64,000 nucleotides of DNA from Malacoraja senta (taxonomy: Eukaryota). A program made the position numbers and the translations under genes. Below the pieces are notes generated by a model, which was not told the origin of the DNA, searched no databases, and saw only the letters and a list, made by a program, of their open reading frames with translations. The DNA lies in the NCBI GenBank assembly GCA_038087875.1, contig CM075988.1:9178001-9242000 (forward strand), in the 5' to 3' direction. This document shows positions 1 to 64,000 of this stretch, piece after piece (the first letter of the stretch is position 1; every line of letters begins with the position of its first letter).

Positions 1-244
1 GAGCAGACACATCTTGTGAAAGATTACTTACCTTTTACTCATTAGATATTCTTACTTCAAATCTTTTTTTTCTGTTAAATTTCATTTATTTTACCTGCTG
101 TTTCTCTTCCCACCGACTCCACACTGACCATTAACCAACTAATCCGTCACTAATCTAATCCAATTTTCATCCTGCGATATTGAGATCAAATTCTCTCTCC
201 CCCGCACCCCTTCCTCCAGCATTTCTCATCTATTTCGAGGCACT

Positions 245-436
245 TTACAGGGGACAATTAACCTTCCAACCCACTAGTTCTTGGGACGTGAGAGGAAACG
301 GGTGCACCCAGAGGAAAACCAAGTGTTCACAGTGAGAATGTGGAAGCTCTACATCAACAATAACCGAGGTGAAGATGAAACCTGGTTCTCTGGCATTGTG
401 AGGTAGCGGCTCTACAAGCTGTGCCACTGCACTGCT
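245..436 (-). mobile_element. Degenerate tRNA-derived SINE (HE1/V-SINE type), partial
   Basis: Reverse strand shows a tRNA-like head (GTGGCACAGCTTGTAGAGCCGCTACC...CCAGGTTTCATC) and a diverged central domain similar to the intact copies in this window. Confidence 0.65.
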
Positions 437-1266
437 AACAATAAAAAAAAATCAACCTCTCCCCACCAGCCAGAGCCCATCCTTCGTCTTTTGGCCAGAG
501 TCCTTTTGGGTTTCAGGATCACCCCAAAACTCAGTGTAGTGTGGGTTACTGCAAAACCAGGCTACTCACTGGATACAAAGGCCAGCAGATCACAGCTCCC
601 AGTGGCACCCCAGTGAACCCCTATACCAGCGAGAAGGTGGTAAATTGTTGGCTGATTTTTCCAACCTGAAGCAAGTGTAAATTCCGGCAGTTGCCATAGT
701 AACCACCAGCATCAAGGTTGAACTACCCAGACCAATGTGTTTTATTTCACCGGATGAGCCAACGAATAATATTGAAGCTCAACCATCCAAGCTTCTCATT
801 AGAGCTAAAACAATTATTAGTGAAATTGAACTGAAAGACTATTTTTGCTGTTTGATTGTAAAGCGTAAACAGTCAATACACAGTTGATAAGCCTGTTTGG
901 ATGTTGACTGCTTTTGAATTATCATGGAGGTTTGCACCAGAAATTAGATTAGCTGTTCTCTGTGATAAATTGCTGCAAATGCAAAGCCCAACTATTTTAT
1001 CTTGACAAAAGCTATCCCCTATTCTGAACCTTAGTGGATAATAAACAAACTTGGGCTTGGCAGCACCAATAGATTCCAAGAACCAATAAAACTGAAATAG
1101 TTCAGAAAAATAGCATCCACAGCCAGCATTAATGCATGGAATGTGCACACAGCACCATTAACATGATGAACCGTTCAACTGGGCTCACGGGAACATTCAG
1201 GCAACATTTGCTGCCAGGCAGCATTTTGAAGAATGCGAACAGGTAAGTGAGCCCTAGTTTAGTTTA

Positions 1267-1391
1267 ACAATCTCGACCCGAAATGTCTCCTATTCCTTCT
1301 CTCCAGAGATGCTGCCTGTCCTGCTGAGTTACTCCAGCAGTTTTGTACCTACCTTTGATTTAAACCAGCATCTGCAGTTCTTTCCTGCACA
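1267..1391 (+). mobile_element. Penelope-like element 3' terminal (pLTR) fragment inserted in a SINE tail
   Basis: Matches the 3' terminus of the PLE at 32505-32637; flanked by direct repeat CCTAGTTTAGTTTA (1253-1266 and 1392-1405). Confidence 0.8.
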
Positions 1392-1392
1392 C

Positions 1393-1702
1393 CTAGTTTA
1401 GTTTAGTTTAGAGATAAAGCGCGGAAGCAGACCCTTCGGTCCACTGAGCCCGCACCAACCAGCGATCCCCACACATTAATACTACCCTACACACACTAGG
1501 TGCAATTTTACATTTATACCAAGCCAATTAACCGACAAACCTGTACGTCTTTGGAGTGTGGGAGGAAACCGGGGATCTCTGAGAAAACTCACGCAGGTCA
1601 CGGGGTGAACGTATAAATTCCGTACAGACAAGCACCCATAGTCAGGATTGAACCCGGGTCGCTCTAAGGCAGCAACTCTACCGCTAGCCAAACGTGCCGC
1701 CC
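1393..1702 (-). mobile_element. Full-length tRNA-derived SINE (HE1/V-SINE type)
   Basis: tRNA-like head with B box GGGTTCAATCC, central domain GGTTTCCTCCCACACTCCAAAGACG, CR1-like 3' end and (CTAAA)n tail on the minus strand. Confidence 0.9.
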
Positions 1703-2496
1703 TAGTTATAGCAAGATATTAGGATTATGTTAAAGGAGAGGCAGAGAGATCTGTAGGAAGATCTTAGAATAAAGGAAAAAAAGTAAACGTTGGATCGTAG
1801 TACAAAATCATACTCACAGTGGAAAGCCATTCGGCCCATCATCTTTGTACGTGTACCTTCTGTGTACAACCCAGAATCCACTGGCATTTTGGGAGATTCT
1901 GCAACCCAGAAGGACACTGAGCGAAACACAAAGAATGAACTCTGGCTGGTGGGGAGAGGGTAATTATTATTAATTCCAATTTCTCTCCCCACGGTCCAAT
2001 GTCTTTTAAAAAATGTATTGATTCTGATTTTAAAATTATTATTAAAAATGCATGAAGTGCTCTATCAGGCAGTGCATTTATAGCAGATGGCACGTAAAAT
2101 AATATGGCACTCTTTAATTTTTACACCATTCCTTTAAATCTGTTCAGGTTTCTGAGCTTGTGCCACTTCTTATTTATTTTCTCTTCCAGCAGTTAAGTTT
2201 CCTCTGCTGTAATGAAAATAATCCCAGGTTCTTTTGTCTTGCCGTTCGGTGGCAAATCACTTCTGCACTTGTCTCACGGTCAGACACGATCTTGTCGTAT
2301 GTGAGTTAGTGTTTTGATGGAAATCCACCAGCTGGCAGCATTGTACGTGTTAGGCTTGGCAACGACTGCTGCAGAGGGGATGAATGGAACCCGCTGGAGG
2401 TCAAATGGAAGAGCATTCAATCTTCTGTTCAGTCCTTGGGCTCAGCATTGTATTCAGGGATGTCCTGTTATGTCCTGAGCTGGAAGGCCAGACACC

Positions 2497-2805
2497 CAGA
2501 GATACAGCAAGGAAACAGGCCCTTCGGCCCACCGAGTCCGCACCGACCAGCGATCCCCGCACATTAACACACTAAGGACAATTTACATTTATGGCAAGTA
2601 TACAAACCCAAGACAATTAACTTACAAACCTGTATGTCTTTAGAGTGTGGGAGGAAACCGAAGATCTTGGAGAAAACCCACACAATCACGGGGAGAACGT
2701 ACAAACTCCGTACAGACAGTACCCATAGTCAGAATCGAACCTGAGTCTCTGGCGCTGCAGGCGCTGTAAGGCAGCAACTCTACCGTTGCGCCACCGTGTC
2801 ACCCT
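2497..2805 (-). mobile_element. tRNA-derived SINE (HE1/V-SINE type)
   Basis: Same head, central domain and 3' end as the other copies. Confidence 0.9.
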
Positions 2806-3645
2806 GGCCCCACAGATTCATGTCAGCCATGGCTGGTACATGTAGCATGCCCCAATTCATTTCAATGGGACTGCTGACTTTCACTAAATTATTTTAACTT
2901 AAGCTAGCGTCTTAATTAACTTCTATGATTTTGACATGATTTAAAATAAACTTTAAAACATATGTTTATTCATCATTTTGAACTTTAAATCATTTGTTTC
3001 CTCCACCCCCTCCACTGTTTCTCAATATCGTTAATCCCAGAAACATTTGGAAATGGTAAAGAAAAATGGTTGAAAACATGAGCAACCATCAGGATGGTCT
3101 GGGGGAAGAACATTCGCTTCCACCTCTTGTGGTGCCGATGTGTTTGTGGACTTGTCACTAGTGGAGGGGACCGCATTCGTGATGTGAGTGGCGGGAATGT
3201 GAAGACCTACGCCACTATTAGAGATAGGTGCAACACAGGGCTAGCATACACTAGCATACACTAGTGAAGGGTAATGTCCACTTGATAACCCCAATGATAT
3301 AATTGCATACATGATCAGTTGTTTTTAAATGGGCTTATGTAGGTCGTTGATTATTGCATATGGATTTAGTTATTGTCCTTAGCATAAGGTTGTATAATCA
3401 GTTTAGATAGTACTTTGGCTTTGGGCTTGGTTGAGTTCATATCCTGGTGTTATAGCTCAAGTACTTTGTGTTTCAATAGTAATTGGGGCCACATGCTGAG
3501 TCCAGAAAGGTTTATGCCATTGTTCCGAAGGTTGGTGGCCAGAATTGTAAAGGAGGCTGCAGGTATGGCCCAACTAACGCTTCATGATATCTTTTCAATG
3601 CAGTCCATGCATCTGTTTATAAATATCAATTTCGGGTATTTAGGG

Positions 3646-3928
3646 TTTTAGAGATACAGCATGGCAGATGGGCCTTTGTCCCACTGAGTCCACAGTGACC
3701 AGAGATCCCCGTACACTAGAACTATCCAAAACACACGGGTCAATTCAGAGATGCCAATTAATCTACAAACCTGCATATCTTTGGTAAACAGGAGCGCCAA
3801 GAGAAAACTCACACGGCCACAGGAAGAACATACAAACTCCATACAGACAGCACCCATAAACAGGATTGAAGCCAGGTTTCTGGCACTGTAAGACAGCAAC
3901 TCTACCACTGCACCATTATGCCACCCCT
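3646..3928 (-). mobile_element. tRNA-derived SINE (HE1/V-SINE type)
   Basis: Same structure, with small internal deletions. Confidence 0.85.
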
Positions 3929-5624
3929 AAATTCACCATTGTTATTAGCCTTCTCAATTAATTTGTCATCTTCATATTGTCTATCAGTCCTGAACTCACG
4001 GTAAAATTCTAAAATTGTACCAGTCAGTTTAAATTGCCTTTTCTAAAAATATATAAATGTGTCTTTCTCTGTGATAAACTGCACCTCCTTTGACCTGCTC
4101 ACTTTACTAATCTCTCTGTACTTTCAGTCTTTTAAATCTTTCTATATCACTTATGAACTTTGAAATTAAGTTTTATATTGACAAATCTAGAATATTAATA
4201 CTTTGTAACAAAGCTATTGTTCAGACACTGAAATGCAACAAACTCACTTTCATCCAGTCTCCACAGAACAGTTCTTTACAATTATCTGTCTCAAAGTCAA
4301 TACTGTATCTATACTGTCACTATCCCTTTGGGTATCAATGGCTTCACTTTTCCCATCAAGTCTATTACGTGGAACTTTACCAAGTATCTTTGGAAATCTA
4401 TGCACACAAGATTAACCTTTATCAACCCTCTTTTGTTGCCCCATCAAAGAAGCCAATCTATTTATTTATGCATGAGTTTCTATTGATCTATCTGATCTGG
4501 CCATTATTTACCAATTTGTATGTTTCCATTGGTAATTAATTTTGTCTTGATTTTTGTCTGAATAACCTTCCCATCATCGAAGCCTAGCTCATTACTTCGT
4601 TCTCCGCCATCTTTTTTAAACAGTAGTTTATCACCTGGAGCCCTCCAAACAGTTTGGACTTACAGTATATCCATAACTATGGAGCATTGGAAAATTGTGC
4701 CCCTTACCTTCACCCTTGGGAAGCTAATGCAAATGACTGCTGTCCAAGGTTATTTTCCTATTTTCAGCATCCCCAACTTTGAGGTCGCTGGTGTTTGGTT
4801 GTCTTATCATATTCCGTTTCGCAACTAATCAACCACGCACAGTAAAATTGGCAGCTGTGTTATTGAAGAGATTTATGAAGCCCTTGTTTATTTCTTCAGT
4901 CACGCCTACTGCCTTATCAGGAAGATTTCAATTGAATGTCAGCTCTGCGTTGTGGTTGGGAGAGTGTCAGATACTTGTGTCGTGCTGTGCAGTGGGTGAG
5001 GACATCAGGGTCACTTGCATGTCAGGGAGTGGTGTTGCCTGAAGGGAGAATGTGTTGAAAATCAGGCTCTGGGTGAAGAAAACGACTGAGTACCTCACTG
5101 GAGGTCTCCACACTGCAGTGGGTTCAGTGGATCATGGAGGGACGAGGATGGGTAAGGATTCAGGGGACAGGATGGAGAATGAGGCAGGAATGAGGAAATG
5201 GGAGAGTGAAAGGGGTCCGGAGAATGAAATGTAAGCTGAAAATTGCCAGGACCACGTAAAAAACTGGGCTCCTTGTACTCTGACAGAGCAGTGTTGTCAA
5301 GGCATCAAGTGTAAATCGTCCCAGAACCATGTTTAAATTTCCAAAATAACAAAATGACCTATGAATTGTTGTTAGTTTTCAATCCAGAATTTTTTTTACA
5401 TTACATTGAAAAGAAAAGCTTTATGCAATTGAATTCCTTGGCCTTTATGATTAGACCAATGGAAGTCAAAACCCGTGGAACAATAGATGCCCACAGCTCT
5501 CTTTCTCACAGAAATGGTTTTCCACTCTGCCTGATTAACTTCCTGTTTGACAATTTAATATTGCTCGTTATTTTAACCGTTGATATTTGATCCCAATTCA
5601 GCCAGACCGTAATAAAAAGGAACT

Positions 5625-5726
5625 TCAGATGGTGGTTTATACCAAAGATAGACACAAAATGCAGGCGTAACTTAACAGGTCAGGATGCATCTCTAGAGAA
5701 AAATGTTCCAGGTCGCGACCCTTCTT
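5625..5726 (-). mobile_element. PLE terminal fragment
   Basis: Degenerate reverse match to the PLE 3' terminus (GACACAAAATGC...GCATCTCTAGAGAAAA...GACCCTTC). Confidence 0.65.
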
Positions 5727-7569
5727 TACCCACACTGGGTTCCCTCAAAATTTCCCCTCAACTATTTTCAAAGTAATAGTTCTTTAAAATTTTGGTTAGA
5801 TATTCTTACCCTGATAACATTACAATAATAATCAAACCATACCCCACCAGTTCACCTGTTGAAACATGTACCAATTGGCATCTTAAGCTGGAAAGAGTGC
5901 ATCAAAAAGATTTACGAAGATGTTGTCAGGACCTCTCCCCTGGTGCCATCTGCCCATCCACCCTTCTTCACCTGGATCCACTTGTTGCTTAGCTGCTCCT
6001 GCACTCCCCCCCCCCCCCATCTCTTTGTACCGTTTATCTCCCCATTTCAAAGGGTCTTGACCTGAAACATCGACTATCGCTTTGCCTCCACAGATGTCCG
6101 ACGGAGTTCCCCCAGAAACTTGTTGACTCTGCCTGTTAACATTTCTTAAAACGGTAGTCAGAATTTCCAAAGTCTCCCTTCTTCCCCACGATGAGTGTGT
6201 AATCTGAGCATGTAATATGAGCGGATGAACAACAGTCACATCCAATGTGCATAGTACAAAACAACTCGGAGTCCGTCGATGTGAAACACTTGCCGAGAGC
6301 CGTTTTATTTCTCATTGACTTACAGGAACTGTTGAGTAAATCACATATACTCACGGATCTGGTACAACAGTATTTATTGAGTAGCGTATACAACACACTG
6401 CAGCATGTTAATCCTACCATGCAGCAGTACCAACTAACAGCACATGTTGGGTTGCGATAATATGAATGGTGTGTGTTGTGTCCTGCAGTCACCATTAGAG
6501 GGCTCTGTCTCGAAATGAATGTTTCCTGAGGAAGGGTTCCGGGGGGGATCTGCAGGGCTTTAGCGGCAGCCATGTTGGCTTGAAATAAATACACTTCGGG
6601 TTCTGTACACCAAGGGTCGTTTGTGAGTTATTTAGCCCTTGAATACAACAGTGTGGTAGTAGGCAGAGCTTATATTATTATATTTGGTTAGTAAGTAATG
6701 TAACCAATCTACAGGAACATACTTCAAAGCATGACTAAGAGGAGTTGATTTTCCTTAGGTTTAATAAACAGAAGTAGAAGCGAAACTATATTGAACAATC
6801 CATCATATTGGGTGGTGGGAATTCAATTCTGAGTTATCACTTGTCGCTTTTAAAGTAGGCACTCGTTTCCAACTGCTAACCCTTCAAAGCCCAAGCATTC
6901 ACTCTCGAATGCCAACCAACTAACGGAACTGCCCCATCCAGCATTTTCTTTCATGTCGAAAACTATCAGGTCGCCCTCAAAGTGTCATCCCTCAGCGGTG
7001 GAATTTAATCTAACTTCTGCTTCCCAGTTTCACATTAGCGATCGTCGACCAAGCAGACCCTGACCATCAGAGTCAGTAGCAGCTCATCGGTGGATCCAGG
7101 GACTGATGGTCTGCCGTTTAACACCGTGAAGTGAAAAGTAAAATGATTTCAGTGCAATGACATTTCACTTCACGCATGACTTGATAAAGGAAGCCTTCAC
7201 ACCTGTCGGCAGGATACAGAGTAGCTGCCACATTGAATAAAGCGAGCTGGAATTATTGTGTATGATTGCACCTCACACACTTTAATATGTTTCCCATCCT
7301 CCCGTATGTGCTACCATTTGTGGAATAGATCAAGTCCGCATCGTATGCTGCGCGTATTGATTGCAGTCTGTGTGCTGTCTTGTAAATAATACATTGCAGC
7401 CTGCATATTCACCTCTATCGCACGGCCTTAGTTTCACGACAGGTATGATGCATAATACCATTTGTGCGAAGTTGCTGTGCATAAATTTCCTGCCAGATTT
7501 CCGAAATTACTGCAGTGATCTGACTTCAGAAGCACCTAGTCAGGTGTGCAGCAGGCTGGGATATCATAA

Positions 7570-7665
7570 AGATAGACACAAAAAGCTGGAATAACTCAGT
7601 GGAACAGGCAGCATCTCTGGAGAGAAGGAATGGGTGATGTTTCAGGTCGAGACCCTTCTTCAGAT
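7570..7665 (-). mobile_element. PLE terminal fragment with hammerhead-type motif
   Basis: Reverse complement reads CTGAAGAAGGGTCTCGACCTGAAACATCACC...GAGATGCTGCC. Confidence 0.8.
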
Positions 7666-8003
7666 GATCATAAAGTTGTGTAAGGCAATCTTCTGTTTTT
7701 ACTTGATGTGATTTCTTCTTCTCTCTGTATCACACTGTGATTTGATTAATATTTATAGCAATTTGCGACGTATATCTATCACCGACCAAACTGAGATTCT
7801 CCTGCAGGATCTTGAGCAGAGGAACCAAACAATAAAGGGTCAAAATAACTTGAGTAAAACACAAAATGCTGGAGTAACTTCAATGGGTCAGGTAACAATG
7901 TACCAGAGAGCTGCTGAACTCGGATAAAGGATTTAGTTTGAGTTTTTGTTGGTATGCTAATTGGTTTGTTTGGATTGCCCAGATCCTGATCCAAACAGTC
8001 TTA

Positions 8004-8624
8004 AAGGCCTGTCCCACCAGCATGCGACTGCATGCGGCGAGCGCGACCAAACGTGGTGGCTTGAGGCGTACGGCCTCGCGGGGCCGGTCCCACTTCCAAC
8101 CGCGGAGCCGTATGGAGCTGGTCCCGACATCATACTCACCAATCAGATGGGCAGGAGGCGGGCCAACTGAATTTGGACGTCGCACGGCGTCGGGCGGTTA
8201 CGTCATCACGCAACGGCACGCCAGGCGGTGACGTCATCGCGCAATGCCACTCGCTATGCGTACGCCGTCAAGACGCTGTGTTTGGCGTCAAGACGCTGCG
8301 TATGGCGTCGAGGCGGTGCGTACGGCATCGAGGTGGTGCGTACGCCCATCGAGGCGGTGCGTACGGCGTCGAAGCGGTGCGTATGCCTGTCGAGGTGGTG
8401 CGTACGCCCATCGAGGCGGTGCATACGGCCTCAATGCGGCAGCGGCCGTTGCCGAGCGGAATTTTTGAACACTGTCAATTTTTCGGAGCCCCGCGCGGTG
8501 TCGGGACCAGCTCCGCACAACTCCATACGGCTCCGGCGATCGAAGTGGGACCATCCCTGCGAGGCCGTACGGCTAGAGCGACCATGTTAGGTCAAGCTAG
8601 CCGCATGCTCGTGGGTCAGGCCCT
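8004..8624. mobile_element. Non-autonomous DNA transposon (MITE), PIF/Harbinger-type
   Basis: Termini AAGGCCTGTCCCAC / GTGGGTCAGGCCCT extending into roughly 125-bp imperfect inverted arms; TTA on both sides (8001-8003, 8625-8627); CpG-rich interior. Confidence 0.85.
8288..8432. repeat. 20-21 bp minisatellite (GCGTACGGCGTCGAGGCGGT) inside the MITE
   Basis: About 7 head-to-tail diverged copies visible. Confidence 0.85.
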
Positions 8625-8770
8625 TTACACATTATTTTTCCTCTGTCATGGATGGAACTTGTCCTCAATATAAATGGATGCAAGGAAAATTACAGGGACT
8701 TAGATTAGAGCTGATTGCTCCAGTTAAAAGTTTGGAATATCTTAGACACAGGAAGCTAGGTCAAACTATT

Positions 8771-8938
8771 TTGTTTAGTTTAGAGATACAGCGCGGATAC
8801 AGGCCCTTTGGCCCACCGAGTCTGTGCCGACCAGCGATCCCCGCACACTAGCACTCTCCAAGACACACTAGGAGCAATTTACCTAAGCCAATTAACCTAC
8901 GACACATGGTCAGGAACAAACCCGGTGCCACCATGCCA
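8771..8938 (-). mobile_element. Internally deleted SINE
   Basis: (TTTAG)n tail and 3' half joined to a remnant of the tRNA head. Confidence 0.75.
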
Positions 8939-8991
8939 TCTCTTATTTCCTCCTGTGCTGTTGCATATGAACCCATGTTTTGTATGGCATT

Positions 8992-9945
8992 GAAGGTAGG
9001 CATAAAGTGCTGGAGTAACTCAGCAGGACAGGCAGCATCTCTGGAGAGAAGGAATGTGTGACGTTTCAGGTCGAGACCCTTCTTCAGACTGAGAGTGAGG
9101 GGAGAGGGAGACACAGAGATAAGGAATAGTAAGGTGTAAAACGAGACATCAAAATAAATTAAGTTCAAGGAAAATGTGGAAATGATTATTGTTAGCTGAG
9201 AGAAGTTGACAACGAAGCAAACAGCAATAAAATTTAATCGGGGACAGTCAGACTGTTTGGAGAACTAGTGGCACGTTGGCATAGTGGTGCAGCAGTAGAA
9301 TTGGTGCCTTACAGCGAATGCAGCGCCGGAGACCCGGGTTTGATGCCGACTACGGGTGCTGTCTGTATGGAGTTTGTATGTTCTCCCCGTGACCTGCGTG
9401 GGTTTTCTCCTAGATTTTCGGTTTCCTCCCACATTCCAAAGACGTACAGATATGTAGGTTAATTGGCTTGGTATGAATGTAAAAATTGTCCCTAGTGGGT
9501 GTAGGATAGTGTTAATGTTCGGGGATCGCTGGTCGGCGTGGACCCGGTGGGACGAAAGGGCCTGTTTCCGTGCTGTATCTGTAAACTAAACTAAAAATAA
9601 GGTCTGAAGAAGAGTCTCGACCTGAAACATCGCCCACTCCTTCTCTCCAGAGATGCTGCCAGTCCTGCTGAGTTACTACAGCATTTTTTATCTATCTTAG
9701 GAAGGGGGGTGGATGGAGAGAGATGGAAAGCAAGGCGGAGGAATTGGGAGTTGGGGATAGTCTTTACAGGAGGCAGGGTGGGATGAAGTGTAGTCTAGAT
9801 AGCTGTTGGAGCCATTGGGTTTATATTAGATGTCAGTCGATAGTCTGCCTCCTTTGATGGAGACAGTAAGATCAAGAAACAGTAGGGAGCTGTCAGAGAT
9901 GGTCCAAATGAACGAATGCAGGATGGAAATTAGTAGTTAAGTTAA
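8992..9945 (-). mobile_element. Penelope-like element 3' region, interrupted by a SINE (9268-9596) and an opposite-orientation pLTR (9600-9698)
   Basis: pLTR with reverse CTGAAGAAGGGTCTCGACCTGAAACGTCAC at about 9058-9091; downstream sequence resembles the PLE at 58295-59075. Confidence 0.75.
9268..9596 (+). mobile_element. Full-length tRNA-derived SINE
   Basis: Head GGTGCAGCAGTAGAATTGG, B-box-like GGGTTTGATGCC, central GGAGTTTGTATGTTCTCCCCGTG, (CTAAA)n tail. Confidence 0.9.
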
Positions 9946-10169
9946 TATGTATGGCATTGTTGGACAAGCTAAATATGAATTAAAAATTTGCAATAAATGC
10001 AAATACTCATACACTTGTCAAAGCATTTTCTAAGATGTTTATTAGGTATTACGTCCTGTTAATATTTTATAACCTTCTGACCAAAGGACCTGCTAAATCA
10101 ACATTGCATAACTTTTCTTTCTGCATCACAAGTGCTTACATCGGACTCACCATTGCTGGGATAAGCTGT

Positions 10170-10745
10170 ACGTTTAGTTGCTGTCACAGAGAAAATATGA
10201 TAGAGATATATATATTGTATTATTGGAGATGCAGATACAGTAGACCACCAGAGATTTTTTCCCACAGTAGGGATGTCTAAAACTAGAGGGTATAGATTTA
10301 AGCTGAGAGGGAGGACATATAGGTCATAAGTCATAAGCCATGTCATAAGTAATAGAAGCAGTATTAGGCCATTCAACCCAAGTCTACTCCACCATTCAAT
10401 CATGGTTGATCTATCTCTCCCTCCTAACCCCATTCTCCTGCCTTTTCCCCATAACCTCTGACACCCATACTAATCAAGAATCTATCTATCTCTGCCTTAA
10501 AAATATCAATTGACTTGGCCTTCACAGCCTTCGTTTTCATGCACAGTAGTTGGTATCTGGAATGAGATGCGAAAGGAAGTGGTGAAGGCAGAGACAGTAA
10601 CAGTTTAATAGGCATGTGTATAGCTACCTAAATGAGCAGCACATAGAAGAATAAGAAATGTATGCAAGCAAATCGGATTAGTATAAATAGGTTTGATGAT
10701 CAGCACAGTCAAAACGGGCAGAAGGGCCTGTTTTTATGCTGAACT
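10170..10745 (+). mobile_element. Old CR1 LINE 3' fragment with a younger inverted CR1 3' end (about 10322-10530) inserted
   Basis: Diverged CR1 3' motifs (TCTAAAACTAGAGGG, AAGGGCCTGTTT); the inverted piece translates as DIFKAEIDRFL (ORF 10424-10615). Confidence 0.65.
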
Positions 10746-11087
10746 CTCTAATTATTAACGAATTCATAACTCTTCAGAATCACCTCAAATCAAAAGAGAA
10801 TTCTTAATCAGATTTTATGCTTCTCTGGGGCGTCCTTAAATCTAAGATCAAATATTCTTGGCCTCTTCACAGATTGCAACAATTCTCGTGATAAATAGGA
10901 AATATCTTCCTAACTACCCAACTAAGTGGTTAATTGTAATTTAGTGCAAGCTTCCAGCTAACTTGTATTCTGGAATGTTTAGGTGCAGAGAGTGTTGGCT
11001 TTATTTATCCCTGGTGACATCAACACTGAACTAGGTTACAATACTTCCAGAGGTGTAACGGACAAGAGCTGAGAAGTTATTTTGAAC

Positions 11088-11280
11088 ACAAGGAGCTGCA
11101 GATGCTAGACTTTTGAGTAAAGCACAAAGTTCTGGAGTAACTGAGTTGATCAGGCAGCATCTCTGGAGGACATGGATAGGGTTTTTGGGTGGGGTCCCTG
11201 TGTCCCAAACTGAAACATTATCTATCCACGTTCTTCAGAGATGCTGCCTGAGCCATTTAGTTATTCCAACACTTTGTGTG
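11088..11280. mobile_element. Fold-back pair of PLE termini
   Basis: CACAAAGTTCTGGAGTAACT...GCAGCATCTCTGGAGGACATGGATAG is mirrored by CTATCCACGTTCTTCAGAGATGCTGCC...CACTTTGTG. Confidence 0.75.
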
Positions 11281-11982
11281 TTAATCAAGTTAATTTAACC
11301 CTTTATTAAACACTGGCCACAAATGAAGTAGGATATCCAGTTCAGATTTAAAAAAGCATATTCAAGTCCCAGAAAGGACTCGTTAAAGAATGGTTTTAGC
11401 GGTGAGGGATCTCTGCCATATTCATAATGGAGAAGTTCAATATTTTTCTTCTTGAAAGAAGGAATGTTGAGAGAAGTTTCAATCGAGGAGTGGAGGATCT
11501 TAACTAGAGGTAAATAGCAAGACATGAAGATACAGGTTTAAAAGATTGGTCAATAGATACCAAGGGATTGCGAGAAAAGGGATTTTCGTTCCAAGAGTAG
11601 TTATGCTCTGAATTTGTTAATATTGCCTCAATTAAAGACACCATAAAATGGAGGATCCCTGCACTAGTCAGAATTGCTTAACCCTTGTCAGCTGAATATT
11701 ACAGGCTTTGATTGGTGCCAGCCAGTCTAGGCTCAGACTGATATGCAGGCTGGTAAGGGGTCCAGGTGTTCTCCATGTTTCTCTTAAATTGATAACATAT
11801 ATAGTGGTTTTGCAACCAACCTTAAATGCATCATTTCTATTGGGTCACTGCAAAAGCATTGTAAAACAGTATAAATAATGTTGCAAGATGGTCATCCTGT
11901 TAATTGATGATTGGTCGAACTGTTGAGCCTTGGAGAAATTGTTTGATTCCCATGGCACATGTTTCAATGTTTGTTCTTGTTA

Positions 11983-12562
11983 GGGCCCTGTCCTACGGGC
12001 AGGCGGTTACTGGCGGTGAAGAGCGGCGTCGCCGGAAGCGGGGACCGCGGGGCTACCGCGAGAGCACCGCGCGTATCCCGCGGGAGCGCCGCACGGATGC
12101 CGCGCGGGGGCCGAGTGATCTCCGTACGGCCGATCCCACGAGCTTGCGGTAAGTATAAAAAAATTAAACCTTACCGGAAGCTGTTGCCGTGCGGATGCCG
12201 GGTGATCACCGCACGGCCTGTCCCACGAGCGTGGCGTCGGGTGATGACGACATCGCGCAACGCGCTACGCGATGACGTCAATTCGGCTCGCGACGCTGTG
12301 GCGGTGCTAGTGGTGCTCACGGCGCACTGGTGGCGGCTGTGGCGGTGCTCGTGCCGCACTGTGCGGTAGGACAACATTTTTTAACGTTGTCGACTTTTTG
12401 TGAGCACCGTGCAGTGTTGGGACCAACACCGCACGGTCCCGGCAGTGTGCGTGGGACCGACCCCGCGGGCCATGCGTGGTCTCTGGCGGTCCACGAGCGG
12501 TCCCAACTTCCTGCTTCACCGCCAGTAACCGGCAGTAACCGCATACCCGTGAGACAGGCCTT
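11983..12562. mobile_element. Non-autonomous DNA transposon (MITE), PIF/Harbinger-type
   Basis: Termini GGGCCCTGTCCTACGGG / CCCGTGAGACAGGCCTT, subterminal GGTTACTGGCGGTGAAG mirrored at the right end, TTA duplication (11980-11982, 12563-12565), very CpG-rich. Confidence 0.85.
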
Positions 12563-12604
12563 TTAGCTTCCTTCGAGAGCTTTCTTTCTATACAATGTAT
12601 GAGC

Positions 12605-12962
12605 TGTTGTATTATTGGGTTAGGGAAATGCCTGTTATGTATGGGGTTAATCGATATCTGTAATTGGTTTATTGAGAGACCACCCCCGTGTGGTTCGGCC
12701 CCTTGAGGTCCCGGGACATATAAAAGTCCGCTACCACGAGGCTCAGCGTCGATCTTCTGGGAGAACGCTCGGGACTGCGTGACCTTCTGGAGTTTCTCTG
12801 TCTGAAGAGGGCTTGAACAGGCAGACACGAGGATGGAACCCGCGGTGGGATAGCTACAGTAGTTGAGCTGTAACACGCTTTTGGTAAAATAAGATTTAGT
12901 TGTTTCATGTGCTTGATTTAGTGTTTTAACTGAAACTAGACTTGGGGGGAAGCTTAGAAACA
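12605..12962 (+). mobile_element. Possible solo LTR
   Basis: TGTTGTA...AGAAACA ends, TATAAAA near 12718, AATAAG near 12888, about 360 bp; TSD only partial (GAGC / AGC). Confidence 0.4.
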
Positions 12963-13499
12963 AGCGATTATCAAATTCACTGCTTGTGAAGGGGCTGGAA
13001 CATAATCAATCAATGTTAAGAAAAGGAAATAGATAAGAAAAGGAGAGATAATATTTTGCAGGGTAATAGAGAAAGTGCGGGGGATGGGGAGGGTTGAAAT
13101 GTCTCAATTAGAAGATGCTATAGTCCTGAACTTCTACCTCATGCCCTCTGAAAAATCAATGATTCCATGCAACCTATTGAGATGTTTTGGCCAAAGGTTA
13201 TTCAATATAATTGTAACAAACATGAGGACAGAATCAATAACCAATGAACTTTTTTCTGGAAACAGATGTGTCAACATTTGAATGTGGATAGTCAATTTAC
13301 ATTAAGTTTCCATACGAATTCCATTCAATTCCATTGAATTAGAATTTTGTCTCATGGTGATAAGAGTATTGCATTCTTTGATTTTTATCTAGGTGAGGTT
13401 GGAAAGGTGGATTAAATAACAGTTAATATTTTAGTCTGTGACTTTACAATCCATTATCATGCAGTTAATGAGGTAACAAGCATCATTCCTGTTATAAAC

Positions 13500-13660
13500 A
13501 TTATTCCCTTATCATGTATCTAAACGTTATTCTCTTGTCCGTTATCATGTATCTACACACTGTAAATGTAATCATGTATTGTCTTTCTGCTGACTGGATA
13601 GCACGTAACAAAAGCTTTTCACTGTTCACGTGACAATAAACTGAACTGGACTGAACTAGG
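13500..13660 (+). mobile_element. Rex1/Babar-type LINE 3' UTR fragment
   Basis: AAAAGCTTTTCACTG...TGACAATAAACTGAACT matches the reverse of the 3' end of the LINE at 30043-30748. Confidence 0.6.
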
Positions 13661-13711
13661 CACTGTTAGGTGTTTGCCACACTTGGCCTCATCACCATAG
13701 AGATGCGCTTA

Positions 13712-14163
13712 GAAACAAGGAACTACTGATGCTGATGAAAAAGACTCATAGTGCTGGAGTAACTCAGCAGGTCAAGTAGCATCTCTGGAGAACATGGATA
13801 GGGGACATTTTGGGTCGGGACCCTTCTTCAGTCTTATAATTGTTCGATTGAATATTGTTTCAGACTCAAATCCACTAGAATTCCTTGTCTATCCTCTCAA
13901 AAATCTTCCTTTTCATTTACAACATATAACGATAAACGTCATCTATCCATGTTCTCCAGGGATGCTGCCTGACCTGCTGAGTTACTCCAGCTTTTTGTGT
14001 CGAAACTAAACTGATGTTGTGCTGATGGAAAGTGTCATATTTGGAAACCAACATCTGCAGTTCCTTAGTTAGACACAAAAAGCTGGAGTAACTCAGCAGG
14101 TTAGTCAGCATCTCCGGAGAAGAGGAATAGGTGACGCTTCGGGTCGGAACCCTTCTTCAGACT
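13712..14163. mobile_element. Cluster of PLE termini in alternating orientation
   Basis: Minus copy about 13712-13835, plus copy about 13933-14066, minus copy about 14070-14163; all share GAGATGCTGCC/GAGTTACTCCAGC. Confidence 0.8.
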
Positions 14164-14439
14164 TTTGTACAAAAAAATCCATCAGCAACTATAATGTTTC
14201 ATTGCAGGTAAAAATGTTAATTTATATAATATAATATAACATTTAAAGAAAAGCGAAAACCTTCCGATTTTGTCCCCGATCTAATTGCTCACAGGGATAG
14301 ATTTTGGAAGTGTTCGACCCAATTGCCAAATTAAACTGTTGGCATTGTTACACCCCAAGCAAGGTGATATCTACAGGAGAAGGATGAATAAGATGACAGG
14401 TATCACAAGGCACCTGTGTATCAGGACCTAGGGTTGATA

Positions 14440-14625
14440 TAGACACAAAGTGCTGGAGTAACACAGCGGGTCTGGCAGCATCTCTGGAGAAAAGGAATAC
14501 GTGGTGCTCCAGAAGAGTCTTGACACAAAGCTTCACACAAAGCTTTCTCCAGAGATGCTGCCTGACCCGTTGAGTTACTCAAGCATTTAGTGACTATCTT
14601 CGGAACACATCTGCAGTTCCTTCCC
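14440..14625. mobile_element. Fold-back pair of PLE termini
   Basis: GACACAAAGTGCTGGAGTAAC...GCAGCATCTCTGGAGAAA is mirrored by TTTCTCCAGAGATGCTGCC...GAGTTACTC. Confidence 0.75.
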
Positions 14626-15481
14626 TCCATGGCTGGGTCTTTCAATGAGGGTTGTAGATTCCAGATGTTAGGTTCAAAAATGCAATGAGCCATCATGCCA
14701 CTTGTTCCAGTGACCAAGAGTCATTTTAATTAGATTATATTCAATTAATGAGGCATTTAAGATGTTGACATGTCTTCTATTGATTTTGGTCCTTTCAAAA
14801 TGAGCTGGAGATACCTGTTAGATGCAGTGTTTTTAAATTTATGAATGTGTCAATATAATAAACAATATTAAGATGGACAGCTCGATGCAACGCACTACAA
14901 CTGACTCAGCTAGTTATGTTCAACTTCATTTAAAAAATTAAAATTGGGTCATTTCTCCTCCATCATTCAAGTTCTGAATTTCTAATTTTGAACTTTCCAT
15001 TCCAGATGCATTTTGTTACTGGTTTACAGTTGACTCTTATTGTTATGATCATTTAATCCCAATGCAATATTAAGACCTAAATCAGTAACCATGCCACGAA
15101 GCATAACACTGAACCAGTCAAAGTCAGAGGTCAGTTGCATTGCGCCTTTCTCTGAGAGTCTCATGTCTAAGTTGGCATTGAGTTTTGTTGGGTCATATTA
15201 CTATGATTAATTATACTAACTTAGTTTAAAGATTGACTGAACAAAGTTTAAAAATTAGAGGAAACCGTGGACTTTAAACATCATTGACCAACATAACAAT
15301 TTGGTTTCAGAGAGTCTTTGAGATGGGTGTGTGGACACCAGGATACAATGATAGGCTTCAAGGTCTTAGAGGCTATTCAAAGAACAGCCATGAGGCTAAT
15401 CACCATCTTTGTAGAACTGGATTATGTGGGGAAATTAGTACCTTCAAAAGAGTTGCTGATGATGTTATGCAGGAATATTTT

Positions 15482-15780
15482 GTTTGGTTTAGTTTAGAGA
15501 TACAGCACGGAACCAGGCCTTGCGGCCACTGGGTCTGCGAGGAACAACGATCCCCGCACATTAACACTATCCAACACACACTAGGGACAATTTACAATAA
15601 TACCAAGCTGATTTACCTACAAACCTGTACGTCTTTGGAGTGTGAGAGGAAACCGGAAATCCCGGAGAAAACCCATGCAGGTCACGGGGAGAACGCACAA
15701 ACTCCGCCCAGACAATTGCCCGTAGTCAGGATTGAACCCGGGTCTCTGACGCTGTAAGGCAGCAACTATTCTGCTGTACC
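15482..15780 (-). mobile_element. tRNA-derived SINE
   Basis: Same family structure. Confidence 0.9.
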
Positions 15781-15959
15781 AGTGGTATGGAAAAGGGAGA
15801 ATGGTATGGAATAGAGAAAATTAGAAAACATCTGCAAACTTGTATATGAGAATAGGATTGGGAGGTGCAGATACACATTTGTAAACAAATAGTCAACTTT
15901 AGAGAAGAGTGGTCAGCAACATGAAAGAGACATTCAGGCATGGTAATGGATGTAATTGG

Positions 15960-16255
15960 CGTAATAGTGGCACAGCTGGTGGAGCGGCTGCCTCACAATG
16001 GCAGTGACCCATGGGTGCTTTATGTCTGGAGTTTACACATTCTCTCTGTGACCACGTGGGGTTCCTCTGTGTGCTCTGGTTTCCTCCCACATTTCAAAGA
16101 TGTGGAAATTTGTAGGTCAATTGGCCTCTGTAGATTTGTAAGGAGTGGATGCTAAAGTCAGTTAATATAGAATTAGTGTGAAAGGGTGCTCAATGGCCGA
16201 TGTGGACTTGATGGGCCGAAGGGCCTGTTTCCATGCTGTATCTTTCGATCAATCA
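15960..16255 (+). mobile_element. tRNA-derived SINE, older subfamily with ATAGAATTAGTGTGAA segment and (TCAA)n-like tail
   Basis: Head GTGGCACAGCTGGTGGAGCGGCTGCCTCAC, central domain, GGGCCGAAGGGCCTGTTTCCATGCTGTATC end. Confidence 0.8.
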
Positions 16256-16438
16256 TAAAATCTTTCATCACCTCAAAAAAATTGAACTTCTCATTAGGTA
16301 TATATGGCAAAACAAAGATGGGTTGAATGGTCTCCTCAGTCTTATCTGTTTTTATGACGTATTACTGCTAGTGATTGAGGGAAACACAGCAGACCATAAT
16401 GCACAAAGAGTCATTAGCTGTACATTATCTCTGTGACC

Positions 16439-16745
16439 ATGGTGGCACAGCAGTAGAGTTGCTGCCTTACAGTGCTTGCAGTTCCAGAGACCCGGGTTCG
16501 ATCCCGACTATGGGTGCTGTCTGTATGGAGTTTGTACATTCTCCCCGTGACCGAGTGGGTTTTCTCCGAGATCTTCGGATTCCTCCCACACTCCAAAGAC
16601 GTACAGGTAAGTAGGTTAATTGGCTTGGTGTATGCAAATTGTCCCTAGTGTGTGTAGTATAGTGTGAATGTGCGGGGATCGCTGGTTGGCGCGGATTCGG
16701 TGGGCCGAGGGGCCTGTTTCCTCGCTATATCTCTAAACTAAACAA
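16439..16745 (+). mobile_element. Full-length tRNA-derived SINE
   Basis: A-box-like GGCACAGCAGTAG, B box GGGTTCGATCCC, central domain, tail. Confidence 0.9.
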
Positions 16746-17271
16746 AAAAATTATCACTTCTTTTGTTGACGGTACATACTTCTACAGGATACTGGAAGTG
16801 TAAGATCAAAATGGCACAACTTCCTTCATTGGACAACCAAGAGCCATGAACAAACATGACATCTGAGTGGCATCCGGAATGATTGCAAAATGACCCGTGC
16901 ACAGGATAAAACATTAATTTATGATGGAAGAATGTTACATCTGGAACAGAGGAGGCGATAACCAGAGAGATAGAAAGAAAATTGGATCAATAGAAAAAGG
17001 TCAGAAAGGAAAAGGTTACAAATGTGGGAAATAAATCTCCAACAACAATTAAAAGTTCATGGAATAAAGCACTGTGTATTATAATTATTATTCAGTGCTA
17101 GAACGATCTATTGATTGTATTTGATACTTACCACGTTGTGAAAAAAGCTATTGAGATGTTAAATGAGTTTGCTTTCTCCAGCAAGTATGAAAACGTCTGC
17201 AGTTCCTTGTTCCTAAGTTAAATTGCTGTATACTCTGAGAGTTTCAGAACATCATATTTAAATAATGATGT

Positions 17272-17590
17272 AGTGAGAACCAGAGGAGAGAGGTTTAAGG
17301 TGAGGGTGGAAAGAGTTAAAAGATTTAACGGGGTTTTAACGAGGGGTAGCATTTTTACACAAAGGGTGGTGGGTGTATGGAACGAGCTGCCGGAGGAGGT
17401 AGTTGAGGCAGGGACTATCGCAACCCTTAAGAAACATTTAGACAGGTACATGGATAGGACAGGTTTAGAGGGATATGGGGCAAATGCAGGCAGGTGGGGA
17501 TAATGTAGATGGGACATGTTAGCTGATGTGGGCAAGTTGGCTGAAGGGCCTGTTTCCACATGTTAACATTCTATGACTATGACTCTATAT
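17272..17590 (+). mobile_element. CR1 LINE 3' end (RT C-terminus and 3' UTR)
   Basis: Translation RTRG...FTQRVVGVWNELPEEVVEAGTIATLKKHLDRYM is typical of a CR1 ORF2 end; (CTATGA)n tail. Confidence 0.85.
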
Positions 17591-18215
17591 CAATGTGATG
17601 CTTTAGTGCAGCTATTCATTCAATATACATCAGTACCAACAACTTAATTTTGCCTCCAGCTATATATCTGCCCTTGCTTTTAGTTATTGTGGCATTTGTG
17701 CACAATTAATGACGTCCTCCCAGGCTCACTGTTCATTTAGCTGTAATTTCTGAGCCAATTATATCAATAAAACACTGCTTTAAATGTGTATTGGATTTCT
17801 TGTTTATATTTTACTTTTTTTTGCGCAGCTCATGTGAAAAAAAAAAGACTCTACAGTTTGCAATATCACATCTGCTGTCAGCCACTTGCGCAGTCACGGA
17901 TCTCCACTGAGGTACTGGGAGAGCAGAGTGTGTGGCGGCTACGGTATGGAGGGAGGAGTGAAGGCAATTAACCTCCTAACATCAGGGAGCAACAGGACCT
18001 GGGGCTGGAATATTCACCCTTACTTTCTGACTAATGAGTTACCAAAGGTCTAAAACAAGACAGCGTGCAAGGCATATTAACCGACAGAAGCAATCTCAGT
18101 GAAACAAGCCTATGCCATTTCCCCAACACTTTCCTCAGTCTTTCTCACTGCAATGTTGCACCTCACTTCCAACAGATTTCCCATAAGGGATGGAGCTAAC
18201 CTTCAGAACTAATTT

Positions 18216-18626
18216 GGGTGGCACAAGTGACGCAGCTGCTGCCTCACAATGCCAGAGTCAGAAATAGGTTTGATCCTGACCTCGGGTGGATCTGTGTGGA
18301 GTTTGCACGTTCTCCCTGTGACCGCACGGGTTTCCTCCAGGTGCTCCGATTTCCTCCCATATCCCAAAAGTGTGCAGGATTGAACATTAATTGGCCTCTG
18401 CAAAATTATCCTCAGTGTGTAGGGAGTGGAAGAGAAAGTGGGATAACATAGAACTAGTGTGAATGGGTGATCAATGCTTGGTGTGGACTCAGTAGGTTGA
18501 AGGGCCTGTTTCCACACTGTATCTATAAACTAAACCAAACTAAACTAAACTAAACCAAACTAAATTAAACTAAACCAAACTAAACTAAACTAAGCTAAGC
18601 TAAGCTAAAATAAAATAAAATAAACT
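18216..18626 (+). mobile_element. tRNA-derived SINE with expanded pentamer tail
   Basis: Family structure; about 95 bp of (CTAAA/CCAAA/CTAAG/ATAAA)n at 18527-18626. Confidence 0.85.
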
Positions 18627-18964
18627 GAAACTATTCAACCTGTGATTACTGTACTCCATAGCACATAGGTTACCTGGACTCAGTAGTTGAGTTTAGAGAT
18701 ACAGCATGGAGACAGGCCTGTGGAATGTTTGTCTTTGTACATGGTCAGATTCTGAGCTCCATCAGTCATTTGTTCACAAACACAATTTGGAGAATGAGTC
18801 TTGCACTCAACCTTCGCAATAAATCTGCCCCCCCAGCATCTAAGTGACTGCTGAGAAATGTTTCTTCGGCTGAAAAAATTCAGTATCAGTGTCCGTCTCA
18901 GGATAAGGAGTCATTTCTTTTGGCACAGTAGAAATTAGAATGAAGACTGCCTTTTTTTTTTACT

Positions 18965-19720
18965 GCAGGGCTGTTGATATTCAAATATTTATCCATCTTT
19001 TTCTTAAACATGTTTATTGATCTGGCCTCTATCACTCTCTGGGGCAAAAATTCCTCAGATTCATTACTCTTTGAATTCACTCTGCATCTCTGTTTAAATA
19101 ACAAGCCCCTTATTTTGTAACAGCGTATTCTTGTTCTTTACTTAAGGGCCTGTCGAATTGCCGGCACCCGTCATAGTTGCAGCAGGTCGCCGAAAATGTT
19201 CAAAATGTTGAAAATCCAGCGGCGACCAGAAAAAGGTACGACTCTTTGGACGACTACTCATGACCACACAGACGACACATAACGGGGTGACGCCTGTTTG
19301 ATCGTGAGTAGTCGCCCAAAGAGTCGTACCTTTTTCTGGTCGTCGCTGGATTTTCAACATTTAAAACATTTTTGGCGACCCGCTGCGACTATGACAAGTG
19401 CCGGCAAGTCGGCGAAAAAATCGCGTAAGTGGGCCAGGCCCTTTATTCTTGTAAAAATATCACATTTCTGTCCATCCCTGTTAAGATCTTCCCTCATTCT
19501 TAACTCCAAAGATTGCAGACTCAAACTGTATTGTTTATCTTGATAACATAATAACCCTCTCATCACAGGAGTTATCCTTTGAATCACTGTCAGTGCTACT
19601 ATGTCCATTATTAGATGAGGGGACCAAAACTGTGCAAGTATTGTATAGTAGATGTGGCCTCACCAACAACCTATACAACTGTAATAAAACCTCCCCATTC
19701 CTAAACCTTAACACCATTTG
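18965..19720 (-). mobile_element. Degenerate CR1 LINE fragment, interrupted by the MITE at 19145-19442
   Basis: Minus translations EVLLQLYRLLVRPHL and LPQRVIEARSINMFKKKMDKYL. Confidence 0.75.
19145..19442. mobile_element. Fold-back MITE, PIF/Harbinger-type
   Basis: AGGGCCTGTC.../...GTGGGCCAGGCCCT termini, TTA duplication (19142-19144, 19443-19445), about 115-bp near-perfect inverted arms. Confidence 0.85.
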
Positions 19721-19774
19721 TAAGGAAGGACAAAAGAGCCTCCTAACTACTTATTGACTTACCTTTGTTTTTTT

Positions 19775-19928
19775 AGTTAAAGGATACAGCCCTTTGGGCC
19801 ACTGAGTCCGCGCCGACCAGCAATCCCCATCCACTGGCACTATCCTACACACTAGGATCACAGGGGAAATGTACAAACTGCGTACAGACAGCACCCGTGG
19901 TCAGGATTGAACCCGGGTTTCTGACACT
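19775..19928 (-). mobile_element. Internally deleted SINE
   Basis: 3' end and B-box region of the SINE family. Confidence 0.75.
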
Positions 19929-19929
19929 A

Positions 19930-20861
19930 TCATGGTTGGTTTGGAATAAAGCACAGCAAACGGTTGGGAGAGATCTTGACTGTCTGAGCTGCAAATCAAC
20001 TGAACACACTGAATGTCTACTGAACTGTGAGTGTGGTGTTTATGTGGTATTTTGTGTGGTTTTATGGTGGTTTCACCCTGCTTGAAATGGTATGAAACTG
20101 CACTTGAATTTGGTGGCCTTGCGCCCTGCTTGAAATGGTATGAAACTACATTTGAATTTGGTGGCTTAGCACCCTGCTTGAAGTGGTATGAAACTGCACT
20201 TGAATTTGGTGGCCTTGCACCCTGCTTGAAATAGCATGAAATGGCACTTGAATTTGGTGGCCTTGCAACCTGCTTGAAGTGGTAGGAAACTGCACTTGAG
20301 TTTGGTGGCCTTGCACCCTGCTTGAAGTGGTATGAAACTGCACTTGAATTTGGTGGCCTTGCACCCTGCTTGAAGTGGCATGAAACTGCACTTGAATTTG
20401 GTGGCCTTGCACCCTGCTTGAAGTGGTAGGAAACTGCACTTGAATTTGGTGGCCTTGCGCCCTGCTTGAAATGGTATGAAACTGCACTTCAGTTTGGTGG
20501 CTTTGCACCCTGCTTGAAGTGGTATGAAACTGCACTTGAATTTGGTGGACCTGCACCCTGCATGAAGTGGAATTTCAAGGAATAGCCGTGAGTCAACTGC
20601 CAGCCCACCAGCCGTGAGTGAGCTGCCAGCACATCAGGCTTGAGTTGCCACCCCAAGAATCCATTTGGCCCACAATGTCCATACTAGCCCTCTGGAAACC
20701 AGTCCCTTCAGCCCACAACACCCATACTAGCACTCCAGACTCCCCCCCCCCACCCCCCACACTGGCCACCAATATTAGAATTGGTTGAGAGGTGGAATAT
20801 TGCGTTGGGGGACCAGCCCCCCCATGTGAACAAGGGACCCAACGGTTCCCACTTAGTCTAG
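19930..20861 (+). mobile_element. Non-autonomous Helitron (3' end clear, 5' end uncertain) carrying a 48-bp minisatellite
   Basis: Hairpin GGGACCC-AAC-GGTTCCC (20834-20850), then CTAG (20858-20861) followed by T; subterminal GGTGGAATATTGCGTTGGGGGA shared with the Helitron at 53365-53516. Confidence 0.75.
20074..20570. repeat. 48-bp tandem repeat, about 10 copies (CACCCTGCTTGAAGTGGTATGAAACTGCACTTGAATTTGGTGGCCTTG)
   Basis: Directly visible head-to-tail units without spacers. Confidence 0.95.
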
Positions 20862-21205
20862 TGATAAACTAAATGTGGAGAGGATATTGCCGCTGGTGGG
20901 AAAGTCTAAGACCAAAGGCCACAGCCTCAGAATAAAAGGTCGTACCTTGAGGAGACATTTCTTTAGTCAGGGGGTGGTGAATCTGTGGAATTAATTGCCA
21001 CAAAACGTTGTAGAGGCCACGTCAATGGATATTTTTAAGGCGGAGGTTGACAGATTTTTGATTAGTACGGGCATCAGGGGTTATGAGGAGAAAGTAGAAG
21101 AATGGTGTTCAGGGGGAAAGATAGATCAGCCATGATTGAATGGCGGAGTAGACTAGATGGACCGAATGGCCTAATTCTGCTCGTATAGCTAATGAACATG
21201 AATAA
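20862..21205 (+). mobile_element. CR1 LINE 3' end
   Basis: GGCCACAGCCTCAGAATAAAAGG...GTGAATCTGTGGAAT...GAATGGCCTAATTCTGCTC. Confidence 0.85.
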
Positions 21206-21539
21206 ATTGAAGATCAGTCCCCAATCAAAAGGGGTAAAGGATTACTGATACAATATTAATTGATAAGCCACAGATTGGAGTTACCGCCGTGGGCTGGTGA
21301 GATTCTGCACTTACTGCAGCTGAGCTTCCCAGGATGTTTATTGTATTTTCATCAGAAGGCAGAAAGCACTGCATCAGAATTCAGCTCCAGGCTCATCCCT
21401 AATGTGCCTGATGCTTGGTCGTGTAGAAACAAAATCCAGCAATCTGTGGCCACAAGCTTGCCGAAGATGATTGATGCTCTGTGCTCTGGGTTACGGGACT
21501 TGTGCAGTTCTCTGTAGTAAAAGTTTTAAAAGAAATGTG

Positions 21540-21755
21540 AGTTTAGTTTGAGTTTAGTTTATTGTCACGTGTACCTTTGTTGCATTCTAACCAGTCAGCA
21601 GAAAGATAATACAATCTGTGATTACAATCGAGCCATTGACAGCGTACAGTTACATGATAAAGGGAATAATATGAATAACGTTTAGTGCAAGATAAAGCCA
21701 GTAAAGTCTGATCAAAGATAGTCCGAGGGTCTCCAAAGAGGTAGATGGTAGTTCA
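21540..21755 (-). mobile_element. Rex1/Babar-type LINE 3' UTR fragment
   Basis: Similar to 30043-30260. Confidence 0.65.
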
Positions 21756-21889
21756 AATGTAGAAGGAAAGAAGAACATTCCATCATTGTGACCTGGGTGC
21801 TGAGCAAGTTAGACATCACCATTGAAATCAACAGTAAAATATGATGAAAAACACTTTATCCATTGGGGAATAGATAAAAGGTTAGCCAC

Positions 21890-22275
21890 AGACAAAAGAT
21901 GCTGCAGGTGTCACAATCCTGAGCTGAAGAAGGATCCTGACCAGAAGCATCATCTATGGAGGGGAATGGGCAGGCGATGTTTCAGGTTGGGACCCCTCTT
22001 CAGACATTGCAGTAGGGGGATGAGAGCTGGAAATGGGAGGTTGGGTTGGAACAAAGCCTGGCAAGTGAGAGATGGATGGTAAGGGGGATTTGGTTAGCCG
22101 ATGGGTGGAGTAAGAGACAAAGGCTAGATGTGCAAAGGAGACAAATAGATGTCAGGTAAGAAGGGGTGGAGTGAAGTATAAAGTGAGAGGGAAAGATATA
22201 GGTGGAAGGTGACCATGGAGGAGGGGAGTCCGGCTGAGGCCCTCCAACACTTTGTGTTTTGCACAAGACTCCAGC
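21890..22275 (-). mobile_element. Degenerate PLE 3' region
   Basis: GCAGCATC...GATGTTTCAGGTTGGGACCCCTCTTCAGAC pLTR motif followed by purine-rich 3' UTR-like sequence. Confidence 0.6.
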
Positions 22276-22279
22276 ATAG

Positions 22280-22786
22280 AACAGAGATCATTGCATTACA
22301 GGACTGACCCTTCTGGCCCACAATGTCTGTGCCGAACATGGAGCCAGGACCTGCCTGTGCATAATCCATGTCCCTCCATTCCCTGCATATCCACGTGCCT
22401 ATCCAAAAGTCTCTTAAATGCCACTGTCGTGCCTACCTTCACCATGTTTGTTCCAGGCACTCACCACCCTCTGTGTAAAAAACGTGCCCCACACATCTCC
22501 TTTAAACTTTACCCCTCTCTCCTTAAAGCTGTGCCCTCTCGTATTTGATATTTCCATCCTGGGACAAAGGTTCTGACTGTCTACCCTATCTATGCCTCTC
22601 GTAATATTAGATACTTCTATCAGGTTTCCCCTCAAACGTCGGTGTTCCAGTGAAAACAATCCAAGTCTTCTTGTAGCTAAACTCTACTAATTCAGGCACT
22701 GTTCTGGTAAACCACCTCTGCACCATTTCCAAAGCCTCCACATCCTTCCTGTATTTGGGGCGACCAGAACTGGACACAATATTCCA
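22280..22786 (-). mobile_element. CR1 LINE 3' fragment
   Basis: Minus ORF FSLEHRRLRGNLIEV...TRGHSFK...FFTQRVVSAWN. Confidence 0.85.
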
Positions 22787-23399
22787 TCTGCAGTTCCTTG
22801 TATCTCCAGAAGCATTGCTTGCCCATTTCCCTCCACGGATACTGCCTGACCTGCTGAGTTACACCGGCACTTTATTTTTTGTCGAAAGTTAGCCCAGTAA
22901 AGTTAAGACAAATGTACCCAAGGGCGCACTGAAAATTATACAAGAGAGGGAATAGAGTATTTGTGGAATCTGTGTGAAAAACAGCATCATTAAGTAATAT
23001 CAGCTCACTAATAAATAATTAATTCTCCCTCATGGTTGCTTATTCTTCCTGTAACAGGCCCTCTTCAAAATACTGCTCAATTCACAGGCTGTTCAATTTT
23101 ATGCAAGGGGAAAAAGAATAGCTTTCTTGAAAAATGCTCAAATAAATAAATTAAAAGATTGAACTAAAAAGCAGGAATCAATTTTTAAAGAAGTCTTTTG
23201 AGAAATGCAAAACTTAAAAACTGAACCTAACATCAGTAATCTATATTTGATGGCTTGTTTTGGGATAGTTTGGGGAACTGCGGTTGTACAAGTGTGGACT
23301 GAATGCAAAACAGGATTGAGAATTGCAAATCAAAATAAATTTCCATCTTGACACACCACAAAATGTGAATCACCTGCAAGCAGGAATAATCTTAGTCGC

Positions 23400-23413
23400 C
23401 CACAAGATGGCGC
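23400..23413 (+). promoter_or_regulatory. Candidate CTCF (overlapping YY1-like) site
   Basis: CCACAAGATGGCGC resembles the CTCF core CCASYAGRKGGCRS and contains the YY1 core AAGATGGC; lies in repeat-free sequence. Confidence 0.4.
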
Positions 23414-23939
23414 TGGCAAACTGTTGAATAGTCATTGTGGTTTAACAGTGTAATCCCAAAGCTCGCCCCACCATTACATATATGTGTGGCCTTATTGAAA
23501 ACCCAGCTCAGTAGCTGAGACAGAGAGCCGTACCTCAATGGAAAGCAGCACCTACTGTGCTGTCTCTACATGAGGAACATGTTGAAAGATATTGAAGGGA
23601 ATAACAGAAGGTGTTTGGGGAAGATAGAAAGAGTGGACACCCAAAACAGTTCTGAACAGTAATTAACTCAGGCATGAAGCTTATTGATCTCATAAGATTT
23701 TATTAGCATTTTAAATTGGCTTTGCTCGATTTGCCAACATTTCAAGTGGAAATGAAAGGTCACACGGCACTGCTTCAAAGTTCCCTTGGGTGAATTGGTC
23801 AATATCTGTCCTTGCAAATGTGATGATCACAATTATAAATCAGCTTTAAAATCAGCTTGCACCTTTCCCTTTCCAAGCGTTCTACTCTTCAAAACCACTT
23901 CAGCAATTTGTAAGGAGCTTTAAGTCATGGAGTAGTGAG

Positions 23940-24232
23940 ATTCGGAAGAAGGATCCCGATCCAAAACGTCACCTATCCATGTGCTCCAGAGATGCTGCCT
24001 GACCCGCTGAGACACTCCAACATTTTGTGTCCTTTTTTCCCCCTAACGTCATACCTGGTGGAATAGAAATGCCATCGTGCAGTGTTCAGGGACATCAGAA
24101 CTAGTCTGAAGAAGGGTCTCGACACAAAATGTCACCTTTTCCTTTTCTCCAGAGATGCTGCCTAACCCGTTGAGTTACTCCAGCATTTTGTGCCTATCTT
24201 CAGTTTAAACCAGGATTTGCAGAACCTTTCCT
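23940..24232 (+). mobile_element. Two tandem PLE termini
   Basis: GAAGAAGGATCCCGATCCAAAACGTCACC... (about 23945-24035) and GTCTGAAGAAGGGTCTCGACAC... (about 24104-24232). Confidence 0.8.
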
Positions 24233-24357
24233 TTGCTCTTTTCACCGTCCTCTTTCTGCTTCATGTCTTTGACCTCCTCCAAGTCCCTTACTGGTAATCC
24301 AGAGTCCCTGTGAACTGACCATGGAGAGTAGCTGCACTACTGCTGCTCAGAGCAGCA

Positions 24358-24810
24358 TGATGATACGATACGATACGATACGGTAGAACTTTATTTATCC
24401 CAGGAGGGAAATTGATCCGCCAATAGTCATAAAAAAACACAAAATACACGAAACATGAAATTAAAGTGATGAGTGGAAAGGCTTGGCGGATGTGCAAAGA
24501 TTGAGGAGTGGGGGGGGGGAGGGGAGGGGTGTCGGTCTCATTCTCAATCTACCCCACGACAGTAGGGGGAGGAGTTTTACAGTTTGATAGTCATAGGGAA
24601 GAAGGATCTCCTGTGGTGTTCTGTGTTGCATCTTGGTGGAACCAGTCTGTTGCTAAAGGTACTCCTCAGGTTGACCAGCATGTCATGGAGGGGGTGTCCA
24701 AGATGCTCCGCAGTTTGAGGAGCATCCTCCCCTCCAGGACCACCTCCCATGAATCCAACTCCTCCCCCAGGACGGAGCCAGCCTTCCTGATGTGTTTGTT
24801 GAGCACCAGC
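24358..24810 (-). mobile_element. Rex1/Babar LINE 3' fragment
   Basis: Minus frames give LNKHIRKAGSVLG...RMLLKLRSILD.P.HPLH...RRSFFP..IKL, typical of a Rex1 C-terminus; (GTATC)n tail. Confidence 0.8.
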
Positions 24811-25134
24811 AGCGATCTCCACAGACACGGCCGCATGTTAAAAAGAAACAGCAGCACACACTGGATCAATACAAGAGATAACAAGGTGGGAGAAGTCAAA
24901 GAACGACCAAATTTTAAATCATCATCGATCACTGAGGATGCAAAGGCCAGGGATGGAAAGACAAAAGGTGTAAAGACACTGAGTCCAAGTTTTGGGAAAG
25001 CAATTTTCTAACTAATAACATTGACATCAGCAAGCCGTGGTTTTAAAGCAGGTGGACAGAGCTGGGCAGTGGTGCCAGATGTGGGACATTGTTGTCGGAC
25101 AACTTAAACACTTCAGCATTAAAGTTTTTTTTCA

Positions 25135-25308
25135 GGAGAGAGTTAGATTTAGTTCTTGGGGCTAACGGATTCAAGGGATATGGGGAAAAAGCGGGAACGG
25201 GGTAGTGATTTTGGATGATCAGCCATGATCATATTGAATGGTGGTGCTGGCTCGAAGGGCCGAATGGCTTACTCCTGCACCTATTTTCTAAGTTTCTATG
25301 TTTCTATT
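25135..25308 (+). mobile_element. CR1 LINE 3' UTR
   Basis: GATGATCAGCCATGATCATATTGAATGG...GGGCCGAATGG...(TTTCTATG)n tail. Confidence 0.8.
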
Positions 25309-25756
25309 ATTGGATCTGTGGGAAATTATGCACACAAATAACTGGAGGATAGAGCTGATGTCTTAACCCAGTTTATAGTCTGCAATCTTTGGGCTCAAGA
25401 AAAAAGTTAGCTCAGCTCCTTCAGTGCCCTCGTCTCAGAAAGCATTACACACTGTGCAAACCCTTGAGCCCCAGTGGTTTTAGCTAGACTCCCTCCTCAC
25501 ATGTGCTTCCTCAGCACTTGATCCTTCAACGCTATGAATAATTCCTTGGATCAGTCATGACATTTCTCTTCATAAAATCAAAGTGTTCAACTTTGTCACA
25601 TGAAGGCATTTGTTTGTTGTAAAAAGCTCACAATCCCCAAGCTCTCATGAACATTTAAATTGCTGACCGCCAGAATTCTCCTGATTTCTCAACTCCCTCA
25701 GGTCTGGCGTTTCCACAAATGCCATTTTCTCACCTCACTGCTTGTTGATCACCATT

Positions 25757-26875
25757 TGGTTTAGTTTAGAAATACAACGCGGAAACAGGCCCTTCTGCCC
25801 ACCGAGTCTGCGCCGATCAGCGATCCCTTCACATTAACGCGATCCTACGCACACTAAGGACAATTTACAACGATACCAAGCCAATTAACCTACAATCCTG
25901 TATGTCTTGGAGTGTTTGAGGAAACTGGAGATACCGGAGAAAACCCACGCAGGTCATGGGAGAAAGTACAAATTGATTAGTAGGACTAGATGTTACAATC
26001 CCTAAGGTTCTTCACCACAACTGACACCCGGTATTCTTGGGGGTGACCACTAGGTGATTTTGCTACCAATCAGGCACATCTTCAGTTGTGTACCTCAACG
26101 TCACTGGGTATTTCGGCCTTTTATAACAAGACCCCCTCAGTCGAGGCAGGCCCACCGCAGGGTGATCAGACCTGGGTGTGTGTCTTATGGTTAGCCTCTA
26201 GATGGTCACGTGGCAGCCCAGACAGCATCTTTTCTCTTCAGCCACAGCCAGTGACTGCTCCATTCTGCTTTTTTCCTTCCATCTTCCTCTCTACCGCTGG
26301 CTATGGCTGGTTGGGCTCAGGACCCGTGTCCGTTGGTGGGACAGTACTTGGTTGAGCTTCGCCTGGGGTGCTGATACCCTGTGGTCTGTGGTGGTTAACC
26401 TGCCACTGGGCTTCACTCGACGGATTTGGCCTACCTCTTAGAAGGTAATGGTCAATGCGAGGCCCCTCACCAAGCTCCCTCAGGCACTTTTCCCTGCCCT
26501 GGTGGATCTTGAGACCCTTCTCTGATGTTATCTTTTCCCAGCCACAGATGCAGCTTCGTAGCTCATGTCCTGCCGGTGCTGCTGCTCTGTCAATTGCTGT
26601 GCTAGTTGTAATATTCATAGTCGATTCCTTCCGTAGCAATATAAGGGTTGATCCAAAACACCGATTAGTGATGGATCCTGCTGGCATGAGGAGCTAGCCC
26701 ATGCCAGCCCCGGTGGGGTCTATTCCCTCTGGTCAGCAGTCTCTCCAGGCTGTCACTAGGTCTTTCCCTGGTTGTCAGCTGCCCTTTTGCATTCATTCAG
26801 GCAGCACCTGTAGTCAGGATCGAACCCGGGTCTCTGGCGCTGTGAGGCACCAACTCTACCGCTGCGCCACTGTGC
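25757..26875 (-). mobile_element. SINE split by the HERO-like insertion (parts 25757-25973 and about 26799-26875)
   Basis: The two halves rejoin into a family consensus SINE with a few bases missing. Confidence 0.8.
25974..26798 (-). mobile_element. Internally deleted HERO-clade (R2-group, RLE) non-LTR retrotransposon
   Basis: ORF 26301-26687 contains CICG-x8-GLKIHQGREKC, the N-terminal zinc finger seen in HERO elements; followed within about 200 bp by a HERO-like 3' UTR (GTCTGATCACCC...CCGAAATACCC...CTGAAGATGTG); no RT present. Confidence 0.65.
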
Positions 26876-26937
26876 CAGGTGAGATCTCACATTGTTTAAA
26901 TTCCAATTGCTGCATCCTCCAGTCAGCAGTCAGTAAA

Positions 26938-27240
26938 ACGGCGGTACAGTGGTGCAGCGGTACAGTTGCTGCCTCACAGCGGCAGGGACCAGGGTTCGAT
27001 CCTGACTATGGCTGCTGTCGGCATAAAGTTTGTGACCGTGTGGGTTTTCTCAGGGTGCTCCGGTTTCTTCCCACTCTCCAAAGGCGTACAGGTTTTAGGT
27101 TAATTGGCTTTGGTAAAATTGTAAATTGTCCCAAGTGTGTATGATAGTGCTGGTGTACGGGGCGATCGCTGGTCAGCACGGCCTTGGTGGACCGAATGGC
27201 CTGTTTCCGTGCCATATCCCTAAAGTAAAGCCTAAAGTAA
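26938..27240 (+). mobile_element. tRNA-derived SINE
   Basis: B box GGGTTCGATCCT, family body, (TAAAG)n-like tail. Confidence 0.85.
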
Positions 27241-27454
27241 CGTCTCTTTGGCTGCCATCTGACTCTTAAATAACCAACATCCCTTCAGCTCCCTCACCCT
27301 CCCGCAAAGAATCTGATACATGGTATAGTTACCATATCAGCTAGACGCAGACTGCTTTAACATCTTTCATAAGGCTATCAGTTACATGATTTCTCCAGGA
27401 TGTCTGGATATTCGACTGAATTTACTTTTGCATTTACTCTCACAAAGAGTAGGG

Positions 27455-28751
27455 ATTAGAGTAGGGCTGTGAGTCTGTGGAATTCTCTGCCTCAGAGGGT
27501 GGTGGAGGCTGGCTCTCTGGATGCTTTCAAGAGCAGCTAGACAAGGCTCTTAAAGATAGCAGAGTCAAGGGATATGGGGAGAAGGCAGGAACGGGGTACT
27601 GATTGTGGATAATCAGCCATGATCACGTTTAATGGCAGTGCTGGCTCAAAGGGCTGAATGGCCTACTCCTGCACCTATTGTCTATTGTCTATAGTCTATT
27701 AACGGGTCCCTTTCAGAATGGCAGGCAGTGACTAGTGGGGTAAGGCAAGGCTCGGTGCTGGGACGGCAATGATTTACAATATACAATAATGATTTAGATG
27801 AAGGGATTAAAAGGTAACATTAGCAAATTTGCAGATGACACAAACCTGGGTGGCAGTGTGAAATGTGAGGTGGATGCTATGAGGATGCAGGGTGACATGG
27901 ATTGGTTGGGTGAGTGGGCAGATGCATGGCAGATGCAGTTTAATGTGAATTTAAAAAAAGTGAGGGTTTCCACTTTGATGACAAGAACAGGAAGGCAGAT
28001 TATTATCTGAATGGTGACAAGTTAGGAAAAGGGGAAGTACAATGGGATCTGGGTGTCCTTGTTCATCAGTTACTGGAAGTAAGCATGCAGATACAGCAGG
28101 CAGTGAAGAAAGCTGATGGCATGTTGGCCTTCATAACAAGAGGAGTTGAGTATAGGAGCAAAGAGGTCCTTCTGCAGTTGTACGGGGCCCTAGTGAGACC
28201 ACACCTGGAGTATTGTGTGCAGTTTTGGTCTCCAAATTTGAGGAAGGACATTCTTGCTATTGAGGGAGTGCAACGTAGTTCACGAGGTTAATTCCTGGGA
28301 TGGCAGGACTGACATATGTTGAAAGAATGGAGCGGCTGGGCTTGTACACACTGGAATTTAGAAGGATTAGAGGGGATATTATTGAAACATAAGATTATTA
28401 AGGGATTGGACACGCTAGAGGCAGGAAACATGTTCCCGATGTTGGGGGAGTCCAGAACCAGGGGCCACAGTTTATGAATAAGGGGTAGGCCATGTAGAAC
28501 GGAGATGAGGAAAAACTTTTACACCCAGAGAGTTGTGAATCTGTGGAATTCTCTGCCTTAGAAGGCAGTGGAGGCCAATTTTCTGGATGCTTTCAAGAGA
28601 GAGTTAGATAGAGCTCTTAAAGATAGTGGAGTCATGGGATATGGGCATGAACGGGGTACTGATTGTGGTTGATTAACTATGATCACAGTGAATGGCGATG
28701 CTGGCTCGAAGGGCCAAAAGGTCTACTCCTGCACCCATTGTCTATTGTCTA
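27455..28751 (+). mobile_element. CR1 LINE: isolated 3' end (about 27455-27700) directly followed by a 5'-truncated RT fragment (about 27701-28751)
   Basis: SKFADDT RT motif, WQMQFN, LLQLYGALVRPHLEYCVQFWSP; both parts end in (CTATTGT)n. Confidence 0.9.
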
Positions 28752-29333
28752 AAAGGAATATTTTATTTTGTTATTAATTCCCATTGATATAGTCTTGAGT
28801 TTTTATATCTGTCCCTCCAGTGTACAAAAGATAGCGAATTATGTAACCTTTTCAAATATTCAGTCTTCTGTTAACACAGTGTTGTTTATAGTCATTCTGC
28901 AGTGCTTGATGCTGCGCAGTAATATTTCGGCAGAGGCAGTTTGCAACAGAAGTTTTATGACAAGGTTAGTCATTTGCTTTTTTTTTGTTCTCCAAAATAA
29001 TTTCTTGTTTCGCCTTCAGTTCATTCTGAATTATTTTCTCTGACAACATCAATCCTCGAAACTTGTCAGAGGGGAATTGAGGCTCAAGATTCTCATTAGG
29101 TTCACCCTTTGCTCCTCAAACCCATCATCCTTCAGCATTGCAGCAAAATAAACAATCAACTTCATGGGATTTAATTAAGATTTTCAAACATCTAAAATTC
29201 TTTGTCTCTGCTGCATTATAAAATGCTGGAATCCTGGAGTCACGCAGCACAGGGAGAAACCCTTCAGCCCATCGAGTCAGCGACAACTATCAAGGTCCCA
29301 TTTACACTAAGCCTATATTATTCTTCTTACTTA

Positions 29334-29646
29334 GGGCTGCATGGTGGCACAGTGGTAGAGTAGCTACCTCACAGCGCCAGTGACACGGGTTCGATCCTGA
29401 CTACGGGTGCTGTCCATACGGAGTTTGTACGTTCTCCCCGTGACCTGCGTGGGTTTTCTCCGGGTGCTCCGGTTCCCTCCCACACTCCAAAGACGTACAG
29501 GTTTGTAGGTTGATTGGCTTCAGTAAGAATTGTAAATTGTCCCGAGTGTGTGTAGGATAATGCGAGTGTACGGGGTGATTGCTGGTCGGCGCGGATTCAG
29601 TGGGCCGAAGGGTTTGTTTCCGCGCTGTGTCTCTAAACTGAACTAA
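29334..29646 (+). mobile_element. Full-length tRNA-derived SINE
   Basis: Family structure including GGGTGCTCCGGTTCCCTCCC central domain. Confidence 0.9.
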
Positions 29647-31648
29647 TCCTTCTCAGCTCCTCCACCCTCCCTAACTATTTTATTCTTCTCACATCCTCTC
29701 AGCTCCACCACCCTCTACACCCTGATCTACCTGCATATTCGAGGGCAATTTGCAATGGTCAATGAATCGACCTCAACACCAGAGGTCAGAATTGCTTTCA
29801 GGTCTCTGAAGATGAGAGGCAGCAGCTCTGCTGGAGGCATCACTGTGCTGCCCAGCTTCCATGGTTCAAGGCAAATGTATTTCTTCCTTTTACCAGCTAC
29901 TCTGCTCATTGATCTACTTAGTTATGGAATAGAGAGCACTGCGGAGGCAATGAATAGTCATCCCTAAATGCCAACATTCCTTCGTCAGATAGAACCATTT
30001 CCAAACTGGACTGATAGTGGTAGTAGCTTTCCTCTGTTATTAAGTTTAGTTTATTATTGTCATGTGTATCGACTCCAGTGAAAAGCTTTTGCTGCGTGCT
30101 ATCCAGTCAAAGAAAAGACTGTACATTAATATAATCCAGCCATTCACTGTGCACAGATTAAGGATAAAGGGTACAATATTTAGTGTAAGATAAAGTCCGA
30201 TTAAAGATATTTCAAGCATCTCCAATGAGGTAGATGGGAAGTCAGGACCGCACTCTAGCTGTTCAGTTGTCTGATAGCAGTTGGGAAGAAATTGTCCCTG
30301 AATCTGGAGATATGCATTTTCAAACCTGATGGGAGAAGGAGGAAGCGGGATTGGCCGGGGTGAGACTGGTCCTTGATTATGCTGGTGGACTTGCCGAGGC
30401 AGCATGAAGTGTTGATGGTGTCAATGGAAGGACGGTTGGTTTGTGTGATGGTCTGGGCTACATCCATAACTCTGCAATTTCTCACAGTCTAGGATGGAGC
30501 TGTTCCCAAACCAAGCTGTGATGCATCATGGTAAACTGCTTTCTATGGCGCATCTGCAGCAGTTGGCAAGGGTTGTTGGGGACATGCCAAACTTCCTAAG
30601 CCTTCTAAGGAAGTAGATGCATCAGTGTGCTTCCTTGGCCATAGCTCCTACTGTGGCTGGTCCAGGACAAATTGCTGGTAATATTTATTCCTGGGAACTT
30701 GAAGCTTTTGACCATCTCTACTTTGGCACCATCAATGCATACCAGGGTACCCAAAAATGCTGGAGAAACTCAGCGGGTGCAGCAGCATCTATGCAGCGAA
30801 GGAAATAGGCAACGTTTCGGGCGTAACCCTTCTTCAGACTGATAAGGGGTGGGGAGAAGAAAGGAAAAAAGGAAAAAAGGCGGAGGAGGAGCCCGAGGGC
30901 TGGGGGATGGGAGGAGACAATCAGAGGGCTGATGAAGGGGAGGGGACAGCAAGGGCTAGCAGAGTTGGGAGAATTCAATGTTCATGCCCCCAGGATTTAG
31001 ACTGTCCAAGCGGAATATGAGGTGCATTTCCTCCAATTTCCGGTGTTGCTCGCTGTGGCCATGGAGGAGACCCAGGACAGAGAGGTCAGATACGGAATGG
31101 GAGGGGGAGTTGAAGTGCTGAGCCACCGGGACGTCAGGTAGGTTATTGCGGACCGACCGGAGGTGTTCGGCGAAACGATCGTCAAGCCTCCGCTTGCTCA
31201 CCGATGTAGATCAGCTGACATCTAGAGCAGCGGATGCAATAGATGAGGTTGGAAGAGATGCAGGTGAACCTCTGTCGCACCTGGAACGACTGCTTGGGTC
31301 CTTGAATGGAATCGAGGGGGGAGGTACATCGATGACTGTTTTCGTGCCACCTCCTGCACCCACACACAACTGACTGACTTCATCAGCTTCACCACCAACT
31401 TCCATCCGGCACTCAAATACACCTGGACCATTTCCGACACTTCCCTACCATTCCGTGACCTCACTATCTCCATCGCAGGTGATAGACTTCATACCGACAT
31501 CCACTACAAACCTACCGACTCCCATGGTTATCAGGACTACACTTCTTCCCACCCTGCTTCCTGTAAGGACTCCATCCCCCACTCTCAATTCCTCCGTCTA
31601 CGCCGCATCTGCTCCCAGGATGAGGCTTTCCACACCAGGGCATCCAAA

Positions 31649-32371
31649 ATGTCCTCATTCTTCAGGGAACGGGGGTTCCCCTCCTCCACCATAGATGAGG
31701 CTCGCACCAGGGTCTCTGCCATACCCCGCAACACTGCTCTCTCTCCCCATCCCCCCACTCACAACAAGGGCAGAGTCCCCCTGGTCCTCACCTTTCAGCC
31801 CACCAGCCGTCACATACAACAAGTGATCCACCGTCAGTTTCGCCACCTCCAACGTGACCCCACCACTCGCCACATCTTCCCATCTCCCCCCATGTCTGCC
31901 TTCCGCAAAGACCGCTCCCTCCGTAACTCCCTTGTCAATTCTTCCCTTCCTTCCCGTACCACCCTCTCCCCGGGTACTTTCCCTTGCAACCGCAAGAGAT
32001 GCAACACTTGCCCCTTCACCTCCCCCCTCGATTCCATTCAAGGACCCAAGCAGTCGTTCCAGGTGCGACAGAGGTTCACCTGCATCTCCTTCAACCTCAT
32101 CTATTGCATCCGCTGCTCTAGATGTCAGCTGATCTACATCGGTGAGACCAAGCGGAGGCTTGACGATCGTTTCGCCGAACACCTCCGGTCGGTCCGCAAT
32201 AACCTACCTGACCTCCCGGTGGCTCAGCACTTCAACTCCCCCTCCCATTCCGTATCTGACCTCTCTGTCCTGGGTCTCCTCCATGGCCACAGCGAGCAAC
32301 ACCGGAAATTGGAGGAAATGCACCTCATATTCCGCTTGGGCAGTCTACATCCTGGGGGCATGAACATTTAA
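31649..32371 (+). CDS. PLE ORF C-terminal part: RT thumb/linker, Cys-rich linker and GIY-YIG endonuclease
   Basis: PLVLTF, CNRKRCNTC, NLIYCIRCSRCQLIYIGETKRRL..RF.EH, VAQHFN, EE.HLIFRLG...P.GMN; the upstream RT part is frameshifted. Confidence 0.88.
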   Translation: MSSFFRERGFPSSTIDEARTRVSAIPRNTALSPHPPTHNKGRVPLVLTFQPTSRHIQQVIHRQFRHLQRDPTTRHIFPSPPMSAFRKDRSLRNSLVNSSLPSRTTLSPGTFPCNRKRCNTCPFTSPLDSIQGPKQSFQVRQRFTCISFNLIYCIRCSRCQLIYIGETKRRLDDRFAEHLRSVRNNLPDLPVAQHFNSPSHSVSDLSVLGLLHGHSEQHRKLEEMHLIFRLGSLHPGGMNI

Positions 32372-32505
32372 TTCTCCCAACTCTGCTAGCCCTTGCTGTC
32401 CCCTCCCATTCATCAGCCCTCTGGTTGTCTCCTCCCATCCCCCAGCCCTCGGGCTCCCCCTCCGCCTTTTTTTCCATTTTTCCTTTCTTCTCCCCACCCC
32501 CTATC

Positions 32506-32540
32506 AGTCTGAAGAAGGGTTTCGGCCCGAAACGTTGCCT
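32506..32540 (+). ncRNA. Minimal type I hammerhead ribozyme motif in the PLE pLTR
   Basis: CUGAAGA-A-GGGUU(UC)GGCCC-GAAA-CGUU: core boxes, stem II and palindromic AACGUU in place of stem III; stem I is weak. Confidence 0.6.
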
Positions 32541-34189
32541 ATTTCCTTCGCTCCATAGATGCTGCTGCACCCGCTGAGTTTCTCCAGCATTTTTGTGTAC
32601 CTTCGATTTTCCAGCATCTGCAGTTCCTTCTTTAACACAATGCATACCAGGGTGTGTGTATTGCTTTGCTTTCTGAAGTCCATCACATACTCCTTTGTCT
32701 TGCTAACTTTGAGGGAGTGCTTGACATTGAGCCTGAGCTGCTATATTTGGAAAAACAATCTACTTAGTCTGTTTCCCAGCTTTTCCCTCACATTATTCTT
32801 CCTTCAAGTAACTACCTTACCAAAAGCTATGATTGAAATTCTTCTCTTCCCTCTTTTTGGCAGTGAACTCCAATTAGTTGCAAACTAACTTTTCCTTGTG
32901 TAATTGATTACTCAGTCTTGAAAGAAATGCTTATTTAAAGAAGTTTTGCTAAGTATACAATCAACAAATATAGGCACTTGAAGACTGAAAGACTTTAAGG
33001 CAGATGACATGTTTGGTGGTTCACAATGTTCAGCAGGTTGGCAGAGGGTTAAGCAAACACTGACTGGGGAAATCCAGGCTAAATACGCTGCTTGGATGTT
33101 TTGAAATCATTCCCTTGGGGAGGCAAGCGGAAATTATTAATATTTATATCTTATCCTATAATTATAACAACACACACAAAGATATCCCTCAACCTAAATG
33201 GATATTTCATGTTACAATGCCCATATTTGTATAGTCAGGCGCAACAGCAATTTAAAGAAGGGTCTCGAGCCACAACATCACCTATCCATGTTACTAGGGA
33301 TTCTTCCTGACCCGCTGAGTTACTCCAGCATTTTGTGTCTTTTCTATGACTCTAGTCATTAATACATTGAAGCATAAAGGTAGAGGCAGAGATGGACATA
33401 TAGAAAAGGAATGGAGTTCCCGACAACAATAATTGAATGCAGATTTCTTTGAGAAAATTAAAGAGAATCGGCACACATGTAGAAAAGTTAAATCTATAAA
33501 TAATTTGAATATACAAATCATGTTTGCTTGTGCAAAGCAGTGTAATGTATGGAAATGTATGACAGATATGATGAGCTGTATACACACATGCAAGAAAGCA
33601 GTGGTTAGAAAGTGGAATAAAGGAGTTGCAGATTGGTTAACAGCCACCATGTAGCTTCATGTTCCCTGATATTCTCTGCACCATTTTATAGTCTGAACCA
33701 TATTCATCATAATTAGTTGCCTCACCAGTGACACTACAACTGTAGCTAAATCCTTGTCTTCGTTCTATCTGTCATGTTTTGACTTCGTATTGCTGTTTTA
33801 ATGAATCATCTCTTAGTGTTTGCATTTCCTCTGCGGGTACGAATGAATGGTTTTGTTCGTATCTGGGTGGGAACTGTTGACAAATGTTCAATAATCACAT
33901 TTCCCCCTTGACCCAAAATACACTTATCCTCACACTTCCCCAAGGATCAAGGGAGGGAAGTCTTGTTTGCTTTTCTGTTCCCAACGTTTGTCTACTGAGG
34001 CTGTTGGGAGCAAGATTCCAGTGTGCATTGGTCATCTGATATTCTGAAAGACAAAGAGCAGAATTGTAAAGCAATCCAGACAACATCTGGGAAAGAAGAC
34101 ACAGCTAACATGTCAGACAATTTCTTCACAAACTGGCAAACACTATAGATGGCAAATCTTTAATACAAGGCAGGGTATGGAATGGGAGA

Positions 34190-34595
34190 TGGACACAAAA
34201 TGCTGGAGTAACTCAGCGGAACAGGCAGCATCTCTGGAGAGAAGGAATGGGTGACATTTCGTGTCGAGACCCTTCTTCAGACTGAACCTTTTTCAGCACC
34301 TGCAGTTCTTACCTACACAATGGAATGGGAGAGTTGAGTTACGCCAAAATATTATGTCTTTCCCAGAAAATACACTACCCTTTTTTATGAAAGTCCTGCT
34401 GGTTTAGTATCTGTCTCACCAGGGCACCATTCCTTCACACACTTGAAGCACACTGAGAATGGGAATGATACAATGGACGCTGCAGACTACTTTTCAGTCT
34501 GAGGAAGGGTCCCGACCTGAAACGTGACCCAGCCTTTTGCTCTAGAGATGCTGCCTGACCCACTGAGTTACTCCAGCACTTTGTGTCTATCCGCA
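34190..34595. mobile_element. Two PLE termini in opposite orientation (about 34190-34285 minus, 34495-34592 plus)
   Basis: pLTR motifs CTGAAGAAGGGTCTCGAC / CTGAGGAAGGGTCCCGACCTGAAACG. Confidence 0.8.
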
Positions 34596-34825
34596 AACTA
34601 CCCTGACTACCACTGACTACTCCAGAGATTGGAAGGCCCCGTCAAGATTTATGCATAACCTTTGACTCCACTTCTTGCACCCTTCTGATCTTTTTCTCCA
34701 CTTCACTTTGGTCTTCTGTATCATTACCATGGAGATGGTACATAGTGATTGAAATTTAACTTAACTGATCTGTCTCCCAGAAGGCAGAATGAAGTGGTGA
34801 CCGTGAGCGCTATGGACATCCACCA

Positions 34826-35117
34826 TCTGCCTTACAGCTCTTACAGCGCCAGAGACTCGGGTTCGATCCCGACTATGGGTGTTGGCGGTACAGAGTTTGT
34901 ACGTTCTCCCCGTGACTGCGTGGGTTTTCTTTGAGATCTTCAGTTTCCTCCCACACTCCAAAGATGTACAGGTTTGTAGGTTAATTCGCTTGGCATAAAT
35001 TAAAAATTGTCCCTAGTGTGTGTAGGATAATGTTAATGTGTGGGGATCGCTGGTTGGTGCAGTCTCGGTGAGCTGAAGACCTTGTTTCCACGCTGTGTAT
35101 CTCTAAACTAAACTAAA
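34826..35117 (+). mobile_element. tRNA-derived SINE, 5'-clipped
   Basis: B box GGGTTCGATCCC, family body, (CTAAA)n. Confidence 0.88.
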
Positions 35118-35130
35118 AATTATGAAGAAG

Positions 35131-35432
35131 GGTCTGAAGAAAGGTCTCGATCCGAAACGTCACCTATTCCTTTGCTCCATAAATGCTGCCTGACCCGCTG
35201 AGTTTCTCCAGCATTTTATTCCACCTCGATTTACCTTGGACTGAGGATCTGCTGTTTTTATGATTTCCTGATTTCCTAACAAACGATGAATCCTAACATA
35301 GACACAAAATGTTGGAATAACTCAGTGGGACAGGCAGCACCTTGCTCATCAGAGATGCTGCTTGTCCTGCTGAGTTACTTCAGCATTTTGTGTCTATCTT
35401 TGGTGTAACCCAGCATCTGCAGTTCCTTCCCA
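35131..35432. mobile_element. PLE terminus with hammerhead motif (35131-35230) and a fold-back pLTR pair (about 35299-35432)
   Basis: GGT-CTGAAGA-AAGGTCTCGATCC-GAAA-CGTC-ACC; arms GACACAAAATGTTGGAATAACTCAG / CTGAGTTACTTCAGCATTTTGTGTC. Confidence 0.8.
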
Positions 35433-35612
35433 CACAATAAATCCTAACAGTTCTTTAATAGACCCAATCTAGCTAAAATGTAATTTCTAGTATGCAGCTT
35501 TATACAAATTGGTAAAACACTATAGAATACTTACTAACACATTTTTTTTCCATTTGAACTTTGAACATGCCCTCATACATAAACAAGAGGTTAAATAATA
35601 CAGAATGTTCTC

Positions 35613-35925
35613 TAGTTTCAGTTTTAGTTTAGTTTTACAGATACAGTGTGGAAACAGGCCCTTCACCCCATCGTCCATGCCGACCATTGATCTACCGTTC
35701 ACCCTAGATCTCTGTGATACCACTTTCAAACCCACTCCCTACATATTAGGGGAAATTTGTAAAGGCCACTTAGCCTACAGACCTGCCTGTCTTTGGGATG
35801 TGTACGGAAACCAGAGCACAGGGAGAACGTGCCAATTCCTCACGGACAGCACCCAAGGTCAGGGTTGAACTTGTGTCTCTGGCACTGTGAGGCAGTAGCT
35901 CTACCAGCTATGCCACTGTGCCACC
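35613..35925 (-). mobile_element. tRNA-derived SINE (older subfamily)
   Basis: Family structure, diverged. Confidence 0.8.
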
Positions 35926-36469
35926 TCTTTACTACTATCATCATGCAGCAATCTCATTTACATTGTTATAACTTAATGGAACCAACCTATCATATATTGA
36001 AGTGACAATAATAAGGGAATGCATCACCTCTCGATAGTGGATACGTAAAATGGAGCCTTGTCACATAACTGGCTTTGGAATTTTTGCAAGGCAGTGAGAA
36101 TTCGAGGACCTGCTCTTTTCATCAGGAGGACTGAGGAGTTGTGGATGTGGGTATCACCACAATAGCTATTAATACATCACATTGCTAAATGTAGCGCTGC
36201 TGATGGGTTTTTGAGAGCAGCATTAATAATTCTATGCAAGCTAATACCCTAATCATGGCTGTGTCATAAGGAAGACGTGATTAGAGGAACAAAATGTCAT
36301 GATTCAAGCTGGCACACGAGTTTCAATATAAAAAACATTACCCTTCTATAAATAAGGCTTTACTCTATGAACTGAAAAATGACGAGATACATAATGTCAT
36401 CCGGCAAAGTGAGCCTCGAGCAATCAATTAATCTTTTTATTGCTACTGAACAGCATGTCAGTATACCAT

Positions 36470-36835
36470 TGTTAACTTGCACCCACTCTCTCTCCATCCC
36501 TCCCCCACCCTAGTCGTCGGACTAGTTTCACTGTCATCCTACTGAGTTTCATTGTATGTATTACTCGTTATCACCTTACCCACAGCCAACAATGGACCAT
36601 TGTGGGCTCCACCTTTATGTGATAATTGTTGCTGGCTTTGATCTGTCTTTTTGCCTGTTTCATTAATTTGTTCTATGTACTTTTTCACATCTCTCGGTTC
36701 CCTCTCCCCTGACCCTCAGTCTGAAGAAGGGTCCGAAAAGCTACCTATTCCTTTTCTCCAAAGGTGCTGCCTGACCTGCTGAGTTGTTGTGTCTATCTTT
36801 GGTGTAAGCCAGCAACTGCAGTTCCTTCCTACACA
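36470..36835 (+). mobile_element. PLE 3' UTR and pLTR fragment
   Basis: Ends CTCAGTCTGAAGAAGGGTCCG...GCTGCCTGACCTGCTGAGTT...CTGCAGTTCCTTCCTACACA. Confidence 0.75.
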
Positions 36836-37269
36836 TTCTTTTGTTTTATGCAGTTTGAAGAATGTGACTAATGGATTATATTTATTATGAAGTTTGTTCA
36901 AATTTATTGAAAGGAGTGGGAAGTTAAGATAAAATGCTGAAGACATTCAAAGTCCAATGATCTTCAGGTAGGTCATATAGGGTTAAAATAAGCCAGTTAA
37001 ACAGAAAGGTTAAAATGATGTGTAGTTTCCACTGCAGAATATGGAAGAGAACAAAAACAGGAAGTATAACATTTTTCTCTTCTTTTTTAGATAGTTCCTT
37101 GGGATTGATAGACAAAAATAATTCAGGCATCTCTGGAGTGAAGGATTGGGTGAAGTTTTGGGTCAAGACCCTTCTTATGACCCTTCTTCAGATTGATGAA
37201 AACCTGCTTCCATGGTGGTTTATGGGTTCTGAGGCCAAAGGGAGAACTAAAGACTTTCCCACAGATTGG

Positions 37270-37450
37270 GTTAGAGGTGCCTAAAGGTCAGGCAGAGATC
37301 TTGATCTGCAAACATTGTTTTTTCTTTGTTCACACAAAGGCATTGTAGGCATATTGAAGACAGTGGCGTATTTCCTCATCAATGTTTTCCTTTGCTGACA
37401 GTTGGCTCCTAAGAAGTGGTGATATGTTGTCACCCCCTTCTCTGGGAACT
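37270..37450 (-). mobile_element. RTE-clade LINE relic
   Basis: Minus translation PLLRSQLSAKENIDEEIRHCLQYAYNAF resembles the RTE RT motif YLGS.LS....ID.EI..R...A..AF. Confidence 0.55.
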
Positions 37451-38084
37451 GTTGTGTGTCCAATCCATCTGAGTGAAAGGAAAGTGCCCAATAGATTTGC
37501 CAACCAGGATCTTGGCAATAACAAATTTGAGAAGTCTCAATTATTTTGTAGAGCGATGTGAATAAATGCTGTATGTACTCTATTGAGAGCCTAATTGATA
37601 ATCATGTAGGATGGTGTGGGAAATGTCTAATGATGTACAAGGGAAATTTCGCTTTTGGATGAGGTGCCCTGCTACGGTAGAGTAGAAGTAACTTTCCCCT
37701 GACTTAGGTGTTGATCAAATGCTGAAACTGGGAAGCGTTCCACTCCTTGGTACTAAAATACCAAAGGGAAAAAAAGCCAAATACAGAGAGCATTCTGATT
37801 GTTGTTAAACTAAATGAACATAGATGCAGCAGCTTTAATATAGGAACAAACCCACTCAGCCTGATCTGATCCCTTCCAGCACTTGTTCTTTGGCAGACAA
37901 ATCCTACTCATTCATCTTGATATTCTTTGTTGAGATGTGACTTGGACCCTTGGAGTGGTTTCCCTCATTAACTTCAGTTTGACTGAAACTGCTCGATACC
38001 AGACTTAGTCAAACATGGCCTTGGCGTCACAGGCAGTCACTTTCACATCAGCTCTTGAATCCATATTTTGACTTGGGTTTCTTT

Positions 38085-38377
38085 AGACTTCAGAGATTCA
38101 GCGTGGAAACAGGCCCTTCAGCCCACCGAGGCCGGCCAACCATCGATCACACATACACTAGTTCTATCCTACAGGCTAGTGATAATTTACAGAAGCCAAT
38201 TAACCTACAAACCTGCACATCTTTGGAATGTGGGAGGAAACCGGAGCATTCGGAAAAACCCGAGTGGTCACAGGAAGAACGTGCAAACTCGGTACAGACA
38301 GTACCCATAGTGAGGATCGAACCCAGGTTTCTGGCGTTGTAAGACAGCACCCCTACCGTTGTGCCACTGTGCCTCCC
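38085..38377 (-). mobile_element. tRNA-derived SINE
   Basis: Family structure. Confidence 0.85.
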
Positions 38378-38410
38378 CTTGTGTTAAGATCTTTAGCTCA
38401 GTGCACCTCT

Positions 38411-38547
38411 TCTTCTTCTTGCGTATGGTGTGCACAGCCTAAATTTGTAAGACAACTTGTTCTGTTTGATCTTCCGTTTGTGCGTGCCAGGTTGATTGCA
38501 TTCATCGAAACAGGGTGGACCACGTGAAGGTTGCAATCTCCCACCCC
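38411..38547 (-). mobile_element. 137-bp non-autonomous retroposon (Vingi/Ingi-like short derivative) with 5' HDV-like ribozyme
   Basis: 11-bp TSD AGTGCACCTCT (38400-38410, 38548-38558); 3' end CATACGC(AAG)n; no tRNA head; 5' end is a ribozyme fold. Confidence 0.85.
38494..38547 (-). ncRNA. Minimal HDV-like self-cleaving ribozyme fold (catalytic C apparently mutated to U in this copy)
   Basis: Minus strand GGGGUGG-GA-GAUUGCA-ACC-UUCACGU-GGU-CCACCCU-G-UUUCGA-UGAA-UGCAAUC = P1 (7 bp with G1.U), P2 (7 bp), P3 (3 bp), consensus L3, short P4, J4/2. Confidence 0.85.
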
Positions 38548-39649
38548 AGTGCACCTCTGCTGGTCAAGAATCTACTAGGGAAACACAATTATTAACACGT
38601 AGCCACCACTACCTGGCATCTTTACCATCCATTAGCCCATGAGACTAGAGGTGGTAACGAACAGTCTGATCAGAATTGTGGCTATGAATCACTTTTCTTT
38701 CAGGCTATTGATACATTCAGAACAATCCTTGTTCCTATGAAGTTCAGGTCTGTATTCCTGAGCACTCCTGAGTATAGTGCATTCAATTTTAATTAGAAAT
38801 GTGCTCACTAAATGTTGAGCTTGCTATAGCCACGAGTGAGGAGAGGATGCATTGCTCTTCTTCATGTGGCACCAATGTTTTCTTGTTAGTGCCCACACAT
38901 GAAGGTTGCAAGGTCACAGAGGGTATTCATAGCAAGGAGAACAGGGGACAGAAGGGAAGAGGCAGGCTGCAGTAAATGGTCTTTGGCAGCATGATCTAAA
39001 ATTTGATTCAAAAAAATCATTGTATAACAACTGACAAATAACAATCAGTGACAACTGCGAAATGGAGGAGGAGGATCCAAAAACATCCTCACCCCTCAAT
39101 AATAATGGGGATAATATACGAGCTCTGAAGGCAAGGACAATGCATTTGTAACCATGAAATGTCAAAAAGATGACGACTCCTTTTCTTTCTGAGATGCACA
39201 CACCACCCACAAAAATGTCTTCAGTGCGATTAAATTGATGTGTTATCCAGAAAAAACTGAGACCAGACAATATTCAGGCTGTAGTACTAGAGATGTGCTC
39301 CAGACCAAGCCATGCTTCAAGCTAAGGTTGTTCCAGTCCAGTTACAACACTGAAATGTACCTGACAATTTAGTTTAGTTTAGAGATACAGCAGCTTTCAG
39401 CCCACAGTCCATGCTGGCCATCGATCATCTGTTCACACGAGTTCCCACTTTCTCATCCATCCCCTACACTGCACATTAGGGTTAATTTTACAGAGGCCAA
39501 CTAGAAATTTTCACGACTTTGCGACATTCCCCATTGATATTGCCTCTTCACAAGTAGTAGGTAAAATCCAATCTGACTAATCAGATCAATTTTCAATCAA
39601 TAACAAAGAGATGCAAGGTGTCATGGACAATGCTAGCAAATGACACTAA

Positions 39650-40484
39650 TGCCCCTGTCCCACTTAGGAAACCTGAACGGAAACCTCTGTTGACCTTGCG
39701 CCCCACCCAAGATTTCCATGAGTCACCAGAGGTTTTGGTCACTTGCCTGGAAAGCCTCGACCGAAGCGTGAGCTGCATCTACTGACCAAAGATCCTACAG
39801 GATCTTTGCTACCGACCGCGCACACACACACACACACACACACAAACACATTGGGAAGGTGGGGGCCAGGGACAGCGGAGGAGCGCTGTCTGCGCGATGA
39901 AGAGGAAAGTAAACGGCTGCCACAGAGCACGGTAAGTCCTTTAGAGAGCGCGGGAGGGAGGGAGAGAAGGGGAGAGAAGGACAGAGAAGGGGAGAGAGAA
40001 GGGGAGAGAGAAGGGGAGAGAGAAGGGGAAGAGAAGGGGAGAGAGAAGGGGAGAGAAGGGGAGAGAAGGGGGGGGGAGAAGTAGTGGAGACAGTTTTAAG
40101 AAGTTTAATAAAGTTAGTGGGCATTTTACCTTCCGGCGGCTCTTCTAGGTCCTGAAAACCAAAGATCCTATAGGATCTTTGCTGAAAACTCCAATGAGCC
40201 AATCAAAATGGCTGGTCAGCGAAGGAGATTGCCTTCGACTGCCTGTAAGTAAATAGCAACCCCACTCCACTGGCTTCGACCAAACGGCAACCTATTTTTA
40301 GTCGAGGCCGTTTTTTGTTTTTTTTAAATAATCGCAGGAACATAGAAGAAGCCTCGACTACGCGGAAACCACCTTCCACCATTAGGGAGAGTGACCAAAA
40401 CCTCTGGGAACCTCGTGGAAACCTTGGGTGGGGCACAAGGTCTCCAGAGGTTTCCGTTCAGGTTTCCTAAGTGGGACAGGGGCA
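39650..40484. mobile_element. Non-autonomous DNA transposon (MITE), PIF/Harbinger-type
   Basis: 40-bp perfect TIR TGCCCCTGTCCCACTTAGGAAACCTGAACGGAAACCTCTG extending imperfectly to about 95 bp; TAA duplication (39647-39649, 40485-40487). Confidence 0.9.
39955..40080. repeat. Purine-rich (GAGAGAAGGGGA)n-type repeat inside the MITE
   Basis: Directly visible. Confidence 0.85.
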
Positions 40485-40805
40485 TAACTCACCAATAATC
40501 TAATCATCCTGCACACTTCTGCTTTTGCCAGGATCACACAACTCCAGGCCTATCATCAAAACGTTGGTGCATTATTCAATGCCAGCGGAGAGGTGAGCAT
40601 GTCTGCCCTTGACACCACTTATAACATAACATCAATTCCACCCATTGATGCCAGTTCACAGCACCATCCCATTGTCACATCAACGTCCTTTACGACTTCA
40701 TCTCTCTATGGTGGAAAACCTGCACACTGGAAGTTAAATCTGTTCAGCAAGTGTGTGTTGGACTCTTTCATTAATATCTCTGCTTAACTTAAGACTCGAT
40801 TCAAT

Positions 40806-41098
40806 TAGTTTAGTTTAGTTTAGAGATACAGCGCAGAAACAGGCCGCTTTGGCCGACCGAGACCACGCCAGCAATCCCTGCACACTGAATCTATCCGATA
40901 CACACTGGGGACAATTTACAATTTTACCAAGCCAAATAGCCTACGTCTTGAGTGTGTGGGAGGAAACCACAGCACCTAGAGAAAACACCCACAGGTCACA
41001 GGGAGAATGTACAAACTCCATACGGACGGCGGCAGCAGTCAGGATCGAACCTGGGTCTCCAGCGCTGTGAGGCAGCAACTCTACCGCTGTGCTACCAC
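40806..41098 (-). mobile_element. tRNA-derived SINE flanked by an inverted duplication
   Basis: Family structure; 40760-40833 is mirrored at 41098-41176. Confidence 0.85.
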
Positions 41099-41884
41099 GC
41101 TGTATCTCTAAACTAAACTAAACTAAACTAAACTAATTGAGTCTTAAGTTAAGCAGAGATATTAATGAAAGAGTCCTACTTCTCAACAATCTGGTTCAGA
41201 TGGCAAAATCCAAAGGGTGCCTTCACAGAGTGTACAGCGAGGCTGGGGAATTGCAATCAACTCAATCAAACTATTCTTACTAATTGTAGCCGCATGAGAA
41301 ATTCTTTCCAAAAAAACACTGAAACAAGCAAATTTAAATAACCATCTGTCCAACTCCAAAAAAATGCCATTCGAATAAACATTCAGACTAATTCTTTGAA
41401 TCTGAAATGAATGCCATGCCTGTTCCCTTGGAGTCGTGGCTTGCTCTATGACTGATTACAGCTATTGTTTCTAAATCGATCTGCGGCAGATTGCTGCACA
41501 TTACAATCTGTATCGGATGCATTGCAGCAACTTAACCAAATAGGATCATCTATACCTGTGATTCCTGCCCCGCAACAATGGGGAAACCATCTCCTTCAAG
41601 TTAATTATCAAACTAGTTTCACCCTTTACCAGCAGATACTGCTTTATCATTTCCAGGACAAAACTCTGGAACTCCTTAACACAATGATAGGATTAGCTTC
41701 AACAGGAGGGCACGGAAAAAATTGCACTATTTATATCTTCACAAACTACAAGGCCTGGGCAATAAATGTTGACATTGCTAGACAAATCCCGAGAGCAAAT
41801 GTTTAAAGTTTGTGCTCCAATAATGGAACAGTACTCTCCATATCTTTCCAATCTGAAATACTTCCCTATCCTCATTGAGAGTCT

Positions 41885-42870
41885 CAGAGTCAAGAGTCAT
41901 ACAGCATGGAAACAGGCCCTTCAGCCCAACTCGTCCATGCTGACCAAGATGCCCCATCTAACCTAGTCCCATTTGCCCGCATTTGACCAATATCTCACTC
42001 AACCTTTCCAATCTTAGTTCATCATTTCCAAATAATTCATTGTCCCTACTGTCACTTAGCATGGCTATTGCCAGAAAACCTTTGTGTAGAACTTTAAAGT
42101 CATAGAGACATATACCATGGGAAGAAGTCATTTGGCCCAACTTGCTCACACAGATCAACATGCTCCAACTACACTAGTCCCACCTGCCTGTGTTTGGCCC
42201 ATATCCCTCAAAACCTATTCTATCCATGTATCTGTCTAAATGTTTCCTAAACATTGTGATAGTACCTGCCTCAATTATCTCCTCCAGCAGCTTATTGCAT
42301 ACTCGCACCACCCTTTGTGTAAAAAAAATTACCCCTTTGGTTCCTATCTTTTCCCCTTCACCTTAAACCCATGTTGTCTTGTTCGCGATTTACCAACTCT
42401 GGGCAAAATACTCTGTGCATTTACCTGATAGACAATAGACAATAGACAAGAGACAATAGGTACAGGAGTAGGCCATTCAGCCCTTTGAGCCAGCACCACC
42501 ATTCAATGTGATCATGGCTGATCGTCCCCGTTCCTGCCTTCTCCCCATATCTTTAAGAGCCCTATCTAGCTCTCTCTTGAACGTACCCAAAGAACCAGAC
42601 TACACCCCCCTCTGAGGCAGAGAATTCCACAGACTCACATCTCTCTGTGTGATCTATTCTTCTCGTGATTTTATACACTATAAGATCACCCTTCTTCCTC
42701 CTGCACTCCAAGGATTAAACTCCTAGCCTGCTCAATCTCTCCCTATAGCTCCGGCCCTCTAGTTGTGGCAACATCTTTCCTTTAACAGGGTGACCAAAAC
42801 TGAACACAATACTCTAAGTATGGCCTCACCAATGTCTTACGCAACAGTGACGTGACCTCCCAACTCTATT
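41885..42870 (-). mobile_element. Nested CR1 3' fragments (about 41885-42010 and 42098-42870, with 42428-42650 inserted)
   Basis: Reverse CR1 3' UTRs with (CTATGA)n and (CTATTGT)n tails. Confidence 0.8.
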
Positions 42871-44107
42871 TAATGGCTTGCCATAACCCAAGTAAATCAC
42901 CTCATTCTATTCTTTCAATTATTTCTGCATATAACTTGGTAAGGATGCTTGGGATCAACATATTCTTTAGAGGTCTATGCACACTATCCTTTATTAAATA
43001 ATGTTTCTCAAAGTGCGCAATATATTTTGTATTGAATGTTCCGTTAAATTAAGTATAATTTGCTTTTTAATCTCATGGTTTGCTTCAATTTATTGTGGGA
43101 TTTCACTTTCCTCCCTACACCCGATTTTTACCTTTTATTAAGAGTTATGAAAAAAATAATTCCAATATCTTTCCATAATAAGAAAGACTGGAAAAATGAT
43201 GCAATGATAATTTTGGTGTGCATAACATGATTTAAAAATTCTCCCTTATAAAAGGCAAAAAAAATGTTAAAGCAATTTTAGTGAAAGAACATTACTTGAC
43301 AGTCAAATGATTCTTAATTGAAGATAATTAAAATGACAGCAATGACAATTTTAATGACGTGTCATACTTTCAAAACCAAAAAGTGTCAAACTTCATATAC
43401 TGTAAGTAGACTCTGGTATACTTCAATGCTCACTTTTACATTTTGTTCCATGGTTCATTATTATTATTTTTTTTCTGAAGATGGGGATTAAAATTAATTC
43501 GGAAGTGCTTAAATTTAAAAAGACGACATTAGGCATGCGAAAAAAAAAATCCATGTTAGATTAGAGCAAGCTGTATAATAGAAATGATACACATTATCAC
43601 TTAAGCAATTCATCTAGCCAAAATCTGCTCCCATATCCTTGCTCATGTCTGTCCATTCATTGTATCAACCCATAGTTCAACGATCTACTCAGACACCGGG
43701 TCCTTCTCTTCAATTTTTCTCATGGCCTCCCACCTCACAATTTCTAGCATCTCTCGTGAGCCTCTGAAATGTTATAATTCCTAATGTCCACTATTGGCCT
43801 CCAAGTCCTCAGCTACCTTACCATACACTCTGGAAATCCCTCTCTCAACCGCCCATGTCTTCAAGACATGTCCTTCAAAGAAAGGACAATTCTTGAAACC
43901 AATCTCTTTGACCAAGCTTAGAGTCATAGAGTCATACAGTATGGAATGAGAGGGAAGATAGCCCATATAAGTAGGTGAGGAGGAGGGATGGAGAAAGAGC
44001 TCGCAAGGTGTACATGGGTCCCAATGAGGAGGGGCTGATTGCCTGAACGAGAGGGTTGGGTGTGAGAGGGAAACAAACAAGGTGATGAGGGCTGATGTAA
44101 AGAAAGG

Positions 44108-44445
44108 TGTGTGTGCGTGTCTGTGTGTATGTGTGTGTATGTGAGTGTGTGTGTGTGTGTGTGTGCGCGTGTGTGTGTGTGTGTGTGCACCTGTGTGTGT
44201 GCGTGTGTGTGTATGTGTGTGTATGTGAGTGTGTGCGTGTGTGTGTGTGCATGTGTGTGTGCGTGTGTGTGTGTGTGTGCGTGTGTGTGTGTGTATGTGA
44301 GTGTGTGTGTGTGCGCATGTGTGCATGTGTGTGGGTGTGTGTGCATGTGTGTGTGTGTGTGTGTGCTCGCGTGTGTGTGTGTGTGTGTGATGTATGTGTG
44401 TGTGTGTGCGCGTGTGTGCATGTGTGTGCGTGTCTGTGTGCATGT
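44108..44445. repeat. Imperfect (GT)n microsatellite, about 340 bp
   Basis: Directly visible; source of the H/T- and C/V-rich ORFs. Confidence 0.95.
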
Positions 44446-44454
44446 GAGGACCTG

Positions 44455-45190
44455 GGTAAAGTTGAAGGAGAGAAGGGTGGGGAGTGGGGGGGGGGGGGGA
44501 GAGAAACAACTATCAGAAAATGACAAATTCAATGGTGTCATTTTGTAGCCTAACCAGGGGGAACATGAGGTGTTGTTTCTCTAGTCTGCATTTGGCCTCA
44601 CCTGGGCAGTGGAGGAGGCCAAGGACAGACAGGTCGGTGTGGGAATGGAAGATAAATTAAAATGACAGAACCTGGACAGATCTCAGGTGCTTGGCAGTGG
44701 TCGCCTGGTCTGTTTGTTTTAGTCCGTGTATATTGGGAAGAGAAAAGATGAATGGGAAGATCCATTATCCACTGTAATTGCATGGCAATGTACTGCAAGA
44801 AATAGAGTGGGTGGTGTAGTTGAGAGAGCAAACCATTAGTTGGAGAGGAAACTAAAGTGGAGAGAAAGTGAAAATGTGTATTGATGCAGAATCTATTTAA
44901 AGATGGTGGAAATTATGGAGCATGTTCTGTTGAATGTGGAAGTTGATGGGGTGGAAGGGAATGATAACGAGACTGTCTTATGGCTTGGAGAACAGCAGGT
45001 GAGAGATGTACAGACACTACAACAAACACATCTTCGACTCCAGTCAACTACGGTCAAGGAGAAGCCATGATTAAAGAAACTGGAAGTATTCCAGAAGCAT
45101 TGTTATGGAAAGTCAGAACAGACATAACTGAACTGGGAGAGTTTAATGAAGCCCTTAGATGAAGTCTTGTCCAGAGACCCATAGAAGTCC
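44455..45190 (-). mobile_element. Degenerate PLE endonuclease/RT relic
   Basis: AAATTCAATG...GAACATGAGGTGTTGTTTCTC...GGCCAAGGACAGAC resembles 30970-31090. Confidence 0.5.
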
Positions 45191-45738
45191 GAGGGTTTGT
45201 GATGGATGGTGAATGGGTGATCTATGGTAGGCGGGGACTAGGTGGGCTGAAGGACATGTTTCCGTGCTGTATCTCTAAACTAAACTATACTAAACTAACT
45301 AAACTAATCTAAACTAAATACTCGCTGCCTGACTCGCTGAGTATTTCAAGCATTTTCTGTTTAATGCTAAGAAGTCAGAATAAAATCATGAGTTCAACTT
45401 AAGATTTTCTGTTTTGGACGTTTGTAGTTCTCCAATCTAAGCAAATGCAAAGCATTTTAATTTCAGGGACACATCTGCTCCAGCCCACATGAAGACAGAG
45501 AAACAAAGAACATCTAAAGAAAAATGAGTATGTGAGGAAACACAGCTGTTGAACTAATAATGACTGCTCCCAAAAGTACAAATAATAGATAGATGAGAGG
45601 CCGGGTGATGCCATTGTTTCATTTATGTTCCACAACAGCAAATTGTTGTGATGAAAGTTGCTGTCATCTTCTGAACATTGATCCTGCTTGGAATCTGTTT
45701 CTCCCTTGGCTTGGCTTCTACTTTCCATGACATCTGGT

Positions 45739-46060
45739 GGGCAGCACAATGGTGCAGCTGGTAAAGCTGCTGCCTCACAGTGCCAGGGACCAGGGCTCAA
45801 TCTTGGCCTTGGGTGCTGCCCATGTAAAATTTGCCTGTTCTTCTGTAAGCGCTCATGTTTCCTCTGGGTGCTCCAGTTTCCTCCCATATCCCAAAGTCAT
45901 GTAGGTGTGTAGGTCAATCAACTTCTTTGACATTGCCCCCTTGTGTGTAGTGTGAAAGTTGGATAACATAGAGCTAGTGTGAACGGGTGATCGATGGTTG
46001 GCGTGGACTTGTGGGGCGATGGGTCTGTTTCTATGCTGTATCTTTCAATCAATCAATCAA
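45739..46060 (+). mobile_element. tRNA-derived SINE, older subfamily with (TCAA)n tail
   Basis: Family structure. Confidence 0.8.
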
Positions 46061-46884
46061 TTCCAGTTTCAGGATACACATAAAGCATAACAATGCCAGG
46101 GCTGGAATGGAAATTTGTCACTGTCAAAGTAGAGTGTATGAGTAAGAATGGTCCATTTTTAGTGGTGAGCCACCATTTTGAACTGCTGCAATGCTTCTGT
46201 GAAGGTCTTCATAGCAACTGAAGGTGGTTCTTGAATTTTGACCCATTAGCCATAAAGGAGTAGACTCCTAGTGTCATACTGCATAGAAAAAGCTCTTCAG
46301 CCAATCAGGTCCATTCTTACCAGTATTTACTCTGCAACCTTCTATGCCTTGGCGATTCAAATGCTTGCCTAGATACCGGGTCAATGTTTGACACTACCTG
46401 CCTCCACCATCTTCTCAGGTAGTGTGTTCCAGATTGCAACCATCTGTCCTAAATCCCCTCTAAACATTTCATTCTTCACCATAATCCTATTCCCTCTGGT
46501 CTTCAACACCTCTGCCAGAGGAAAAGTCTTCTTACTATCTGGCCTACCCACGGCAAGTCAGGACAAAGTGCGCATTTAAGGAGTTGGACATCTGCTGGCC
46601 TTCTCCTTTGTTCAGGGAGGAGAGTGTGGGTTTGGGTGGTGCTGCTGGAGGAGCTAGGGAGAGTAACTGTGATGCATATGTGGAGCATACACACTGCAGC
46701 CAAGGTGCACCAGTGGTGGAGGATGACTGATGGGACACCTGGACGGTAGACAAGGTTGCAGAACAATTTTTGTCGAGACTCATTGAGACAAAATGATGTT
46801 ATCTGACTGGAAAGAAGTCTTTGAGGATGCCACAGACATTAGAATTCCCTCCTTTTTGAGGTGGAGTATTGGGTGAATGCAAGG

Positions 46885-47192
46885 ACATGGATAGGTGACG
46901 TTTTGGGTCAGGACCCTTTTTCGGACTGGGGAAGTGTCCCGACCTGATACGTCGACGATCTATGTTCTCCAGAGATGCTGCCTGACTTGCTGAGTTACTC
47001 CAGCACTTTGTGTCCTTTTTACATTGGAATATGAACATCAGCATATGCAGAAGTGGTTCATAGTCCGTTAACCACACAGGTCACGGGGAGAATGTACAAA
47101 CTCCGTGCAGACAAGCATTCATAGTTAGGATTGAACCCATGTCTCTGGCTCTGTAAGGCCGCAACTAAAACACTGCGCCACCATGCCACCCC
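46885..47192. mobile_element. Fold-back PLE termini (about 46885-47050) followed by a SINE 5' half (47075-47192, minus)
   Basis: GGACATGGATAGGTGACGTTTTGGGTC mirrored by CTATGTTCTCCAGAGATGCTG; SINE B-box region. Confidence 0.7.
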
Positions 47193-47592
47193 TCTATCTC
47201 ATTCTGCTCCTCTGTCTTATGAGCTTATGATCGTTGAGAATTGCGTAAATATAATACCGTATGCTCAGGGAGGGGAAATTACCATTGCTTCAATGTGTTG
47301 AATTTCCCCTTTGCTCAGAATATTGCTCGATTAAACAAATTAATTTCCACAATGTTCTTGTCAGTCACATTCATTCTCTCTGAAACATTGTGCAATCCAA
47401 GGTGGCATTAATTCTTATTCAAAAGGAGAATCCGTTACTTAGATTCCCACTGTTCCACACTAGATTTATAAATTAGCAAATTATTACTTTAACAATGTTT
47501 GCAGAATTGAACAAATTGCCTTGAAAGAAAACAAAATAAATTGCACACGCTAGAAAATCAGAAAACCCCCCAGCAGTTCAGGCCACTTCTAC

Positions 47593-47820
47593 TTTAGAGA
47601 TACAGTGCAGAAACAGGCCCTTTGGCCTACCTAGTCCATGCCGACCAGTGTTCACCCCATACATGAACACTATCCTACACACTAGGGACAATTTACACAC
47701 ACATACACATACAAACAGGCACACACATATACACACGCACACATACACACAAATGTGCACATACACAGACATACACACAAACACACGTGCACACACACAT
47801 ACACAGACGCTCGCACACAC
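47593..47820 (-). repeat. SINE 3' part running into an imperfect (CA)n microsatellite (47694-47820)
   Basis: Directly visible. Confidence 0.8.
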
Positions 47821-48339
47821 AGCTCTGGGGTTTAGAATTGAACTACTGCGCTGCACTAATGTGCTGTCTATTGCTGCAATGAATCTGGTTTGAGCTATTT
47901 TGTGGATGGAACGGGTTGCACCATGTGGGGATACTGACTTAATAACCTCTCCCTGTTATACCATCCCCTTGCAACACTGATATTGAGACTATTGTGATTT
48001 TAATTTCATTTTTCAAAGTTATAGCCTTGTGTTGCAAGCATTGGTTGAACTAGTATAATATACAGGGTCACTCATAGCACAGGCTCAGGAGCTAATGGTG
48101 TATTTGAGCTGTATGTATACTTGTGCTTCATTCTGTGATTGAAGATTCAATCTCTTTTATGCCAAGTGCTGAGGACCAAGCTTCTCAGGGCTTATCGTCC
48201 GCTGAGTGGAAAACATGACGAACAGATGCAATTCACTTTAATAAGAAAAATTATATCAGTGATGGAAAAGTTTAGATATTTTTTGTGACGACAAATGGAT
48301 ATACAAAAACAATCCCTCACTCCTCCTTCAAAACAATCC

Positions 48340-48665
48340 TAAGAGAGTCTAGGACTAGAGGGTACAGCCTCAGAATAAAAGGACACATCTTTAGAATGGA
48401 GATGAGGAGGAATTTATTTAGCCAGAGGGTGGTGGATCTGTGGACTTCATTGCCACAGACGACTGTGGAGGTCGTCATTGGGTATTTTTAAAGTGGAGAT
48501 GGATAAGTTCTTGATCAGTAAGGACGCCTAAGGTTAGGGGAGAAGGCAGGGGAACAGCATTGAGAGGGATAAATAGATCAGCCATGATCGAATGGCCAAG
48601 TAGTCTCGATTGATCAAATGGCCTAATTCCGCTCCTATGTCTTATGGTCATGGTCTTATGGTCTA
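48340..48665 (+). mobile_element. CR1 LINE 3' end
   Basis: ESRTRGYSLRIKG.IFRMEMRRNLFSQRVVDLWTSLPQ; (CTTATGGT)n tail. Confidence 0.85.
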
Positions 48666-48745
48666 AGAATGCACATTGTGGATTAAACTCTTGTAATATG
48701 TGTAGGTGACATTTTTAGTTTGTTTGGTACTAGGCCTGTGAAAGG

Positions 48746-49856
48746 TGGCACAGTAGTGCAGCTGGTAGAGCCGCTGCCTCATAGCGTCAGAGATCCGGGT
48801 TCAATCCTAACCTCAGGCATTTGCATGTTCTCCCTGTGACCTTGGTTCTTGGTTTCTTGGTCCTCCAAAATATTCCAAATGGAATTTAAACTGGAAGTGG
48901 TGGAGGGAGGACTTAAGCCAGAAAGGGTTTTTGGGAAGAAAGAGCTACCTTAAATTTAGTTGCATCTGGTTGGGTAACTATAGTAGGGTGAAGATTATTC
49001 CATGCTTTAATTGTGCGGGGGAAGAATGAATTGCTGTACACATCTGTCTTGGTAGCTGGAATCTCAAATTGGATCGAATGTCCTCGTCTGCTCCTAATTG
49101 GTTTGGGTTTGGTGTAGGTCTTGTAATCTATGTTGAGCTGACCATTTAACATTTTGTAAAAACAGGTCAAACAGTGAGCTTCACGTCTGTCTTGGAGAGG
49201 GTTCCACCCCAGAGAATTCAGAAGTTTGGTAACACTCGCTTCTCTCTCATAGGTGTTAGTAACAAATCGAGCTGCCTGTCTTTGGACACGTTCGATGGAA
49301 GAAATGTTTTTATTTGTGTATGGGTCCCATGCTGCAACTGCGTAGTCCAAATGAGGTCTAACGAGGGTGAAGTATAGCTTCTCCTTGACAGAAGTTGAAC
49401 AATGATGAAAGTTGCGCCTCAGAAAATTTAGGACACCTGTTGCTTTCACCATTGCATGATGAGTGTGACCATTCCAGCGCAGATCATTCTGCAATTTGAT
49501 GCCAAGATACTTGGTTTGTTTGGATTCTTCAAGGGTGGTACCAAGTATATTGTACGATGTTTTGCCTGGATTCCTCTTTCTGGTGACACGCATGGTTTCA
49601 CATTTGGAAGGGTTGAACTGCATGCCCCATTGGTGTGACCACATGGGTTTCGTCCAGATGCTCCGGTTTCCTCCCATATGCGAAAGACATGAGGTTTTGT
49701 AGGTTAATTGGCCTCTCTATAAATTTCCCCATGGTGTGTAGGGAGTGGATGAGAAAGTGGGATAACATAGAACCAGTGTGAACGGGTGATCGGTCGTCGG
49801 CATTTATTTGGTGGGCTGAAGGGCCTGTTTCCATGCTGCATCTCTAAACTACACTA
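48746..49856 (+). mobile_element. SINE (48746-48841 and 49634-49856) split by a LINE insertion
   Basis: Halves rejoin at the duplicated TGTGACC. Confidence 0.85.
48842..49633 (-). mobile_element. 5'-truncated CR1-group LINE distinct from the dominant CR1 family; about 240 uninterrupted codons of RT C-terminus
   Basis: WGMQFNPSKC, KYLGI, LVRPHLDYA..AWDPY, IERVQRQAARFV, SFFPRTIKAWNNL; TSD TGTGACC (48835-48841, 49634-49640); (CCAAGAA)n tail. Confidence 0.88.
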
Positions 49857-50009
49857 AGGGCCCTGGAGCATTTCACTGTCTTCAAGTTGCTTCATCAATG
49901 CATATTTTTGTTGATGCTCCCTTTGATTTACAGCAGTTGTTTTCTTTGAGTAAGTGCCCACATTAGGTCCTGAAAGTACACTTATGGTAAATCTACATTT
50001 AAACGTGAT

Positions 50010-50190
50010 CACGGTAGCGCAGGTGATAGCACTGCTTCCTCACAACGTGAGAGGCCCAAGTACGATATTTACCTTGTTGCTGTCTGTGTGTAGTTTGCAT
50101 GTTCTCACTAATACTATGTTATCCGATTTCCTCCCACATTCCAAAGATGAATGGGATTGTAGGGTAGTTAGCCTCCATAAATTGTCCTTA
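50010..50190 (+). mobile_element. Degenerate SINE
   Basis: tRNA head remnant and TTTCCTCCCACATTCCAAAGA. Confidence 0.65.
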
Positions 50191-50654
50191 CTTGTAGCAT
50201 AAGAGTAAATCCACTCCAGGAACATTCTATCACTCCATGATCATCAAGTATTGAATGAATTTACAGATTTGATCACTATAAAGGTAATTTATACATAATT
50301 CTCCCACAAAGACTTTAGCTAAAATAACATTATGCTGTGTTCATGCTTTGAACCCTGGCCAAAGTTGAGTTTGTTGACATTAGGCAGTGACTTTGACTTT
50401 AATTGAGGATGATTATCCAGCCATCTTATTCCAAATTGCTATTCTTGTAAATTGAAATGGGGGAAGGAGTGGACTATCTAGTGTAGTATTTATTATCCAA
50501 GTAGTCTACATCATTCTTCCTCATCTGTGTGTGAACAAAATTAGTGGGCATTTGGCAGCGATCCAGGTATTTGCACACTTACATATTCTCCTGAGATGGG
50601 TAGTAGAAATAAAAGGAAGGTAAACTAACAGAAATTGAGCCACATTTGGTGCAA

Positions 50655-51567
50655 CATGTTCCGTTTAGGTTACTCTGCTGAAGGAAGGATGTCAATAAGC
50701 TGGAAAGAGTATAGAGATATACGAGGATGTTGCCAGGACTCGAGGGCCTGAGCTATAGGGAGAAGTTGGGCAGGCTAGGACTTGATTCCTTGGGGTGCAT
50801 GAGGCTGAGGGATGATCTTATGTAGGTGTACAGAATCACGAGGGGAATAGAGGGTGAATGCATAGAGTATTTTACCCGGGGGGAATCAAGACCCAGAGAA
50901 TGTAGTTTTAAGGTGAGAGGGGAAAGATTTAATAGGAACCTGCGGGGAAACATTTTCATTCAGAGGGTGATGGCCTTATGGAATGAGCTGCCAGAGGAGG
51001 TAGTTGAGATAGGTACTATAATAGTATTTAAAAGATTCTTGGACAGGTACATGGATAGGAAAGGTTTAGACTGATATAGGCCAAAGAAGAACAAATAGAA
51101 CTAACTTAGATGGGCAGACAAAAATGCTGGAGAAACTCAGCGGGTGCAGCAGCATCTATGGAGCGAGGGAAATAGGCAACGTTTCGGGCTGAAAGCCTTC
51201 TTCAGACTGATGGAGAGTGGGGGGGGGGGCAAGGAGAAGAAAATAAAAAGGAAGAGGAGGAGCCCTAGGACTGAGGGAAAGCTGAGAAGGGGAGGAGACA
51301 GCAAGGGCTACCGGAATTGGGAGAATTCAATGTTCATGCCACTAGGGTGCAGACTGCCCAAGCGGAACATGAGATGCTGTTCCTCCAATTTCCGGTTCCT
51401 TCATCCTCCGGAAGATCCACCTCTTCAATCAACGATTCCTGGCTCACCTTAACTCCACCAAAAAAGCTCCCCCGCAATAACGTAGATGGGCACCTTGGTC
51501 GACATGCACACGTTGGACTGAAGGGCCTGTTTCCATGCTGTATGATTCTATGACTCCATGACTCCAA
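50655..51567 (+). mobile_element. CR1 LINE 3' fragment interrupted by a PLE 3' fragment (about 51116-51397, minus)
   Basis: KLERV...RMLPGLEGLSY...WNELPEEVVE...LDRYMD; CR1 3' UTR resumes at AGATGGGCA (about 51484), duplicated at about 51108-51116. Confidence 0.85.
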
Positions 51568-52107
51568 AATAGAACTGAGGCCTTGTATTCAGCTGATTAT
51601 AAGGAGGATTGATACTGATTCTTTTTGCACTGACAGACTGACTTCATATTGTGGGTGCAACTGATGACTTTTATAATAGAAGATTAGAAGATGTCACTGC
51701 ACAGAGACGCAAATTGCTTTCTCCTAATAAACATGCAAAGATCTATTTTCAATCACACAACACATTATAATCTTCGACTGATTTGTTTGGTAAGATGCTC
51801 GGATATTTCTGGCCTGCGATGCAGATTGATTTGTTCAGAATTAGAAGTGTTATCCAACAGTGCTTGCAACTTAATTGCATATTTACCAACTGTTTTTTAT
51901 TTTTATTTTAGGAAGTCTGCTAACTTGAATAGTGTCCTTCAGCCCTCTATTGTCGTCATCATGTCCTTGAGTTTCAGAAGTGTTAATAAAAGGACAACTT
52001 TATTTCCCAGCTCGCTTACAACAGGTTGCCACTCAATCAATCATTCAGCTTCCATTTCCTTGCTTTAATAATAGTTGTGTTACTGGCTGCCATTTCCATG
52101 CGCTGGG

Positions 52108-52420
52108 TTAGTTTACTTTACTTTAGAGATACAGTGTGGAAACAGGCTCTTTGGTCCAACAAATCCGTGCCAACCAGTGAGCACCCCATACACTAGCGCT
52201 ATTATACACACCAGGGATGATTTACAATTTTCACCAAAGCCAAATGAATCTACAAAAGTGCACGCCTTTGGAGTGTGGGAGGAAATCAGAGCATCCGGGG
52301 AAAACCCACACGGTCACAGGGAGAATGTGCAAACTCCATACAGACAACACCTCTGGTCAGGATCGAACCTGGGTCTCTGGCGCTGTAAGGCAGCAACTCT
52401 ACCGCTGTGCCATTGTGCCT
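52108..52420 (-). mobile_element. tRNA-derived SINE
   Basis: Family structure. Confidence 0.88.
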
Positions 52421-52664
52421 CGCCAGTAAATACCTCAGTAATGGCGTTCTTATTCATGTGTGGAAAATTAAGGATTCAAGCAAATAATCCCAGCTGAATT
52501 TTCAATGCAGTTAGCAGTTCTCACTCTAGTTGTTATGCTCTTCACTCGAGTATGAGCAAAGGCACTGAGCTCTTCCTACATCTGGCAAGTTCTCTTCGAT
52601 TTAGTGGGGAACACTGTACGCAATTAAAATCCAATGCAACTACAAAAAAAAATCAGATTTTCCG

Positions 52665-52895
52665 GTCTGAAAAAAGGTCCTGACCCAAAACATCACATAT
52701 CCATGTTCTCCAGAGATGCCCCCTGTCCCGTTGAGTTACTCCAGTACTTTGTATCTTTTTTTTTGTAAACCAGCATCTGCAGTTCCATGTACCTAGACTT
52801 TCCCAGTTCTACTGAAGAGTCTATGACCCAATATCTTGCCTCTCCATTCATTCTGCCTGATCTGCTGAGTGCTTCCTGCATTTTCTGTTTTTGTT
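52665..52895 (+). mobile_element. Two tandem degenerate PLE termini
   Basis: GTCTGAAAAAAGGTCCTGACCCAAAACATCAC... and CTGAAGAGTCTATGACCC... Confidence 0.65.
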
Positions 52896-53257
52896 TCAGT
52901 TTTCCTGAATTTGCAGGTCCAAGTAAAATCCGGGGCAGTTGCTCTGTTCACCTCCTCTAAACCAGATAACTGAAAACTTGTTTTTGTGGCTACAGCAGAG
53001 AAACAGGCCCTTCAGCCCAACATCAATGCTGACCAAATTGTAAAGTTGAGCTAGTTCCACTTGCCTCTGCCTGATACAAGATTGAGATCTTGTCTCTGAA
53101 TTCTTCAAGATTGAAAATCTAGATTGTTAGTTACTCAGTGTTAAATCTGAGTAATATACCTTTCTAGAGGGAACATGGAATAGTTCCTCAAACAGGGGAG
53201 CCTGAAAAATATGTCCATTAACAAAAGGGACTAGCCCAGAGTGCCAACTTGGCCAGC

Positions 53258-53895
53258 ACATGATCATAGAGCTCAACAGCATGGAAACAGGCTCTTTGGC
53301 CCAACTTGTCCTTTCCGACCATGTTGGCACACTGGGTTAGTCCCGTTTGCCTGCATTTGGCCCATCTATCTCTATAATACTAAAACTCTTCGCAGTTGGG
53401 GGCTATGCATGAGTGGTGCAATGTTGCATTGGGGGAACGGCTTGCGTTGGGGGAACGGGTGAGTGGTGGAATCTTGCGACGGGGGAGCAGACCCAACGGG
53501 TCTGCACTTGGTCTAGTATTCATTTAAATCCTTCCTTTCCACACCTGTCCAAATATCTTGAAAGTTGTAATCATATCCGATTCTATCGCTTCCTCTGGCA
53601 ACTCGTTCCAGATATGGACTATCCTCGGAGTGAAAATGTTACCACTGGGATCCCCTTAAATTGATCTCATCTCACCTTAAGCCTGTGCCCTCTAGTTTGA
53701 GTGGGTAGATTATAAGAGCTGACATTGTCCATGCCCCTCATGATTTGGACCCCTTCACAAGGGGCCTCTCAGCCACCTAAACTCCAAACCAAAAGGTCCC
53801 ACCTTTCCCTATCCCGCCTCTCCCTATAACTCAAGCCTGCAAGTCCTCGTAACATCCTGGAAATTCTCTTCTGCACGCTTTCCAACTTACTGACC
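53258..53895 (-). mobile_element. CR1 LINE 3' fragment split by a Helitron
   Basis: Reverse CR1 3' UTR (GCATGGAAACAGGC...GCCTGCATTTGGCCCA|TATT...). Confidence 0.75.
53365..53516 (+). mobile_element. 152-bp non-autonomous Helitron
   Basis: 5' TCTATCTCTATAATACTAAAACTC, 3' hairpin GCAGACCC-AAC-GGGTCTGC (53487-53505) then CTAG; inserted between A and T with no TSD. Confidence 0.88.
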
Positions 53896-53939
53896 TCAAG
53901 CAATAAAGGACTTAAACTAGGCAACATATGGAGTTGGGC

Positions 53940-54100
53940 TATACATCACAATACATACATGCACACACACCATACACACCTACTTATACACGTGCACACA
54001 CACACACACATCACACCACATGCACTCACATACACACACACATATACACATGTGTGCACACACACACACACACGCACACACACGCACAAGCACGCACATG
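53940..54100. repeat. Imperfect (CA)n microsatellite
   Basis: Directly visible. Confidence 0.9.
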
Positions 54101-55192
54101 CGTTTCCTGTCCCCCTCACCTCCTTCCATCACATTTTCACTCACCTCTATGACACCTTTTTATGCTGGTAAAGTCTTTTCCAAAGGGTTGAAGCCCTTTC
54201 AAATGATCAGTGCAGTAAAGACGTCCTCTGTTCAGGTCCCATTTTAAAGCTTGATTCTTGATGTAACCTATTTTGTCCACCTTTGGTGATGCCTCAGTTG
54301 AGCATTCCAGCGATGTGCAATACATGTTCAGAACACCAAAACAAAGTTGTGAAATCCAATTTGCAACGTGCGTCTCTTTTCTCTGGTATGCAGATTCATT
54401 CCCTCTATCTTCCACCAGATAGCACTCTGTGATATTATAACACAAGATAAATCAACATGAACTAAATTAATTCAACTCACCCACAAACCATGCAGCTAAA
54501 CCTGTGGGATTAGTTTTAAACCTCCATCTCTTGCAAACTATCTCTATCCATCATGAACTTATTTTTAATTATAGGTAAAAGATTTCATTCCCATCAAGAA
54601 TTGGTTCTGTGAGTGCTCGGACTACACAGATGGCTTGAATTGAGTTGCTGCCGTATAGAGATGACCATTAACCTTTTGAAGATAGCTGTGGAAATGTTTT
54701 CCCTTTTGTGTGATAAGTTGCAGCGAGCATTCTGATCTCTGCTTCAGTTCTTCTTGAGGATGCTCAGTGGATTATCATTGATATATAAAAATATAGACTG
54801 CAGCGAGTAAATCTTCTCACATAATAATTCAATCCTTGCATCTGTGAATAATTTAGGCAGTTACCAGCAGAGCTTTACAATTTTCAAAATTAATGTCAGG
54901 GCAGGGGAAAGCAGAAAAGATAAGGTTTATTCAATAGGCAGCCAGAGAGATGTGAAAGCATTAACCTTTCAATGTCACCTCACAACTGGTGAGGCTTTGC
55001 TCCTGCAGGTTTGTTTTATGTCTCGCTCCCTTCCTTGTACCTGATCTGAAACACAAAGCTTCCCCTGAAATGAATGCAAAATGAATTCTCATGAGAGATG
55101 TTTTATTGGCAGTTCTATTTTTTTAATTTCCACCCATTCTGAATAAATTGACTGTTCACAAACATTAAAGTATTAGGAAACCAAACCTGAAA

Positions 55193-55523
55193 GGGCGGCA
55201 CGGTGGTGCAGTTGGTAGAGTTGCTTCCTCTCAGTGCCAGAGAACCGGGTTTGGTCCTGACCTCGGGTACTGTCTGTGAGGAATTTGACCGTGTGGGTCC
55301 CCTGTGACCGTGTGGGTCTCCTCGAGGCGCTCCGGTTTCCTCCCACATCCCAAAGACGTAAGCGTTTGTAGATTAATTGGTCTCTGTAAATTGTTCCTGG
55401 TGTGTAAGGAGTGGGAAAGTGGGATATCACAGAACTAGTGTAAATGGGTGACCGATGGTTGGTGTGGACTTGGTGGGCCGGAGGGCCTGTTTCCATGCTG
55501 TATCTCTAAACTAAACTAAACTA
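55193..55523 (+). mobile_element. Full-length tRNA-derived SINE with a short internal duplication (TGACCGTGTGGGTC twice)
   Basis: Family structure. Confidence 0.88.
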
Positions 55524-56524
55524 CTCACTCAGAACATGTAAGTGTATAAACTGAGACTATTGCACCAGGAGGAATGTAACTCCCAAACCCAACGACATCC
55601 TCAGTGGGACCATTATTCGCATTGGGACTTGAAATCCCTTAGCTGCAAACCACTTACCTGATGACAAGTCACTTTAGGGCAAAAATAAAATGGTGAAGCA
55701 GGGATTTGTTTGTATTTTACAATTCAGTTTTGAGATGGAATTTGGCATCTGGGAGCAATTACTGATGAGTCAAAGGCTTATTGTCAAAAGACATCACATT
55801 ACCTGGAAGATATTCATAACAACACATCAACAAAACACAAAGTAAAATGCAAGGTAATGAATGATTCAATGTATACAGTGAGTTCCACTGCACAATAAAT
55901 ATTCAATTCACCAGTCACCCAAAACGCAGTGAGAGCATCTAGCTAATTCATTACCAACCTTGGTCATTACGCTATGCAGATAATAACACAAAATCACAAT
56001 GAATCATTGGTACTTTTGCTTTCAATTACCCAACACGTTGATCCTCCATTATTACAGGTTTGAGTAATATTAACGCAAGGTCAAAAACTCAGAAGAAGGT
56101 AAGTTAAAGTCAATAACCTTGTACTGCAAGCAGGGGGCATATCTGAAGCGGATATCAATTAGAAAATTGTCATTGTAGAAATACAAAGTTATCTGAGGCA
56201 CTTGTTCCCTTTATGGGATTACGCTGTGTATGTGCTGATTTTGTAATGATAAACTCAGAGCAGTGGCAAGCCAAGTATTAGGAGGTAGAAAGTGACATGC
56301 AATTTAACCTTGTGAATGTTTGGAGAGTCAGAGAGTTGTATAGCATTAAAAAGGGCCTTTCGGCCCACCACATGCATGTCCACCATTTTAGCTATCAACA
56401 CTAATCCCATTTGCCTGCACCAGGTCCTTTTCCATCTATGCCTTGCCTAGTCAGGCGCTATAACAAATATATCTTAAACATAGTGATTGTACCTAGTTCC
56501 ACCAGTTATCAAACACTCTCTGCA

Positions 56525-56800
56525 GAAGATAGACATAAAGTGTTGGAGTAATTCAATGGGTCAGGCAGCATCTCAGGGGAAAAAGGACAGGTGACGTTTC
56601 AGGTCAGGACTCTTCTTCAAATGGTAAGTAGAGTGGTGGGGGGGGGGGGGGGGGGGAACTGGAGGCGAGAAAAGACCAGGACAAATCAGGGCTGGCAACA
56701 GATAGGTGACAATTTGTTTCGGGACCCTTCTTCAGAGAGAAAGTAGAGGGGAGGTTGGAGAGATCTGAGGCAAGAAAAGACCATGACAAACCAGGACGGG
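56525..56800 (-). mobile_element. PLE termini, two partial tandem copies
   Basis: GGTGACGTTTCAGGTCAGGACTCTTCTTCA and TTTCGGGACCCTTCTTCAGA, each followed by a GAAAAGACCA.GACAAA segment. Confidence 0.7.
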
Positions 56801-57542
56801 CAGCACATGGCTGGTGAAGGTGTGATCTCAAGAGGGATACATTGCTGCAAAATATGGAACCGATTACACTGGTCTGCTCTCTGTCTTGGATTTGATCCTC
56901 GCATTCAAATTCCCTCATGCATCTCCAATCTCAATCCTTCCTCTGCAAACTCTGTCACATCCTGACCTCTATTACTCATCTGGGGGAACATACTGGGGGA
57001 AGCTGCTTTTCCACAGTCTGCCTTTGACCAAAGCAGATAGAGAACCATTTTGCCAAATCCCAATCATTAAGTGACCCATGCATTTTCCGTCAGTGCGATC
57101 GACCAGCTTTGCGCACTGCAGTCCCTATTATTTTCCCGATTTGCCACTTGGTTTCTTAGTGTGAGCTATTAACATTATTGAACAGATAAACGATGTTGTT
57201 CATGTTTACCAGGATTTTAAACAGCTGAGCGTAAATCTACAGATTTACACAGCTTCTTCCCTTCTGATGAGACTTTGAATGAGCTACAAGAAGACCTGAG
57301 CTTCAGATATAAAAGGTCTTTATTTGGCAAAACACGGAGGCATTCTGGAAGAAATTCTTGGAAGCATCTCATCGACCTCAAAGAACTTTAATGCATTATA
57401 CTCTAGGAGTCAATGTAAAGCAGGGGATTAAATGCTGCTATATTTACAATTACATTGTGTTGGCAGGTTGCTGCATAGAATTAATTACTTACAATGGGAG
57501 CAATTCTCAACTGTTAAGAATGCCCCTGTATATTCAAAACTA

Positions 57543-57860
57543 GGGGGCAGCACGGTGGAGCAGCGGTAGAGTTGCTGCCTTACAATGCCTGAGACCTGGG
57601 TTTGATCCTGACTACAGGTGCTGTCTGTAGTGGAGTATGCACATTCTCCCCGTGACCTGCATGGGTTTTCTCCAGGTGCTCTGATTTCCTCCCAAAGATG
57701 TACAGGTTAGTAGGCTAATTGGCTTGGTAAAATTGTGAATTGTCCCTAGTGTGTATAGGATAGTCCCCATTGTACGGGGATCGCTGGTCGCCAGGGACTT
57801 GGTGGGCCGAAAGGCCTGTTTCGGTGCTGTATCTCTAAATTAAACTGAACTGAACTAAAC
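57543..57860 (+). mobile_element. Full-length tRNA-derived SINE
   Basis: Family structure. Confidence 0.9.
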
Positions 57861-58294
57861 TTTGCAGGGAATCCAGACACCAAGACAGCCTTCTGTATTG
57901 AAAGATGGCTGTATCAGAGAATACAATACAATGTTGTGTATTCTCAAAATGTTTAACGCATGTCTTGGGCTAAAAGGCGATGGGGTAAATGAGTGCGACA
58001 GTGGAAAAGACTAGGTGGGCCTCTGTTCAAAAGGAAGTGGAGGACCCCCAGACCATACTGCCGCATAATTCACTCAAACATGCATTTATGTGCAGTTATT
58101 CCTGTGATTCTATCAGCAGGCTTGGTCATAATTAATAATATTTCACTATTTTGTCATCCTTTTCAATAAAAATGATCTGATCTTTGTATTGTCCCTCACC
58201 AGGGTAAACTCCCAGCATCTTGCAAGAAAGGTAAGAGGTCATCAAGGTGACACTGAACACAGGAGACGCCCAACCAGAGATTGGATGGTGGAGG

Positions 58295-59075
58295 AAAGAA
58301 CTGCAGATAGACACAAAATGCTGGAACAACTCAGCGGGACAAGCAAAGATAAAAGAAATGGGTGACGTTTCAGGTTGAGACCTTGCTTCAGACTGATGTC
58401 AGGGGAGTCGGCGAGACAGAGATAGAATGTAGTCGGAGACAGTGAGACTAGAGGGAGAACTGGAAAGGGGGAGGGGATGGAGAGAGAAGGAAATCAAGGG
58501 CTATTTGAAGTTAGAGACGTCAATGTTCATAACACTGGGGTGTATGCTACACAAGCAAAATATAAGGTGCTGTTCCTCCAATTTGCGCTGGGCCTCACTC
58601 TGACAATGGAAAAGGCACAGGACAGAAAGGTCAGTGTGGAATGGGAGGAGGTGTTGAAGTTCTGAGCCACCAGGAGATCAGGTCGGTTAAGACGGACTGA
58701 GCGGAGGTGTTCAGTGAAATGATCGCCGAGCCTGCGCTTGGTCTCGCCGATATACAGAAGTTGACACCTAGAACAGCAGATACAGTAGATTAGTTTGGAG
58801 GAGGTGCAAGTGAACCTCTGCCTCACCTGAAAAGACTGTCGGGCTCTCTGGATGGAGTCGAGGGACAGGTGTTGCATCTCCTGCGGTTGAAGGGGAAAAT
58901 TCCTGAATAGGGGGTGGTTTGGGTGGGAAGGGACGAGTTGACCAGGGAGTTGCGGAGGGTAAGGTCTCTGTGAAAAACAGAAAGGGATGGAGATGGGAAG
59001 ATCTCACCAGTAGTGGGACCCCGTGGGATTTATTTTGAGTGTAGGATGGAAATTAGTCGTGAAGTTGATGAAGTA
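58295..59075 (-). mobile_element. PLE 3' fragment with GIY-YIG endonuclease remnant
   Basis: QSFQVRQRFTCTSSKLIYCICCSRCQLLYIGETKRRLGDHFTEHLRSV (ORF 58527-58877); pLTR at about 58295-58395. Confidence 0.88.
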
Positions 59076-59249
59076 TTAGATCAGATCAGATGGTGGAAGC
59101 AGGATCAAATGCAGCAACCTGAGCCAAGGTGGCTAATGGAGGCAGATTAGGTACACGGTGGGTGAAAAGAGAGTTGGATATAAACAAAGTCCCTGATCTA
59201 TTTATGACAAATCTAAATAATCAATGGCGTTACAGAAATATGATTGACA

Positions 59250-59408
59250 TAATTTCATAAATTCATAAGTTATAGGAGCAGAATTAAGCCATTCAGCCCA
59301 TCAAGTCTACTCTGCCATCCAATCATGGCAGATCTCTCATTCCCTCTCATACCCCATTCCCCTGCCTTCTCCCCATAACCCCTGACACCCATACTAATCA
59401 AGAATCTA
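59250..59408 (-). mobile_element. CR1 3' UTR fragment
   Basis: Similar to 10322-10480. Confidence 0.75.
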
Positions 59409-60300
59409 TGTAGACTTCAAGCAGTGCTGCAACGTGGATTGTGGTTGTATTCTTGTGGGGTTACAAACTCAAACCAGAGAGGCACCTTTATGTTTAATCA
59501 GTCACTCGGAAACACAACCGCTAAATTTTGCCTCCATTTTACCATGAGGAACCTTGTCATATAGGGCAGATATTCAGAATGGTGATTGATAATGTGCCTT
59601 AGCTTACCTCTTTCAGGAAAGGGAAATGAGCCAGAGGCAGGAAAGAGGGACTAGCTTGGTTGGCATGGACGTGTTGGGCTAAAGGCCTGTTTCCATGCAG
59701 TGTAGCTCTATGACTATGATGCAGCAAAACCGTTCATTTCCACAACTAATTTAAGGTGTGAGAGTTTTATTACAGCCAATTGGAAAGACATTAAGGGATT
59801 AAATCTGTTTGACATTATTCCCTTGGCACTAGTCACTTCCATAATTTCCCACAGCCTATATTACTTCTGATTGCCTGTCACTAATAAAACAGCAAATTTA
59901 AAAGCTTTCATTTTATATTAGTGGTCAGAAATATAAATGACAATCTTCCTTTCCTTCCCAACTATCATGTTTTAAAAAACTAATCAATGAGATTTTCCTT
60001 GGCGTAATGCTTTCAGCTTTTTATCATTGAGACTGTCCATTGACAATGATGCAGTAGAATAATCCAAAGGACAGCAAGAGAGATTTATGTTGGTCCATTA
60101 TGGTGGGCTCACAAAGGGAGCTTACATTCATCTTCAGAGAAAAGACCAAGGGCAACATTTGTATTAAAATAATGAATGGAGTAGGTAAAGTGAATGCAAG
60201 CAAACAATGCTGCCTTATTGATTTAAAAAAGAAATGCTTGCATTTATATAGCACATTAACACATTTTATGAAAAGATCCCTAAATATTAATTCATTTTTA

Positions 60301-61458
60301 GGGCAGCACAGTGGTGCAGCTAGTAGAGTTGCTATCTCACAGCGCTAGAGATGAATCAGAGTATAGACGAGAGATCGACCGACTGACTAAATGGTGCCAG
60401 CACAATAACCTGGCTCTCAACACCAGCAAAACCAAGGAACTGATTGTGGACTTTGGAAGGGGTAGGATGGGGACCCGCAATCCCGTTTATATCAACGGGT
60501 CAATGGTGGAAAGGGTCAAGAGCTTCAAATTCCTGGGCGTGCATACTTCCGAAGATCTCTCCTGGTCCCAGAACACTGATGCAATTATAAAGAAAGCACA
60601 TCAGCGCCTCTACTTCCTGAGAAGATTACGGAGAGTCGGTATGGCGAGGAGGACTCTCTCGAACTTCTACAGGTGCACAGTAGAGAGCATGCTGACCGGT
60701 TGCATTGTTGGTTGGTTCGGCAACTTGTGCGCCCAGGAGCGGAAAAGACTGCAAAAAGTTGTAGACACTGCCCGGTCCATCATCTCCTGACCTCCCCACC
60801 ATCGAGGGGATCGACCACAGTCACTGCCTCAAAAAGGCTGGCAGCATCATCAAGGACCCACACCATCCTGGCCACACACTCATCTCTCCGCTGCCATCAG
60901 GTAGAAGGCACAGGAGCCTGAAATCTGCAACATCAAGGTTCAGGAACAGCTACTTCCCCACAGCCATCAGACTATTAAACACAGCTCAAACAAAAATCTG
61001 AACTTTAATAGCATATTGCACTTTATATGCTTATTTATGTGTGTATATATATATATATATTCAATGGCATATGGACACAATGATCTGTTCTGTATTTATT
61101 TATGCCTACAATATTCTGTTGTGCTGAAGCAAAGCAAGAATTTCATTGTCCTATCTGGGACACATGACAATAGACTCTCTTGAATCTTGAATCTTGAATC
61201 TAGAGAACCAGGTTCGATCCTGACCTTGGCTATGTGCAGTTTGCACACTTTCACTGTGATTGCGTGGATTTTCTCCAGGTACTCTGGCTTCCTCCCTTAT
61301 CCCATAGACCTGTGTGTTTGTAGGTTAATTGGCATCTGTAAAATAGCCGCTGGTGTGTGGAGAGTGGATGGGGAAGTGGAATAACAGAGAAACTAGTGTG
61401 AACGGGTGATCAATGGTCAGCAAGGACTGTTCCACGCTGTATCTCTAAATCCAACTAA
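60301..61458 (+). mobile_element. SINE (60301-60351 and 61200-61458) split by a Rex1/Babar-type LINE
   Basis: Halves rejoin at the duplicated CTAGAGA. Confidence 0.85.
60352..61199 (+). mobile_element. 5'-truncated Rex1/Babar-type LINE
   Basis: DESEYRREIDRL.KWC..NNLALNTSKTKELIVDF...FKFLGV...KKAHQRLYFLRRL; (CTTGAAT)n tail; TSD CTAGAGA (60345-60351, 61200-61206). Confidence 0.9.
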
Positions 61459-61839
61459 GGTAGTTATGAGGTCCAGTCTGCCTAGGAGGAAGAACATTGT
61501 ATTTTTTCTGATTTATTTTAATTATATTGCCGTAATTTGTCTTCATTTGAAAGGGTATGCCAGAGTCCTGTGCTTACTGTAATCACAGCAACTATTGTAC
61601 TTCTGGATATATTATAATTTATAGAAAATGATTAATGATCTAAATCACGAGCATGTGTGCTGATCATCAGAAGGCGGAGGGTGAATTGAGTTTCCTGTTG
61701 ATCATTGAGGTCTAATCTGATAGTCTTGCATTATGTGGCCATGTCTGAAATGGTAAGAGAATTATCAGGCAGTTGGCGACCACTTTCTTTTGAACTGATC
61801 AAGATTTTCCAGCTGAGATAACAGAGGCCCAGGAACCGT

Positions 61840-63430
61840 TGGTGAGGGAGGAGCGGCGTCCGGGCAGTGAGTATAATACTCGATCGCGGGGCTTGTTTCC
61901 ACAGAGGCCCAGGAACGTGGAGGGAGGAACCCAAATCTGTAACGATCCACTCGCATTTCACAGTTCAAAACAAGTGGGCTTGAGGAAGCTGCTGATTGGT
62001 GGAAGCGGCGGTGAGTGGAGGAAGCTGCTGATTGGTGGAAGCAGACTAGAGGAAGCAGCTGATTGGGAGTCAGATCCTGCTGATTTCTTCCAGCAGATTG
62101 TATTGTATTGTATTGTACTTTGTATTGTAGCCAGGATAAGGGGGGAGAATGAGGGCCAGGGCAGATTACTGTTCTGGATGTCAGATGTGGGAGGTCATGG
62201 AGTCTGATAGCCCTCCAGACGTCCACATCTGCGCCAGATGCGTCAAGATGGGGCTCCTAAGGACCATATTAGGAACCTGGAGCAGCAGCTCGATGACCTC
62301 CGTCTGGTCAGGAGAGTGAGGAGGTCATAGAGAGGAGTTACAGAGAGGTGGTCACTCCAAGACCACGGGAGACAGACAAGTGGGTCACAGTTAGGAGGGG
62401 CAAGGGCAGAGGCAGGGACTAGAGAGTACCCCAGTGGCTGTACACCTTGGCAATAAGTACTCCTGTTTGAGTACTGTTGGGGGGACAGCCTACCTGGGGG
62501 TAGCGACAGCGGCCGGGCCTCCGGTACAGAGACCGTCCCTGTTGCTCAGAGGGGTAAGGAAAAGAAGAGGAGGGCAGTAGTATTAGGGACTCTATAGTTA
62601 GGGGGTCAGACAGGCGATTCTGTGGACGCAGTCTGGAGACCCGGATGGTAGTTTGCCTCCCTGGTCTGGGATGTGTCTGAACGTGTCCAAGATATCCTGA
62701 AATGGGAGGGAGGGGAGCCCGAGGTCGTGGTACATATAGGTACCAATGACATAGGAGAAAAAGGAAAGAGGTCCTGAAAGGAGAATTTAGGGAGTTAGGA
62801 AGAGAGTTAAGGAAAAGGACAGCAAAGGTAACAATCTCAGGATTACTGCCTGTGCCACGCGACAGTGAGAATAGGAATGGAGCGAGGTGGAGGATAAATG
62901 CGTGGCTGAAGGACTGGTGCAGTGGGCAGGGATTCAAGTTTCTGGACTTGGAACCTCTTTTGGGGAAGGTGTGACCTGTACAAAAAGAATGGGTTGCACT
63001 TGAACCTGAGGGGGACCAATATCCTGGCGGGGAGATTTGTAAAGGCTACTGGGGAGACTTTAAACTAGAACGGTTGGGGGGAGGGACTCAAATAGAGAAA
63101 GCTAGTAGACAGTGTGTGAGGCAGGAGGCAGAGAAGGGAAGCACTCAGACCCAACATGTAGGGGGGAGAGAAGAAAAAGATAATAAACAGAGAATAAGAG
63201 GTGAAGGGTTTCTTAAATGTGTGAGCAGAGAGACAGAGGGGTGTAAAATAAGGGTAGAAGCAATAGGTAGCAAGGTGAAAAGTAAAAGTTGTAGGCAGAC
63301 AAATCCAGGGCAAAAATCAAAAAGGGCCATTTTTCAACATAATTGTATAAGGGGTAAGAGTGTTGTAAAAACAAGCCTGAAGGCTTTGTGTCTCAATGCA
63401 AGGAGCATTCGTAATAAGGTGGATGAGTTA
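61840..63430 (+). mobile_element. CR1 LINE 5' portion: 5' UTR, ORF1 and start of ORF2
   Basis: ORF1 motifs as in the next feature; ORF2 endonuclease start LKALCLNARSIRNKVDEL at about 63377-63430; 5' boundary approximate. Confidence 0.85.
62149..63063 (+). pseudogene. Frameshifted CR1 ORF1: CxxC...CxxC zinc finger plus SGNH/GDSL-type esterase domain
   Basis: ATG at 62149, CSGC...CARC; VLGDSIVRG (about 62580), VVVHIGTND (about 62724-62750), NGLHLN (about 62988). Confidence 0.8.
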
Positions 63431-63431
63431 C

Positions 63432-64000
63432 AGTCCCAGCCTGTCCCCACGTACCTCGGTGTGAAGCTCGACAGAACGTTGTCATTCAAAACAACACCTG
63501 GAAGGTGCCAAAGGCAAAGACAAGCGCCCGTGCCGCACTGATTCGCCGCCTAGCCGGCACCACATGGGGAGCCACGACGAAGACACTGCGCATGTCCACA
63601 GTGGCCCTGGTGTTCTCAGCTGCCAGGTACTGCGCCCCGGTCTGGTGCCGTAGTCCTCAGGCCAAAAAGCTGGATGCTGCCCTCAACAGCGCCCTGCGGA
63701 CTGTCTCCGGATGCCTACGAGCCACCCAGTAAAACAACTGCCCGTCCTCGCTGGCATCGCCCCAGCCAACATCAGACGAGAAGCAGCCACGCTGGCCCTC
63801 TCTCGAAAGGCACAGACCAGTGAATCCACCTCCTCCATCAGATCGTCACAGAGACACCACGACGAGTGCGCCTCAAGTCACGGCACCCCTTTGCCACGCA
63901 AGCCCAAGAGGCTGCTTTGCACAACACCGGCTGACGCTTCTAAGGCTGCCTGGGTCAAGACGAGATGGAGAGACCAGTGGAAGTCAGCGGAACCATCTAG
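63432..64000 (+). mobile_element. Vingi/Ingi-like (I group) LINE RT C-terminal fragment, runs off the window
   Basis: PTYLGVKLDRTLSFK...LIRRLAGTTWGATTKTLRMSTVALVFSAA.YCAPVWCRS...LNSALRTVSGCLR; frameshifted. Confidence 0.7.

What the first reader, a model, noticed from the sequence alone, without database searches (positions are those of the whole stretch)
38400..38558. 137-bp ribozyme-headed retroposon: minimal HDV-like ribozyme fused to a LINE-type tail
Seen (minus strand): G1 at 38547 directly abuts an 11-bp TSD. P1 GGGGUGG/CCACCCU has the G.U pair at the cleavage site; P2 GAUUGCA/UGCAAUC, P3 ACC/GGU, L3 UUCACGU and a vestigial U(UUCG)A P4 follow, then about 80 nt ending CATACGC(AAG)n. There is no Pol III box. 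J4/2 reads UGAA where CGAA is expected (position 38504), consistent with CpG decay of the catalytic cytosine. Established: HDV-like ribozymes process 5' ends of R2, RTE and Ingi/L1Tc-type elements. Inference: a promoter-less SINE-like family that cuts itself out of host transcripts and borrows a Vingi-like RT, with a very compact (54 nt) fold. I cannot tell whether it has been described in this lineage.
Basis: partly seen in the sequence, partly recalled or inferred. Interest (0 to 1): 0.85.

Follow-up and report, generated by a model that had tools for sequence, protein, structure and literature searches.

The report
Short retroposon headed by HDV-like ribozyme
This is a dead copy of a 137-base mobile element, present in thousands of copies in this vertebrate genome, that begins exactly at the cut site of a very small HDV-type self-cutting RNA fold, so the family probably cuts itself out of host transcripts before being copied back into DNA.

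Summary
On the minus strand, 38547-38409 is one retroposon copy flanked by a 9-11 bp target-site duplication and ending in (AAG)4. Its first 54 nt fit the HDV-like double-pseudoknot plan. The genome holds at least 3,628 exact tails. Of 47 copies examined, 37 have their own duplication, and in 35 of those 37 it abuts G1. A home-made HDV descriptor hit only G1 of family copies in 296 kb; its chance rate was 9 hits per 37 Mb. Rfam's only weak hits are two HDV families, far below threshold. Two subfamilies differ in the ribozyme at a single position that keeps its pair (U-A to U.G). There is no Pol III box. No self-cleavage or RNA-end evidence could be obtained. No autonomous LINE sharing either end was found in ten searches, so the "Vingi-like RT" idea is unsupported. 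Verdict: a probable minimal, P4-less HDV-like ribozyme heading a high-copy non-autonomous retroposon. This is a new variant of a known kind.

The parts
38548..38558 (-). 5' copy of the target-site duplication. The core AGGTGCACT is 38556-38548. Read as AGAGGTGCACT it is 11 nt.
   Evidence: It is the same string as at 38410-38400.
38494..38547 (-). 54-nt minimal HDV-like ribozyme fold, inactive in this copy.
- P1: 38547-38541 with 38518-38512
- J1/2: 38540-38539
- P2: 38538-38532 with 38500-38494
- P3: 38531-38529 with 38521-38519
- L3: 38528-38522
- J1/4 plus the P4 remnant GUUUCGA: 38511-38505
- J4/2: 38504-38501
38504..38504 (-). Catalytic-cytosine position in J4/2. It is T in the window copy and C in the family consensus. 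The C sits in a CpG.
   Evidence: 42 C and 4 T among 46 copies; a change of this C is not among the variants carried by 5% or more of contig depth in the 4 other runs.
38421..38493 (-). 3' domain, nt 55-127. In the consensus it has an 11-bp stem (nt 59-69 with 112-122, which map to 38489-38479 and 38436-38426) enclosing a 7-bp hairpin (nt 90-106, 38458-38442), followed by single-stranded UACGC. In the window copy three pairs of the long stem are broken by substitutions. This is the presumed recognition module for the reverse transcriptase.
   Evidence: MFE and centroid of the consensus-like copy L011; differences between the subfamilies lie outside the stems.
38409..38420 (-). (AAG)4 microsatellite tail.
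   Evidence: Tails of (AAG)2-10 in the other copies.
38400..38410 (-). 3' copy of the target-site duplication. The core is 38408-38400. The first AG overlaps the tail register.

Best explanation
The window holds one decayed copy of a high-copy, roughly 137-nt non-autonomous non-LTR retroposon built from two RNA modules.

Module 1 (nt 1-54) is a minimal, essentially P4-less HDV-like self-cleaving ribozyme. It lies entirely downstream of its cleavage site.

Module 2 (nt 55-127 plus the (AAG)n tail) is a stem-loop domain with a microsatellite tail, of the kind that LINE reverse transcriptases recognise.

Proposed cycle:
1. A copy lying in any transcribed region is co-transcribed by the host polymerase; the element has no promoter of its own. 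This step is inferred.
2. The ribozyme cuts 5' of G1 and gives the RNA a precise 5' end. This is inferred from the fold and from the uniform G1 ends.
3. A LINE-encoded endonuclease and reverse transcriptase, supplied in trans and not identified, primes on an AG-rich nick by microhomology with the (AAG)n tail and copies the RNA up to G1. This produces full-length copies with duplications of about 8-13 bp. The duplications, tails and full-length ends are shown; the enzyme is inferred.

The window copy carries U at the catalytic C and a damaged 3' stem. It is a dead descendant.
For: Family and ends:
- 39 of 39 non-self hits are 94-96% identical and begin within a few bases of G1.
- 46 of 49 independent loci examined are full-length from G1 to the tail. 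This counts one full-ended copy with a foreign insert, not among the 46 aligned.
- 37 of 47 copies have a detectable duplication, and in 35 of those 37 it abuts G1.
- The same boundaries appear, with heterogeneous flanks, in contigs of 4 runs that carry 4 different organism labels (A, B, C, E).

Fold:
- P1 is 7 bp with G1.U36. P2 is 7 perfect bp. P3 is 3 bp and L3 is 7 nt. C22-G37 is available for P1.1. CGAA sits directly before the 3' strand of P2.
- A home-made descriptor of this architecture hit 30 sites in 295,816 bases searched on both strands. Every hit was at G1 of a family copy.
- The same descriptor hit 9 times in 37 Mb of simulated sequence, about 2.4e-7 per position.
- On a consensus-like copy, the only Rfam families with E of 10 or less are the two HDV ribozyme families. 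Both align end to end, with P1 and P3 in register.
- The P3-L3 core CCUUCACGUGG matches 9 of 11 positions of the R2 ribozyme's most conserved string, as quoted in PMC5035012 (passage read).

Constraint on the source genes:
- The catalytic C is present in 42 of 46 copies.
- The A and B subfamily consensuses differ at one ribozyme position, which keeps its pair. They differ by 4 substitutions and 1 indel in the 3' domain, all outside predicted stems.
- In 4 other runs, the only ribozyme positions with variants at 5% or more of depth are 32, 41, 42 and 45. None breaks a helix, and none is the catalytic C.

No alternative source of the 5' end:
- A and B box matches are no better than in shuffles: 854 and 660 of 1000 shuffles do as well.
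- No small-RNA family matches the head. ARAGORN found no tRNA.

Precedent:
- HDV-like ribozymes define the 5' ends of R2, RTE and L1Tc/ingi elements and of their non-autonomous derivatives (PMC5786205, passages read; PMC3383444 and PMC3414825, abstracts).
- P4-less minimal HDV-like ribozymes exist (PMC10879173, passage read).
Against: - No experiment or RNA data supports cleavage. All runs found are assembled contigs, which cannot show RNA ends.
- Rfam scores are far below threshold: 15.9 bits against 44, and 15.0 against 50. The window copy itself gave no HDV hit.
- Nested-fold thermodynamics give no support. The z-score is +0.59 for the 54 nt and -1.09 for the whole element. These calculations cannot score pseudoknots.
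- There is no double compensatory covariation, only one U-A to U.G change.
- I wrote the descriptor after seeing the sequence and from recalled consensus features, so its chance rate is optimistic.
- P1.1 can form only one Watson-Crick pair. Only 6 nt link P1.1 to the catalytic C, and activity of so short a linker is unproven.
- Four copies have an inverted ribozyme core yet start at G1. If they descend from inverted source genes, the G1 end would not need cleavage.
- No partner LINE was found.
Confidence: 0.78

Rival explanations
1. The element is an ordinary non-autonomous retroposon whose uniform 5' end comes from something other than self-cleavage. Candidates are transcription initiation from an external promoter at a few source loci, or a host nuclease. 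On this view the HDV-like fold is a non-catalytic structure, for example an exonuclease-resistant 5' pseudoknot or a protein-binding module, or a coincidence.
For: - No cleavage data exist.
- Rfam hits are below threshold.
- There is no thermodynamic signal.
- There is no true covariation.
- Four inverted-core copies still begin at G1 with their own duplications.
Against: - The fold carries every catalytic hallmark in the right register: the G.U pair at position 1, C-G-A-A directly before the 3' strand of P2, and a CCU...CGUGG L3 core.
- The chance rate is about 2.4e-7 per position, and the match starts exactly at the retroposon's first base.
- The catalytic C, although in a CpG, is kept in the consensus of both subfamilies.
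- The inverted copies occur in both the A and B types. That fits sporadic template-switch inversion across the 7-bp P2 inverted repeat better than it fits inverted source genes.
Confidence: 0.14
2. The element is an internal-deletion (bipartite) derivative of a still-present autonomous LINE, of the RTE or Vingi type. On this view both its ribozyme head and its 3' end are simply the LINE's own termini.
For: This is the usual origin of ribozyme-headed non-autonomous elements. RTE, Ingi, Vingi and R2 are reported to produce them (PMC5786205, passages read). The microsatellite tail and the duplications fit a LINE mechanism.
Against: Head followed by non-family sequence:
- 0 hits.
- Of 85 and 81 hits, nearly all were point or deletion variants of the family. 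The few with unrelated continuations formed no recurring family. The two that were fetched had, respectively, no plus-strand ORF of 80 aa or more after the head, and a 72-nt insert with its own duplication.

Tail or 3' domain preceded by non-family sequence:
- 40, 32, 4, 13 and 34 hits, all heterogeneous indel or truncation variants.
- The one clear tail-only locus has a unique upstream sequence.

Reverse transcriptase sampling:
- The 3' regions of five of the top-scoring RVT_1 hits show no (AAG)n. The tails that can be read are A-rich, L1-like.

Caveat: the patterns needed exact matches and could miss a diverged or very low-copy LINE.
Confidence: 0.3
3. The window copy is itself an active ribozyme that cleaves the transcript of this locus.
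For: All helices of the 54-nt fold are intact in the window copy.
Against: The catalytic cytosine is U at 38504. By established HDV ribozyme biochemistry, recalled and not tested here, C-to-U at this position abolishes activity.
Confidence: 0.03

Closest known systems
NARTc and RIME, the non-autonomous partners of L1Tc and ingi in trypanosomatids, which carry the Pr77/L1TcRz HDV-like ribozyme at the 5' end
   Same: These are short ORF-less retroposons whose first nucleotides form an HDV-like ribozyme that releases the RNA from co-transcripts. They are mobilised in trans by a LINE. (PMC3383444 abstract; PMC5786205 passages.)
   Different: Those elements share both ends with a known autonomous LINE, have poly(A) tails, and their 77-nt head doubles as a promoter. 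Here no LINE shares either end, the tail is (AAG)n, the ribozyme is 54 nt with P4 reduced to a 6-nt linker, and the host is a vertebrate.
R2 SIDEs, the short internally deleted R2 elements of Drosophila
   Same: They combine a 5' HDV-like ribozyme with the 3' UTR that the RT binds, and have no ORF. (PMC3414825 abstract.)
   Different: SIDEs insert site-specifically in 28S rDNA, are low in copy number, and are clearly derived from R2. This family inserts genome-wide, each copy with its own duplication, and has thousands of copies.
Minimal HDV-like ribozymes (metagenomic drz-Mtgn and phage theta ribozymes)
   Same: They have the double-pseudoknot core without a P4 domain. (PMC10879173 introduction passage.)
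   Different: Those come from metagenomes and phages, where they sit next to tRNAs. This one heads a eukaryotic retroposon.
Mammalian CPEB3 intronic ribozyme
   Same: It is a vertebrate HDV-like ribozyme. From memory, and not checked by any search here, it has the same 7-nt L3, a one-pair P1.1 and a CGAA J4/2.
   Different: CPEB3 is single-copy, conserved and intronic, and has a full P4. No homology was demonstrated: the Rfam CPEB3 model gave no hit at E of 10 or less.
RTE-derived bipartite non-autonomous LINEs and SINEs (Bov-A, WALLSI3, RTESINE2)
   Same: They have a short 5' part plus a short 3' part and microsatellite-type tails. Some RTE 5' ends are predicted to be HDV-like ribozymes. (PMC5786205 passages.)
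   Different: The RTE parent is known for those elements. None was found here.

Membership tests
HDV-like (delta-like) self-cleaving ribozymes | P1 helix of about 7 bp that starts at the nucleotide 3' of the cleavage site and is closed by a G.U wobble | tested here: met
   GGGGUGG pairs with CCACCCU, with G1.U36, in the window copy and in the consensus. The B subfamily has CCGCCCU, giving U5.G32.
HDV-like (delta-like) self-cleaving ribozymes | P2 pseudoknot that pairs the segment after P1 with the 3' end of the ribozyme | tested here: met
   GAUUGCA pairs with UGCAAUC, 7 perfect bp. The MFE fold of the whole element uses this helix.
HDV-like (delta-like) self-cleaving ribozymes | A 3-bp P3 closing a 7-8 nt L3 with the conserved CCU..CG.GG-type core, followed directly by the 3' strand of P1 | tested here: met
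   ACC/GGU with L3 UUCACGU. It aligns in register to both Rfam HDV models. It matches 9 of 11 positions of the R2 conserved string quoted in PMC5035012.
HDV-like (delta-like) self-cleaving ribozymes | P1.1 mini-helix between L3 and J1/4 | tested here: inconclusive
   Only C22-G37 can form a Watson-Crick pair. The second position is U21.U38 (read from the sequence).
HDV-like (delta-like) self-cleaving ribozymes | Catalytic cytosine in J4/2, three nucleotides before the 3' strand of P2 | tested here: met
   The consensus reads C44-G-A-A, with C in 42 of 46 copies. This is not met in the window copy, which has T at 38504.
HDV-like (delta-like) self-cleaving ribozymes | Score at or above the Rfam gathering threshold of an HDV-like family | tested here: not met
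   RF02682 scores 15.9 bits against a threshold of 44. RF00094 scores 15.0 against 50. The window has no hit at gathering level. Both models include a P4 and do not model P2.
HDV-like (delta-like) self-cleaving ribozymes | Compensatory covariation supporting the helices | tested here: inconclusive
   There is one pair-preserving change (A32G) between subfamilies and no double change. Differences between individual copies are neutral decay and carry no information.
HDV-like (delta-like) self-cleaving ribozymes | Divalent-metal-dependent self-scission that yields a 5'-OH at G1 | not testable with these tools
   Only assembled contigs were available, so RNA ends cannot be seen.
Bipartite (internally deleted) non-autonomous LINEs | 5' end shared with an autonomous LINE of the same genome | tested here: not met
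   Searches gave 0, 85 and 81 hits with no recurring non-family continuation. Of the two unrelated continuations fetched, L057 has no plus-strand ORF of 80 aa or more after the head, and L056 is a 72-nt insert with its own duplication. Sensitivity is limited because the patterns needed exact matches.
Bipartite (internally deleted) non-autonomous LINEs | 3' end shared with an autonomous LINE of the same genome | tested here: not met
   Searches gave only truncated or indel variants of the family itself. Five sampled RT-bearing elements lack (AAG)n.
LINE-mobilised retroposons in general (target-primed reverse transcription) | Variable target-site duplications, a 3' repeat tail, dispersed insertion and no ORF | tested here: met
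   Duplications were found in 37 of 47 copies, with measured lengths of 6-14 nt that may include up to 3 nt of tail overlap. Tails are (AAG)2-10. Every copy has different flanks.
SINEs in the strict sense (Pol III, head derived from a small RNA) | Head derived from tRNA, 7SL, 5S or snRNA, with internal A and B boxes | tested here: not met
   No Rfam small-RNA hit. ARAGORN found none. The best A and B box matches have 3 mismatches each, and 854 and 660 of 1000 shuffles do as well.
Vingi-dependent non-autonomous elements | Ends matching a Vingi-clade LINE | not tested
   No Vingi sequence was available from any tool. The Vingi paper (PMC3002237) is not held.

The most novel reading that the evidence does not exclude
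This may be a free-standing retroposon lineage made only of a minimal catalytic RNA plus an RT-recruiting stem-loop. It would have no parent LINE sharing its ends. It would have seeded several thousand potential self-cleavage sites through the transcribed genome of a vertebrate lineage. Elements of this kind, which from memory share the L3 and J4/2 sequences of the mammalian CPEB3 ribozyme, would then be the source from which single-copy vertebrate HDV-like ribozymes were exapted.
Probability: 0.12. Interest if true: 0.85.

Novelty: new variant of a known kind. Interest (0 to 1): 0.6.

Why it matters
HDV-like ribozymes are known to process the 5' ends of some LINEs and of a few low-copy or protist non-autonomous elements. 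I found no paper describing a ribozyme-headed short retroposon in a cartilaginous fish or other fish. The searches were made, read as listings, abstracts and selected passages.

If this ribozyme is active, three things follow:
- It would be a naturally minimal, 54-nt P4-less HDV-like ribozyme from a eukaryote.
- It would show that a catalytic RNA can replace the Pol III promoter as the "head" of a SINE-like family that reaches thousands of copies.
- Sense-oriented intact copies in introns and UTRs could cut host transcripts, which is a testable source of RNA-processing variation.

It also gives a concrete candidate for how solitary vertebrate ribozymes could arise.

Tried and rejected
RNA evidence:
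- No RNA holder was listed. All 24 runs are kept as contigs, and the kind "RNA?" is a guess.
- The four runs I laid are contigs, so they say nothing about RNA starts or ends.

Rfam and folding:
- Rfam at gathering level found nothing in the window.
- At E of 10 or less on 601 nt of the window there was no HDV hit.
- Nested MFE z-scores are uninformative.

Partner-LINE hunt, all negative:
- The head followed by different bases at three positions.
- Three tail anchors with non-family upstream sequence.
- The 3' domain without the ribozyme.
- The head plus 72 nt with a different body.
- A tail-only locus, L034, which turned out to be a 5'-truncated copy in unique DNA.
- An (AAG)3 site in L027, which is a unique sequence.
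- The 3' regions of five top-scoring RT ORFs. The readable tails are L1-like and A-rich, and none has (AAG)n.

Other leads:
- A copy repeated every 5.56 kb on contig C1707 is a decayed copy inside a tandem unit with no recognisable gene. It is not a source locus.
- Earlier findings of this scan held nothing on this genome or sequence.

Papers:
- Ruminski 2011 (PMC3308841) and Kojima 2011 (PMC3002237) are not held. What I say about them comes from citing papers or from memory.
- A text search for the L3 heptamer together with "ribozyme" found one unrelated paper. The CPEB3 resemblance therefore stays a recollection.

Full report
**1. The observation**

Read on the minus strand, the window shows, in order:
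- the flank ...AGAGGTGCACT;
- GGGGTGGGAGATTGCAACCTTCACGTGGTCCACCCTGTTTCGATGAATGCAATC, with G1 at 38547;
- about 73 nt ending in CATACGC at 38421;
- (AAG)4 at 38420-38409;
- AGGTGCACT again at 38408-38400.

The duplication is 9 nt for certain. It is 11 nt if the last AG of the tail is counted.

**2. It is a large repeat family with sharp ends**

- The window's own assembly is 1.94 Gb in 6,182 contigs. It gave 4,051 first-look candidates, of which 40 were scored. The 39 non-self hits are 94-96% identical and start at query positions 7-14, where position 12 is G1.
- Exact-pattern counts are 970 for a 25-nt head pattern of one subfamily and 3,628 for a 29-nt tail pattern. Reversed-pattern controls gave 0.
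- I fetched 30 loci and 19 sites that had a tail but no head-pattern match.
- Of those 19 sites, 16 are full-length copies of a second subfamily or of variants. One has both ends but a foreign insert, and two are 5'-truncated.
- An alignment of 46 copies gives the consensus head GGGGTGGGAGATTGCAACCTTCACGTGGTCC(A/G)CCCTGTTTCGACGAATGCAATC.
- A duplication was detectable in 37 of 47 copies, and in 35 of those 37 it abuts G1 directly. A few copies start at G2.
- Tails are (AAG)2-10.
- In 32 of the 37, the duplication can be read as starting inside the tail register. This suggests priming by microhomology between an AG-rich nick and the tail. That reading is an inference.

**3.

- The family consensus has CGAA in J4/2. 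The catalytic C is present in 42 of 46 copies and is T in 4, one of which is the window copy.
- The C lies in a CpG, so the window's U is ordinary CpG decay. The window copy is dead.
- Mean divergence from the subfamily consensus is 1.9% for A (n = 30, biased low by how those copies were chosen) and 3.7% for B (n = 13).

**4. Is the fold more than chance?**

- I wrote a descriptor of the HDV-like architecture from recalled consensus features. It asks for:
  - a 7-bp P1 with G.U at position 1;
  - a J1/2 of 0-3 nt;
  - a 5-8 bp P2;
  - a 3-bp P3;
  - a 6-8 nt L3 with a C available for P1.1;
  - a G after P1;
  - C-N-R-A directly before the 3' strand of P2.
- In 295,816 bases searched on both strands it hit 30 sites, all at G1 of family copies. 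The remaining copies carry mutations that break the match.
- In 37 Mb of first-order Markov sequence it hit 9 times, about 2.4e-7 per position.
- The descriptor was written after I had seen the sequence, so this rate is optimistic. Even so, the coincidence with the retroposon's first base is very unlikely.
- On a consensus-identical copy (L011), the only Rfam families with E of 10 or less are HDV-F-prausnitzii (15.9 bits, E 0.29) and HDV_ribozyme (15.0 bits, E 2). Both align end to end, with P1 and P3 in register and G1 on the first paired G.
- Both scores are far below the gathering thresholds of 44 and 50. Those models include P4 and do not model P2.
- The window copy gave no HDV hit, and nothing in the window reaches gathering level.
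- The nested MFE of the 54 nt reproduces P1 and P3, but its z-score is +0.59.
- The MFE of the whole element uses P2 and has a z-score of -1.09.
- These calculations cannot score pseudoknots, so they give no support either way.

**5. Constraint seen between subfamilies**

- The A and B consensuses differ at one ribozyme position, A32G. This turns U5-A32 into U5.G32 and keeps the pair.
- In the 3' domain they differ by four substitutions and a 2-nt indel.
- That domain folds into an 11-bp stem (nt 59-69 with 112-122) that encloses a 7-bp hairpin (nt 90-106). All the A/B differences fall outside these stems.
- Contigs of four other coded runs, labelled organisms A, B, C and E, carry the same element with the same boundaries and with heterogeneous flanks. 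There the B form is the majority.
- In those runs, the only ribozyme positions with variants at 5% or more of depth are 32, 41, 42 and 45. None breaks a helix and none is the catalytic C.
- This is consistent with selection on the source genes, but it is not covariation proof.

**6. No other source for the 5' end**

- The best A and B box matches have 3 mismatches each, and 854 and 660 of 1000 shuffles do as well.
- No small-RNA family and no tRNA matches the head.

**7. The partner**

- I looked for longer elements sharing the head, the tail, or the 3' domain.
  - Those searches returned only point, indel, truncation or rearrangement variants of the family, plus a few one-off loci.
  - Of the two one-off loci fetched, L057 has no plus-strand ORF of 80 aa or more after the head. 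L056 is a 72-nt insert with its own duplication.
- The clearest tail-only locus lies in unique DNA.
- The RVT_1 search scored 150 of 159,857 candidates.
- I sampled the 3' regions of five of the top-scoring hits. Those that can be read are L1-like with A-rich tails, and none has (AAG)n.
- The autonomous partner is therefore unidentified. I do not file the element as an internal-deletion derivative of a known LINE.
- The pattern searches needed exact matches, so a diverged or very rare LINE could have been missed.

**8. Comparison with what is known**

- Passages of PMC5786205 state two things. [quoted passage not shown] RTE, Ingi, Vingi and R2 produce bipartite non-autonomous derivatives.
- The abstracts of PMC3383444 and PMC3414825 describe NARTc and the R2 SIDEs.
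- A passage of PMC10879173 says that minimal HDV-like ribozymes lacking P4 were first found in metagenomes, and that their origin was unknown.
- This element works like NARTc or a SIDE. It differs in four ways:
  - P4 is reduced to a 6-nt linker.
  - It is very short and has a very high copy number.
  - It has an (AAG)n tail.
  - It lives in a vertebrate host with no detectable parent LINE.
- My literature searches were made, read as listings, abstracts and selected passages. They found no description of such an element in fishes. Repbase and Dfam could not be queried.
- From memory only, the mammalian CPEB3 ribozyme shares the L3 heptamer, the one-pair P1.1 and the CGAA of J4/2.

**9. Verdict**

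- The interpretation as a ribozyme-headed retroposon is probably right. I put it at about 0.78 that the head was an active HDV-like ribozyme in the source genes.
- The window copy is inactive.
- The Vingi link is unsupported.
- The finding is a new variant of a known kind and is of moderate to good interest.

Noticed in passing
G000:C1:320228970-320229052, minus strand (L051 4971-5053): This is a separate, single-copy sequence that scores 43.8 bits against Rfam HDV_ribozyme (gathering score 50; E 9e-06 on the 111 nt searched). It has a full P4. P1 is GGGAUGC/GCAUCCU, P3 is ACC/GGU, and P2 is 8 bp. Its core motifs are very close to the HDV consensus. There is no ORF of 120 aa or more within the 5.15-kb stretch fetched (about 5 kb downstream of it), and there is no second copy in the genome.
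   Followed up: partly
L052-L055 (G000:C1:279033179, C1:302236384, C6:2875813, C3954:28820): In four family copies, the segment between the two P2 strands (nt 17-47) is inverted relative to the rest of the element. The inversion ends exactly at the 7-bp inverted repeat GATTGCA/TGCAATC. Each copy keeps the G1 start and an (AAG)n tail; its own duplication was read at three of the four (L052-L054). Both A-type and B-type copies are affected. This looks like a recurrent template switch across the P2 hairpin, but an inverted source gene is not excluded.
   Followed up: partly
window 38130-38375, minus strand: A decayed tRNA-derived SINE with a conserved central core lies directly downstream of the element. 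ARAGORN no longer calls a tRNA there. From memory, its sequence resembles SINEs of cartilaginous fishes.
   Followed up: no
L011 1440-1500 and 1640-1700: The consensus-like copy L011 sits inside another abundant repeat. Contigs of other runs join position ~1490 to ~1641-1644 and skip 150-153 nt. These are paralogous "empty sites" of that host repeat (table 5).
   Followed up: no
L044 and L050 (G000:C1:5788492-5789306 and C1:29120900-29121500): Two family copies carry another repeat inserted in the same part of the 3' domain, after ...CAAACAGAACAA in L050 (inserts of about 210 nt and 700 nt). The inserts share their terminal sequences.
   Followed up: no
G000:C1707:26300-32500 (L063); also C2937 and C2652: A decayed family copy recurs every 5,560 bp on unplaced contigs. 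A unit containing the element has been tandemly amplified. No recognisable gene lies in the unit.
   Followed up: partly
L058 and L061 (G000:C2:44047200-44050600, C3:27877700-27881000), and many places listed: This is a young L1-like LINE family. Many copies share an uninterrupted 1,271-aa frame around the RT domain, and the 3' ends are A-rich. The genome gave 159,857 first-look RVT_1 candidates.
   Followed up: partly
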